NCBI GenBank assembly: GCA_028826165.1
Contig: JAPDFW010000067.1
Coordinates: forward strand, 406,366-470,365
Source of the DNA: Anaeramoeba ignava BMAN
Lineage: Eukaryota; Protista; Anaeramoebae
Direction of reading: 5' to 3'
Length of the DNA stretch: 64,000 nucleotides
Of the stretch, positions 1 to 64,000 are shown piece by piece (positions within the stretch are counted from its first letter, which is position 1; each line of letters opens with the position of its first letter). The notes under the pieces are model-generated. The model made no database searches. It saw nothing but the letters and a program-made list of their open reading frames with translations, and was not told the origin of the DNA. The translations under genes were made by a program, and so were the position numbers.

Positions 1-3000
1 GTGGATAATGAGACTCAAGAATAAGTATCACTTGCAACAAGCTATTGATCGTGTTGATGCTGTTTGATTGATGGACTAAATATAAGATCACCTCTCTAAT
101 TTTCGGTATTTTGGAAAGAATATCTCTGAAAATGATATTCTGCGAAATTAAATTGGAAAAACATTTTGTTGTGATTTCGCTAAAATAGATTGTTTTCACA
201 AGATCAAGACTTGAGATGAATGATTTCAAATGCTGAATTTTCGCCGACTCATTCCTTTCAGTCACTATCACATTCTCGATCAATTTCACAATTTGATTCC
301 CGATTTCGTGAACTTGCTTAGTCGTGAGTTGGATTTTGTCTGGTTCGTTTTTGTTGGAATCTTGAGTGTTTTTCTGCGAATTTATTGTATTCAGCAGAAT
401 GTCGTAGAAATAGAAAATATTCACCAAATCAAAGAACACAATTGATAAAAACGATTTCTGTTTCTTTTTGATAAACTCATTTTCATCGATTATTTCTTTG
501 ATTTGTTTCTTGAAGTTTTTCTGGGATATTTTCCTCTCTTTTCTCGGTGTGTTCGGCTCTAAATCAACTTCCGATGTTTCTCCGCTAATAGACGGTCCTT
601 GTGAAGATGAAATTCCAGATGTTTCAGATTTTTCGTTTGTCAGATTGATGGAAATGTAATCCGAAAGAATTTGAATAAAGGATTTGTGGAAATTGAAGCT
701 GAAATGAGAAAAAATGTTCAAATCAAGAAGAAACTCGTTTTTCAGAATTCGCAGTGTTTTTTTTTCTGTAGTTAAAAGAAGCAAATTTTTCACAAGAGCA
801 AAAATTTCATTCTCAAATTCTTTAAAAGAGGTGTTTCTGAATATGTTATTTAAGAACGAGAATCCATGCTTTTTTTTCATATCTTTGCGGAATTCTTTTT
901 GCATGAAAATGGCAACAAATAATTGGCATAATTCACCAAATATTTTTATATTCATTTTGTTATCGTTATTATTGTTATTATTGCTATTGTTATTATTATT
1001 ATTTTCATTTTCATTAAAATCTACACCAATTCCAATATCAATATCATTTGCAATTTTAAGAAATCTGTCTTGAATGATCTTGTTGGTATTATTCAGACTA
1101 AATTCCTGTTGTTTGTTTGTTTTTTTGATGTGGTAACTCAATTCAATAAAAAAAGAAATAAAAGGATGAGAACCTCCAACAGCTACTAAATGTCTCGCTG
1201 CTGGAGATAAACAACAAGGAAAAACATCATTAGATTTGGCTCCATTTTCTAATTGCACAAAATCATTTTGCTTGGCTAATAACTGACCCTGAATATCTTT
1301 TGGATGCAATGCAAAAACCAAACTGAGCATCACGTTTTTAAATAATGTCTTTGCAGATGGACCAATATGGTTTGTTTGGGTTTCGTCAAGAAAACAATAT
1401 GGATAAAGAGCATAAATTGATGAAAGTTCTTTTTCTGATAAAGATTTTTTGAAAACAAAAACGGGACCAATACTCCCATAAAATGTTCTTTTTTTCTCAT
1501 CAAACATTTCGGGATTTTTCGCTAAAAATGGATTTTGTGCACCAACAAAGTTATGAATGAATATTTTTTTGGGCATTTCTGGGCATTTCAATTTGATTGT
1601 TTCATTGAATTGATCATTAACAAATAAATTCACTCTTTCAGAATTTTGAGACGCACTTTTCTGTGTTAAAGCAATAAAATTCCATCCATTTTCGCTAATC
1701 ATATTTTGTGGGATTATAAAAGTATTTTTTATTACTGGTTTGCTTTTGGAATGAATTTTGAATGTAAATGTGATCGTATAATTCGGTTGTTGTTTCATTT
1801 CAATTTGATTCAAATCGTTTTCGTCTTGCCTAAAATGGATATATAATTGAAAACCTTCTGATTGACTACTTGCAAACCCAAAAATCCTTGGTTTGTAATT
1901 TTGGTTGATATGAGAATAAGACGAGAATTTTTCGAATTTGAACCAAGTGCAAAATGTAAACTCGAGATTTAATTCTTTCTTGATTTCTGGGAGTTGAATA
2001 TACGAGTCTTTGGAATAGAAATCAAAAAAATCCAAATTTTGGTTTGATTTTCGAGAAAGCAAAGAAGTTAAGCTTTTGGAATAAATAAAAGCAAGTTTTT
2101 GGTTAAATTTTTGGAGGTGTTTGGTTAGTAATTTCATCTCCGTTTTGAGTTCGTAGGATGTGATCCAAATTGATCCCAAAAGAGAAATAAAAGACAAGAT
2201 TTTTTCCAAAATTTTTAAATTAGTTATTTTTGGAGCAAGCTCAAGAACGAAAGTGATTATTCCTCCATAACAACATCGAAGGATATTTTGGATTGATTGT
2301 TTGCATATTTTTTGGAATGTCTCGATAATTTCAAGAAAAATGACTTCGTGTTCAGGAGATTTTGAGATTATAGAAAAAATCAGTTTTAAAAAATCAGGGT
2401 TTTCGATTATATATTTGTCTCTAATAGCAAAATCTTTTCTCATCACCATTTTTATTAGAATTTGGTAAACTGTTCTTGGATTCACATTTTCAGGAAATAC
2501 ACCAATTACATCTACAAAGGCATCAAATCCAATAACTTTTTTGAATTTCTCGATATTTTCTGGGTTTTGGTAGATTAGATCAGAGAATAATGTTAGAATG
2601 TCAAGGAACAATTTTCCTCTTGATTCTTTCATAACTAACAAAGTGACTAAATTTGTGAGTAATTCTATTTCGAAAAAGATTTTTTGAAGAGGTTTTCGAT
2701 TTTGTTGTATTGCATTTGAGAATAATTTTAAAATCATTTTTGTTGGTTTTTCATTTTCATTTAAATTTTGATTTTCATTTTCATTTTCATTTTCATTTTC
2801 ATTTTCATTTGAATTATTTAAATTTTGATTTTCATTTAAATTATTTAAATTTTGATTTTCATTTAAATTTTGATTTTGATTTTGATTTTGATTTAAATTA
2901 TTTTCATTTTCATTTTCATTTAAAGATTTTCATTTTCATTTAAATTATTTTCATTTTCATTTAGATTTTCATTTAAATTTTCATTTAAATTATTGATTTT

Positions 3001-6000
3001 AATTGATGGGAGTGATTTTTCGCGAATAAATATTTCTGAAATGATTTGATTAAAAAAAGGTAGAATATTCATTTCATGATAATTGTTTGGAATCTTTTTC
3101 ATCATTTCAGATAAATGATAATGTGCAAATGCTTTAGTTTTTGGGTAGAAAATCCAGGATAGAAGCATTTCATATGTTTCTGGGTGATTGAATAAACGCA
3201 AATGATTTTTCTTATAACATAAGAATACATGGAAAATTCCCATAACTTTTGAGAAATATTTATCATTATTTGGAGATGAGGAGAGCAAATGAGAAAGAAT
3301 AGTTGTGAAAGTTTCAAACCCATTCATTTTAGATAATCTATTGATGGCTTTTTTCACGTTCTGGGTAAAAATATAAGACAATATTTTGATCCAAAATGAT
3401 AATATGGAGAAATTGTCTATATTTTCTGTTGCAAAATCGTTTAAATCATAAATGGAAATGGGGCTGTTTAAAATCAATTCTGAAGATATTTTAGTGAGCA
3501 ATATTGATAAACATTTGCGAGATGAAACAAATTTTGGATCGTTTTTTGTGTTAAATTGGGGATCGAATAGAAAGTAATTCGAAAGAAAAACTTTCCAAAA
3601 TAGTTTCGGATAAATAGTTTTCCAGTCATCAGGTTGGAAATTCTTTTCGAATTCAAACAAAATATAGAATTGAAGAGCAGGATATTCATTGTTCAGTATT
3701 TGGAGACTTTTTTTAACTAATGGAGGATCATTCTCGAATGAAGAGAATATATCAATGTAAATGTAAAAAAATCTCTGAAGAAATGAAGAGACTATTTCTT
3801 TTGCTGATAATTTTGGAGTAATTTGACTTTTTTCTTGATTAATTTCGAATCTTTTTAGTGATTGAGAAATGTAGTTGCCTAATAAAGTTGATTTTTGAGA
3901 GAATTCAGTGTTTATAAACAACCGGAACTTTTGGAATAATTCATCAATATAAGGTTCAGATGGATATTTGTTTTGGGCTCGATTTTGTTGTTCTTTATTG
4001 ATAAAATATGATGGTTTAATAAATCCAGATATTTCTTGTGATCTTGAGAAATCAAAGTTTTCAAGGGAAATTATTTTTTTTGGATGAAGATTTTCTTGAG
4101 GTTTTTGAACTAAGAAAATGAATAAATTTAAGAATAACAATAAGAAGTTAAAAAAAAAATTAAGTTTTCTTGCAATAAATAAAAACAAAATATACTTTGA
4201 TTATCATTATTATTGATTTGGTTTGGGTTTCCAGTCTTTTTTTGATTTTTTTTCTGAATTAAAAAGTTGCTTAATTTAATGAAAGCCCAATGTGCAAATT
4301 CTCTTAAATTATGAATCACATTACAATTTGCTGCAAATTCTTCAATTCCAAAATCTTTGAGTAAATTTAAAAGGAAATTCATGCTAGTATTAAATAATTG
4401 GAATTCCAAGTGATTTAAAGTAAATTTTTCTATAAGATGATTTTCTTGAATGGTTAAATTAGAATAAGATGATTCTAATTTAATTGTTTTTCTAGAAGCA
4501 ATTTCGAAATGGAAAAATTTTGTTTTGTAATAATCCGAAAGTGAATTTTCATAAACAGAAAATGATTCCAATTCATTTTGTTTTAAATTTAAATTTAAAT
4601 TTTGATTTTGATTTTGATTTCGAGTTATCCCAAGATTTGGAAGAGATGAATTTGGTTGTTTGAAAAAATTAAATAATAGTTTCACAATATTTGCTTCATC
4701 TTCTTCAGAATAAATCTCTAAATTTGTTAATTTCTCCAAAATATCCAAATGAGTTAATAACAGATCATATTGTTTTCTTGTGAAAAGAAATGATTCTCTG
4801 AGTTTTAGCATTTCTTCAAAACACTCTAAATAGAGAAAAGGTAATTCCATGTAAATTTGTTTTATAAAAAAGCAAAATGAATATTACCTAATAATGATGA
4901 TACTAATTTTTGATTTTTTGCTTCAGTTAACATCTCTCTTGGAGGAAGAACTTCATGAATTTTAAAAAATTTAGAAATTATATCCAAAACTTGTGTGTGA
5001 ATAAATTGAACCATAAAAAGGTTATTAACTGCAATTTCTGGTTTTGTTTTCTTTAAGAAAAATTGAATAGAATAAAATTATATTATTATATATTTTCTTT
5101 TCTTTTTCCAAGAAAATAAATGATACTCTTTGAATTTGGATAATATTGATGATTTGAGTTATTAATTTAATATAAGAAATCAATATTTCTAAAACATTAA
5201 AACAACGAAGAATAGTTCTATTGTATTTTGATCTTGATAAAATTGAGATCATTTGAAGAGAGCGAAGTGAATTGAAATCGATTTCTTTTGAAATTTTAAA
5301 TGATTTTCTAATTTCAAGGTGATCAAATTGTGAATATTTTTGTACATTATTATTTAATTCTTCTTTTTCCATTTCTGTTTCTCCAAATTCATTTGATTCT
5401 TGAGATAAATCTGAAGTTGTTTCTAGATTTTCTTCAAAGTCTAATAGATTTATATTTTGATTTATATTTATATTTTGATTTTGATTTTGATTTTGATTTT
5501 GATTTTGATTTTGATTTTGATTTTGATTTTCATTTTGATTTTCATTTTGATTTTGATTTTGATTTTCATTTTCATTTTGATTTTCATTTTGTTTTTGATT
5601 TTCATTTTGTTTTTGATTTTCATTTTGATTTTCATTTAAATTTTGATTTTGATTTTCATTTTGATTTTCATTTAAATTTTGATTTTCATTTAAATTTTGA
5701 TTTTGATTTTGATTTTGATTTTGATTTTGATTTTGATTTTGATTTTGATTTTGATTTTGATTTTGATTTTGATTTTGATTTTGATTTTGATTTTGATTTT
5801 GATTTTGATTTAGATTTTGATTTTGATTTATAAAATCTATTTTAAAAATTAAAGATAAATTATTTTAATTTTTAAATTTAATTTCCTAAATAAAAAAAAA
5901 CACAGAAAATATTAAATTACTCGAAATTGAAGAAAATGAAAAGCAATCATATGTAATAATAGAATTTATTAATTGTAAAGGATGAGCTGAATGATTTTCA

Positions 6001-6358
6001 ATAGCAGAAATAATTTCTTCAGAAATTAATTCACGTTGATATTTTAAATCATCAGGTAATAATTCAAAATCAAAAATATCAGTTTTTTCTTGAGGAGGAT
6101 ACCAATTAAAATAATTTTCAATAAATAAAGGAACAAATTGCTTCATTTTCTCAACAATTTCAAACTATTTTTATTAATTTTAATTTTATAAATTAATTTT
6201 TATTTTAATTTTTATATTAATTTAAAACAAACTCCAGTATTTTTTGGATTAAATTCTTTCCAAATTTGATGAAGAGTTTCATTTTTTTCAAAATAATTTG
6301 TTTCTAAATCATTTCTTTTTTCAAGATTTTTTGATACTTCTAAAAAAAGTTGTAACAT
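1..6358 (-). CDS. Neurobeachin/BEACH-family-like large protein, 5' part (ARM-like helices + ConA/laminin-G-like domain); multi-exon, continues beyond the left edge
   Basis: ATG at 6358 (MLQLFLEVSK...), followed by GT-AG introns linking ORFs 5886-6146, 5025-5372, 4128-4850 and 2920-4188. My translation of ~2900->1 is open (not in the ORF track): FTFCTWFKFE...PRIFGFAS...GWNFIALTQ...FYGSIGPVFVF...LVFALHP, the pattern of the ConA-like domain of NBEA/LYST-type proteins. The BEACH domain itself is not in the window. One apparent +1 frameshift near 2922. Confidence 0.6.
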
Positions 6359-6740
6359 TTTGAAAGAAAGAAAAAGTTAAAAAAAAATAAAAAATGAAAA
6401 AAAAAATAAAAAATGAAAAAAAAGGAAAATAGCAAAAAAAAAAAAAAATTTTTTAAAATAAAAAAAAAGAGGAATTTGTTTTGTTTTGTTTTTTTATTTG
6501 AAAGAAAGAAAGAAAAAAAGAAAGAAAGAAAGAGAATTAAATTTGATTTTAGTTTTTGAATTTGATTTTAAATTTTGATTTTTGAATTTAATTTTGAATT
6601 TAATTTTAATTTTAAATTTAATTTTGAATTTAATTTTAAATTTTGATCTTAATTTAAATTTTGAATTTAAATTTTGTTTTTGTTTTTGTTTTTGTTTTAA
6701 TTTTAATTTTGATTTAATTTTGATTTAATTTTAATTTGAA

Positions 6741-9700
6741 TTATTTGCATTTCTCAAGGAAGATATTCCTAAATAACATATAGAAAAAGATAATAAGAGC
6801 ATAAAAAGAAGAAAGAGCTCCAAGTGCATAAACAAAATAGGTAAGACCGTTATTAACGTCTTTCGTTGGTTGCTTAAGAAGAGACACACCTCCATAAGAC
6901 CAACCAGCTTGTATAACTGTCAAAGAGGAGAAAAAAGTGAGCGCCATTAAAGAAACAGTTTGCAGAAAATTGTGGAAATTGGAAACGAAAGGTTTAGTTT
7001 GAAAATGGATCAACGCAATCAACAGACAAAAAGTGGAAACGATATATGCTTTCAAAACAGGCTCGTTGATCAAAATGAAGACGACAATCAAAGCAATTCG
7101 CCACCCAATCATAAGAGCACTATACCAATAGTATTTGTCCTTAAAAGGGAAATAAAGTGGGGATAAAATGGTGAAAACTCTACGAGATTTTTTGAATTTT
7201 TTCAAGATGAAGAAGAGAACCAACGGGAATGCGCATACAATAATGGTGAATATGATTGCAATGATTTGACCTGTGGTATAGCATTTGATTTCTCCGTCAC
7301 GGAACATGCGCAACTCCTCACCAGAAGCAAATTTGATTTTAATGCAATAAGTCAATTCAAGAAGAGTTTTAAGGATAATAAAATGGCTCATGATTCCGAG
7401 CGTTAGAAGACCCACAAGTAGACGCTTGCCTAGTGAATATGATGGATATGGTGGCCCTTTCATGTCTCGTTGTTCTTTGAGTCTTTCAATGAGTTCTCCA
7501 AAACCACCTTCGTCTTCTGAAGAAAGATTCAATTTCTGCAATTCCGGATAAATTTTCATCAATTTATCAATATTGATATCCTTAATATCAACATCAGCCA
7601 AGTCGGAGAGATCCTCGTCATTAGCGAGAGTTGGAAGCGAGGATGTGTCGCTATCAGGGTTGTTGTCTATGTTTTTATTTTGTGAATCTGGAGGGATCAC
7701 ATTCTCAGAAATTTGTTGTTCTGCGCGTTGCCATTTCGCAATTTCTGAGTCTGAGATGAGCTTTTGATCAGGAATTGTATTGTTATCCTTATCCTTCTCT
7801 TGATCCTCAATAAGTTTATCTTTGTCACCAAAATCAAGCTGTTTATTTTCATTCTCATTTTCATTTTCATTCTCATTTTCATTTTCCAAATTTTTTGAGT
7901 TTTTTCCACGAAGTAATTGAATGAGTTTTATGAGTAAAAAAACAAAAATGATAGCAAGAATAAACACGATCGGCCCGATAAGTTGCATGAGTATTTTCTG
8001 GACTGCATTGAGAGATTTGGCGGGACATGCACCTGCATCTCCGAAGATTGCGAGGTTTGTTTGGAGATTAAAAAGTGCCGAGAAGGAATCCAAAATTTCA
8101 CCGAGAGCCACAAAGGGATTTTCGACGATGGAGGGGAGAACGATCATCAAGACCTGGAAGAAATGCATGAAGATGTGGAAATGGGCGGTTTTCATCTGGG
8201 GAATATAGAGGAGGATAATAGCATAAAACAAGGCTTTTGGGAGAGCCAATGCAATATAAACACCTGAATCCGAACTACATTTTGTTTTCTCAACACATTC
8301 TCCACTTGGGTTAAGGGTTTCTGTATATCCGTCCTTGCATTTTCCACAAAGAATACCCTCACGGTTATTTCCACATTCGTTGTAAAGATGAAGATCCTCT
8401 TCCTTTTTCACTGTGCAATATCCGAACGGACAAAAATAAAATTTTAATGATCCTTGATAATCAGTTTGAACTCCCCAATAGTCACTGTTAGCTCTTACAT
8501 CAGAACCCCCAAGACAAATCCCTCCAAGTGGACAATCGAAGCACGGCTCAGTCTCCAAAGATTCTAACCCCGTTGCGAAGTTGTATGTATCTATTGGGCA
8601 TCTTTTGCATTCGAAAACAAGTTGCTTTTCAAATTGGAAATGTGTTTCCTCTTTGGCTTCCCAATTGTTTTCAATGGGACATTGCAGAAGTTTTAATGAA
8701 GTTGAAATCAAGGAAGAATCATCTGTTAGAATTTCCATGAAAATGGTATCATTTTGGTCTGTTTTAATGACAATATTGTTCATCTGGAAAATTTTTGTAA
8801 TTCTGGAAAAAATAGTGGAAACAATTTCGCCCGAATTTCCATCATAAACAGAACCATCATCGAAGAAGTTGCCATCACCAGTAAGGAAGATTGCACCGCC
8901 TTGGATCGCAGTATTGTTGCTAAATTGGTTTTTGCTAAATGTGATATTGCAATTTCTAATGTCGAAATAGAGAGAACCTCCAAGTTTCCCATTGTTATTC
9001 TCAAACACATTCTGTTGGAATACAAGAACATCCTCGTTGACTGAGGTAGAGTAACTCTGTTCAATAGTAGATATCATTTGGAATGATGCTGCTCCATAGA
9101 AACCTTCATTATAGGTGAAGTTATTGCTGTCAAATTGATAAGTCACTTTTTGGAGTTTATTGAAAACAATCGACAATGCTGCTGTTCTTGTTGATCCTTT
9201 GTTCATGAAAAAAGTGTTATTTGTGAAGCTTGTCGAAAATATGGTACTTTGTGAGTGGCGGATACCCATTGCGCCATTGAATTCCGCTGAATTTTTGGAG
9301 AAATAATTGTCCACAAATTCAGTATTTAATTGCTTGTTTTTTAAATTATCTTCAATATAAAATGCTCCATAAGTTTTTCCGTTATTATTAATAAAGCTTG
9401 TGTTTTCGAGATATAAGCTCACTGCTGTTTGAACTTGATTGATTTGCAGATAAATTGCACCAATGTCTCCAATGTTAGAAATAAATTGGTTCCCATTTAT
9501 TCTCATTTCTGAATTGCTTGTTGTGGTATCCTCCACAATATAAACACTTCCTGCTCCATTAAAGCTATTATTATTGCTTTGAAACAAACTTGATATAATT
9601 TCAATTTCTTGTGCATTTTCTATATAAATTGCTCCTGAATATGTTGCACTTGAATTCTCATTTGTAATTTCAATTGAATTTCCATAAATTTCGCATGAAT

Positions 9701-12700
9701 CAATGGTTATGTTTGTGTTTGTAGCATGGATAACTGGTGCTAATATTGTCGATATTGATGTGTTTGCTTTGCAATTTCTCAAAATAGTATTCTGGATCGT
9801 TAGTGATCCTGAAGATCCTGGAAATTCTGTTTTCATCCACCAATTGTGATTACAATCAATTATAGGTTTAAATGCTGGATTTTTTGCTGTGAAAATTAAT
9901 GATTTTGTTAATGTGAGTTGATTATCATTTGGTGACGAATATGTCCCGTTATTTATCAAAATTGTGAAACCTTCTGATGCTTTTGTTATTCCTTCTTTTA
10001 GTGTTTTGCATGGAAAATCTATGCTCAGACAATCATTTTGGTCATTCCCATTAGTGGAAACATATATTTGTGCTTTTGTTTCATATGTTAGTAGAAATAG
10101 GATTATCAAAATTTTGAAGAACCAACTAATTAAAACAAATTTTATTATTTATAATTTAATTTATAATTTAATTTATAATTTTATTTATATTTTTATTTAT
10201 AATTTTATTTATAATTTTATTTATAATTTAATTTATAATTTTAATTTATAATTTAATTTATAATTTTATTTATAATTTAATTTATAATTTTATTTATATT
10301 TTTATTTATAATTTAATTTATAATTTTTATTTATAATTTTATTTATAATTTTATTTATAATTTAATTTATAATTTTAATTTATAATTTTATTTATTTTAT
10401 TTATAATTTTAATTTATAATTTTATTTATATTTTAATTTATAATTTAATTTATAATTTTATTTATAATTTAATTTATAATTTTATAATTTAATTTATAAT
10501 TTTATTTATAATTTTATTTATTTAATTTATAATTTTATTTATAATTTTATTAATATTTTTATTTATATAATTTTATTTATATTTTTATTTTATAATTTAA
10601 TTTTTATTTTTAATTTAATTTATAATTTTTATTTTATAATTTTTATTTATATTTTATTTTATAATTTTTATTTATAATTTATATTTTATAATTTTATTTA
10701 TAATTTTATTTATAATTTTTATTTATAATTTTATTTATAATTTTATTTATAATTTTATTTATAATTTTATTTATAATTTTATTTATAATTTTATTTATAA
10801 TTTTATTTATATTTTTATTTATAATTTTAATTTATAATTTTATTTATAATTTTAATTTATATTTTAATTTATAATTTTAATTTATAATTTTATTTATAAT
10901 TTAATTTATAATTTAATTTATAATTTTAATTTATAATTCAATTTATAATTTTTTTATATTTTTATTTTTATTTATAATTTTAATTTATAATTTTATTTAT
11001 AATTTAATTTATAATTTTTATTTATAATTTTATTTATAATTTTATTTATAATTTTATTTATAATTTTATTTATAATTTTTATTTATAATTTTATTTATAA
11101 TTTTATTTTATAATTTTATTTATAATTTTATTTATAATTTTATTTATAATTTTATTTATAATTTTATTTTTATAATTTTATTTATAATTTTATTTTATTT
11201 TATTTATAATTTTAATTTATAATTTTTATTTATAATTTTATTTTATAATTTAATTTTATTTTTATTTATAATTTTATTTATAATTTTAATTTATAATTTT
11301 ATTTATAATTTTATTTATAATTTTTATTTATAATTTTAATTTATAATTTTATTTATATTTTAATTTATAATTTTATTTTATAATTTAATTTTATTTTAAT
11401 TTATAATTTTAATTTATAATTTTATTTATAATTTTAATTTTTATAATTTTATTTATAATTTTAATTTATAATTTTTATTTATAATTTTATTTTATAATTT
11501 TATTTATAATTTTATTTATAATTTTATTTATAATTTAATTTTATTTTTATTTATAATTTTATTTATAATTTTATTTATAATTTTATTTATAATTTTAATT
11601 TATAATTTTATTTTAATTTTATTATAATTTAATTTATAATTTAATTTATAAATTTATAATTTTATTTATAATTTTAATTTATAATTTTATTTATAATTTT
11701 ATTTATAATTTTATTTATAATTTTATTTATAATTTTAATTTATAATTTTATTTATAATTTTATTTATAATTTTTATTTATAATTTTATTTTATAATTTTA
11801 TTTTTAATTTTTATTTTATATTTTTTATTTATAATTTAATTTTTTTATTTAATTTATAATTTAATTTATAATTTTATTTATAATTTTATTTATAATTTAA
11901 TTTATAATTTTATTTATAATTTAATTTATATTTTTATTTATATTTTTATTTTAATTTTATTTTTATATTTTATTTTAATTTTATTTTATAATTTTAATTT
12001 ATAATTTTATTTATAATTTAATTTATAATTTTTTTTTTTTATTTTTATTTATAATTTTATTTATAATTTTAATTTATATTTTTTATTTATAATTTTATTT
12101 ATAATTTTATTTTATAATTTTATTTTGTAATTTTATTTATAATTTTTATTTATAATTTAATTTATAATTTAATTTATAATTTTATTTATAATTTTATTTT
12201 ATATTTTATTTTATTATTTTATTTATAATTTTATTTATAATTTTATTTATAATTTTATTTATAATTTAATTTATAATTTTATTTATAATTTAATTTATAA
12301 TTTTATTTATAATTTAATTTATAATTTTTTATATTTTTATTTATAATTTAATTTATAATTTTATTTATATTTTAATTTATAATTTTATTTATATTTTTAT
12401 TTATAATTTAATTTATATTTTTATTTTATAATTTTTTATTTATAATTTATAATTTTATTTATAATTTTATTTATATTTTAATTTATAATTTTATTTATAT
12501 TTAATTTTAATTTATATTTTTATTTATAATTTTAATTTTATTTATATTTTAATTTATAATTTTATTTATAATTTTAATTTATATTTTAATTTATATTTTT
12601 AATTTATAATTTTATTTATAATTTTTATTTATAATTTTATTTTATATTTTAATTTATATTTTAATTTATAATTTTATTTATAATTTTATTTATAATTTTA

Positions 12701-15015
12701 TTTATAATTTTAATTTATAATTTTATTTATAATTTTATTTATAATTTAATTTATAATTTTAATTTATAATTTTATTTATAATTTTAATTTATAATTTTAT
12801 TTTAATTTTTTTTATTTATATTTTAATTTATAATTTTATTTATAATTTTATTTTATAATTTTAATTTATATTTTAATTTATAATTTTATTTATAATTTTA
12901 TTTATAATTTTAATTTATAATTTTTATTTATAATTTTTATTTATAATTTTTATTTATAATTTAATTTATAATTTTAATTTATAATTTTATTTATAATTTT
13001 ATTTTATGAATTTATTTTTATTTTTTATTTTTAATTTTATAATTTTATTTATAATTTAATTTATAATTTTAATTTATATTTTTTTTTTTTAATTTATATT
13101 TATATTTATAATTTATATTTATAATTTAATTTATAATTTTAATTTATAATTTTAATTTATAATTTTATTTATAATTTTTATTTATAATTTAATTTATAAT
13201 TTTATTTATAATTTTATTTATATTTTTATTTATAATTTTATTTATAATTTTATTTATAATTTAATTTATAATTTTATTTATAATTTAATTTATAATTTTT
13301 ATTTTATAATTTAATTTATAATTTTATTTTTATTTTTATTTTTTTTATTTATAATTTTTATTTATAATTTTAATTTATAATTTTATTTATAATTTTAATT
13401 TATAATTTTTAATTTATAATTTTATTTATAATTTTATTTATAATTTTAATTTATAATTTTATTTATAATTTTATTTTAATTTTTAATTTATAATTTTATT
13501 TATAATTTTTATTTATAATTTTATTTATAAATTTAATTTATAATTTAATTTATAATTTAATTTATAATTTTATTTATAATTTAATTTATAATTTAATTTA
13601 TAATTTAATTTATATTTAATTTATAATTTTATTTATAATTTAATTTATAATTTTAATTTATAATTTTTATTTATAATTTTTATTTATATATTTTATTTAT
13701 AATTTTTTTATTTATAATTTTTTTTTATAATTTAATTTATTATTTTAATTTATAATTTTAATTTATATTTTTATTTTATAATTTTATTTATAATTTTATT
13801 TATAATTTTTATTTATAATTTTAATTTATAATTTTATTTATAATTTTAATTTATAATTTAATTTATAATTTTATTTATAATTTAATTTATAATTTAATTT
13901 ATAATTTTTATTTATAATTTTATTTATAATTTTATTTATAATTTTATTTATAATTTTATTTATAATTTAATTTATTTTTATTTTAATTTTTATTTATAAT
14001 TTTTATTTTTATAATTTAATTTATAATTTTATTTATAATTTTAATTTATAATTTTATTTATAATTTTTATTTTTATAATTTTATTTATATTTTTATTTAT
14101 AATTTTAATTTATAATTTTATTTTATAATTTTATTTATAATTTTATTTTATAATTTTATTTATAATTTATTTTTTTTAATTTTATAATTTTATTTATAAT
14201 TTTATTTATAATTTTATTTATAATTTTTATTTATAATTTAATTTTATAATTTTATTTATAATTTTATTTATAATTTTATTTATAATTTTATTTATAATTT
14301 TTATTTATAATTTAATTTATAATTTTATTTATATATTTTTTATTTATAATTTTATTTATAATTTTATTTATAATTTTATTTATAATTTTATTTATAATTT
14401 TTAATTTATAATTTTAATTTATAATTTATTTTTATTTATTTATAATTTTATTTATATTTTTATTTATAATTTTATTTATAATTTTATTTATAATTTTATT
14501 TATAATTTTTATTTATAATTTAATTTATAATTTTATTTATATTTAATTTATAATTTAATTTATATTTAATTTATAATTTTATTTATAATTTAATTTTATT
14601 TTTATTTTATAATTTTTAATTTATATTTTAATTTATATTTTTATTTATAATTTAATTTATAATTTAATTTATAATTTTATTTATAATTTAATTTTTATAT
14701 TTTTAATTTATATTTTTATTTATAATTTTATTTATAATTTTATTTATAATTTTTATTTATAATTTTTATTTATAATTTAATTTATAATTTTATTTATAAT
14801 TTTATTTATAATTTTATTTATAATTTTATTTATAATTTTATTTATAATTTTATTTATAATTTAATTTATAATTTTATTTATAATTTTATTTATAATTTAA
14901 TTTATAATTTAATTTATAATTTAATTTATAATTTTATTTATAATTTTATATATAATTTATTTATAATTTAATTTATAATTTTATTTATTATTTGGATTAA
15001 GAACATTCTTTTCAT
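6741..15015 (-). CDS. Signal peptide + pectin-lyase-like right-handed beta-helix repeats + Cys-rich linker + multi-pass (about 7-9 TM) membrane receptor-like protein; exons 15015-15005 and 10125-6741
   Basis: 1122-aa ORF with YVSTNGND..C..PCKTL start, repeated F..N....GGAI motifs, CxxCP..C.GG...YW...CP.GYC Cys-rich block and hydrophobic C-terminal helices. The ORF-track start is TTG. Splicing ATGAAAAGAAT|GT...AG|TTGGTTC gives MKRIWFFKILIILFLLTYETKAQ, a normal signal peptide. Confidence 0.75.
10140..14990. repeat. ~4.85-kb degenerate AT satellite (unit ~11-12 bp, TTTATAATTTTA / TTTATAATTTAA), intronic
   Basis: Directly visible; only a handful of G/C bases in the whole tract. Confidence 0.97.
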
Positions 15016-15263
15016 CTATTTGTAATTTTTTTTTATTAGAAAATAAATTTAAATTTTTTTTTACTTTTGATTCTTAAAGAATTGCATTATTAATTAATTA
15101 ATTAATTGACTAATGAAACTATGAGAAATTAGAAAAAAAAAAGAAAAGAGAAATTAGAAAAAAATGAAAAAGAAAAAAATGAATAAAAAATTAAAAAAGG
15201 AGAAAATATTTTTTTTTTCATTTTTTCTCTTTTTTTTTCTTTCATTTTCTTTATAAAAATAAA

Positions 15264-18159
15264 ATGGGAAACACAAAAACCAAAATAGAAACTCATATTA
15301 ATAAAATTTCTAATATTCATATTTGGAATCAAATATCAAAACAACCAGAATCTTCTTTTTATTCACAAACACAAGTTGTTAAACTTATTATTGATTTAAA
15401 AGACAATGATTCAATTTATTTTCTTCAAACAAACAAATATTTTTATCATTTCTTTTTTTGTCAAGACTTTCTTTCTTTTCCAAAGAGGAATTTGGTTGTT
15501 CCTGATAATAGAATTTTTAATAGAAATAATTATAATAACGGACCAGAAAGAAGATTTATTTTAGGAACTTTATGTTATTATTTAGATAAAAAACTATGGG
15601 TTTTTGAATTAATGGCTGGTAAAATAAATATTAAAATTAAATATTAAATTAAATATTAAATTAAAATATTAAATTAAAATATTAAATTAAAATATTAAAT
15701 TAAATATTAAATTAAATATTAAATTAAATATTAAAATAAATAGTAAATTAAATATTAAATTAAATATTAAATTAAATATTAAATTAAATATTAAAATAAA
15801 TATTAAATTAAATATTAAATTAAATATTAAATTAAATATTAAAATAAATATTAAAATAAATATTAAAATAAATATTAAATTAAATATTAAAATAAATATT
15901 AAAATAAATATTAAAAATAAATATTAAATTAAATATTAAAAATAAATATTAAAATAAATATTAAATTAAATATTAAAATTAAATATTAAATTAAATATTA
16001 AATTAAATTATTAAAAATAAATATTAAAAATAAATATTAAAAATAAATATTAAAATAAATATTAAAATAAATATTAAAATTAAATATTAAATTAAATATT
16101 AAAAATAAATATTAAAAATAAATATTTAAAATAAATATTAAATTAAATATTAAAATAAATATTAAATTAAATATTAAAATAAATATTAAAATTAAATATT
16201 AAATTAAATATTAAATTAAATATTAAATTAAATATTAAATTAAATATTAAATTAAATATTAAATTAAATATTAAAATAAATATTAAATAAATATTAAATT
16301 AAATATTAAAATAAATATTAAATTAAATATTAAAATAAATATTAAATTAAATATTAAAATAAATATTAAATTAAATATTAAAATAAATATTAAATTAAAT
16401 ATTAAAATAAATATTAAAATAATAAAATAATAAAATAAATATTTAAATAAATATTAAAATAAATATTAAAATAAATATTAAAATAAATATTAAAATAAAT
16501 ATTAAAATAAATATTAAAATAAATATTAAATTAAAATTAGGTGATCCATTGGAAGGAGAATTATTCGTCAAATCCTTTAACATAATCAAAAAAAACGTAT
16601 TTTTTGGATCTGAATTAAAATATCATCCAAAATCATTTCTTCACCAAAATATCATAAAAACAGACGAAATAATCCAAAAATCAGATATCAAAATAATCAC
16701 AAGCAATGAAATATACGGATCAATGGAATATCAATCACTAACATTAGGAACAACATATGGAATATTAAAAATACTAGAAAAAGTAGAACAAAATGAAGAA
16801 ATAGAACAATCAATCACACCAGAACACATTTTGGTCACAGGAGAAATACCAGTAGATATTCCTCCTGTTGCTGGTTTAATCACTTCAACTTTTCAAGCAC
16901 CTTTATCTCATGTAGCTTTGTTGTCTGCAAATAGAAATACACCAAATATGGCACTTAAAAATGCGATTGATAAAGATTTTATCCAATCACTCAATGGAAA
17001 ATTTGTTAAGTTAGTAGTTACAAGACAAGAATTCCAAGTTATTGAGTTTCCTGATGGGAAACAAAGCAAGGAATATTTGGATTGGGAACAAAAAATGGAG
17101 CGTAAAAAATCACGTATTCCCAAAATTGAAGTTCTTTTTTCAGATGAAAATATTGGATTGATTCAATTGCAAAATCTTCAAGAAATTCATCTTGCAATGG
17201 TTGGTCATAAAGCTTATACTTTGAATGGCTTAAAAGCTATAAATTTACCCAAAAAAATTGATGTTCCTGGATTTGTCATCCCATTTTATTTCTATCTCCA
17301 ATTTTCTCAACAATTCGATATTGAAAATTCCATTTTAAAATCACAAGAATTTGAGCAATCTCCAGAAAATAGAAGGAAAATGCTTAAGGAATTACAGGAA
17401 AAAATCAAGAAATCGCATATTGATTCGCAACTCATTGAATCAATAAAAGAAAAAATATCCGAAATTGAAAAGGAATTTGAGGAAACAATTAAAAATCATT
17501 TTGACGGATTTATATTTCGATCATCAACAAATGTGGAAGATTTACCCGGTTTTACAGGAAATGGATTGTTTGAATCACTTCCAATTAAATCGATTAGTGA
17601 TGAGGAAATTGAAAAAACAATGTTGGAAATTTATTCAAGTCTTTGGTCTTTTAAAACAATTGAGGAATTAAAATTATTCCAAATCGATCTTTCCAAAATT
17701 TCAATGGCAATTATTGTTCAGCCTTTTTTAAGCAAAAATATGAAGGCAAATGGAGTTGCTTTAACAGGAAATCCATATAAACCAGCTTATCCAAGTTTTT
17801 TTGTCAATATTCAATCTTCAAAAGGAAGTGTGACTGATTCAAAATCAAATGTGAATCCTGAACAAATTTTTATTTTTGAGAATTCAAGAAAAAATGAAAC
17901 TGAAAATAAGGATGAAAAAGTGATTTGCCAAGAAGTTGTTTCAACAAGTTCTCTTGTTGATTCTCCTATTCTTAACTCGAATGATATTTCAAATTTAAAT
18001 TCTCTTTTGAAGGCAATTAATTGGAAATTTGGTGGTCTTTATTATAAACATGGTTGTAATTCTGCTGAAGTTGAATTTCTTGTTCCAAATGATGAAGATT
18101 TTATTTTTGTTGTTCAATCTCGACCTTTTCAAATTGAAATGAATGAAAATTTAAATTAA
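15264..18159 (+). CDS. Bacterial-type PEP/pyruvate-binding (PPDK_N-like, ATP-grasp) domain protein; exons 15264-15618 and 16541-18159
   Basis: Splice ...ATGGCTG|GT..AG|GTGATCCA gives FELMAGDPLEG. Motifs: PPVAGLITSTFQAPLSHVALLSANRNTPN, VGHKAYTL, PGFVIPFYFY, FRSSTNVEDLPGFTGNGLFES, YSSLWS, MAIIVQ, ANGVALT, EVEFLV..VVQSRP. Confidence 0.8.
15620..16535. repeat. Intronic AT microsatellite (unit ~11-12 bp, ATTAAATTAAAT / ATTAAAATAAAT)
   Basis: Directly visible; fills intron 15619-16540. Confidence 0.95.
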
Positions 18160-18234
18160 ATTTAAATCATTTTTTATTTTTTCATTTTTATTATTTTTTT
18201 TTTTCAAATAAAATATTTGATTTGATTTGATTTG

Positions 18235-19972
18235 ATGAAGAATATTTATAAAAATCAAGAATCAAATTTAAAGAAAAGAAATCAAAAATCAAAATCAAAA
18301 TCAAAATCAAAATCAAAATCAAAATAAAAATCAAAATCAAAATTTTACTTCTTTTGATTTATCTCTTGCTAACAAAAATCACCTAAAAATCCAAAAATTA
18401 TCCAAAATCAAAGAATCAATAATCATTATAATAATTACACTAATTTCTTTTTTCACAAGATTTTATAAACTCAAAAATCCAAATGAAGTTGTTTTTGATG
18501 AAGTTCATTTTGGAAAATTTATTAATTATTATTTACTTGGAAATTATTTTCAAGATATTCATCCTCCATTAACAAAAATTATTATGAGTTATATTAGCAA
18601 ATTATGCGGAAACACTCCAACTTTTTGGTTTGATTCAATTGGTTCAAAATTTCCTTCAAATTTCAATTATTTTTGTTTAAGAGCTCAACCTGCATTTATA
18701 GGAAGTCTAATTCCTTCTTTAATTTATCTGATCATAAGAATCATGCATGGATCAATTATATCTGCATTAGTTGCCGCGGCAATGATGCTTTTTGAGACTT
18801 CAATAATTGTAGAATCAAGAATAATTGCAACTGATGCTTTTTTATTCTTTTTTATTTCTTTATCGATTTTCTTTGGAAAAAGCCAGACTCTTCAAAAATA
18901 TCCTTCTTTTTCATTCTATTTATTCATGTTTCTCACAGCATTTTCATTAGGGTTCTCATTGGCAACAAAACTTACTTCAGTAGCCACTGTTTTTGCAATT
19001 GCAATTCTCCAATTACTTGATCTCTACAAAAGACATTTTTCAAAAAAAACAAATTACAAGCTCTTAATCAAGGATATAACCATAAGGATATTAATTTTCA
19101 TCATAACTATTCTTGTAATATATCTCACTGCATTCTTCTTTCATTTCAACCTGCTGCCCTTTGAATCCAGAGATGATGAGTACATTCCTTTTGAATACAA
19201 ACCAAAAGATTTAATCCAAAAAAATACTTTTGAAAATCAATTACAAAGTTCAAAAAAATTTCGCCCATTTTATTTCCTGTATAAAGTATGGAAAGTCAAC
19301 AAAGATATGTATAAGGCAAACATGGCAATTAATGAGAAACATTCCTACTCATCGCCTTGGTATTCTTGGCCTCTCCATTTTGGAAAACCTGTTTTGTATT
19401 GGATCAAATACGATTCCACAAATATTTCGAAAATAGAATCAATTTATTGCATTGGGAATATTATTGTTTGGTGGCTAGTTTTTACTGGTGTTGTTGTTTA
19501 TGTTTTTATGCTAATTATATTTCATTTTATTCTTCGAAGACACAAGAAAAAAATTGAGAAGAAGATTTTGGATCATTCTCAAAAAATCACTAAAATAAAA
19601 AATGAAGTATTTTATCACAAATTTGATTATTTACAAGATAATTTACTGTTACATTTCGATTCTCTTTGTTTCTTACTAGCAGGATATTTATTCAATTTAT
19701 TCATTTTTTTTCCAATTTCAAGACCAACTTGGTTATATCATTATATTCCTTCTTTGATTTTTGGAATTTTACTTTTTTCACTTCTTTTGGATATTTTAAT
19801 CAGAGTTTATTTTCCCGATTTGATATGGAAATTTCTTATTGTTAGTATTTTAATATTTTGGACTTTTCTTTCCTTTGTTTTTTTTATTCCTTTTATTTAT
19901 GCTTTTCCTTTAAATCCTTTTCAATTTAATGAAAGAATTTTTTTTTCTTTTTGGAAACCAAAAAAAATTTAA
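18235..19972 (+). CDS. Dolichyl-phosphate-mannose:protein O-mannosyltransferase (PMT/POMT, GT39) without MIR domains
   Basis: The frame upstream of ORF 18584 reads TRFYKLKNPNEVVFDEVHFGKFINYYLLGNYFQDIHPPL (PMT loop-1 DE motif). Also ESRIIATD, HSYSSPWYSWP, IGN..VWW, R..WLYHYIPSL. ATG 18235 needs a 1-nt correction in the AATCAA run near 18285. Confidence 0.85.
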
Positions 19973-20361
19973 ATCTAAATGAAAATAAAAAACAAAAAAC
20001 AAAAAACAAAAAACAAAAAGAAGAAGATTAAAGAGAATTTTATAAAACGAATTATTTTGGATAAGAATTTAAAAAAGAATTAAAAGAATTAAAAGAATTA
20101 AAAGAATTAAAAGAATTAAAAGAATTAAAAGAAAAATTTTGATTTTAAATTTTGATTTTAATTTTGATTTTGATTTTGATTTTGATTTTGATTTTGATTT
20201 TGATTTTGATTTTGATTTTGATTTTGATTTTAATTTTAAATTTTGATTTTGATTTTAATTTTGATTTTGATTTTGATTTTGATTTAAATTTGAATTTTAA
20301 ATTTTAAATTTGATTTTGATTTAAATTTGAATTTTAAATTTTAAATTTTAAATTTTAAATT

Positions 20362-22770
20362 TTAATTTTGTGTATTATAAATAGGACGAAATTTGATATT
20401 AAGAATTAAACTAATTAACCATAAAATAACAGAACTTGCTGCTGGAATGAAAAAGTTATCATTAACAAAAGCAAATAATTCAGCTAAAGTTCCTCCAATC
20501 GCTCCAAAAAAAGCTAAAATAAATTTATGAAAGAAAAAAAATTTTTTTTAACAGAAAAAAGTGGAACAAAAAAAAAATTTTTTTTTCTTCTATGAAAACA
20601 AACCTAAAAGAAATGATTTTGTAAATGAAATATCTCCTAATCTCCAGAAAGTGAAAATTCCAAGAAGAAAGCATACAACAAAACAACCTATAGATCCTTC
20701 TAAACTTTTTGGACCATAAATTTTAGTTCTAATTTATAAAATTAAAATTAATATTAATATTAATTTTAATTTTAATTTTGATTTTAATATAAATATTAAT
20801 TTTAATTTTAATTTTAATTTGGATTTTAATTTTAATTTTAATTTTAATATTAATATTAATTTTAATTTTAATATTAATTTTAATTTTAATATTAATTTTA
20901 ATTTTAATTTTAATTTTAATTTTAATATAAATATTAATTTTAATTTTAATATAAATATTGATTTTAATTTTAATATAAATATTAATTTTAATTTTAATAT
21001 AAATTTTAATTTTAATATAAATATTAATTTTGATTTTAATTTTGATTTTGAATTTTAATTTTAATATAAATATTAATTTTGATTTTAATATAAATATTAA
21101 TTTTGATTTTAATATAAATATTAATTTTAATTTTAATATAAATATTAATTTTAATTTTAATATAAATATTGATTTTGATTTTAATATAAATATTAATTTT
21201 AATTTTATTGTAACAAACTTTCCATAAACTTTTCCAATTAAAGCAGCAAATAAATCACCAAAAATTAAAAATAATAAAGCAGTAATTCCAATTAAAGGAG
21301 GAAAAAATGTAACAGAAATAAAAGAACCAAGCATATACCAACTTGCACCAGCTATTCCTTTCTTTTCATTTTCTCTCATAATTTTTCCCATAAATCCAAT
21401 AATTTTTTTATTAATTTCTGGGAATTTGTATCGAACAAGTTCAACAGTCCAAGCAAAAGTTAAAATACAACCAATAATAAAAGAATATTTTCTTTGAGTA
21501 ACAAATCCAATTTTTAAAGTATGATAAAAAGTTGTTGGCATAAAAAGTCCTATTTTTAATATAGATTTTAATTTTTATTTATTTTTAAATTTTATTTTGA
21601 TTTTTATTTTAATTTTGATTTTAATTTTAATTTTGATTTTAATTTTAATTTTAATTTTAATTTTAATTTTAATTTTAATTTTAATTTTAATTTTATAAAT
21701 GAATTTTAATTTTAATTTTAATTTTGGTTTTGATTTTAATTTTAATTTTAATTTTAATTTTAATTTTATAAATGAATTTTGATTTTTATTTTAATTTAGA
21801 TTTTAATTTTAATTTTGATTTAGATTTTAATTTTAATTTTAATTTTAATTTTGATTTTATAAATGAATTTTGATTTTAATTTTAATTTTAATTTTATAAA
21901 TGAATTTTGATTTTAATTTTATAAATGAATTTTGATTTTAATTTTAATTTTAATTTTAATTTTAATTTTAATTTTAATTTTGATTTTATAAATGAATTTT
22001 GATTTTGATTTTAATTTTAATTTTAATTTTAATTTTAATTTTAATTTTAATTTTAATTTTAATTTTAATTTTAATTTTAATTTTAATTTTAATTTTAATT
22101 TTAATTTTAATTTTAATTTTAATTTTAATTTTAATTTTTATTTTAATTTTAATTTTAATTTTTATTTTAATTTTAATTTTTGATTTTAATTTTGATTTTA
22201 ATATAGATTTTGATTTTAATTTAGATTTTAATTTTTATTTTATTTTAATTTTAATTTTGATTTTGATTTTAATTTTAATTTTATAAATTAATTTTGATTT
22301 TAATTTTAATTTTATAAATGAATTTTGATTTTAATTTTAATTTTAATTTAAATTTTAATTTTAATTTTAATTTTAATTTTAATTTTAATTTTAATTTTAA
22401 TTTTAATTTTAATTTTATAAATGAATTTTGATTTTAATTTTAATTTTATAAATGAATTTTGATTTTAATTTTAATTTTAATTTTAATTTTAATTTAAATT
22501 TTAATTTTGGTTCTGAATTTAAATGTTAAAATAAAAATTTTATTTTTGGTTTAAATTTTGTTTAAATATAAATAACGAACCAAAAAGATGAAATCCTTTT
22601 CTCCTTAATTCTTCAATTACTGTTTTTAATTTTTCATGTCCAACTCCAAGAGAATTATGCAAAAAATTACCAAATTTTTTACTTTGAAACATTAAAAGAA
22701 AAATAATAATTGTTGCTACAATAAGAACTGAAACTAAAATAATTGTTCGAAAAATATGACTTTCTGACAT
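20362..22770 (-). CDS. CTP-dependent diacylglycerol/phytol kinase-like (cytidylyltransferase family, DGK1-like); exons 22770-22581, 21549-21219, 20728-20604, 20513-20362
   Basis: The spliced product has ELRRKGFHLFG, MRENEK..IAGASWY.LG, GDLFAALIGKVYGKTKIYGPKSLEGS, LAE....NDNFFIP. All junctions are GT-AG and in phase. Confidence 0.82.
21560..22510. repeat. Intronic (ATTTTA)n microsatellite with interspersed ATAAATGA units
   Basis: Directly visible; source of the spurious ILIL/NFNF ORFs. Confidence 0.92.
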
Positions 22771-22938
22771 TATTATAATTAAAATTAAAAATAATAATAA
22801 TAAAAAAATGAAAAAGAAAAAAATGAAAAAGAAAAAAAGAATTTGAAAAGAATTTGAAAAGAAAAATTTTTATTTAATTTGATTTTAAAAAATAAAAAAT
22901 AAAAAAGAAAATTTTCCTCATTTTAAAAAATTCTAAAT

Positions 22939-24692
22939 TTAAATTTCTGTAATTTTTGCAAAATCATTACAAAAATTAATAAATTCAAGTGCTTGTCCTT
23001 TTTTGCAAATAACTCTAACTTCAATAGGATCTTTTTCTTTATAAATTTGACAGGAAATAATTTTGATTTTGATCTTCATTGAATTTTTTGATGCTTTAAG
23101 AGTGAAAATATTTGGATATGTCCAATGAAATCCAAGAGAAGCAAAAGAAGATTGAGATCCAGAAACAATTTCCATAAGATTCTTTTTTGTGATTATTGAT
23201 ACATAATGATTTTTCATTAATTTTTGTTTTTCATCCTCAATTACAAGTGTTTCATTTGTGATATATCGTTCATCATACTTGAATTGGATGTATTTCTTGT
23301 TGGATTGACTTTTTCTTCTTCTTCGAAATAAATTTCTAAATAATGTTTTAGTTTTATTCACTTTTTTGAGATCTGGATCACTATCAAATTTTTGTTTTGG
23401 ATTTTTTTCAATCTTTAAATGAATTTCTGAGAGATCTACTGGAACTATTTTTATTATTATTTTTTTTTTTGAAATGAATTTTCATTTTAAATTGATTTTG
23501 ATTTTAAAATTAGGATTTACTGTTTGTTGGCTTTTTTTCAAATAGAAAATCTGGTGATGAATTTGTTTTTGGATCATCTTTTTCCAAGTTTGAATGTAAA
23601 TTGTTCTCTGAATTTTCTTTTTTCGACCTTTTCTTCATTTTTCTGGAAACAAAAGTGTAAAGAATCTTTTCCAAATTAGAAGATTCTTCAGTTAAATGAT
23701 CGAGAATACTCTCCTTTTCCCATCCAATCATTGTTAAATGATTGACAATCTCTTGATTAATTTTTGTTGATTCCATTTTTTGAGTAAATTTCTTTCTTAA
23801 ACGAATTTTTGGAGGTTGGAATTTGTCAATGAAATTTGAACAAAACCAAGGATGAGATTTAATTTCATCAATTGTGGCTCTTTTTTCAGTATCGACCACA
23901 AGCATTCTTTGAATCAAATCTCTAATATTTGGATCAATTCTTTTGGGAATTTTGTAATCTCCATCTTTAATTTTGATTAAGATATTTCTGATTGTTTTTC
24001 CTTTAAATGGAAGTTTTCCAACTGTAAGAACATATAGAATAACTCCACAACTCCAAATATCTGATTTTCTTCCATCGTATTCATTTCCCTAAAATAAATT
24101 TTGAATTATGAATTATGAATTATGAATTAATTTTTTGTTTTGAAAAACAAAATACCAAAACAATTTCAGGAGCTGCATAATGAGGAGAACCACAAGAGGT
24201 TTCAAAAAGCATTTGTGGGTCATACAAACCAGCCATTCCAAAATCTGCAATTTTTAGATTTTCATATTTATCAAGTAACAAATTTTCAGGTTTCAAGTCA
24301 CGATGACAAATCAAATGATTATGACAATATTCAACTGCATAAATCAGTTGTTGGAAAAAAGAAAGTGAATGAGACAAAGGAATCGATTTTTTTGTAACTA
24401 AGTAGTCAAAAAGCTCTCCTGTTTCCATGTATTCCATAACAACAAAGAGATGATCAACTGATTCCAAAACATCAATTACTTTTATTACATTTGGATGGTT
24501 AAGAAGCCTCAAAACTGCAACTTCTCTTTCTGCTCTCAATTTCCTTTTTTCGTTGAATAAAGTTTTTGATTTTGAAATGATCTTAATTGCTACTTTTTGT
24601 TTTGTTTCTTGATTTATTGCCAATTTAACTTTTCCTGAACTTCCTTCTCCAAGTGTTTTAATAACTGTATATGATCCTATTTGTTGACTCAT
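22939..24692 (-). CDS. BRSK/SAD/SNF1-related (CAMK group) Ser/Thr protein kinase with UBA-like region and possible KA1 tail; exons 24692-24156, 24088-23521, 23444-22939
   Basis: LGEGSSGKVKLA, VAIK, HRDLKPEN, IADFGMA, TSCGSPHYAAPE, then after the intron GNEYDGRKSDIWSCGVILY. Confidence 0.9.
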
Positions 24693-25202
24693 TGAAAAAA
24701 AGTGAGGTTTTTTTTTTTAAATCTATTTGTGTTTTTTTTTAAATGAAAGAGAAAAGAAAAGATGTGTTTAATTCAAATTTATATTTATATTCTCTTTTTT
24801 ATCTTTTATTTAAAAAAAGGGGTTATTTTTCTTACTTTAAAAAAAAAAAATAAAATAATGTTAAAAAAAATAAATTGTAAAAAAAGAAAAATGAAAATTA
24901 AAAAAGATCACATTTTTTTTTTTATTTTTTTATTTATTTTTTTTTTGCTTTTTAAGGGTTTCAAAAAAAAAAGAAGAAATAAAAAAAATAAAAGGAAAAA
25001 TGAAAAAAGGGATCTGTAATGAAAAAGAAAAAAGAGATCAAAAAGAAATTAAAAAGAAATTAAAAGGAAATTAAAAAGGAAATTAAAAAAGAAAATTCAA
25101 AAAAGAAATTTAAAAGGGGGTTTAAAAAAAGAAATTCAAAAGGGGGTTTAAAAAAAGAAATTTAAAAGGGGGTTTAATTGAACTCAAGTTTTTTTTAAAT
25201 TT

Positions 25203-26402
25203 GGAAATATTAATAAAATTTAATTTTAAAATAATTTCAAATTAATTTATTATTTAAAATAATTAAAAATAATGATAAAATATTAATAAAATAATTTAAT
25301 AATAAAATTAATTAAAAATTAAATAGATTTGATTAATAAATAAATTATGAAATATTAATAAAATTTAATTTTAAAATAATTTACAAATTAATTTATTATT
25401 AAAAATTATTAAAAATAATGATAAAATAATAATAAAATAATTTAATAATAAAATTAATTAAAAATTAAATAGATTTGATTAATAAATAAATTAATAAATA
25501 TTAATAAAATTTAATTTTAAAATAATTTCAAATTAATTTATTATTTAAAATAATTAAAAATAATGATAAAATATTAATAAAATAATTTAATAATAAAATT
25601 AATTAAAAATTAAATAGATTTGATTAATAAATAAATTAATAAATATTAATAAAATTTAATTTTAAAATAATTTCAAATTAATTTATTATTAAAAATTATT
25701 AAAAAATAATGATAAAATATTAATAAAATAATTTAATAATAAAATTAATTAAAAATTAAATAGATTTGATTAATAAATAAATTAATAAATGTTAATAAAA
25801 TTTAATTTTAAAATAATTTACAAATTAATTTATTATTTAAAATAATTAAAAATAATGATAAAATATTAATAAAATAATTTAATAATAAAATTAATTAAAA
25901 ATTAAATAGATTTGAATAATAAATAAATTAGGAAATGTTAATAAAATTTAATTTTAAAATAATTTACAAATTAATTTATTATTAAAAATTATTAAAAATA
26001 ATGATAAAATATTAATAAAATAATTTAATAATAAAATTAATTAAAAATTAAATAGATTTGAATAATAAATAAATTAGGAAATGTTAATAAAATTTAATTT
26101 TAAAATAATTTACAAATTAATTAATTATTTAAAATTATTAAAAATAATGATAAAATATTAATAAAATAATTTAATAATAAAATTAATCAAAAATTAAATA
26201 GATTTGATTAATAAATAAATTAATAAATATTAATAAAATTTAATTTTAAAATAATTTACAAATTAATTTATTATTTAAAATTATTAAAAATAATGATAAA
26301 ATATTAATAAAATAATTTAATAATAAAATTAATCAAAAATTAAATAGATTTGATTAATAAATAAATTAGGAAATGTTAATAAAATTTAATTTTAAAATAA
26401 TT
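25203..26402. repeat. Tandem array of ~8 copies of a 145-146-bp AT-rich unit
   Basis: The anchor TAGATTTGA recurs at 25324, 25470, 25615, 25761, 25907, 26053, 26199 and 26345. Confidence 0.95.
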
Positions 26403-26529
26403 TTTATTATTAAGTCTTATTAAATTCATTTTTGTGTCATTTGGAAAAGAAAACAAAATTTTTTTTTTTGAATTGTTTAAATTCATTTTTTTTCATTTAA
26501 TTTTTTCAAGTTTTAATCTGATTATTTTA

Positions 26530-27957
26530 ATGAAATTTTTTTCAGCATTTAATCCAATTAGAAATTTTAAATCAATATTTTCAAGACCTTCAAGGAATCA
26601 TATTCAAGCATTTGATGGAATTAGAGCACTTGCTTCTTACTGGATTTTTGCATATCACACAATAGTTTTCTTACTTTGGCTAAGTGAACATGGAATTTTA
26701 AGTAGAGTTCTCCCAAATCCAATTCTAAAAATAATTTTAATGGGAGATTCTTCAGTTGATATCTTTTTTATTCTTTCTGGATTTTTGGTTTATTCAAGAT
26801 TTCTTTCTGAATTAAAGGGGAATACAATTCAAAATTTGGATTTAAGAATAAGATTGAGATATCTCACCAATTTTTTGATCAGAAGATTTCTAAGACTTTA
26901 TCCTTTGATCTATTTTTTCATTTTATTGAAAATTCTTGAATTGGTTGCTCTTAATGATCTTAAAGCAGGAATCCCTCAAATCTTGTTGACAATGTTTTTT
27001 CTAAATGATGTAATAGCAGGAAATGAATATACACCTGTTGGCCATTCTTGGTCTGTTGCAACTGAAATGAAAACATATTTTATTCTTCTTTACATTAAAA
27101 ATCAAATGATGAAAACAGGAAAAGATTCCACAAAATTATTGATAAAGATATTTGTGATTGCTTTGATTGTTTATACAACTGGTGTGATTTTCGCACCAAA
27201 GTTTCATAAATACCCTTTATACACTGAGATTTGGACGGAAGAACTTTGCACACTTTTTCATTTCCAGCCAGAAACAGGAAATTTTATTTTAGAGCATCCA
27301 GAAACTCTTGCTGAAGACAATTTCAGAAGGTTCCTTTTATATTTTGGATTTCATTCAAGACTCCCATTAATTATTATTGGATGTTTTGCTGCTTTTATTC
27401 AATACAGAACATCTTTTCCTGAAAAATGTCAGAAATCCAAACCATTTAGATTAATGATTCTTTTGATTGGATTGATTTTATTTTCATCTTTATTTATTCT
27501 CAAAACAACTCATTATATGTCAAATATTCAAATAGAAAATATTACCATTATTCAACAAATTATCATTCGATTATTTTCTTTTAACAGAATTATCAATTCA
27601 ATAGGTGCTTCTTTATTAATATTACTTATTATCAACAAAGCAGGAATTTTTGGAAATTTCTTCAATTATTTTCTTTCTTTAAAAATTTGGATTCCTTTCT
27701 CAAATCTTTCTTATTCTTTATATTTGACTCAAGTGGTTCCTATTTTTCTTTTGGAAATGGATTTAATCAAAAAATTTGGATTTGATTGGATTGATACTAG
27801 AAATAGTTTTCTTTTGATTTTAAAAGCTACTTTAGTTGTTTATCCTATTTCAATAATTACATTTTTATTGATTGAAAAACCAATGATAAATTTATCACCA
27901 GAAAGATTTAAATTAGAACAATTTATTTCAGGAAAAGAGAAAAAGAAAGAAGATTAA
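26530..27957 (+). CDS. Acyltransferase family 3 (OafA/NRF-6-like membrane O-acyltransferase), intronless
   Basis: FDGIRALA..I..YH, VDIFFILSGFL, RRFLRLYP, HSWSVATE, SYSLYL, IEKP motifs and multiple TM helices. The first ATG is at 26530. Confidence 0.88.
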   Translation: MKFFSAFNPIRNFKSIFSRPSRNHIQAFDGIRALASYWIFAYHTIVFLLWLSEHGILSRVLPNPILKIILMGDSSVDIFFILSGFLVYSRFLSELKGNTIQNLDLRIRLRYLTNFLIRRFLRLYPLIYFFILLKILELVALNDLKAGIPQILLTMFFLNDVIAGNEYTPVGHSWSVATEMKTYFILLYIKNQMMKTGKDSTKLLIKIFVIALIVYTTGVIFAPKFHKYPLYTEIWTEELCTLFHFQPETGNFILEHPETLAEDNFRRFLLYFGFHSRLPLIIIGCFAAFIQYRTSFPEKCQKSKPFRLMILLIGLILFSSLFILKTTHYMSNIQIENITIIQQIIIRLFSFNRIINSIGASLLILLIINKAGIFGNFFNYFLSLKIWIPFSNLSYSLYLTQVVPIFLLEMDLIKKFGFDWIDTRNSFLLILKATLVVYPISIITFLLIEKPMINLSPERFKLEQFISGKEKKKED

Positions 27958-28266
27958 ATAAAACCATTTTAATTTGATTTAAATTAAATTAAATTAAAAT
28001 GATAAAAATAAAGAAAGAAAGAGAATTAAAATTGATTTTTTATTATTCTTGTTTTGAATTGAAAATGAAAATGAAAAGAAAGGAAATTTGGAATTGGAAT
28101 TAAATATCTAAATCAGCTTGAAGTTCTTTTTCTTCTTGTTCTTGTTTTTGATTTAGATTTTTGATTTGTTTTTGATTTTGTTTTTTTGGAATTTGGAAAA
28201 TAGATTGTTTTGAATGTTTTGAAGAAAGAAAGAAAGAAAGAAAATTCAAAAATTAAAATAAGAAGC

Positions 28267-30984
28267 TTAAATCATTTCAATTCCTCCTGATTTTTCAAGT
28301 TCTTTTTCTCTTTTTTTGATAATTCTTTTGATACTATTTTTTTGTTTCTTCATCAAAACAACAACAACAATAATTGCTGCAATAACAACAACTGGAATAA
28401 CAATTCCCATAACAATTATTGGTGTTTTTGATGAACTAGCACTTGTTTGAGTTGGAATAGAAGGTACGAGTGAAGTTGTTGAATTAATTCCTGAATATTC
28501 ACTTCCAAGACAATTTTCATCAGCTGATGCAACAACCCAAATAACGTATTCTTCTTCTCCATTTAATCCTGAGGCTGAATAAAAATTTGTAGATTTGGGT
28601 AAACAGATAGAAACTATTCCATAATGAAATAAATATCTGGCCAATCCAGATGATAAAATCAATGCATCCCAAGTGCAAACAAATCCATAATTTATTGCAT
28701 AACAATTTAATGAAGTAATATTTCCTAATTTAGCTCTTGTTGAAATAATTGAACTTGGTAATCCTAAATATGGTGTTTCACAATTTAAATCAATACATCC
28801 TCGAATTGAAATATTATATTCAATATTTCCTGATATTCCACTTATTATTCCAATAACTTCATTTCCACTTAAATTAAGTGATGTGAAATTTTGCCAATTT
28901 GTTCCATTATTAAGTGAAATTGAATAATTATTTGCATTTGTTAATTTTGTGAAATTAAATTCAATTTCTTCAGTTTTGGAAATTGTTTCATAAATTGTTG
29001 GAGCTATTGTGAAATTATCAGTTGTAATTGAAATTGATGAAGTATATCCACATTTTCCATTTGAATTACATGATGATATATTGATTTGATATTCTTGATT
29101 TGGTAATTGAACTGTAAATTGTTGATTTGATGAAGTTGGTTGATAATTTCCTGAATCATTTTGAGAAATTGATTGATAAGTAAAATTATAATAAAATGGA
29201 ATTGAACAATTAATTGGTTGATTCCAATTACAATTAATATCGACTAACTTTGAAATTGAACATGAAAAATTTGTAACTTCTCCAAATAATAATGGGAATA
29301 ATGATTCAACAATTTCTCCTTTATCATCTCCTTCACATTCTTGTGTTCTACATCCACAAATTGAAATATTATAATCATTTTCACATTCAAAATTATTCCA
29401 AAGATAATCAAGTGAAGAATTATCAACTGAAATGAAAGATATTAAATCAGGTTGAGATTGATTGAAATAAGAAAGATTATAATGATCAAGATGAGCAATT
29501 CCTTCATTGATTTGAACATTTGGATAGTTCCAAGTAACATTAATTGAATTGTTTGAAGGATTTGATAATTGAAAATCTTTTACAGAATCAATTTTTGTTG
29601 TTAAATTAATCAAAGAAGAAGATTCACCACATTTCATTGATACATTATTACAAGCTTGAATTTGAATTGAATAATATTCATTTCCAGTAATATTATCATA
29701 AAATGAAGAATTGAATTGCTGATAATAAACATTCTCATCTTCAAGAATTGGAGAATCAATATCAATCCAATCATATCCATAATTAATTTGATATTCCAAA
29801 GTTGTAATTTGAATTTCATCCCAATAACAATCAAATGATGAAAATGAAGATGAACAATTAACAATATTAACTTGAGGAATTAGTTTATATTCATAAACAA
29901 ATGCTTGATTTGCACCAAAAGCTCCAATAGCAGTAAAATTCTCATAAATTGAAACAGAATTTCCAAAATTTGAAGCTGGTCCATTCAAAATTTGTTCAAG
30001 ATTCCAGATTGATTCATTATATCTGTAAATAAATACTTGATTTACAGCAGAAGCTCCAATAGCAATAGCATCTTCATGAATTGAAACACTTCTTCCAAAA
30101 TTTAAAGCTGATGATTCATTCAATATTTGTTCTTCATTCCAAATTGATCCATTATATCTGTAAATAAATGTTTGATTTGCACCATAAGCACCAATAACAG
30201 TAAAATTCTCATAAATCGAAACAGAAAATCCAAAATATGAAGCTGATTCATTCAAATTTTGTTCTTGATTCCAAAATGTTCCATTATATCTGTAAATAAA
30301 TGTTTGATTTGCACCATAAGCTCCAACAACAATAACATCTTTATGAATTGAAACAGAATATCCAAAAAATAAAGCTGAAGGTTCACTCAAAATTTGTTCT
30401 TGATTCCAAAATGTTCCATTATATCTGTAAATAAATACTTGATTTGCATAATCAGCTCCAATAACAGTAACATTCTCATAAATTGAAACAGAAATTCCAA
30501 AATGTGTAACTGAAGATTCATTCAAAATTTGTTCTTCATTCCAAATTGATCCATTATATCTGTAAATAAATACTTGATTTGCATAATCAGCTCCAATAAC
30601 AGTAACATCTTCATAAACTGAAACAGAAATTCCAAAATGTGTAACTGAAGATTCATTCAAAGTTTGTTCAAGTTCAAAATTTGTTCCATTATATCTGTAA
30701 ATAAATGCTTGATTTAAATAACGAGTTCCAATAACAAGAACATCTTTATAAATTGAAACAGAAAATCCAAAATATCCTGATGAACTTGGAAATTGATCTA
30801 ATAAATTCCAAATCCAAGCTTCATCTGGAGTAGAATAATATCTTGTTGTTTCTGTTAATGTTTTTATTTCTGTTAATATTGGTGATATTAATGATGAAAT
30901 TGATTTTTGATTTTGGTTTGATTGAATTAAGAAAATATTGATAATTAAGAAAAAGTAAAAGGAAAAGAAAAGAATTGATTTCAT
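28267..30984 (-). CDS. Type I membrane protein: signal peptide, 7 FG-GAP-like repeats (beta-propeller), FN3 domains, TM, basic tail (paralog 1)
   Basis: Seven ~45-aa repeats FGxSVSIxxxxxxIGAxxxNQxFIYRYNGxxW; FN3-type W..P/Y.I.I..C segments; C-terminal hydrophobic helix followed by KKQK. Confidence 0.85.
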   Translation of the reverse strand: MKSILFFSFYFFLIINIFLIQSNQNQKSISSLISPILTEIKTLTETTRYYSTPDEAWIWNLLDQFPSSSGYFGFSVSIYKDVLVIGTRYLNQAFIYRYNGTNFELEQTLNESSVTHFGISVSVYEDVTVIGADYANQVFIYRYNGSIWNEEQILNESSVTHFGISVSIYENVTVIGADYANQVFIYRYNGTFWNQEQILSEPSALFFGYSVSIHKDVIVVGAYGANQTFIYRYNGTFWNQEQNLNESASYFGFSVSIYENFTVIGAYGANQTFIYRYNGSIWNEEQILNESSALNFGRSVSIHEDAIAIGASAVNQVFIYRYNESIWNLEQILNGPASNFGNSVSIYENFTAIGAFGANQAFVYEYKLIPQVNIVNCSSSFSSFDCYWDEIQITTLEYQINYGYDWIDIDSPILEDENVYYQQFNSSFYDNITGNEYYSIQIQACNNVSMKCGESSSLINLTTKIDSVKDFQLSNPSNNSINVTWNYPNVQINEGIAHLDHYNLSYFNQSQPDLISFISVDNSSLDYLWNNFECENDYNISICGCRTQECEGDDKGEIVESLFPLLFGEVTNFSCSISKLVDINCNWNQPINCSIPFYYNFTYQSISQNDSGNYQPTSSNQQFTVQLPNQEYQINISSCNSNGKCGYTSSISITTDNFTIAPTIYETISKTEEIEFNFTKLTNANNYSISLNNGTNWQNFTSLNLSGNEVIGIISGISGNIEYNISIRGCIDLNCETPYLGLPSSIISTRAKLGNITSLNCYAINYGFVCTWDALILSSGLARYLFHYGIVSICLPKSTNFYSASGLNGEEEYVIWVVASADENCLGSEYSGINSTTSLVPSIPTQTSASSSKTPIIVMGIVIPVVVIAAIIVVVVLMKKQKNSIKRIIKKREKELEKSGGIEMI

Positions 30985-31651
30985 TTCTGTTTTTTCTTTA
31001 AATAAATAAAAATAAAAATAAAAATAAAAATTGGATTGTTTTGTTTTTTGTTTTTTGTGTTATTTGTGTTTTTTTCTTACTTTTTTTTGTTGTTTTTTTT
31101 AAAAGAAAAAGAAAAAGAAAAAAGAAAAAAGAAAAAATGATCTTTTGTTTTTTTTTTTAAATTTTTTTTAATTAATTTAATTTTAAAAAAAAATTTTTTT
31201 TCTTGTTTTCTTTTTAATTTTAAATATTTTTGGAATATTTTGGGATATTTATCTGTTTTATCTTTTTTTCTTTTGGTTTCTTTTTCAATAATTTCTCTTT
31301 AAATTGTTTTTCTTTTTGTTAATTTTGATTTAAAATAAATTAAATTAAATTTTTTTTGATTTTTATTTTGATTTAATTGGAAATAATCAATTCCAATTTG
31401 AATTTTTATTAATTATTTCTTGTTTAAATTTTGGTTTTGAATTTAATTAATAATTTCTTCTTTTTCTTTTTTAAAAAAATCAAAATCAAAATCAAAATCA
31501 AAAAATAATAAATTTGTTTTTTTTTTGTTTTTGTTTTTGTTTTTTTGGAATTTGGAAAATAGATTGTTTTGAATTGAAAAGAAAAAAAGAAAAAAAGAAT
31601 TTGGAAATTAAAATTGAAAAGAAAAAAGAATTTGGAAAATTGGAATTTGAA

Positions 31652-34402
31652 TTAAATATCTAAATCAGCTTGAAGTTCTTTTTCTTCTTGTTCTTGTTTT
31701 TGATTTAGATTTTTGGTTTGTTTTTGTTTTTTTCTTGTTTTTTTCTGATATAAAAGAATTGCAATAATAACTATTAAAATAATAATAATTGGAATAAGAA
31801 TTCCAATAGTTATTGCTGTTGTGTTGGAATTGTTTGAATCAGTTGATTGAGTTGGTTGATAAGGAGATAATATTGTAATTGATGTTGTTGAATTAATTCC
31901 TGAATATTCATTATCTGAACAATTTAAATCAGCTGATGAATAAATTGAAATTTCATAATATTCTCCTCCTTCTAATCCTGAAGTAATTGAATAATGAGGT
32001 GCTAGTAAATTTGTTAAACAAATTGTTATTAAATTGTATTTAAATGAATAAGCTTTTAATCCACTTGATAAAATTAATGAATCCCAACTACAAGCAAATC
32101 CATTAATTATTGCATAACAATTTAATGAAGTAATATTTCCTAATTTAGCTCTTGTTGAAATAATTGAACTTGGTAATCCTAAATATGGTATTTCACAATT
32201 TAAATCAGCACATCCTCGAATTGAAATATTATATTCAATATTTCCTGATATTCCACTTATGATTCCAATAACTTCATTTCCACTTAAATTAAGTGATGTG
32301 AAATTTTGCCAATTTGTTCCATTATTAAGTGAAATTGAATAATTATTTGCATTTGTTAATTTTGTGAAATTAAATTCAATTTCTTCAATTTTGGAAATTG
32401 TTTCATAAATTGTTGGAGCTGCTGGTAAATTATCAGTTGTAATTGAAATTGATGAAATATATCCACATTTTCCATTTGAATTACATGATGAAATATTGAT
32501 TTGATATTCTTGATTTGGTAATTGAACTGTAAATTGTTGATTTGTTGAAGTTGGTTGATAATTTCCTGAATCATTTTGAGAAATTGATTGATAAGTTAAA
32601 TTATAATAAAATGGAATTGAACAATTAATTGGTTGATTCCAATTACAATTAATATCGATTGAATATAAAATTGAACATGAAAAATTTGTAACTTCTCCAA
32701 ATATTAATGAAATTGATGATTCAACAATTTCTCCTTTATCATCTCCTTCACATTCTTGTGTTCTACATCCACAGATTGAAATATTATAATCATTTTCACA
32801 TTCAAAATTATTCAAAAAATAATCAAGTGAAGAATTATCAACTGAAATGAAAGATATTAAATCAGGTTGAGATTGAATGAGATAAGAAAGATTATAATGA
32901 TCAAGATGAGCAATTCCTTCATTGATTTGAACATTTGGATAATTCCAAGTAACATTAATTGAATTGTTTGAAGGATTTGATAATTGAAAATCTTTTACAG
33001 AATCAATTTTTGTTGTTAAATTAATCAAAGAAGAAGATTCACCACATTTCATTGATACATTATTACAAGCTTGAATTTGAATTGAATAATATTCATTTCC
33101 AGTAATATTATCATAAAATGAAGAATTGAATTGCTGATAATAAACATTCTCATCTTCAAGAATTGGAGAATCAATATCAATCCAATCATATCCATAATTA
33201 ATTTGATATTCCAAAGTTGTAATTTGAATTTCATCCCAATAACAATCAAATGATGAAAATGAAGATGAACAATTAACAATATTAACTTGTGGAATTAAAT
33301 TATATTCATAAACAAATGCTTGATTTATAACATAAGCTCCAATAGCAGTAAAATTCTCATAAATTGAAACAGAACTTCCAAAATTTGAAGTTGGTCCATT
33401 CAAAATTTGTTCAAGATTCCAAATTGATTCATTATATCTGTAAATAAATACTTGATTTACAGCAGAAGCTCCAATAGCAATAGCATCTTCATGAATTGAA
33501 ACAGAACCTCCAAAATTTGAAGCTGATTCATTCAATATTTGTTCTTCATTCCAAATTGATCCATTATATCTGTAAATAAATACTTCTTTTGCACCATAAG
33601 CACCAATAACAGTAACATTCTCATAAATCGAAACAGATTGTCCAAAATTTAAAGCTGATTCACTCAAATTTTGTTCTTGATTCCAAAATGTTCCATTATA
33701 TCTGTAAATAAATGTTTGATTTGCACTATGAGTTCCAATAACAATAACATCTTTATGAATTGAAACAGAAGATCCAAAATATGAAACTGATTCACTCAAA
33801 ATTTGTTCTTGATTCCAAATTGATCCATTATATCTGTAAATAAATACTTGATTTGCATAATAAGTACCAATAACAGTAACATTCTCATAAATTGAAACAC
33901 TTCTTCCAAAATTTGAAGCTGATTCATTCAAAATTTGTTCTTCATTCCAAATTGATCCATTATATCTGTAAATAAATACTTGATTTGCATAATCAGCTCC
34001 AATAACAATAACATTCTCATAAACTGAAACAGAAATTCCAAAATGTGTAACTGAAGATTCATTCAAAGTTTGTTCAAGTTCAAAATTTGTTCCATTATAT
34101 CTGTAAATAAATACTTGATTTAAATAACGAGTTCCAATAACAAGAACATCTTTATAAATTGAAACACTCCATCCAAACCATGAACCTGATGAACTTGGAA
34201 ATTGATCTAATAAATTCCAAATCCAAGCTTCATCGAGAGTAGAATAATATCTTGTTGTTTCTGTTAATGTTTTTATTTCTGTTAATATTGGTGATATTAA
34301 TGATGATGAAATTGATTTTTGATTTTGGTTTTGATTTGATTGAATTAAGAAAATATTGATAATTAAGAAAAAGAAAAAGGAAAAGAAAAGAATTGATTTC
34401 AT
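31652..34402 (-). CDS. FG-GAP propeller/FN3 type I membrane protein (paralog 2)
   Basis: 916-aa ORF near-identical to paralog 1 except in the propeller loops and the C-terminus. Confidence 0.85.
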   Translation of the reverse strand: MKSILFFSFFFFLIINIFLIQSNQNQNQKSISSSLISPILTEIKTLTETTRYYSTLDEAWIWNLLDQFPSSSGSWFGWSVSIYKDVLVIGTRYLNQVFIYRYNGTNFELEQTLNESSVTHFGISVSVYENVIVIGADYANQVFIYRYNGSIWNEEQILNESASNFGRSVSIYENVTVIGTYYANQVFIYRYNGSIWNQEQILSESVSYFGSSVSIHKDVIVIGTHSANQTFIYRYNGTFWNQEQNLSESALNFGQSVSIYENVTVIGAYGAKEVFIYRYNGSIWNEEQILNESASNFGGSVSIHEDAIAIGASAVNQVFIYRYNESIWNLEQILNGPTSNFGSSVSIYENFTAIGAYVINQAFVYEYNLIPQVNIVNCSSSFSSFDCYWDEIQITTLEYQINYGYDWIDIDSPILEDENVYYQQFNSSFYDNITGNEYYSIQIQACNNVSMKCGESSSLINLTTKIDSVKDFQLSNPSNNSINVTWNYPNVQINEGIAHLDHYNLSYLIQSQPDLISFISVDNSSLDYFLNNFECENDYNISICGCRTQECEGDDKGEIVESSISLIFGEVTNFSCSILYSIDINCNWNQPINCSIPFYYNLTYQSISQNDSGNYQPTSTNQQFTVQLPNQEYQINISSCNSNGKCGYISSISITTDNLPAAPTIYETISKIEEIEFNFTKLTNANNYSISLNNGTNWQNFTSLNLSGNEVIGIISGISGNIEYNISIRGCADLNCEIPYLGLPSSIISTRAKLGNITSLNCYAIINGFACSWDSLILSSGLKAYSFKYNLITICLTNLLAPHYSITSGLEGGEYYEISIYSSADLNCSDNEYSGINSTTSITILSPYQPTQSTDSNNSNTTAITIGILIPIIIILIVIIAILLYQKKTRKKQKQTKNLNQKQEQEEKELQADLDI

Positions 34403-35236
34403 TTCTGTTGTTTTGTTGCTTTTTTTTTTAAATAAAAATAAATATAAATAAAATAAAAATAAAATAAAATAATTGAATTGTGTTTTTTTATGTTTTTATG
34501 TTTTTTTCTTACTTTGTGTTTTTTTGAATTTTTTTGTTGTTTTTTTTTTGCTTTTTTTTTTTTAAATAAAAAAATAAATAAAAATAATATAAAAATAAAA
34601 ATAAATAAATTGTGTTTTTGTTTTTTGTGTTATTTTTATGTTTTTCTTACTTTTTTTTGTTTTTTTTAAAAGGAAAAGAGAAAAGAAAAAAGAAAAAAGA
34701 AAAAATGATCTTTTGTTTTTTTTTTTAAATTTTTTTTAATTAATTTAATTTTAAAAAAAAATTTTTTTTCTTGTTTTCTTTTTTTAAAATTTTAATTTAA
34801 AATTTAATTTAAAATATTTTTGGAATATTTATCTGTTTTATCTGTTTTATCTTTTTTTCTTTTGGTTTCTTTTTCAATAATTTCTCTTTAAATTGTTTTT
34901 CTTTTTGTTAATTTTAATTTAAATTAAATTAAATTAAATTAAATTTTTTTTTTTATTTTGATTTAATTGGAAATAATTAATTTCTATTTAATTTTATTAA
35001 TTATTTCTTGTTTAAATTTTGGTTTTTGAATTTAATTAATAATTTCTTCTTTTTTCTTTTTTAAAAAAATCAAAATCAAAAATCAAAAATAATAAATTTG
35101 TTTTTGTTTTTGTTTTTGTTTTTGTTTTTTTGGAATTTGGAAAATAGATTGTTTTGAATTGAAAAGAAAGAAAGAAAAAAAGAATTTGGAAATTAAAATT
35201 GAAAAGAAAAAAAGAATTTGAAATTGGAAATTTGAA

Positions 35237-37979
35237 TTAAATATCTAAATCAGCTTGAAGTTCTTTTTCTTCTTGTTCTTGTTTTTGATTTAGATTTTTG
35301 GTTTGTTTTTGTTTTTTTCTTGTTTTTTTCTGATATAAAAGAATTGCAATAATAACTATTAAAATAATAATAATTGGAATAAGAATTCCAATAGTTATTG
35401 CTGTTGTGTTGGAATTGTTTGAATCAGTTGATTGAGTTGGTTGATAAGGAGATAATATTGTAATTGATGTTGTTGAATTAATTCCTGAGTATTCATTATC
35501 TGAACAATTTAAATCAGCTGATGAATAAATTGAAATTTCATAATATTCTCCTCCTTCTAATCCTGAAGTAATTGAATAATGAGGTGCTAGTAAATTTGTT
35601 AAACAAATTGTTATTAAATTGTATCTAAATGAATAAGCTTTTAATCCACTTGATAAAATTAATGAATCCCAACTACAAGCAAATCCATTAATTATTGCAT
35701 AACAATTTAATGAAGTAATATTTCCTAATTTAGCTCTTGTTGAAATAATTGAACTTGGTAATCCTAAATATGGTGTTTCACAATTTAAATCAGCACATCC
35801 TCGAATTGAAATATTATATTCAATATTTCCTGATATTCCACTTATGATTCCAATAACTTCATTTCCACTTAAATCAAGAGATGTGAAATTTTGCCAATTT
35901 GTTCCATTATTAAGTGAAATTGAATAATTATTTGCATTTGTTAATTTTGTAAAATTAAATTCAATTTCTTCAGTTTTGGAAATTGTTTCGTAAATTGTTG
36001 GAGCTGCTGGTAAATTATCAGTTGTAATTGAAATTGATGAAATATATCCACATTTTCCATTTGAATTACATGATGATATATTGATTTGATATTCTTGATT
36101 TGGTAATTGAACTGTGAATTGTTGATTTGTTGAAGTTGGTTGATAATTTCCTGAATCATTTTGAGAAATTGATTGATAAGTTAAATTATAATAAAATGGA
36201 ATTGAACAATTAATTGGTTGATTCCAATTACAATTAATATCGATTGAATATAAAATTGAACATGAAAAATTTGTAACTTCTCCAAATATTAATGGGAATA
36301 ATGATTCAACAATTTCTCCTTTATCATCTCCTTCACATTCTTGTGTTCTACATCCACAGATTGAAATATTATAATCATTTTCACATTCTAAATTATTCAA
36401 AAAATAATCAAGTGAAGAATTATCAACTGAAAAGAAAGATATTAAATCAGGTTGAGATTGATTGAAATAAGAAAGATTATAATGATCAAGATGTGCAATT
36501 CCTTCATTGATTTGAACATTTGGATAATTCCAAGTAACATTAATTGAATTGTTTGAAGGATTTGATAATTGAAAATCTTTTACAGAATCAATTTTTGTTG
36601 TTAAATTAATCAAAGAAGAAGATTCACCACATTTCATTGATACATTATTACAAGCTTGAATTTGAATTGAATAATATTCATTTCCAGTAATATTATCATA
36701 AAATGAAGAATTGAATTGCTGATAATAAACATTCTCATCTTCAAGAATTGGAGAATCAATATCAATCCAATCATATCCATAATTAATTTGATATTCCAAA
36801 GTTGTAATTTGAATTTCATCCCAATAACAATCAAATGATGAAAATGAAGATGAACAATTAACAATATTAACTTGAGGAATTAAATTATTCATAAACAAAT
36901 GCTTGATTTACAACATAAGCTCCAATAGCAGTAAAATTCTCATAAATTGAAACAGAATTTCCAAAATTTGAAGTTGGTCCATTCAAAATTTGTTCAAGAT
37001 TCCAAATTGATTCATTATATCTGTAAATAAATACTTGATTTACAACAGAAGCTCCAATAGCAATAGCATCTCCATGAATTGAAACAGAATATCCAAAATA
37101 TGAAGCTGATTCATTCAATATTTGTTCTTCATTCCAAATTGATCCATTATATCTGTAAATAAATACTTCTTTTGCACCATAAGCACCAATAACAGTAAAA
37201 TTCTCATAAATCGAAACAGAAAATCCAAAATTTAAAGCTGATTCACTCAAATTTTGTTCTTGATTCCAAAATGTTCCATTATATCTGTAAATAAATGTTT
37301 GATTTGCACTATGAGTTCCAATAACAATAACATCTTTATGAATTGAAACAGAAGATCCAAAATATGAAACTGATTCACTCAAAATTTGTTCTTGATTCCA
37401 AATTGATCCATTATATCTGTAAATAAATACTTGATTTGCATAATAAGTACCAATAACAGTAACATTCTCATAAATTGAAACACTTCTTCCAAAATTTGAA
37501 GCTGATTCATTCAAAATTTGTTCTTCATTCCAAATTGATCCATTATATCTGTAAATAAATACTTGATTTGCATAATCAGCTCCAATAACAATAACATTCT
37601 CATAAATTGAAACAGAAATTCCAAAATGTGTAACTGAAGATTCATTCAAAGTTTGTTCAAGTTCAAAATTTGTTCCATTATATCTGTAAATAAATACTTG
37701 ATTTAAATAACGAGTTCCAATAACAAGAACATCTTTATAAATTGAAACACTCCATCCAAAATATCCTGAACTTGGAAATTGATCTAATAAATTCCAAATC
37801 CAAGCTTCATCTGGAGTAGAATAATATCTTGTTGTTTCTGTTAATGTTTTTATTTCTGTTAATATTGGTGATATTAATGATGATGAAATTGATTTTTGAT
37901 TTTGGTTTTGATTTGATTGAATTAAGAAAATATTGATAATTAAGAAAAAGAAAAAGGAAAAGAAAAGAATTGATTTCAT
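35237..37979 (-). pseudogene. FG-GAP propeller/FN3 type I membrane protein (paralog 3), split by a 2-nt deletion near 36886 (pseudogene or assembly error)
   Basis: ORFs 36885-37979 and 35237-36898 together align to paralog 2. Paralog 2 has TAAATTATATTCATA where this copy has TAAATTATTCATA. Confidence 0.7.
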
Positions 37980-38489
37980 TTCTGTTGTTTTGTTGCTTTT
38001 TTTTTTAAATAAAAATAAATATAAATAAAATAAAATAAATTAAAATAATTGAATTGTGTTTTTTTATGTTTTTGTGTTTTTTTCTTACTTTGTGTTTTTT
38101 TGAATTTTTTTGTTGTTTTTTTTTTTGCTTTTTTTTTTTTAAATAAAAATATAAAAATAAAAATAAAATAAAAATAAATATAAATATTTGTGTTTTTGTT
38201 TTTTGTGTTATTTTTATGTTTTTCTTACTTTTTTTTTGTTTTTTTTTAAAAGGAAAAGAGAAAAAGAAAAAAAGAAAAAAGAAAAAATGATCTTTTGTTT
38301 TTTTTTTTTTAAATTTTTTTTAATTAATTTAATTTTAAAAAAAAAATTTTTTTTCTTGTTTTCTTTTTTTAAAATTTTAATTTAAAATTTAATTTAAAAT
38401 ATTTTTGGAATATTTATCTGTTTTATCTTTTTTTCTTTTGGTTTCTTTTTCAATAATTTCTCTTTAAATTGTTTTTCTTTTTGTTAATT

Positions 38490-40253
38490 TTAATTATTAA
38501 ATTTGTTAATTAATAAATCAAATAAATTTGGATTTGTTTGATTTAATTGAAAATAATCAATTCCAATTTGAATTTCATCAATTATTTCTTGTGTAATTTT
38601 AATTTCATCTTTAATTTGATTTGAATAAATCCAATATTCAAATATTTGAAATGATTTATTACTTAATTCACTATAATCTGTAACTTTATTAGATTTATCA
38701 TTTGTTACAGATAAAAACATTCCTCGATATAATTCACTTCTCATTATTAATATTAATTTAGGAAATTTATATTGTTTTTCTTTTCTTTCAATTATAAAAT
38801 CTTTTTCATTTTCATTTAAATAAATTCTTTTCATTGTTTCTTCAATTTTTTCATTTGAATTTATAATTTCTTTAATTTCTGAATATAATTTTGGATTTAT
38901 AATTCTGTTTGAATAAATCATTTCAAATATTTGATTTGATTCTTTAATTGATTTATTTGAAATAATTTCTTGAAGTTTTTCAATTTCATTTTGATTTTGA
39001 TTTTGATTTAATCTATATTTTAATATTAATTTATGAGCTTCAATTATTTCTCCATTTTTGGTTTTAAATAAAATATCACAAAATTCTTTTCTTCTAAATA
39101 ATTTTATCAAATCTTCTTCAAGATTGGAAAAAGAAGATGAAAAATAAGAAGGAGAATAATAAAGAAATGATTTGTGATATCCACAAGAAATATGATAATT
39201 GGAAATATTTCCATTAAATCTTAATTTAGGAAGTTTAATTTGAATTGGAATTGATTTAATTTTTTTGTTTTTATTTCCTAATTGACCAAAATAATTATTT
39301 CCAAAAGCTAATAATTTCCCTTTGGAAGTTAAAATCAAAGTATGAGAATGTCCACAAGAAAAATCAAGAATATTATCGTTTTTAAATAAAGATGATTTGA
39401 TTTCAGTAAATATAGATGAATGTGTTATTTTTGATAAGCCTATATAATCACTTCCACATGAATAAAGTTTTCTTTTTGGATTTTCATTTTCATTTTCATT
39501 TTCAATCAACATTATTGAATGAAGATATCCAGATTGAATATCAATTATTTTGCCTTTTGGAATATTTTGGATTTTGGTTGGTTTATATGATAGTTTTTCA
39601 TCTTCAATTTCTGATTCTCCTAATCCAAGTTGACTATATCTATTATATCCGCATCCAAATAATTCTTGATTTGAATTTAAAAGAAAAACAAATTGAGAAG
39701 AATTTCCTGAAAATATTTTAGAAACATTTTTCATCATTAAAATTGGTTTTTGTATGAAATTTGATGAATCAAAACCAAGTTGACCAAAACTATTTGAACC
39801 AATTCCATAAGCATTTTGATTTGAAGTTAATAAGTAAATTGATCCGTTTCCAGAAACAATATTTTGAATTACTCTATCATTTGTATCTTCAATTAATGAT
39901 GAAATATTGATAAATTCTTTTGGATTATTTGAATTAATATAATCTCCTTTGGCAAATACATTTCCTTCTAATGTTAAAATAGCTTCATTTTGAGAACCAA
40001 CAGTTACTTTTTGAATATTTTCTTCAATTTGGATTTTTGAAGGATTTTGTTTTGGATCATTTTTATTTGAATATTCTATTGCTTTTCCATTTTCGAAAAG
40101 GAAAATTATTGAAAAAAAACCTGTTGAAATTTGTTTAATTTGTTTTTCGTTTTCATTTTTAAATTTAAATTTAATTGGTTTTATTATTTTAATTGGTTCA
40201 TTTTTGATAATTTTTGGTTCTTCATTTTGACCAAAAAATAAAATTTCATTCAT
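38490..40253 (-). CDS. RCC1-repeat + BTB/POZ domain protein
   Basis: GIGSNSFGQLG, GCGYNRYSQLG, SCGHSHTLIL...FGNNYFGQLG repeats; C-terminal FCDI..AHKLIL and KLILIMRSELYRGMF..YWIYSN BTB-like blocks. Confidence 0.88.
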   Translation of the reverse strand: MNEILFFGQNEEPKIIKNEPIKIIKPIKFKFKNENEKQIKQISTGFFSIIFLFENGKAIEYSNKNDPKQNPSKIQIEENIQKVTVGSQNEAILTLEGNVFAKGDYINSNNPKEFINISSLIEDTNDRVIQNIVSGNGSIYLLTSNQNAYGIGSNSFGQLGFDSSNFIQKPILMMKNVSKIFSGNSSQFVFLLNSNQELFGCGYNRYSQLGLGESEIEDEKLSYKPTKIQNIPKGKIIDIQSGYLHSIMLIENENENENPKRKLYSCGSDYIGLSKITHSSIFTEIKSSLFKNDNILDFSCGHSHTLILTSKGKLLAFGNNYFGQLGNKNKKIKSIPIQIKLPKLRFNGNISNYHISCGYHKSFLYYSPSYFSSSFSNLEEDLIKLFRRKEFCDILFKTKNGEIIEAHKLILKYRLNQNQNQNEIEKLQEIISNKSIKESNQIFEMIYSNRIINPKLYSEIKEIINSNEKIEETMKRIYLNENEKDFIIERKEKQYKFPKLILIMRSELYRGMFLSVTNDKSNKVTDYSELSNKSFQIFEYWIYSNQIKDEIKITQEIIDEIQIGIDYFQLNQTNPNLFDLLINKFNN

Positions 40254-40317
40254 TTTTGAAAATAAAAAAAATGAATTTTCATTTTTTCATTTTTCAATTT
40301 TTTCATTTTATTTTTAA

Positions 40318-40896
40318 ATGGAACAATCACTTGAAGAATTTAGAGATTTACAAAAAAGTATAATTAAAAACAAAATAGAATTAAAAATTAAAATTAAAAA
40401 TTAAAAAATAAAATAAAAAAAGAAATTAATAAATACGCACAAAATCAGTTTGAATTTGAAACAAAAATAAATGAAACAAAATTAGTTCAAGATGTAAATC
40501 AAAAAAAAAACAAACAATTTTTAATTTAGAATTTAAATTTATTATCAATTAAAATTTTGACAAACAAAACGAAATAAAAAAATTAAATATTTATTAAGGA
40601 ATTAAAACTACTTGATGATGACTCTAAAATTTTTAAATTAATTGGACCAGTTCTTGTTGAACAATCACTTGAAGAGTCACAAACAAACATTTCGAAAAGA
40701 TTAGAATTTTTAACAAAAGAAATGTATTTAAATTAATTTCCTTTCAATGAATCTTTTCCCAAATATTCTAAATAGTTTCAATATAAATTTAATACTTATT
40801 CATTTCTATAGGGATAATTTAACTAATTTGATCAAAGAAACAGAACAAAAAATGCAAGATATTCAAAAAAAAATTTATGATTCTAAAAAAAAATAA
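40318..40896 (+). CDS. PFDN6: Prefoldin subunit 6 (beta type); 4 short exons, absent from the ORF track
   Basis: My spliced translation: MEQSLEEFRDLQKKINKYAQNQFEFETKINETKLVQDELKLLDDDSKIFKLIGPVLVEQSLEESQTNISKRLEFLTKEM...; FKLIGPVLV and KRLEF are prefoldin-6 hallmarks. Confidence 0.85.
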
Positions 40897-41134
40897 ATCT
40901 TTAAATCCTTCTTAGAATCACATAAAACTTTTAATGAGATCTTTTTGGAAATGATTGCTATTAAATTTCTTTTTGAATTTTTTTTTTAGGAATTAAAACA
41001 AACAAATCAAATAAAATCAAAATTCTTTTTTTTTTTTTTTTAATTTTATTTTTAAAACAAAAATTAGTAATTTTTGTTATTTTTTTAATAATTTTTTTTT
41101 ATTTTTTTTTTTTCATTTTTTTTCTTTTTTCAAA

Positions 41135-43026
41135 ATGAATTCTGATAAAGCTTGGCAACAATTTCAACAATCAAAATCTAAATCAGAAAAAAAGAAAAAA
41201 CAGAATGTACATCAAAGTTCTGTTCTTCATCCTTGGCATGGAATTGAACCAGGTGAAGATCCACCAAATGAATGCAATGCAGGTAAATTCATTTTAAATT
41301 CTCAATTAAAATTAAAATTAAAATTAAAAATTAAAATTCATTTATAAAATTAAATTAAAATTATAATTATAATTAAAATTAAAATTAAAAATTAAAATTA
41401 AAATTAAAATTAAAAATTCATTTATAAAATCAAATTAAAATTCATTTATAAAATTAAAATTAAAATTAAAATTATAATTTATTTATAAAATTATAATTAA
41501 AATTAAAATTAAAATTAAAATTAAAATTAAAATTAAAATTCATTTATAAAATTAAAATTAAAATTAAAATTAAAATTATAATTAAAATTCATTTATAAAA
41601 TTAAAATTCATTTATAAAATTAAATTAAAATTAAATTAAAATTATAATTATAATTAAAAATTAAAATCAAAAATTAAAATTAAAATTAAAATTAAAATTA
41701 AAATTAAAATTAAAATCAAAAATTAAAATTCATTTATAAAATTATAATTAATATTAAAATTATAATTAATATTAAAATTATAATTAAAATTAAAATTAAA
41801 ATCAAAATTCATTTATAAAATTAAAATATTAAAATTAAAATTAAAATTCATTTATAAAATCAAAATTGTTTGTTGTTTTAGTTATTGAAATTCCAAAAGG
41901 TTCAAAAGTTAAATATGAATTAGATAAAGAAACTGGTTTGTTACGTGCTGATAGAGTTCTTTATTCATCAGTTGTTTATCGTATTAAATCAATTTTTTAT
42001 TTACAAAATATTTAAATCAATATTTTTTCTGAAAATTTATTCAATATTTTATTTAATTAAAAAAAAAGCAACAAATTATGGATTTATTCCTCAAACACTT
42101 GGAGAAGATCATGATCCTATTGATGTTTTAGTTTTAATGCAAAGCGAAGTATAATTATAATTAAAATAAAAATTATAATTAAAATTTAAAATTAAAATTA
42201 AAATTATAATTAAAATTAAAATTAAAATTAAAATTAAAATTAAAATTAAAATTAAAATTAAAATCAAAATTTAAAATTAAAATTTAAATTAAAATTAAAA
42301 TTAAAATTAAAATCAAAATTTAAATCAAAATTTAAAATTAAAATTAAAATCAAAATTAAAATTAAAATTAAAATTAAAATTTAAAATTAAAATTAAAATC
42401 AAAATTAAAATTAAAATTAAAATTAAAATTTAAAATTAAAATTAAAATTAAAATTAAAATTAAAATTAAAATTAAAATTAAAATTAAAATTATAATTAAA
42501 ATTAAAATTAAAATTAAATTTAAAATTAAAATTAAAATTAAAATTAAAATTAAAATTAAAATCAAAATTAAAATTAAAATTAAAATTAAAATTTAAAATT
42601 AAAATTTAAAATTAAAATTAAAATTAAAATAAATATTAAAATTAAAATTAAAATTCAAATTTAAATTAAAATTAAAATTTAAAATTAAAATTAAAATTAA
42701 AATTAAAATTAAAATTTAAAATAAAGGTTTATCCATTAACTATTTTAAGAATTCGTCCTATTGGATTAGTTCCTATGATTGATTGTGATGAAAATGATGA
42801 TAAAATTATTGCAGTTCATTTAGATGATCCTGAATACAAAGATTATCATGACGTTAAAGAACTTCCACAACATAGATTAGTTGAAATTAGAAAATTTTTC
42901 AAAGATTATAAAGTTCTTGAAAATAAAACTGTTAAAGTTGATGAACCAAAAGGACCTGAAGAAGCAAAAGAAGTTATTACAAAAGCAATTCAAGAATATC
43001 AAAAAGTTTTTTCAAATGATATTTAA
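41135..43026 (+). CDS. Soluble inorganic pyrophosphatase, family I; exons 41135-41282, 41882-41980, 42069-42148, 42727-43026
   Basis: Spliced: [72 protein letters not shown]. Confidence 0.93.
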
Positions 43027-43216
43027 ATCAAAATCAAATTAAAATCAAAATCAAAATCAAATTAAAATCAAAATCAAATTAAAATCAAAATCAAAATCAA
43101 AATCAAAATCAAAATCAAAATTAAAATTAAAATTCTTTCTTTTTCTTTCTTTTTCAAATAAAAAAATCAATTAAATTCATTTTTCATTTTTTCATTTTTT
43201 CATTTTTTTTTGTTTT

Positions 43217-44113
43217 ATGAATTGTCCAGTTTGTCAAATAGATCTTTCTCATTTAAATCAAAATCAAATTGAATCACATGTTAATCAATGTTTAGATAAT
43301 CAAATCCAAAATGAAAATCAAAATTTAATTGAAAATCAAAATGAAAATTTAATTGAAATTCAAAATGAAAAAATTATTTGTCAATTTTGTCAAAAAGATT
43401 TAACAGATCTACATGAATTACGAAGAAGAGAACATTTAAATCGATGCTTAGATTCTTGGGAAGGAAAGAAAAAAATCCAAAAAGACTTCGAAAATCTTGT
43501 TGAAACTGAAGCTCAAATTTCGAAAAATCAAGATCTTATTTTCAATGATCTTAATTTTTGTCGAGTTTGTGGCAAATCATTAGAACATTTAGAAATGAAA
43601 GAACGCACCTTCCACATTTCGAATTGTGTTCGTTCATCAAATCTTGTTTCTTGTTCAGTGACCAAAATTGTGGATGGTGTTGTTCAAAAAAATAATACAA
43701 ATAAAACTGATCAAGATCAAAAAGTGGAACAAAGAAAAGATCAAAAAATAAGACAAAGAACTCCAAAATTGAAAAGGGTTCCTTCATCAAATAGGAAGAG
43801 AAAAAGTGATGGGAAAAAGAAAAAAAGCAACGACTTGAATCAAGATCTCTCCAGTTTTGAAAAAGAAGATATCATAGTTGCTCATATTTTATCTAAAAGT
43901 GAATTAGAATCTTTTAAAGAATTTAATAATTCAATTGATTTAAATAATATTTTTATTGAAAATCAAGATTTAAAATTGAACAAAAATGATTTAAAAAAAT
44001 ATAATCAAAATTACTTTCAAAAAATTAATCAAAAAATTAAATTGTTTACAAATATTAAATTTAAAGTTTTACAAAAAGATGGATTTTGGGAAAAAACAAG
44101 AAAAAATTTTTGA
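43217..44113 (+). CDS. Tandem UBZ4-type zinc-finger protein resembling the N-terminus of SLX4
   Basis: CPVC..HVNQCLD, CQFCQKDL..RREHLNRCLD, CRVCGK..HISNC, then EDIIVAHILSKSELE. Confidence 0.6.
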   Translation: MNCPVCQIDLSHLNQNQIESHVNQCLDNQIQNENQNLIENQNENLIEIQNEKIICQFCQKDLTDLHELRRREHLNRCLDSWEGKKKIQKDFENLVETEAQISKNQDLIFNDLNFCRVCGKSLEHLEMKERTFHISNCVRSSNLVSCSVTKIVDGVVQKNNTNKTDQDQKVEQRKDQKIRQRTPKLKRVPSSNRKRKSDGKKKKSNDLNQDLSSFEKEDIIVAHILSKSELESFKEFNNSIDLNNIFIENQDLKLNKNDLKKYNQNYFQKINQKIKLFTNIKFKVLQKDGFWEKTRKNF

Positions 44114-44171
44114 ATAAAACAAAAAAAAAATTTCATTTTTTCATTTTTTCATTTTTTATTATTTATTTAAA

Positions 44172-46599
44172 ATGAATCATTGTAGTGAGATGGAATTACT
44201 TGTTAAATTAGTTGTTCGTGGTTTTTATAATCAAGTAGAAATTGTTATTATTGATACACTTCTTCATGAAAAAGAGTAAAAAATTTATAATTAAATTTAT
44301 AATTAAATTTATAAATAAATTTATAATTAAATTTATAAATAAATTTATAATTAAATTTATAAATAAATTTATAATTAAATTTATAATTAAATTTATAATA
44401 ATATTTATAATTAAATTTATAATTATATTTATAATTATATTTATAATAAAATTTATAATTAAATTTATAATTAAATTTATAATTAAATTTATAATTAAAT
44501 TTATAATTATATTTATAATTAAATTTATAATTATATTTATAATTAAATTTATAATTAAATTTATAATTAAATTTATAATTAAATTTATAATTAAATTTAT
44601 AATTATATTTATAATTAAATTTATAATTAAATTTATAATTAATTTTATAATTAAATTTATAATTAAATTTATAATTATATTTATAATTATATTTATATTT
44701 ATAATTATATTTATAATTATATTTATATTTATAATTATATTTATCATTAAATTTATAATTAAATTTATAATTATATTTATATTAAAATTTATAATTAATT
44801 TTATCAAAGTATCACAGAACAACAAATTTCACAAAGATTACATCTTCCAATGAAACAAGTTCAAAAATCATTGAATACACTAGAAAAGCATAAACTTATT
44901 AATTTTAAAACAATTAAAGAGAAATTAGAAAAAAAATATGATTCACGTTCTGAAGAAATAATTACAAGTCACACTCAAATCAAAAAAAATCTTTATTTTA
45001 TTGATTTCAAATCATTTATTGATACAACAATTTATAGAATTGCTAAAATTAGAAAAAAATTGGAAGCTGATTCTAAAACTCAATCAGAATCATATTTTTG
45101 TTCTAATCCATATTGTGGCAGAAAATATACAGCTGAAGAAGCTTTGCAACTTATAAATACTAACTCTCTTAATTTTGAAATGAATTGTTTATTTTGTCGT
45201 CATATTGTTAATGAAGTTAAAGTTGAAAAATCAGGAAAAGATGACTTAAAATTATTTAATCAACAAGTTCAAAGAATTGAAAATTTAATTTCAAAATTAT
45301 CAGGGATGTATATTAGGTACATATTATAATTATAATTAAAATTCATTTATAAAATTAAAATTAAAATTAAAATTAAAATTAAAATTAAAATTAAAATAGA
45401 CAAACAAGTCCACGAGCAATTGATAAGTAAACTTTTAAATCAAAATCAAAATCAAAATCAAAATCAAAATCAAAATCAAAATCAAAATCAAAATCAAAAT
45501 CAAAATCAAAATCAAAATCAAAATCAAAATCAAAATCAAAATCAAAATCAAAATCAAAATCAAAATCAAAATCAAAATCAAAATCAAAATCAAAATCAAA
45601 ATCAAAATCAAAATCAAAATCAAAATCAAAATCAAAATCAAAATCAAAATCAAAATCAAAATCAAAATCAAAATCAAAATCAAAATCAAAATCAAAATCA
45701 AAATCAAAATCAAAATCAAAATCAAAATCAAAATCAAAATCAAAATCAAAATCAAAATTAAATCAAAATCAAAATCAAAATTAAAATCAAAATCAAAATC
45801 AAAATCAAAATCAAAATTAAATCAATTAAAATTAAATCAAAATTAAATCAAAATTAAATTTAAATTAAATTTAAATTAAATTTAAATCTAAATTAAATTT
45901 AAATAAAATCAAAATCAAAATTAAATTTAAATCAAAATCAAAATCAAAATTAAAATTAAAATTTATATAAAAATCAAATTTAAATTAAATTAAATAAGAG
46001 CTGTTTATAATGCATGGAGAAATGAAAAAAATGCACAAGGAAAAAATACCTTTTCTTTTTATTCACATTATCATTCACAAAAAAGACATGAAAATTTAAA
46101 AATTGTAGTTGAAATTGAAAATAATTCAAATCAAATAGACGAAATGAATTCAAATTCAAAAAATCATAAAAAAAGAAAAATACCACCTTGGCTTGTTAAT
46201 AGTGAACAGATTTTTCTAAAAGAACATGAGGAAATTCGTGAGAAAATCGCTTATGATATTGGATTGGAAAATGATTTATTAAATATTGAAAAGGAAAATG
46301 ACTTGAAAATCACTCAAGAAATTAAAAAAGCTTTAAAATTACCTCAAAATGTTGATCAACAAAAATTAATAAAAGAATTTTTGGAAATTATTTCCAATTT
46401 AGAAAAAAATGAAAAAGAAATTTATTTAAATCAATCAAAAGAATCAAAAAAGTATAATTTGATTCAATTAAAAAATAGAACAATAAATGTAGATGAAATT
46501 GATGAAGAATTGATAAATAAAATGAGTAACGAAGAATATATTGAATTATATCAAAAGTTACAAAAAATATTAAAAAATTATCTTCAAAAAATGGATTAA
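44172..46599 (+). CDS. GTF2E1: General transcription factor IIE subunit alpha; exons 44172-44275, 44810-~45317, 45400-45426, 45999-46599
   Basis: LVKLVVRGFY..VIIDTL winged helix, YFIDFKSFIDTTIYRI, Zn ribbon YFCSNPYCGRKYT..CLFC, IPPW, and a C-terminal INKMSNEEY. Junctions are in phase. Confidence 0.85.
44278..44800. repeat. Intronic 12-bp microsatellite (AATTTATAATTA)n
   Basis: Directly visible; source of the spurious IINL/IIKF ORFs. Confidence 0.93.
45437..45815. repeat. Near-perfect (AATCAA)n microsatellite, ~60 copies, in TFIIE intron 45427-45998
   Basis: Directly visible. Confidence 0.95.
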
Positions 46600-46667
46600 A
46601 ATAAAATATTATTTTTTTTTTCATTTTTTCATTTTTTCATTTTTTCATTTTTTCTTAATTTTTTAAA

Positions 46668-48523
46668 ATGAAATTCTTTCAAAAAAAATCAGATTTAATT
46701 CTTTATTTAATTTTGACATTTTTTAGAATAATTAATGCAATCATCAATTATGCTTTTTTTTTGTCCAGATGAATATTGGCAAAGTCTTGAAGTAGCTCAT
46801 AATATAGTATTTAAATATGGATATTTAACTTGGGAATGGAAAGAAAAATTAAGAGGTTTTCTTCATCCGTTAATTTTTGCTGTTCTTTATAAAATACTTC
46901 AAATTTTTCAACTTGATAAAAATTGGATTTTAATTCTTTCACCAAGAATTTTACAAGCAGCATTTGCTTCATTATGTGATTTATTTGTTTGGAAAATTTC
47001 AATTGATTGGTTTAATAAATCTGTTGCAAAATTTTCAGTAATTTATTAAAAAATTCAAATTAAAAAATTTAAATTAAAAAATTTAAATTAAAAAATTCAA
47101 ATTAAAAAATTCAAATTAAAAAATTCAAATTAAAAAATTCAAATCAAAAAATTTAAATCAAAAAAGTTGCTCTTAAATTTGATTTCTTGGCTCGCATTTT
47201 ATTTAAGTACAAGAACTCTTGCAAATTCTTTGGAAACTACATTAATTATCGTTGCTTTATATTATTATCAAAAACCAAAAATTTCACAACAAAATTTTGG
47301 AATATTTTTATTTTCAATTGGATTTATAGTTCGTCCAACAAGCGCAACAATTTTCATTTTTCTGATATTTCATATGATATTCTCCCGCATCAAAACTTGG
47401 AGAAAAAGAATTGAATTTGTAGCATTGAGACTTTTTCCAATTAGTTTCAGTGTTTTTATTGTTTCTGTTTTATTAGATAGTTTTTTATTTGGTTCTTTTA
47501 CAATTGTTCAAATCAATTTTCTCAAGTTTAATTTTCTCGAAGACAGAGGCTCCTTTTATGGAACTCACGAATGGTTCTGGTTTCTTTCTTTTGCAACGCC
47601 TTTGATTCTCACTTCATTGCTTCCATTTTTCATTCACGGTGTTTTTGTTGAGATGAGAAAAAATACTCCCAACAAAGTGCTTCTTCCCTTTTGGATTATT
47701 TTATTTGATATTGCTTTTTATAGCATCTCCAGTCACAAAGAATTCCGTTTCATCTATCCTATTCATCCCTTGATGGTGATTTATTCTGCAAGTTCTCTAT
47801 CAAGAATCATTTCATCATTTTCTTCTTCATTTTCAGATGATCCAAAAACTGAAAAAGAAGTTGACTTTGTTTCTCCAAAGAAGGAAGAGAAAACCCAAAC
47901 AAAACCTCGGAAAACAAGAAGTAAATTTTGGGGTAATTTGATTCTCTCGGTTCTTATTATAACCCAGCTTGGACAGGGAGTATATTTAGGTTATGTTCAT
48001 CAAAAAGGACGAATTGATGTTTTTTCTTTTATTCAAAAAGAAACTGAATCATTTGAACAGAAAAATCAAGAAATTTCAGTTTTATTTCTCACTCCTTGTC
48101 ATTCAACACCTTTTTACAGTCATATTCATAAGAATATATCAATGGATTTCTTGGATTGTTCACCAAGTAGTGAACCTAATTATGTTGATGAAGCTGATCG
48201 TTTTTTTGCTAATCCACTTGATTTTCTTCATAAAAGATTTCTTTCTGATCCTCAAAATGTTCATCTTCCTTCTCATTTAATTCTTTTTGATTCAATTCTT
48301 CCAAAAATTGAATCTTTTTTGAAAGAGAATTCTTATCAAGAGGTAAATTATTATGAATTTTAATTTTATAAATTAATTTTAATTTTATAAATGAATTTTA
48401 ATTTTTATAAATGAATTTTAATTTTTATTGTTGTTTTATTAGTGTGCAAGATTTTTTAATAGCCATTTCCCAGTTGATCGTGAATTACAGAAATATTTAC
48501 TTGTTTTTTGTTCTACTTCCTAA
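46668..48523 (+). CDS. PIGB: GPI mannosyltransferase 3 (PIG-B/Gpi10, GT22); exons 46668-47037, 47167-48342, 48443-48523
   Basis: PDEYWQSLEVAH..GYLTWEW..LRG, TRTLANSLET, RPT, FYGTHEWFW, HKEFRF, HQKG, PCHSTPFYSH, DEADRF. A 1-nt frameshift lies in the T-run near 46755-46762. Confidence 0.9.
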
Positions 48524-48690
48524 TTAATTACTTTTTTTTCTTTTCAATTCTTTTCTCTTCTTAATAAATCGTTAAATAAAACAAAATTCCTCAATTTTCA
48601 TTTTTTTTATCCCTAATTCCTATTTTTTTCATTTTTTTCATTTTTCATTTTTTTTCATTTTTTTTTTAATCATTTTTTTTTTTAAATAAA

Positions 48691-49821
48691 ATGATTGAAG
48701 AAGATATTGATTATCAAGCTATTGTTATTGATAATGGTTCATTTGAAATTAGATCAGGTTTTGCTGGAGATGATTTACCAAAAAAGAATACAAGAAATAT
48801 TATTGGAAATTTAATAAATGAATCGAATTTAACAAATTTATCTAAATCACAATATATTGGAAATGAAGCACAAGAAAATAAAGAAATATTAAATTTAAGT
48901 TATCCAATTCAAAAAGGAATTATTGAAAATTGGGATAATATGGAGAAAATGTGGCATCATATCTTTTATAATGAACTGAAAATTGCACCTGAAGAACATC
49001 CAGTTTTAATAGCTGATTCTCCATTTAATCCAAGAAATTCTAAAGAAAAAATACAACAAATCATGTTTGAAACATTTAATACACCAGCATTTTATCTTGC
49101 AAATTCAGGAATATTAACATTATATTCAACAGGAAGAACAACTGGATTTATTTTTGGAATTGGACATGAAATTACTTTTACTGAACCAATTTATGAAGGA
49201 TATGAAATTTATAATATAATTGATCAATATCAATTTGGAGGAAATGATTTAACAAATTATTTGATTAAATTACTTAAAGAACAAGATTATTCATTTGATA
49301 AATCAAGTGATATTGAAATTGCAAGAGATATTAAAGAAAAATTATGTTATTGTTCTCTTAATTTTCAACAAGAATTAAATCAAAATGAAACTGAATTAGA
49401 AGAAGCTTATGAATTAAAAAATGGAGATATTATCAGTATTTCAAACGAAAGAATTAAATGTTGTGAATGTTTATTTGAACCTAAAATAATTGGAATTGAT
49501 TTAGAAGGAATTCATAAATTAATTTATAATTCAATAATGAAATGTGATATTTCATCAAGAAAAGATTTTTTCAATAATATTATATTAACAGGAGGAACAA
49601 CATTATTTCCAAATTTTAAAGAAAGACTTGAAAAAGAAATCAAACAAATTATTCCTGATAAAATGGAAATTAAAATTATTGCAGATCCAGATAGAAAATA
49701 TTCATCATGGATTGGAGGTTCAATTTTAGCATCACTTTCTACTTTCCAATCTGTATGGATTTCAAAAGAAGAATATGATGAAAGTGGACCTAGTATTATT
49801 AGACGGCGTGGAGTTTTTTGA
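48691..49821 (+). CDS. Divergent actin-like protein (copy 1)
   Basis: VIDNGS..GFAGDD.P, WDNMEKMWHHIFYNELKIAPEEHPVL, MFETFNTPAFY, RDIKEKLCY, RKYSSWIGGSILASLSTFQ..WISKEEYDESGP. Confidence 0.92.
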   Translation: MIEEDIDYQAIVIDNGSFEIRSGFAGDDLPKKNTRNIIGNLINESNLTNLSKSQYIGNEAQENKEILNLSYPIQKGIIENWDNMEKMWHHIFYNELKIAPEEHPVLIADSPFNPRNSKEKIQQIMFETFNTPAFYLANSGILTLYSTGRTTGFIFGIGHEITFTEPIYEGYEIYNIIDQYQFGGNDLTNYLIKLLKEQDYSFDKSSDIEIARDIKEKLCYCSLNFQQELNQNETELEEAYELKNGDIISISNERIKCCECLFEPKIIGIDLEGIHKLIYNSIMKCDISSRKDFFNNIILTGGTTLFPNFKERLEKEIKQIIPDKMEIKIIADPDRKYSSWIGGSILASLSTFQSVWISKEEYDESGPSIIRRRGVF

Positions 49822-49966
49822 ATTACTTTTTTTTTTAAAATTTTTCCATTTTCTTTCTCTTTTTTTTCTTTTTTCAATTTTAAAAAGCAAAAAAATATTT
49901 TTTTTATTTTTTTAAATGACGTTTTTCTTTTTTTCATTTTTCTTATTTACTTCTAAATAAAAATAA

Positions 49967-51229
49967 ATGTTTGACGATTTTTTTGACAGTTTTGGTTTTG
50001 AAAATTCTACAAGTGATTCTGATGGTATTTTTGGTGATTCTACATACAAATTGACAGAGACTAATAGTCAATTCATTTCCAATCAGAATAATTATAAAGC
50101 TATTGTTATTGATAATGGTTCATTTGAAATAAGATCAGGTTTTGCTGGAGATGATTTACCAAAAAAGAATACAAGAAATATTATTGGAAATTTAATAAAT
50201 GAATCGAATTTAATAAATTTATCTAAATCACAATATATTGGAAATGAAGCACAAGAAAATAAAGAAATATTAAATTTAAGTTATCCAATTCAAAAAGGAA
50301 TTATTGAAAATTGGGATAATATGGAAAAAATGTGGCATCATATCTTTTATAATGAACTGAAAATTGCACCTGAAGAACATCCAGTTTTAATAGCTGATTC
50401 TCCATTTAATCCAAAAAGTTCTAAAGAAAAAATACAAGAAATCATGTTTGAAACATTTAACGTTTCAGGATTTTATCTTGCAAATTCAGGAATATTAACA
50501 TTATATTCAACAGGAAGAACAACTGGATTTGTTTTTGGAATTGGACATGAAATTACTTTTACTGAACCAATTTATGAAGGATATGAAAGTTCAAATATAA
50601 TTGATCAATATCAATTTGGAGGAAATGATTTAACAAATTATTTGATTAAATTACTTAAAGAACAAGATTATTCATTTGATAAATCAAATGATACTGAAAT
50701 TGCAAGAGATATTAAAGAAAAATTATGTTATTGTTCTCTTAATTTTCAACAAGAATTAAATCAAAATGAAACTGAAAACCAAAATCAAAATGAAACTGAA
50801 TTAGAAGATATTTATGAATTAAAAAATGGAGATATTATCAGTATTTCAAATGAAAGAATTAAATGTTGTGAATGTTTATTTGAACCTAAAATAATTGGAA
50901 TTGATTTAGAAGGAATTCATAAATTAATTTATAATTCAATTATGAAATGTGATATTTCATCAAGAAAAGATTTTTTCAATAATATTATATTAACAGGAGG
51001 AACAACATTATTTCCAAATTTTAAAGAAAGACTTGAAAAAGAAATTAAACAAATTATTCCTGATAAAATGAAAGTTAAAATTATTGCAGATCCAGATAGA
51101 AAATATTCATCATGGATTGGAGGTTCAATTTTAGCATCACTTTCTACTTTCCAAAATATGTGGATTTCAAAAGAATTATATAGTGAAAGTGAGGATGAGG
51201 ATATGATGAGTTATGGCGGATTATTTTGA
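49967..51229 (+). CDS. Divergent actin-like protein (copy 2; acidic N-terminal extension, altered C-terminus)
   Basis: Same core as copy 1, with ~37 extra N-terminal residues and an ENQNQNET insertion. Confidence 0.9.
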   Translation: MFDDFFDSFGFENSTSDSDGIFGDSTYKLTETNSQFISNQNNYKAIVIDNGSFEIRSGFAGDDLPKKNTRNIIGNLINESNLINLSKSQYIGNEAQENKEILNLSYPIQKGIIENWDNMEKMWHHIFYNELKIAPEEHPVLIADSPFNPKSSKEKIQEIMFETFNVSGFYLANSGILTLYSTGRTTGFVFGIGHEITFTEPIYEGYESSNIIDQYQFGGNDLTNYLIKLLKEQDYSFDKSNDTEIARDIKEKLCYCSLNFQQELNQNETENQNQNETELEDIYELKNGDIISISNERIKCCECLFEPKIIGIDLEGIHKLIYNSIMKCDISSRKDFFNNIILTGGTTLFPNFKERLEKEIKQIIPDKMKVKIIADPDRKYSSWIGGSILASLSTFQNMWISKELYSESEDEDMMSYGGLF

Positions 51230-51361
51230 ATTATTTTGAATTATTTTTTTTTTTAAAATTATGATTGACTTTTCAAATATTTTTTCATTTTTTTATTTTT
51301 CATTTTTTTCATTTTTCATTTTTCATTTTTTTTCATTTTTTTCATTTTTTTTTTAAATAAA

Positions 51362-52489
51362 ATGATTGAAGAAGATATTGGTTATCAAGCTATTGTTATT
51401 GATAATGGTTCATTTGAAATTAGATCAGGTTTTGCTGGAGATGATTTACCAAAAAAGAATACAAGAAATATTATTGGGAATTTAATAAATGAATCGAATT
51501 TAATAAATTTATCTAAATCACAATATATTGGAAATGAAGCACAAGAAAATAAAGAAATATTAAATTTAAGTTATCCAATTCAAAAAGGAATTATTGAAAA
51601 TTGGGATAATATGGAAAAAATGTGGCATCATATCTTTTATAATGAATTAAAAATTGCACCTGAAGAACATCCAGTTTTAATGGCTGATTCTCCATTTAAT
51701 CCAAGAAATTCTAAAGATAAAATAAAACAAATCATGTTTGAAACATTTAATACACCAGCATTTTATCTTGGAAATTCAGGAATATTAACATTATATTCAA
51801 CAGGAAGAACAACTGGATTTGTTTTTGGAATTGGACATGAAATTACTTTTACTGAACCAATTTATGAAGGATATGAAATTTATAATATAATTGATCAATA
51901 TCAATTTGGAGGAAATGATTTAACAAATTATTTGATTAAATTACTTAAAGAACAAGATTATTCATTTGAAAAATCAAATGATACTGAAATTGCAAGAGAT
52001 ATTAAAGAAAAATTATGTTATTGTTCTCTTAATTTTCAACAAGAATTAAATCAAAATGAAACTGAATTAGAAGAAGCTTATGAATTAAAAAATGGAGATA
52101 TTATCAGTATTTCAAATGAAAGAATCAAATGTTGTGAATGTTTATTTGAACCTAAAATAATTGGAATTGATTTAGAAGGAATTCATAAATTAATTTATAA
52201 TTCAATAATGAAATGTGATATTTCATCAAGAAAAGATTTTTTCAATAATATTATATTAACAGGAGGAACAACATTATTTCCAAATTTTAAAGAAAGACTT
52301 GAAAAAGAAATCAAACAAATTATTCCTGATAAAATGGAAATTAAAATCATTGCAGATCCAGATAGAAAATATTCATCATGGATTGGAGGTTCAATTTTAG
52401 CATCACTTTCTACTTTCCAATCTGTATGGATTTCAAAAGAAGAATATGATGAAAGTGGACCTAGTATTACTCGTGGTCGATTATTTTAA
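51362..52489 (+). CDS. Divergent actin-like protein (copy 3)
   Basis: Near-identical to copy 1. Confidence 0.92.
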   Translation: MIEEDIGYQAIVIDNGSFEIRSGFAGDDLPKKNTRNIIGNLINESNLINLSKSQYIGNEAQENKEILNLSYPIQKGIIENWDNMEKMWHHIFYNELKIAPEEHPVLMADSPFNPRNSKDKIKQIMFETFNTPAFYLGNSGILTLYSTGRTTGFVFGIGHEITFTEPIYEGYEIYNIIDQYQFGGNDLTNYLIKLLKEQDYSFEKSNDTEIARDIKEKLCYCSLNFQQELNQNETELEEAYELKNGDIISISNERIKCCECLFEPKIIGIDLEGIHKLIYNSIMKCDISSRKDFFNNIILTGGTTLFPNFKERLEKEIKQIIPDKMEIKIIADPDRKYSSWIGGSILASLSTFQSVWISKEEYDESGPSITRGRLF

Positions 52490-52598
52490 ATTACTTTTTT
52501 TTTTTAAAAATCAAAAAATAAGAGAAGAAATTTATTTTTCATTTTTAAAAAATCAGAAAAATAATTTTTCATTTTTTTTCATTTTTTTTTTAAATAAA

Positions 52599-53726
52599 AT
52601 GATTGAAGAAGATATTGATTATCAAGCTATTGTTATTGATAATGGTTCATTTGAAATTAGATCAGGTTTTGCTGGAGATGATTTACCAAAAAAGAATACA
52701 AGAAATATTATTGGGAATTTAATAAATGAATCGAATTTAATAAATTTATCTAAATCACAATATATTGGAAATGAAGCACAAGAAAATAAAGAAATATTAA
52801 ATTTAAGTTATCCAATTCAAAAAGGAATTATTGAAAATTGGAATAATATGGAAAAAATGTGGCATCATATCTTTTATAATGAATTAAAAATTGCACCTGA
52901 AGAACATCCACTTTTAATGGCTGATTCTCCATTTAATCCAAGAAATTCTAAAGATAAAATAAAACAAATCATGTTTGAAACATTTAATACACCAGCATTT
53001 TATCTTGGAAATTCAGGAATATTAACATTATATTCAACAGGAAGAACAACAGGATTTGTTTTTGGAATTGGACATGAAATTACTTTTACTGAACCAATTT
53101 ATGAAGGATATGAAATTTACAATATAATTGATCAATATCAATTTGGAGGAAATGATTTAACAAATTATTTGATTAAATTACTTAAAGAACAAGATTATTC
53201 ATTTGAAAAATCAAATGATACTGAAATTGCAAGAGATATTAAAGAAAAATTATGTTATTGTTCTCTTAATTTTCAACAAGAATTAAATCAAAATGAAACT
53301 GAATTAGAAGAAGCTTATGAATTAAAAAATGGAGATATTATCAGTATTTCAAACGAAAGAATCAAATGTTGTGAATGTTTATTTGAACCTAAAATAATTG
53401 GAATTGATTTAGAAGGAATTCATAAATTAATTTATAATTCAATTATGAAATGTGATATTTCATCAAGAAAAGATTTTTTCAATAATATTATATTAACAGG
53501 AGGAACAACATTATTTCCAAATTTTAAAGAAAGACTTAAAAAAGAAATCAAACAAATTATTCCTGATAAAATGGAAGTTAAAATTATTGCAGATCCAAAT
53601 AGAAAATATTCATCATGGATTGGAGGTTCAATTTTAGCATCACTTTCTACTTTCCAATCTGTATGGATTTCAAAAGAAGAATATGATGAAAGTGGACCTA
53701 CTATACTTACAAGAAAAATATTTTGA
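52599..53726 (+). CDS. Divergent actin-like protein (copy 4)
   Basis: Near-identical to copy 3. The true start MIEEDIDYQ at 52599 is inferred from the paralogs. Confidence 0.92.
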   Translation: MIEEDIDYQAIVIDNGSFEIRSGFAGDDLPKKNTRNIIGNLINESNLINLSKSQYIGNEAQENKEILNLSYPIQKGIIENWNNMEKMWHHIFYNELKIAPEEHPLLMADSPFNPRNSKDKIKQIMFETFNTPAFYLGNSGILTLYSTGRTTGFVFGIGHEITFTEPIYEGYEIYNIIDQYQFGGNDLTNYLIKLLKEQDYSFEKSNDTEIARDIKEKLCYCSLNFQQELNQNETELEEAYELKNGDIISISNERIKCCECLFEPKIIGIDLEGIHKLIYNSIMKCDISSRKDFFNNIILTGGTTLFPNFKERLKKEIKQIIPDKMEVKIIADPNRKYSSWIGGSILASLSTFQSVWISKEEYDESGPTILTRKIF

Positions 53727-53851
53727 ATAAAAAAAATAACAGAAAAAATTTAAAATTAAATTCAAATTCATTCCAATTTATTTTCTAATTTCTTTTTATT
53801 TTTATTTTCGAATTTTAATTTTATTTTTATTTTTATTTTTTATTTTTATTT

Positions 53852-56800
53852 TTAAAGACCGATTCTTCTTGGTTTTCTTCTTGGAGTTCCAATATAAGAT
53901 TGTTTCAAACTATTCTTTTTACTATTAATTAATTTTCTTCTTTTTTGCTCTTCCATTTTTTCTCGATCTTTTTGGATTTGCTTTTCCAAGAGTTCCTTTT
54001 CCATATTAAGCAAATCCTGCTTTTGTTTTTCGTTTTTTTTTCTAAGAGATTGATCTGCAAAATTGAGTCTTAAAGAAAAAAACATAGGACCAAGTTGAGC
54101 GAGCCATTCGGGCTCTACAGCAGTAACGCACTGCATAAACTCTTTTGTAGTCATGACTAGTTCGTGGTACACAACGTAGTCAGGCGTGAAACCTGATCCG
54201 TATAGAGAACTTGTGGGATGCAAGTGGCAAGTTAGGCCTGTTCGTAAATTAACATATTCAACTAATCCTTTGATTTTTGACGCGTGATGAAAAAATGCGG
54301 AACAAATCGATTTGCGAACAAGATCCCAGTTTGATTCGCATGAGATGTACTTGATTTCTTGTTGCTTCATTATCTCAAGTAGTTGTGAACGAACTTCTCT
54401 TACTCTTCGAAGTGCTTTGATATGAATAAAATGTTCAGCTGCCCAATCAGAACTATAATGATTTGCTTTCCATTGTTGATATACATTCAGCAACGTCAGA
54501 TGATCTGATTCTGGAACGAAGAATTTTTCTCTTTTTGGAATCACTTTCATCTTCACGATCTTTTGGTCGGAAGAAAATTGAAGGAACAGAAAGCATTGAA
54601 ACTATTGTTAATATTTCTGCTGAACATCCCAGTTCGACTGATTTAATTAACATTTTTGAAAGTGGTGGATCCAATGGGAATTCTACCATTTTTGCTCCAA
54701 GTTCTGTTAGATCTCCTGTGTTGTCCAGTGCTCCTAATATCCAAAGTTGATACATTGAGTTCAACATGTTGTCATGTGGTGGTGGATCCATAAATTCAAA
54801 TTCTAGTAGATCGTCAATTTCTAAGGATTTTAATAAAAGTACAACATTTCCAAGATTTGTTCTTTGAATTTCTGGAATTGTATTTTCGAGGAGTTCTTCT
54901 GAATATTGTCTGTATGTATAAAGTCGGAAGCACTTTTATATTTTAAAATAAATTTTAAATAAATTTTAATAAATTTTAAATAAATTTCAAATAAATTTTT
55001 AAATATATTTTTAATTATATTTCAATTATATTTTTATATTTCAAATAAATTTTAAATTAATTTCAAATAAATTTTAAATTATATTTTTATATTTCATGTT
55101 TTTGGAATATTTCAATTAAATTTTAAATTAATTTTAAATTATATTTTTATATTTTTAATTAAATTTTAATTATATTTTTATATTTCATGTTTTTGGAATA
55201 TTTCAATTTAAAATTTAATTAAATTTTAAATAAATTTCAATTTAATTTTACAGTCCCAGGTCCTGTTCGCCCAGCTCTTCCTGATCTTTGATTTGCTGCT
55301 GCTTTAGATATTGGTGTAACAGTTAAAGCATCCATCCCAATTTTTGGATTATATACCTTTAATTTGGAATAACCACAATCAACAACATATAAAATACCAT
55401 CAACAGTTAAAGAAGTTTCAGCAATATTAGTAGCAACAATACATTTCCGAGCATTATTTGGTGCTTTATCAAATATTCTTGCTTGAAGATCTGATGGTAA
55501 TTGAGAATATATTGGTAAAATTGCAAGTGGAAGAACATCATCTCCTAATTTTTTAAGTCGATCAGAAATACAATAACAAGTTGTTTCAATATCTTCTTGT
55601 CCAGTCATAAAAACTAATATATCTCCTGGTGGTTTTGATAAATGTATTTCAATGGTTTGCTTAACAGCTGCTTCAACATAATCTTCTAATGGATATTTTG
55701 AATATCGAATCTAAAAAAAAGTTTGTTTTTTGTTTTAATAAATTTTGTTTTTTGTTGTTTTTTTTGTTTTTTGAATAAATTTCTTACTTGAACAGGAAAT
55801 GTTCTTCCAGGAATTTCGAAAATTGGTGCATTTCCAAAGAATGAAGCAAATTTATCAGCATCCATTGTTGCTGAAGTTACAATTAATTTCATATCTCTAC
55901 GAGCAGAAACAATTTTTTTCAAAATACCAAATAAAACATCTGTATGAAGAGATCTTTCATGAGCTAAAATAGAAATATAATAATAAAATTAAATTAATAA
56001 AAAATTTTCCAAAAACATGAAATGAAATGAAATGAAATGAAAACAAACCTTCATCCATTACAACACAACTATATTGTTCCAAATTTGATTGATGCAATGA
56101 TTCTCTTAATAAAACACCGTCAGTCATGTATTTAATAATTGTTTTATCCTTAGTAGAACAATCCTCAAATCTAATTGAATATCCAACCAAATCTCCTAAT
56201 TCACAACCCATTTCTTCACTAACTCTTTTCGCAACTGATACTGCGGCAACTCTTCGTGGTTGTGTGCATCCAATAATCCCACCTTTTGTATATCCTTCTT
56301 CATGTAAGTATTGAGTTAATTGTGTTGTATTATGAGTGATTGTGAAATTATCTGTCAAATAAAGATGAGATTCGTCATCAATATAAATACATTGGCATAA
56401 ATCCTCTCCTATTTTTTCAATTTTAACTATTCTTTTTTCCAATTTATAACTTCCAAATTTTTCGATTTCTGTTTTCTTTGAATTGTCTGAAAAGAATTGC
56501 TCCAAATTTTGATGATAAATTCTCGTTCTCCATTTGTTTCTTGATATTCCATCAATTTTGCAAATTCCTCCAAGAGAATAAACGATTAGTTTAATTGAAT
56601 TGATTAATTTCAATGAACTTGATTCAAAATAAATGTTACATTTCCCATCAAATATGTTTATTTTGCCTGAAAAATCAAGGAATCCGTTCAGAATATTAAT
56701 ACGGATTTCTTTCGAATTATAAATATAATCATTTGGAATAAAAGTACTTTTATCGTTGTTTATATTTTGAAGATTGTATTTCCCAAGATTAAGTTTGATT

Positions 56801-59196
56801 TCGTTGATTTCTTCAAGCGAATAATTTGGGAAAAATTTGGAAAAAGTTTGTGGATCAGAAACAGAAGATTTTTGAGATAATAAAAAGCCAAGTAAATAAG
56901 GATCAATTCCAACATTTTTGGAAGCAAAATGAACAAATTCTGGGGTATCGATTGAAAATCTATATTTTCTATTTGCATTATTATGATTTAAATTTGCGTC
57001 GGAATCAATAAAAAGATTTTTCATCAAATAACTGCAAGAAAGAACTTTTTTAGATTGTGATTTTTTATCATTCACAAACCACAAATGATCCAAACTACAA
57101 TCCACAAATTCATCCAAATCAAAGTGTACTCTATAAACATCAATTTTTCCCTGTGGATAAACATTCAGTATTTTAGAAATTTTTCCATTTGGAGTGCAAA
57201 CATAGTCGCCAATCTTGAGATCCCCATTGTGTTTTGGACCGTTTGGAGTATAAACAGTTGCTGAGTTGCGCAGACTTTTTCCTGAACCTGTTTGTCCAAC
57301 AACAATTACGATGGAATTATCGCGAATAACCTTCATCAAATTTTCTCTGCAATGGAAAATAGGAAGATACTCTCGCTGTTGTTTGAGCGTTTTAGTGCGT
57401 GAAAATTCACTGACTGCTTGAGTTTTTTCTTTTAAATGATGCGCATATTGACTTGATTTTTTGTAATCAACAACTTCGCTGTCTGGAGTGTTGGTTGTTT
57501 GATTAGTTGGTTGTGTATTTTCTTGAGGATTTGTATTTTCGTTTTCCAAAGAAAATTTTTCGTCTCCTTGAAGAAGCTTTGGTTTTTCTTTGATTCCTAT
57601 TGAATCTCCCATTTTGGAGCCAGCAATCTCCCAAAACCGTTGACGAAACTTCATTTTCTCTCTTTCCTTTCGCATTTCTCTTAATAAATTACTTCCTTTT
57701 TTGGCAAATTTGGCAAGATCCGATCCAGGATCCCTAACAGTTAATACAGGTTCTTTTTGCTTTGTAAATGCGATTCTTCCATCTAAAAAAGGCGGTTTCA
57801 AATCATGAACCATAACGCTAATGCGTGATTCATCCTGCTCTATTTGCGTGTTTTCCTCCTTTTGTGTTCTTTCAACAACACCACTAGTGATTAATCTGTT
57901 TTCCTCCCAATTGTCATTTTCTCGATTGATTTGGTTTTGTCTTGCTGTCAATTTTTGTGTTTGTCTGACAGCTAAAGATTGTTCAACAGATTCGAATTTT
58001 TCCAATTTTCCATAAAATGTATTTGAAGTTGATTCAACAGCTCCTGATTCTTCAGCATCGTACCAATTCCGCTCCACATCGATCTCAGCTTCCTCAAATT
58101 CCTTCAATCTTTCTTCGAACTCCTCGTCAGTTTCATCGTCTTTTTTCTCGAGAAACTTTGGCTTCGTGGTTTTTTTCACGTTGCCTTTGTTTTGACTGAA
58201 CCATTTGTTGTATTTGTATGATGGCGTTGCTAATGGTGTTCGATATGCTTCAAATGTTTGAGATGGTTTTCTTTGGGGTGTTGGATCCCATTCTGAGTTT
58301 TTATTTCTTTGTGGTGTTCTTCCATCCCATGATGTTTTTTTAAGTGTTTCTATTAGTTCTTCTCCTGATACTTTCGTTTTTAATTTTGGGTCTTTTATAT
58401 CCCATCCGCTTTCTTTTTCTTGGATTTTCTTTATTTCTGAATAGTGGATTCCTTTTTGCATTCCTTTTTTTCTTTCTTCTATTTGTTGGAGTGTTTTTTC
58501 ATTAACTCCTCCTGTGTGAAAAGGTGTTGGTGGTTGAATTTGTCGATATTTTTGTGTTCGAAATTTTGTTTGATTTTTTTCATTTGTTTCGTTTGAATCA
58601 TTTGAATAATTTTTTTCATTTTTATTTGAATTTGAATAATTTGAATAATTTGAATAATTTTTTTCATTTTTATAATTTGAATATTTTGAATATTTTGAAT
58701 ATTTTGAATTTTTTGAATTTGAATCTGAATATGAATAATTTGGATAATTTTTTTCATTTATTTCATTTGAATCTGAATATTTTGAATCTGAATATGAATA
58801 ATTTGGATAATTTTTATAATTTTTTTCATTTGAATTTGAATATAAATTCTTATGTTTTCTTGAGTTGATAGAAATATCATTATTTTCATCTCTATGTTTA
58901 TATGAATATTTTTCATCTCTATGTTTATATGAATATTTTTCATCTCTATGTCTATATGAATGTTTTTCATCTCTATGTTTATGTGAATGCTTTTCATTTA
59001 TATTTTTATTTATATTTTCATTTATATTTTCATTTATATTTTTATTTGTATTTTTATTTGTATTTCCATTTATATTTCCATTTATATTTCCATTTATATT
59101 TTCATTTATATTTTTATTTTCTTTTGGAGGTAAAATTAAACCACCGTCATCTTCAATAATTTCTTCAAGTCTTTCTGAATTAATAGAAAATTCCAT
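53852..59196 (-). CDS. PRP16: Pre-mRNA splicing DEAH-box helicase Prp16/DHX38 (intein-containing precursor); exons 59196-56049, 55963-55788, 55710-55252, 54932-53852
   Basis: Prp16-specific [38 protein letters not shown]; motifs GQTGSGK[intein][19 protein letters not shown]|[40 protein letters not shown] +1 frameshift lies in an A-run near 54535. Confidence 0.95.
56329..57276 (-). mobile_element. Intein (316 aa, Hint domain + degenerate LAGLIDADG homing endonuclease) in the Prp16 Walker A motif
   Basis: In-frame 948-nt insertion between GSGK and TT. Starts [13 protein letters not shown], block B CSLDHLW, blocks [22 protein letters not shown], followed by Thr+1. Confidence 0.95.
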
Positions 59197-61189
59197 TTTA
59201 TAATAAAAAATAAAAAAATGAAAAAAAAAATGAAAAAAAAAATAAAAAAATAAAAATAAGCAAAAAAAAATGTTTTATTTTTCATTTTAATTTCCTTTTC
59301 TTTTCCTTTTTCTTTTTCTTTATTTAAAATTAATAATAAAAAAAAATCTTTCTATTTCTTTCAAAAAAAATTTTTTTTTCTTAAAGCCTTCCCCCAAAGC
59401 AAAAAATTTTTTCCCAGTCATTTTCTTTTATTTTTATTGATTTTTCTATTGTGAATTTATTTTTATCAAAAAATTGAGAAAAGATTATCATCAATTTCAT
59501 TTTAAATTTTTTTTTTTTTTATTCATTTTTTCTTATTCATTTTTTTTCAAAAATTATAAATAGAAATACACAGAAGAAACATTTATATTTATTCTAACAG
59601 CATTCTCAGAAAAAGTTAGCACGAAATAACTGAAAAAATTTATTAAAATTTTATAGGAATGTGCAATTTTTTTTTAATTTTTTTCAACAAAAACAATTTT
59701 TTATTATTTTTCCATGCTTTAATTTGAAGATATATTCTTCTTTTAATATCATGCAAAAAAACTGCCATGTTTAAATGAAAAATAAAAGAAAAATATTTAC
59801 CTCTAATCAATCAATTTTTGTATTTTTCCTTTTTGTTTATTTAAAAGATCACACAATATAAAAAAAAATATTTTTTTTCTGGCAGATCAATATTCACTTT
59901 TTGACAACTTTTTTTTTGTTTCTTTTATTTTTTCTCTTTCAATTTTGTTTCAATTTGTTTTTGAAAAAAAAAATGAAAAATTTCAAAAAAAAAAAAACTA
60001 ATCTTCGTCTTTGTTATATATGTGGGAAAAATGAAACCAAAAAAAGGAAAAAAACCAACCCAAATTCTTCTAGAATGCTCCAAAGAAGCTATTAAGAGCA
60101 AATATTGTTGTTCAAGATGCTATAATGATAATGCAAAAATGGTAAATTTTGTTTTTCTCCCTTTTATTTTTTTAATTCTCTTTTTTTGATAGATCAAGAA
60201 AAAGAACAAAATAAAGACATTAAAAGATCAAATAATGAATTAAATACTAATATAAAGAATTGAAAAATCAAATCAAAAAATTTAGAAGAAACGAACAAAA
60301 ATGGATTAATTTGTCTTATTCAAAAGATGCTCATATAGATTTGTATGCACAAAATGGAAGAAAAATTGATGACACAAATGAAAAAGTTGAAAACTTAGTA
60401 AACAAAAATCACAAGAGATAGAAAGCTTTATCTCTTGAAATTTTAGAATTGAGAAGAAAATTAGTGCAATCTATGGAAGAAAAACATGAGACTAAAAGAT
60501 GGTTCTTATTTAGAAAATTCCAAATTAGTTCTTGATTTATGAGCGGAGAAAAGAAAATTTATACAAACAACTCATGAAAAAGGAAGAAGAATTAAAAGAA
60601 ACTAGAAGAAGACTTTATTATCATGGTTTGGAAAACCCAAAAATGAAAATCAAAACAAGAATCTGCGAAAAATCAAGTAATTGAAGAAAAACAGAGTAAA
60701 ACTAAAAATACTGGGGAAAATCAAGATTCATTATATAAAACCTTGAAAATCACCACAAGAAACCTGTCATATACAAAAATTTCAAAGATTCATATCGAAA
60801 CAGATAGAAAATTTTCGTTCAGTTTTCAATAGGAGCCAAAATGGACTCGTCATTTCCAAACTTTATCGTTCTCAATATGTTGAATATTAAAACCACAAGA
60901 AGGATGACAAAGAATATTGCCAGATGTCAAATATAAAAGTTAAGTTCAACGTTGAAGAAATGTACAAAACAAAAATTGATAACAAAATTAGAGAAGAAAA
61001 AAGACCCTGAACAATCGGACATGATTCAACATATGAAAAGAAAATTTTATTTCAAACAAACAAAAATCATGAAAAATCTTGCAAAATCACTTTTCTTAGG
61101 GAATAAATTGGAAGAAAAAGAAGAAATCTTGAATTTCCAAACTGAATTAACTGAAAAGTCATAATTGTATTGAAAATAAAGAAGGAATG

Positions 61190-61382
61190 CAAGAATAAGA
61201 ATAAGAATAAGAATAAGAATAAGAATAAGAATAAGAAACAAGAATAAGAATAAAAATAAAAATAAAAATAAGAATAAGAATAAGAATAAGATAAGAATAA
61301 GAATAAGAATAAGAATAAGAATAAGAATAAGAATAAGAATAAGAATAAGAATAAGAATAAGAATAAGAATAAGAATAAGAAG
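61190..61382. repeat. (AAGAAT)n microsatellite
   Basis: Directly visible. Confidence 0.92.
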
Positions 61383-61444
61383 ATGAAAAACATCATAAAA
61401 ACATCATAAAAACATCATAAAAACATAAATTCAAGGATCCACAA

Positions 61445-61945
61445 AATGATGAAAATAATGAAAATAATGAAAAAAATGAAAATAATGAATTTAATGAAAT
61501 GATGAAAAATAATGGAAATGATGAAAATAATGAAAATAATAATGAAAATAATCAAAAATAATCAAAATAATGAAAATAATCAAAAACAATGAAAACAATG
61601 AAATGATGATGAAAATAATGAAAATAATGAAAAATAATGAAAATAATGAAAATAATGAAAATAATGAAAAAAATAATGAAAAAATCAAAAGAATAATGAA
61701 AATAATCAAAATAATGAAAAACAATGAAAATAATGAAAATGATGAAAAATAATCAAAATAATGAAAAATAATGAAAATAAATCAAAACAATGAAAATAAT
61801 CAAAACAGGTGGAAAATAATAAAAACAATGAAAAACGTGAAAATAAAAAAAATAATAAAAATAATGAAAATCAATGAAAAATAATGAAATAAATGAAAAT
61901 AATGAAAAATAATGAAAATAATGAAAATGAAAATAATGATAAAAG
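61445..61945. repeat. Degenerate (AATGAAAAT)n minisatellite; a second tract lies at ~62853-63145
   Basis: Directly visible 9-bp periodicity. Confidence 0.88.
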
Positions 61946-64000
61946 GGTGAAAAAACAGTTTGAATTGTTCCAATCAAAACCTTGATTTCAATCTAAATTC
62001 AAAACCAACTAAAACTAAGTGAAGGATGAAAAAAACCATTTGATTTTAACATGTGATATGGTTTTGCTTCAGAAACAATAGATCTTTCAAATGCATGGGG
62101 CTTTCATCGAAAAAAAAAGTTCAAAAATCCACATAAGCCATCTTTGAAAGTTCAAAACGATCAAAAATCAAAAGGAATGAAAAATGTTATACCCCAAATG
62201 GAGTGCCAGAAAATAATTTTTCGATCATAAAACAACAATCCACGACCAAAAACTTTGCTGGAAATCACAAAAAATGTCATTATGTGATGCATTTGCTGAT
62301 CCCTGGCATGTGAGCAAAAGTATAAGAAAAAGAATTGCAAAAATAATCACAAGATTCTTAGCACAACAAAGAAAAAAGAAGAAACAAAAAAGAGGGAAAA
62401 CTAACAAAAAAAGAAGAGCTCAAAAAGAAAAAGATAAATATTTGGAATCGGTTCTATTATTTCATCATTTTGATACCAAAGTTGTCAAGTCAGGAGACAT
62501 TCCATTCTCCTTAAAATTGGTTCATTTTTTCATTCATTAAATCATATGGTCTGTGTGAAAATCAATGAAAAATATTCAAAAGATCCTAATACACGCCTCC
62601 TTGCACTGTTAAGAAAAATCAATACAAATCAGGATTTTTACTTAAACCATTCTATCTGATGTGCCCATTCTACAAAAATTGATATAGTTGTCGATATGAT
62701 TCATCTACAAGCCATTGAGTCTTTAGTGTGATCGAACTTTGTCCGATCGAAACTTACACATTCAGGAAATTACCCCTTTTATAAATTAACTTCAGATTGG
62801 AATTATAATAGAACTAGGCAAAAAGTGATTTGGAAAAGGAACAAGAACGTAAAATGAAAATAATCAAAAAAATAATGAAAATAATGAAATGATCAAATAA
62901 TGAAAATAAATAAAACAATGAAAATAATGAAAATAATCAAAAACAATGAAAATAAAAAAAATAGAAAAAATGGAAAACAATGAAAATAATAAAAAAATGA
63001 AAATAAGAAAATAATCAAAACAAATGAAACAATGAAAATAATAAAAATAATGAAAATAATGAAAATAACAAAAATAATGAAAAATAAATGAAAAAAATCA
63101 AAATAATGAAAAATAATGAAAAAAATAATCAAAATAATGAAAATCATAAAATATAAAGTGGAAAGAGAAATTTGAGAAGAAATTTCAAGATAAAGAATCT
63201 CAAAATGAAATGAAGATGAAGATGAAGATGAAGTCTTTTTCAAAACAAAAACAAGAAAAAGAGAAGAAAAAGGATATGAACTATAAAATTCTCCCTTCAT
63301 CAATTCTCTCCCAGAAATCTTTCAAATTGATGAACCTTCTGAATCAAAAGAGTTGGAAAAAATAAAATTTTTAATTCCACTTCCAAAAGAAAAAGAACAG
63401 AAGAGAAGAAATTGTAAATCGAAACCAAATTGAAACCAAAAGACCAAAAACAAAAACAAAAACAAAAAGAGAAACTCGAAATGGCAAAAAGGAACCAATT
63501 ACAAAATTAGGTCAAAATGAATCCTGTTTAATTGATTTTGGCTACAATGAAAAAGAGAAAAACAGTTGAAGAAGTTTTTCCACCCAAAAATGCTTCAAAA
63601 ATTATCCATCAAGAAGAAATAAGGAGGAATCGGTCGGAGATAGATGATTACTGAAACATTTGGTCTCACTTATGAAATTCATGAAGCTTTGGTGGGAAAG
63701 GTGGGATATAAACGGATGGTTTGAATTTTGGAGGATATCATTGTCCTGAGATTTTTATTTCAGATCAATACCATTTAGATCCCGATTGACTAAATTGATT
63801 CGATCCTACTATGAGAAAATTACAGTTGGATACCAAAATCTCCAAGAATTTGAAAAATCAACAGGGTAAAGGAGCAGTACAATTTTGACCAATTTTTGTA
63901 GAGAAAACACACAACAAACACTACTAAATTCGATTGAGTACTTGGGCCAAATCATCAATAATCCACTACTCTGAATAAATTGGAAAAGCTTTTTCAAGGA

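Follow-up and report, generated by a model that had tools for sequence, protein, structure and literature searches.

In the intein-rich amoeba Anaeramoeba ignava, the Walker A motif of Prp16 is interrupted at GK/T (the slash marks the insertion point) by an insert that we consider likely to be a selfish class-3-type intein of phage or prokaryotic ancestry. On this reading, the insert is a member of the 'cluster 1' inteins that have spread between the P-loops of unrelated nuclear proteins. It would be retained in the mRNA and removed by class 3 protein splicing, and its nuclease would have decayed.

An insert in the Walker A motif of Prp16

The gene lies on the minus strand of the window, the 64,000-nt stretch of DNA that was analyzed. 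A second Prp16 copy on the same 470,365-base contig corresponds to KAJ5075069.1 (Anaeramoeba ignava). The features of the window copy are as follows, with the evidence for each in parentheses where it is specific.

56049-59196, minus strand: Prp16 exon 1, which opens with the ATG, ends midway through the DEAH motif and holds the intein (ORF list; tblastn with KAJ5075069.1; boundaries)
57277-57297, minus strand: N-extein half of Walker A, GQTGSGK, with Lys640 at -1 (sequence; ortholog consensus)
56329-57276, minus strand: intein, 316 aa, with Hint and LAGLIDADG domains (open frame, PDB sequence match, family profile, sister fold)
57067-57276, minus strand: N-terminal Hint region, with Ser1 (57274-57276), Ser61 at B:7, His64 at B:10 (57085-57087) and Trp66 at B:12 (57079-57081) (alignment with 60 relatives)
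56452-56916, minus strand: LAGLIDADG homing endonuclease domain, probably inactive, with Gln135 (56872-56874) and Ser203 (56668-56670) at the catalytic Asp sites (comparison with relatives)
56329-56445, minus strand: C-terminal Hint region, with Cys296 at F:4 (56389-56391), Thr314 at G:5, His315 and Asn316 (alignment with 60 relatives)
56305-56328, minus strand: start of the C-extein, TTQLTQYL, in which Thr957 serves as +1 nucleophile and is also the Thr of Walker A (sequence; ortholog consensus)
55964-56048, minus strand: intron 1, GT-AG, 85 nt, 14% GC, splitting DE/AH
55788-55963, minus strand: Prp16 exon 2 (tblastn with KAJ5075069.1)
55711-55787, minus strand: intron 2, GT-AG, 77 nt, 14% GC
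55252-55710, minus strand: Prp16 exon 3, RecA2 domain (best PDB matches Prp16/DHX38)
54933-55251, minus strand: intron 3, GT-AG, 319 nt, 5% GC
53852-54932, minus strand: Prp16 exon 4, whose frame as assembled shifts by one base at an A-run near 54536 (tblastn with KAJ5075069.1; PDB search)

Judged from its coding sequence, with the exons examined singly, the host is Prp16. When exons 3 and 4 are searched apart, the best PDB matches of each are Prp16/DHX38 structures (E 9e-67 and 8e-61, respectively), with DHX8/Prp22 structures ranked below them; by these exon-wise searches the host resembles Prp16 more than it does Prp22, Prp2 or Prp43. The DEAH motifs are intact, and over its C-terminal 436 aa the second copy is ~70-75% identical to Prp16 orthologs.

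The insert comprises 948 nt, or 316 codons with zero stops, and corresponds to residues 641-956 of the precursor encoded by the ORF that begins at 59196. Across its junctions the precursor reads GQTGSGK / SLRNS...ITHN / TTQLTQYL. Among the 119 top Prp16 homologs, Walker A is uninterrupted in 116, including that of A. flamelloides, and the remaining 3 lack the motif; the reading GETGSGK/TTQLTQYL occurs in 74. GK and DEAH are ~90 residues apart in Prp16 homologs, a spacing with which the window copy agrees once the insert is discounted.

Intein blocks A, B, F and G are all present, with His at B:10, a His-Asn end and Thr at +1. Specifically, His64, Trp66, Cys296, Thr314, His315 and Asn316 are each 100% conserved in the alignment with 60 relatives. 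A PDB sequence search with the insert matches gp41-1 intein variants (E 9.6e-8), and a profile of the family matches gp41-1 and class 3 DnaB inteins (E 4e-21 to 1e-11) as well as PI-SceI. Fold was compared for a sister intein 48% identical to the insert, which matches PI-SceI-type inteins. The matches by PDB sequence, profile and fold include the class 3 inteins MchDnaB1 and MsmDnaB1. Pfam and NCBIfam searches with the insert return zero Hint or intein matches; because clear relatives are likewise barely matched by the Hint models of these libraries, we regard the miss as a library gap.

The first-pass annotation had proposed that an intein interrupts the P-loop of Prp16, a reading that the open frame, junctions, splicing residues and intein matches bear out. 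The N-terminal Ser, block-B His, His-Asn and Thr+1 that it listed are Ser1, His64, His315-Asn316 and the Thr at +1. Its suggested alignment to intein-free Prp16 orthologs reveals an empty site in 116, and comparison with their continuous motif confirms that removal of the insert restores Walker A. As to the Hint/intein HMM search that it also suggested, the PDB sequence match and the family profile lead to inteins, and the Pfam/NCBIfam Hint models do not match the insert.

Class 3 signature and proposed splicing route

By its signature, the Prp16 intein is class-3-like. The W-C-T triplet that defines this class (PMC2807308) is present as Trp66 (B:12), Cys296 (F:4) and Thr314 (G:5), and Thr957 provides the Ser or Thr expected at +1. 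The triplet is carried by 238 of 252 relatives, and GK precedes the intein in 196 of the 252. Position 1 varies in the same set (Ala in 159, Glu in 18, Gly in 16, Ser in 14) while the triplet is kept, and thus position 1 is not the conserved nucleophile. Ser1 sets the Prp16 intein apart from the original 2010 definition, which demanded a non-nucleophilic first residue, left Ser/Cys-plus-WCT cases open and already recorded three of them (PMC2807308); later wording relaxed this demand (PMC5222942).

Splicing probably starts at the internal Cys296, not at Ser1. Given the class 3 signature, which the first-pass annotation overlooked, the class 1 mechanism via Ser1 that it implied is probably wrong. 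A version of that mechanism in which Ser1 carries out the initial N-to-O shift with Cys296 in a purely assisting role, or in which both routes work, is unlikely, even though Ser1 is retained in all eight A. ignava P-loop sister inteins described below, B:7 is Ser, and the original class 3 definition did not settle such cases. Against it, F:4 is Cys rather than Asp, the TxxH Thr is lacking, and Ala predominates at position 1 across the intein family. We also count against it the Ser1 intein of Catera Gp206, which Tori and Perler reportedly found in 2011 to be class 3. MP-Catera Gp206 is listed as a class 3 intein. Finally, class 3 inteins do not need an N-terminal nucleophile (PMC5222942).

Removal of the three GT-AG introns would leave the insert in the mRNA and yield a precursor of ~1,620 aa (this length and that of the product are simple arithmetic). 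If the route known from class 3 biochemistry is followed, Cys296, aided by His64, Trp66 and Thr314, would attack the Lys640-Ser641 peptide bond, and the N-extein would then pass to Thr957. Cyclization of Asn316 and an O-to-N shift would restore GSGK-TT to give a Prp16 of ~1,300 aa. Since the P-loop is split before splicing, Prp16 ATPase activity should wait on splicing, and it is reasonable to propose that ATP binding by Prp16 depends on this event. The intein may persist because only its exact loss would be tolerated.

If this proposal is extended by analogy, the Ser1-plus-W-C-T inteins would be more than passive relics: the catalytic Cys would make their splicing sensitive to oxygen or thiol state, and a single nuclease-dead family would act as a common gate on Prp16, cytoplasmic dynein, kinesins, an ASCC3/Brr2-like helicase and a Rad51 paralog of an anaerobic eukaryote. 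We consider this quite unlikely. The precedent for redox gating is the class 3 P-loop intein Msm DnaBi1 (PMC6195587), whose redox partner Cys48 is described as non-conserved and has no equivalent shown in the Prp16 intein; Cys60, a block B residue of the Prp16 intein considered as its counterpart, was rejected on this ground.

Gene copies, probable nuclease decay and the P-loop intein family

The Prp16 gene is part of an inverted duplication that spans at least 21 kb. A palindrome centered on the AT satellite at 10-15 kb was considered for this duplication and rejected, there being no inverted match inside the window. The intein is present in each of the two Prp16 copies found in the genome, and a search of the genome for a Prp16 copy with an empty site found none. 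In the window copy, exon 4 contains a +1 slip near 54536 that the first-pass annotation overlooked; in the second copy, four such slips fall within the intein and many in the 5' part. Such slips, together with the duplication, could mean that the window copy is a pseudogene or assembly duplicate and that its intein-bearing Prp16 is not the one that functions. This is very unlikely, as the six substitutions that distinguish the copies across the sequence coding for helicase and intein are all synonymous (chance ~6e-5), every frame-breaking indel falls in A-runs, like long-read errors, and any empty copy is missing from the genome search. The A-run frameshifts in both assembled copies are probably assembly errors. 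Regardless, both copies bear the intein, so it must be removed to obtain a functional Prp16.

That this removal occurs in the RNA, with the insert acting as a spliceosomal or self-splicing intron, is extremely improbable. The insert is somewhat AT-richer than the exons (28% versus 32-35% GC) and has a GT one base in, but no AG lies near its 3' junction, the true introns of the gene are short with 5-14% GC, and the insert is fully open with Hint catalytic residues conserved at both ends. The sister intein in dynein is kept within the 2,858-aa ORF of a EukProt protein with a TransDecoder-style name, which is indirect support for retention of the insert in the mRNA. The public model of KAJ5075069.1 bridges the frameshifts by an intron placed inside the intein, and its NCBI name is without the 'intein-containing' label given to sister hosts; both points need correction.

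The LAGLIDADG domain is probably inactive. Neither of its two LAGLIDADG helices ends in the acidic residue expected of an active enzyme: Gln135 occupies the first catalytic site, where 54 of 58 non-Anaeramoeba relatives have Asp or Glu, and Ser203 the second, where 54 of 58 have Asp. Pfam LAGLIDADG_3 gives E 0.17 for the Prp16 intein versus 7e-12 for a relative. With both catalytic Asp residues lost, the intein has probably ceased to be mobile. Its N-terminal Hint region is 46-76% identical to that of sister inteins versus 17-28% for the middle, the pattern expected if splicing is selected while the nuclease decays.

Eight A. ignava inteins with Ser1 at GK/T form one clade in a quick tree (SH-aLRT 95, with long branches flagged), in agreement with Fig. 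6B of PMC10710043. Their hosts are dynein, kinesins, two DEAH helicases, a Brr2/ASCC3-like helicase and a Rad51 paralog. A 2023 paper had already reported this host, the cluster of P-loop inteins and their class 3 character: its main text names Prp16 among intein hosts, and its 'cluster 1' comprises class-3-like inteins inserted at the P-loops of proteins unrelated to one another (Gallot-Lavallee et al., 2023; PMC10710043). The Prp16 intein reported there should be the present allele, because Prp16 is named as host and the A. flamelloides Prp16 is empty. The first-pass annotation had rightly supposed an Anaeramoeba source and a probably catalogued allele, as KAJ5075069.1 and the naming of Prp16 as a host in PMC10710043 indicate.

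Little is therefore added as discovery. Three Anaeramoeba inteins other than that of Prp16 are experimentally confirmed in the main text of PMC10710043, which leaves the Ser1-plus-WCT eukaryotic route unsettled and makes the Prp16 intein a useful test case. It is also a clear example of intein movement between non-homologous P-loops.

Comparison with known inteins

The closest counterparts are the cluster 1 inteins (PMC10710043, Fig. 6B), from which no difference was found in comparison with the main text. They share with the Prp16 intein the organism, contig, Prp16 host and Walker A insertion, a class-3-like character with an atypical first residue, and a single clade across unrelated P-loop proteins; for both, the nearest outside relatives are in phage-type PhoH, terminase, RecA and DnaB proteins.

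Phage and bacterial class 3 inteins (MP-Bethlehem DnaB, Msm and Mch DnaB1, Dra Snf2 and MP-Catera Gp206) have in common with it Trp at B:12, Cys at F:4, Thr at G:5, His at B:10, the His-Asn end and Thr at +1, and are likewise inserted at the P-loop of helicases or ATPases. The Prp16 intein differs in starting with Ser rather than Ala or Pro and in residing in a nuclear, intron-containing eukaryotic gene.

As a nuclear intein it resembles those that fungi and other eukaryotes carry in Prp8, also an essential spliceosomal protein, and in VMA1, also an ATPase, and it shares the Hint plus LAGLIDADG architecture of PI-SceI. Prp8 and VMA1 inteins begin with Cys and splice by the class 1 route. They lack the W-C-T triplet, with Trp at F:4 in Prp8 inteins (PMC2807308), and the Prp16 intein belongs to a different lineage, as indicated by the fold match of its sister, where identity to PI-SceI is ~14%.

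An intein in the Walker A motif of Prp16

On the minus strand, a 1,079-codon open reading frame (ORF) starting at 59196 includes 316 stop-free residues (ORF positions 641-956, encoded by 57276-56329) that interrupt the Walker A motif of Prp16 with the junctions GQTGSGK / SLRNS...ITHN / TTQLTQYL. The motif is continuous at this site in 116 of the 119 best Prp16 homologs, 74 of which read GETGSGK/TTQLTQYL, and is missing in the remaining three. The gene carries three introns, whose GC content is 5-14%:

56048-55964, minus strand, Prp16 intron 1 (GT-AG)
55787-55711, minus strand, Prp16 intron 2 (GT-AG)
55251-54933, minus strand, Prp16 intron 3 (GT-AG)

When exons 3 and 4 were searched separately, Prp16/DHX38 structures were the top matches of each, above DHX8/Prp22, DHX16/Prp2 and Prp43. 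The first-pass annotation had described the insert and its host accurately. A tandem array of divergent actin-like genes (48600-53726) lies directly downstream of Prp16, and an almost pure A/T satellite of ~4.9 kb with 0% GC occupies 10100-15000.

The insert is an intein, as the annotation had proposed. Both of its ends match PDB entries for gp41-1 intein variants (E 9.6e-8), and a search at E 0.001 yields 9,921 relatives, many of which sit in PhoH, terminase, RecA, DnaB, ClpX and SNF2 proteins and carry LAGLIDADG domains. Among 252 full-length relatives, GK precedes the intein in 196 and Thr or Ser comes after it in 244. In the suggested check against intein models, the standard ones of Pfam and NCBIfam fail to match the insert and come close to missing its relatives too. 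A profile built from 71 family members matches the structures of gp41-1, PI-SceI and the class 3 inteins MchDnaB1 and MsmDnaB1. Fold comparison was made with a predicted model (pLDDT 94) of a sister intein from dynein, 48% identical to the Prp16 insert, which matches PI-SceI and other inteins that combine Hint and endonuclease domains.

Removal of the insert at the RNA level is very improbable, because AG is absent near the 3′ junction and each end has conserved catalytic residues. In an A. ignava protein from EukProt with a TransDecoder-style name, the sister dynein intein is kept within a 2,858-aa ORF.

The middle domain of the Prp16 intein is a LAGLIDADG endonuclease that has lost both catalytic positions (Gln135 and Ser203); among 58 outside relatives, the first is acidic in 54 and the second is Asp in 54. 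The Prp16 intein shares 46-76% identity with its sisters across the N-terminal Hint region and 17-28% across the middle.

Predicted route of protein splicing

The intein carries Trp66 (B:12), Cys296 (F:4) and Thr314 (G:5), the W-C-T triplet of class 3 inteins as defined in PMC2807308. These residues, together with His64, His315 and Asn316, are invariant in the 60 closest relatives, and the triplet is kept in 14 of 14 relatives that begin with Ser. At position 1, by contrast, most relatives have Ala and the rest differ; the intein boundaries were placed by alignment offset, which could shift a few by one residue. The N-terminal junction of class 3 inteins is attacked by Cys F:4, without which splicing is blocked, and a nucleophile at the first residue is dispensable (PMC5222942). 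Given this biochemistry, the triplet and the conservation pattern, we favor a class 3 route starting at Cys296. The Ser1 listed in the first-pass annotation is indeed present at position 1, but a role as nucleophile fits poorly with the triplet and with the variation at that position, which makes class 1 splicing from Ser1 the less likely route.

By the class 3 route, Cys296 would attack the Lys640-Ser641 bond, the chain would transfer to Thr957, Asn cyclization would follow, and an O-to-N shift would rebuild GSGK-TT, converting a precursor of ~1,620 aa to a mature Prp16 of ~1,300 aa (by arithmetic). Lys640 and Thr957 are the phosphate- and Mg2+-binding residues of Walker A, and thus the unspliced precursor should be ATPase-dead; the same point has been made for a RadA P-loop intein (PMC6195587). 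A more speculative and improbable reading is that the catalytic Cys might render splicing conditional in this anaerobe. Ser1 leaves a Walker A pattern, GxxxxGKS, in the unspliced precursor (57274-57297), as it does in the sister inteins.

Gene copies and related inteins in A. ignava

A search with the insert region returns KAJ5075069.1, 'pre-mRNA-splicing factor ATP-dependent RNA helicase prp16 [Anaeramoeba ignava]', the product of a second, inverted Prp16 copy ~88 kb upstream on the same contig (locus L021, G000:C68:372-378 kb). Both copies belong to an inverted duplication of at least 21 kb, in which 41672-61720 and 26445-28087 of the window match G000:C68:370005-390662 and 400026-401666 at 92-97% identity. 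This match represents either a segmental duplication or a second haplotype.

The two copies differ by six substitutions across the region coding for helicase and intein, every one of them synonymous (chance ~6e-5), and the frame-breaking indels of both copies fall in A-runs. The window copy has one +1 slip in exon 4, near 54536 (54530-54540), where the other copy is in frame. The second copy has four +1 slips clustered within ~105 nt of the endonuclease part of its intein, and in the NCBI model a GT-AG intron spans them. Although this modeled intron may be real, the four slips are probably assembly error, and from the sequences we infer that both copies, or alleles, are functional and that the indels arose as consensus errors.

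Elsewhere in the genome, GK/T carries a related Ser1 intein in two P-loops of dynein, in two kinesins, in a further DEAH helicase (Dhr1/DHX37-like, judged by motif), in a Brr2/ASCC3-like helicase and in a Rad51 paralog, and a more distant relative with Ala1 resides in a CHD/SNF2 protein. Counting the one in Prp16, the eight Ser1 inteins form one clade (SH-aLRT 95) in a quick maximum-likelihood tree with flagged long branches, for which the two A. ignava intein copies from the database were omitted. The site is empty in the other DEAH paralogs found and in A. flamelloides Prp16; no Prp16 copy with an empty site was found in the A. ignava genome.

Among the three dynein copies (L013, L017 and L019), the first P-loop intein is frameshifted in one assembled copy (G000:C113:182675-183611) and open in those on contigs C35 and C92. 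Frame breaks just upstream of the intein N-junction in the Brr2/ASCC3-like host (L040, G000:C18) and the CHD/SNF2 host (L018, G000:C71) apparently mark an intron within or immediately past the P-loop codons. In a DEAH paralog that lacks an intein and resembles Prp43 by motif (L038, G000:C82, ~880 kb), a spliceosomal intron lies 9 nt past the empty GK/T, in keeping with the idea that introns block homing (PMC10710043).

Relation to known inteins

The Prp16 intein is well supported as real and already known. Prior cataloguing, which the first-pass annotation had anticipated, is supported by Gallot-Lavallee et al. 2023 (PMC10710043), who count 103 inteins for A. ignava BMAN and name Prp8 and Prp16 as RNA-processing hosts. 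Their Prp16 intein is almost certainly the one described here, because the site is empty in A. flamelloides Prp16 and no further insert occurs in that of A. ignava. Outside Anaeramoeba, Prp16 is an unusual host, as it is not among the common nuclear intein hosts of a 2018 eukaryotic survey (PMC5784728). The published cluster 1 inteins of Anaeramoeba all lie in P-loops of unrelated proteins yet branch together, have atypical N-terminal residues that occur in phages too, and are apparently class 3 (PMC10710043).
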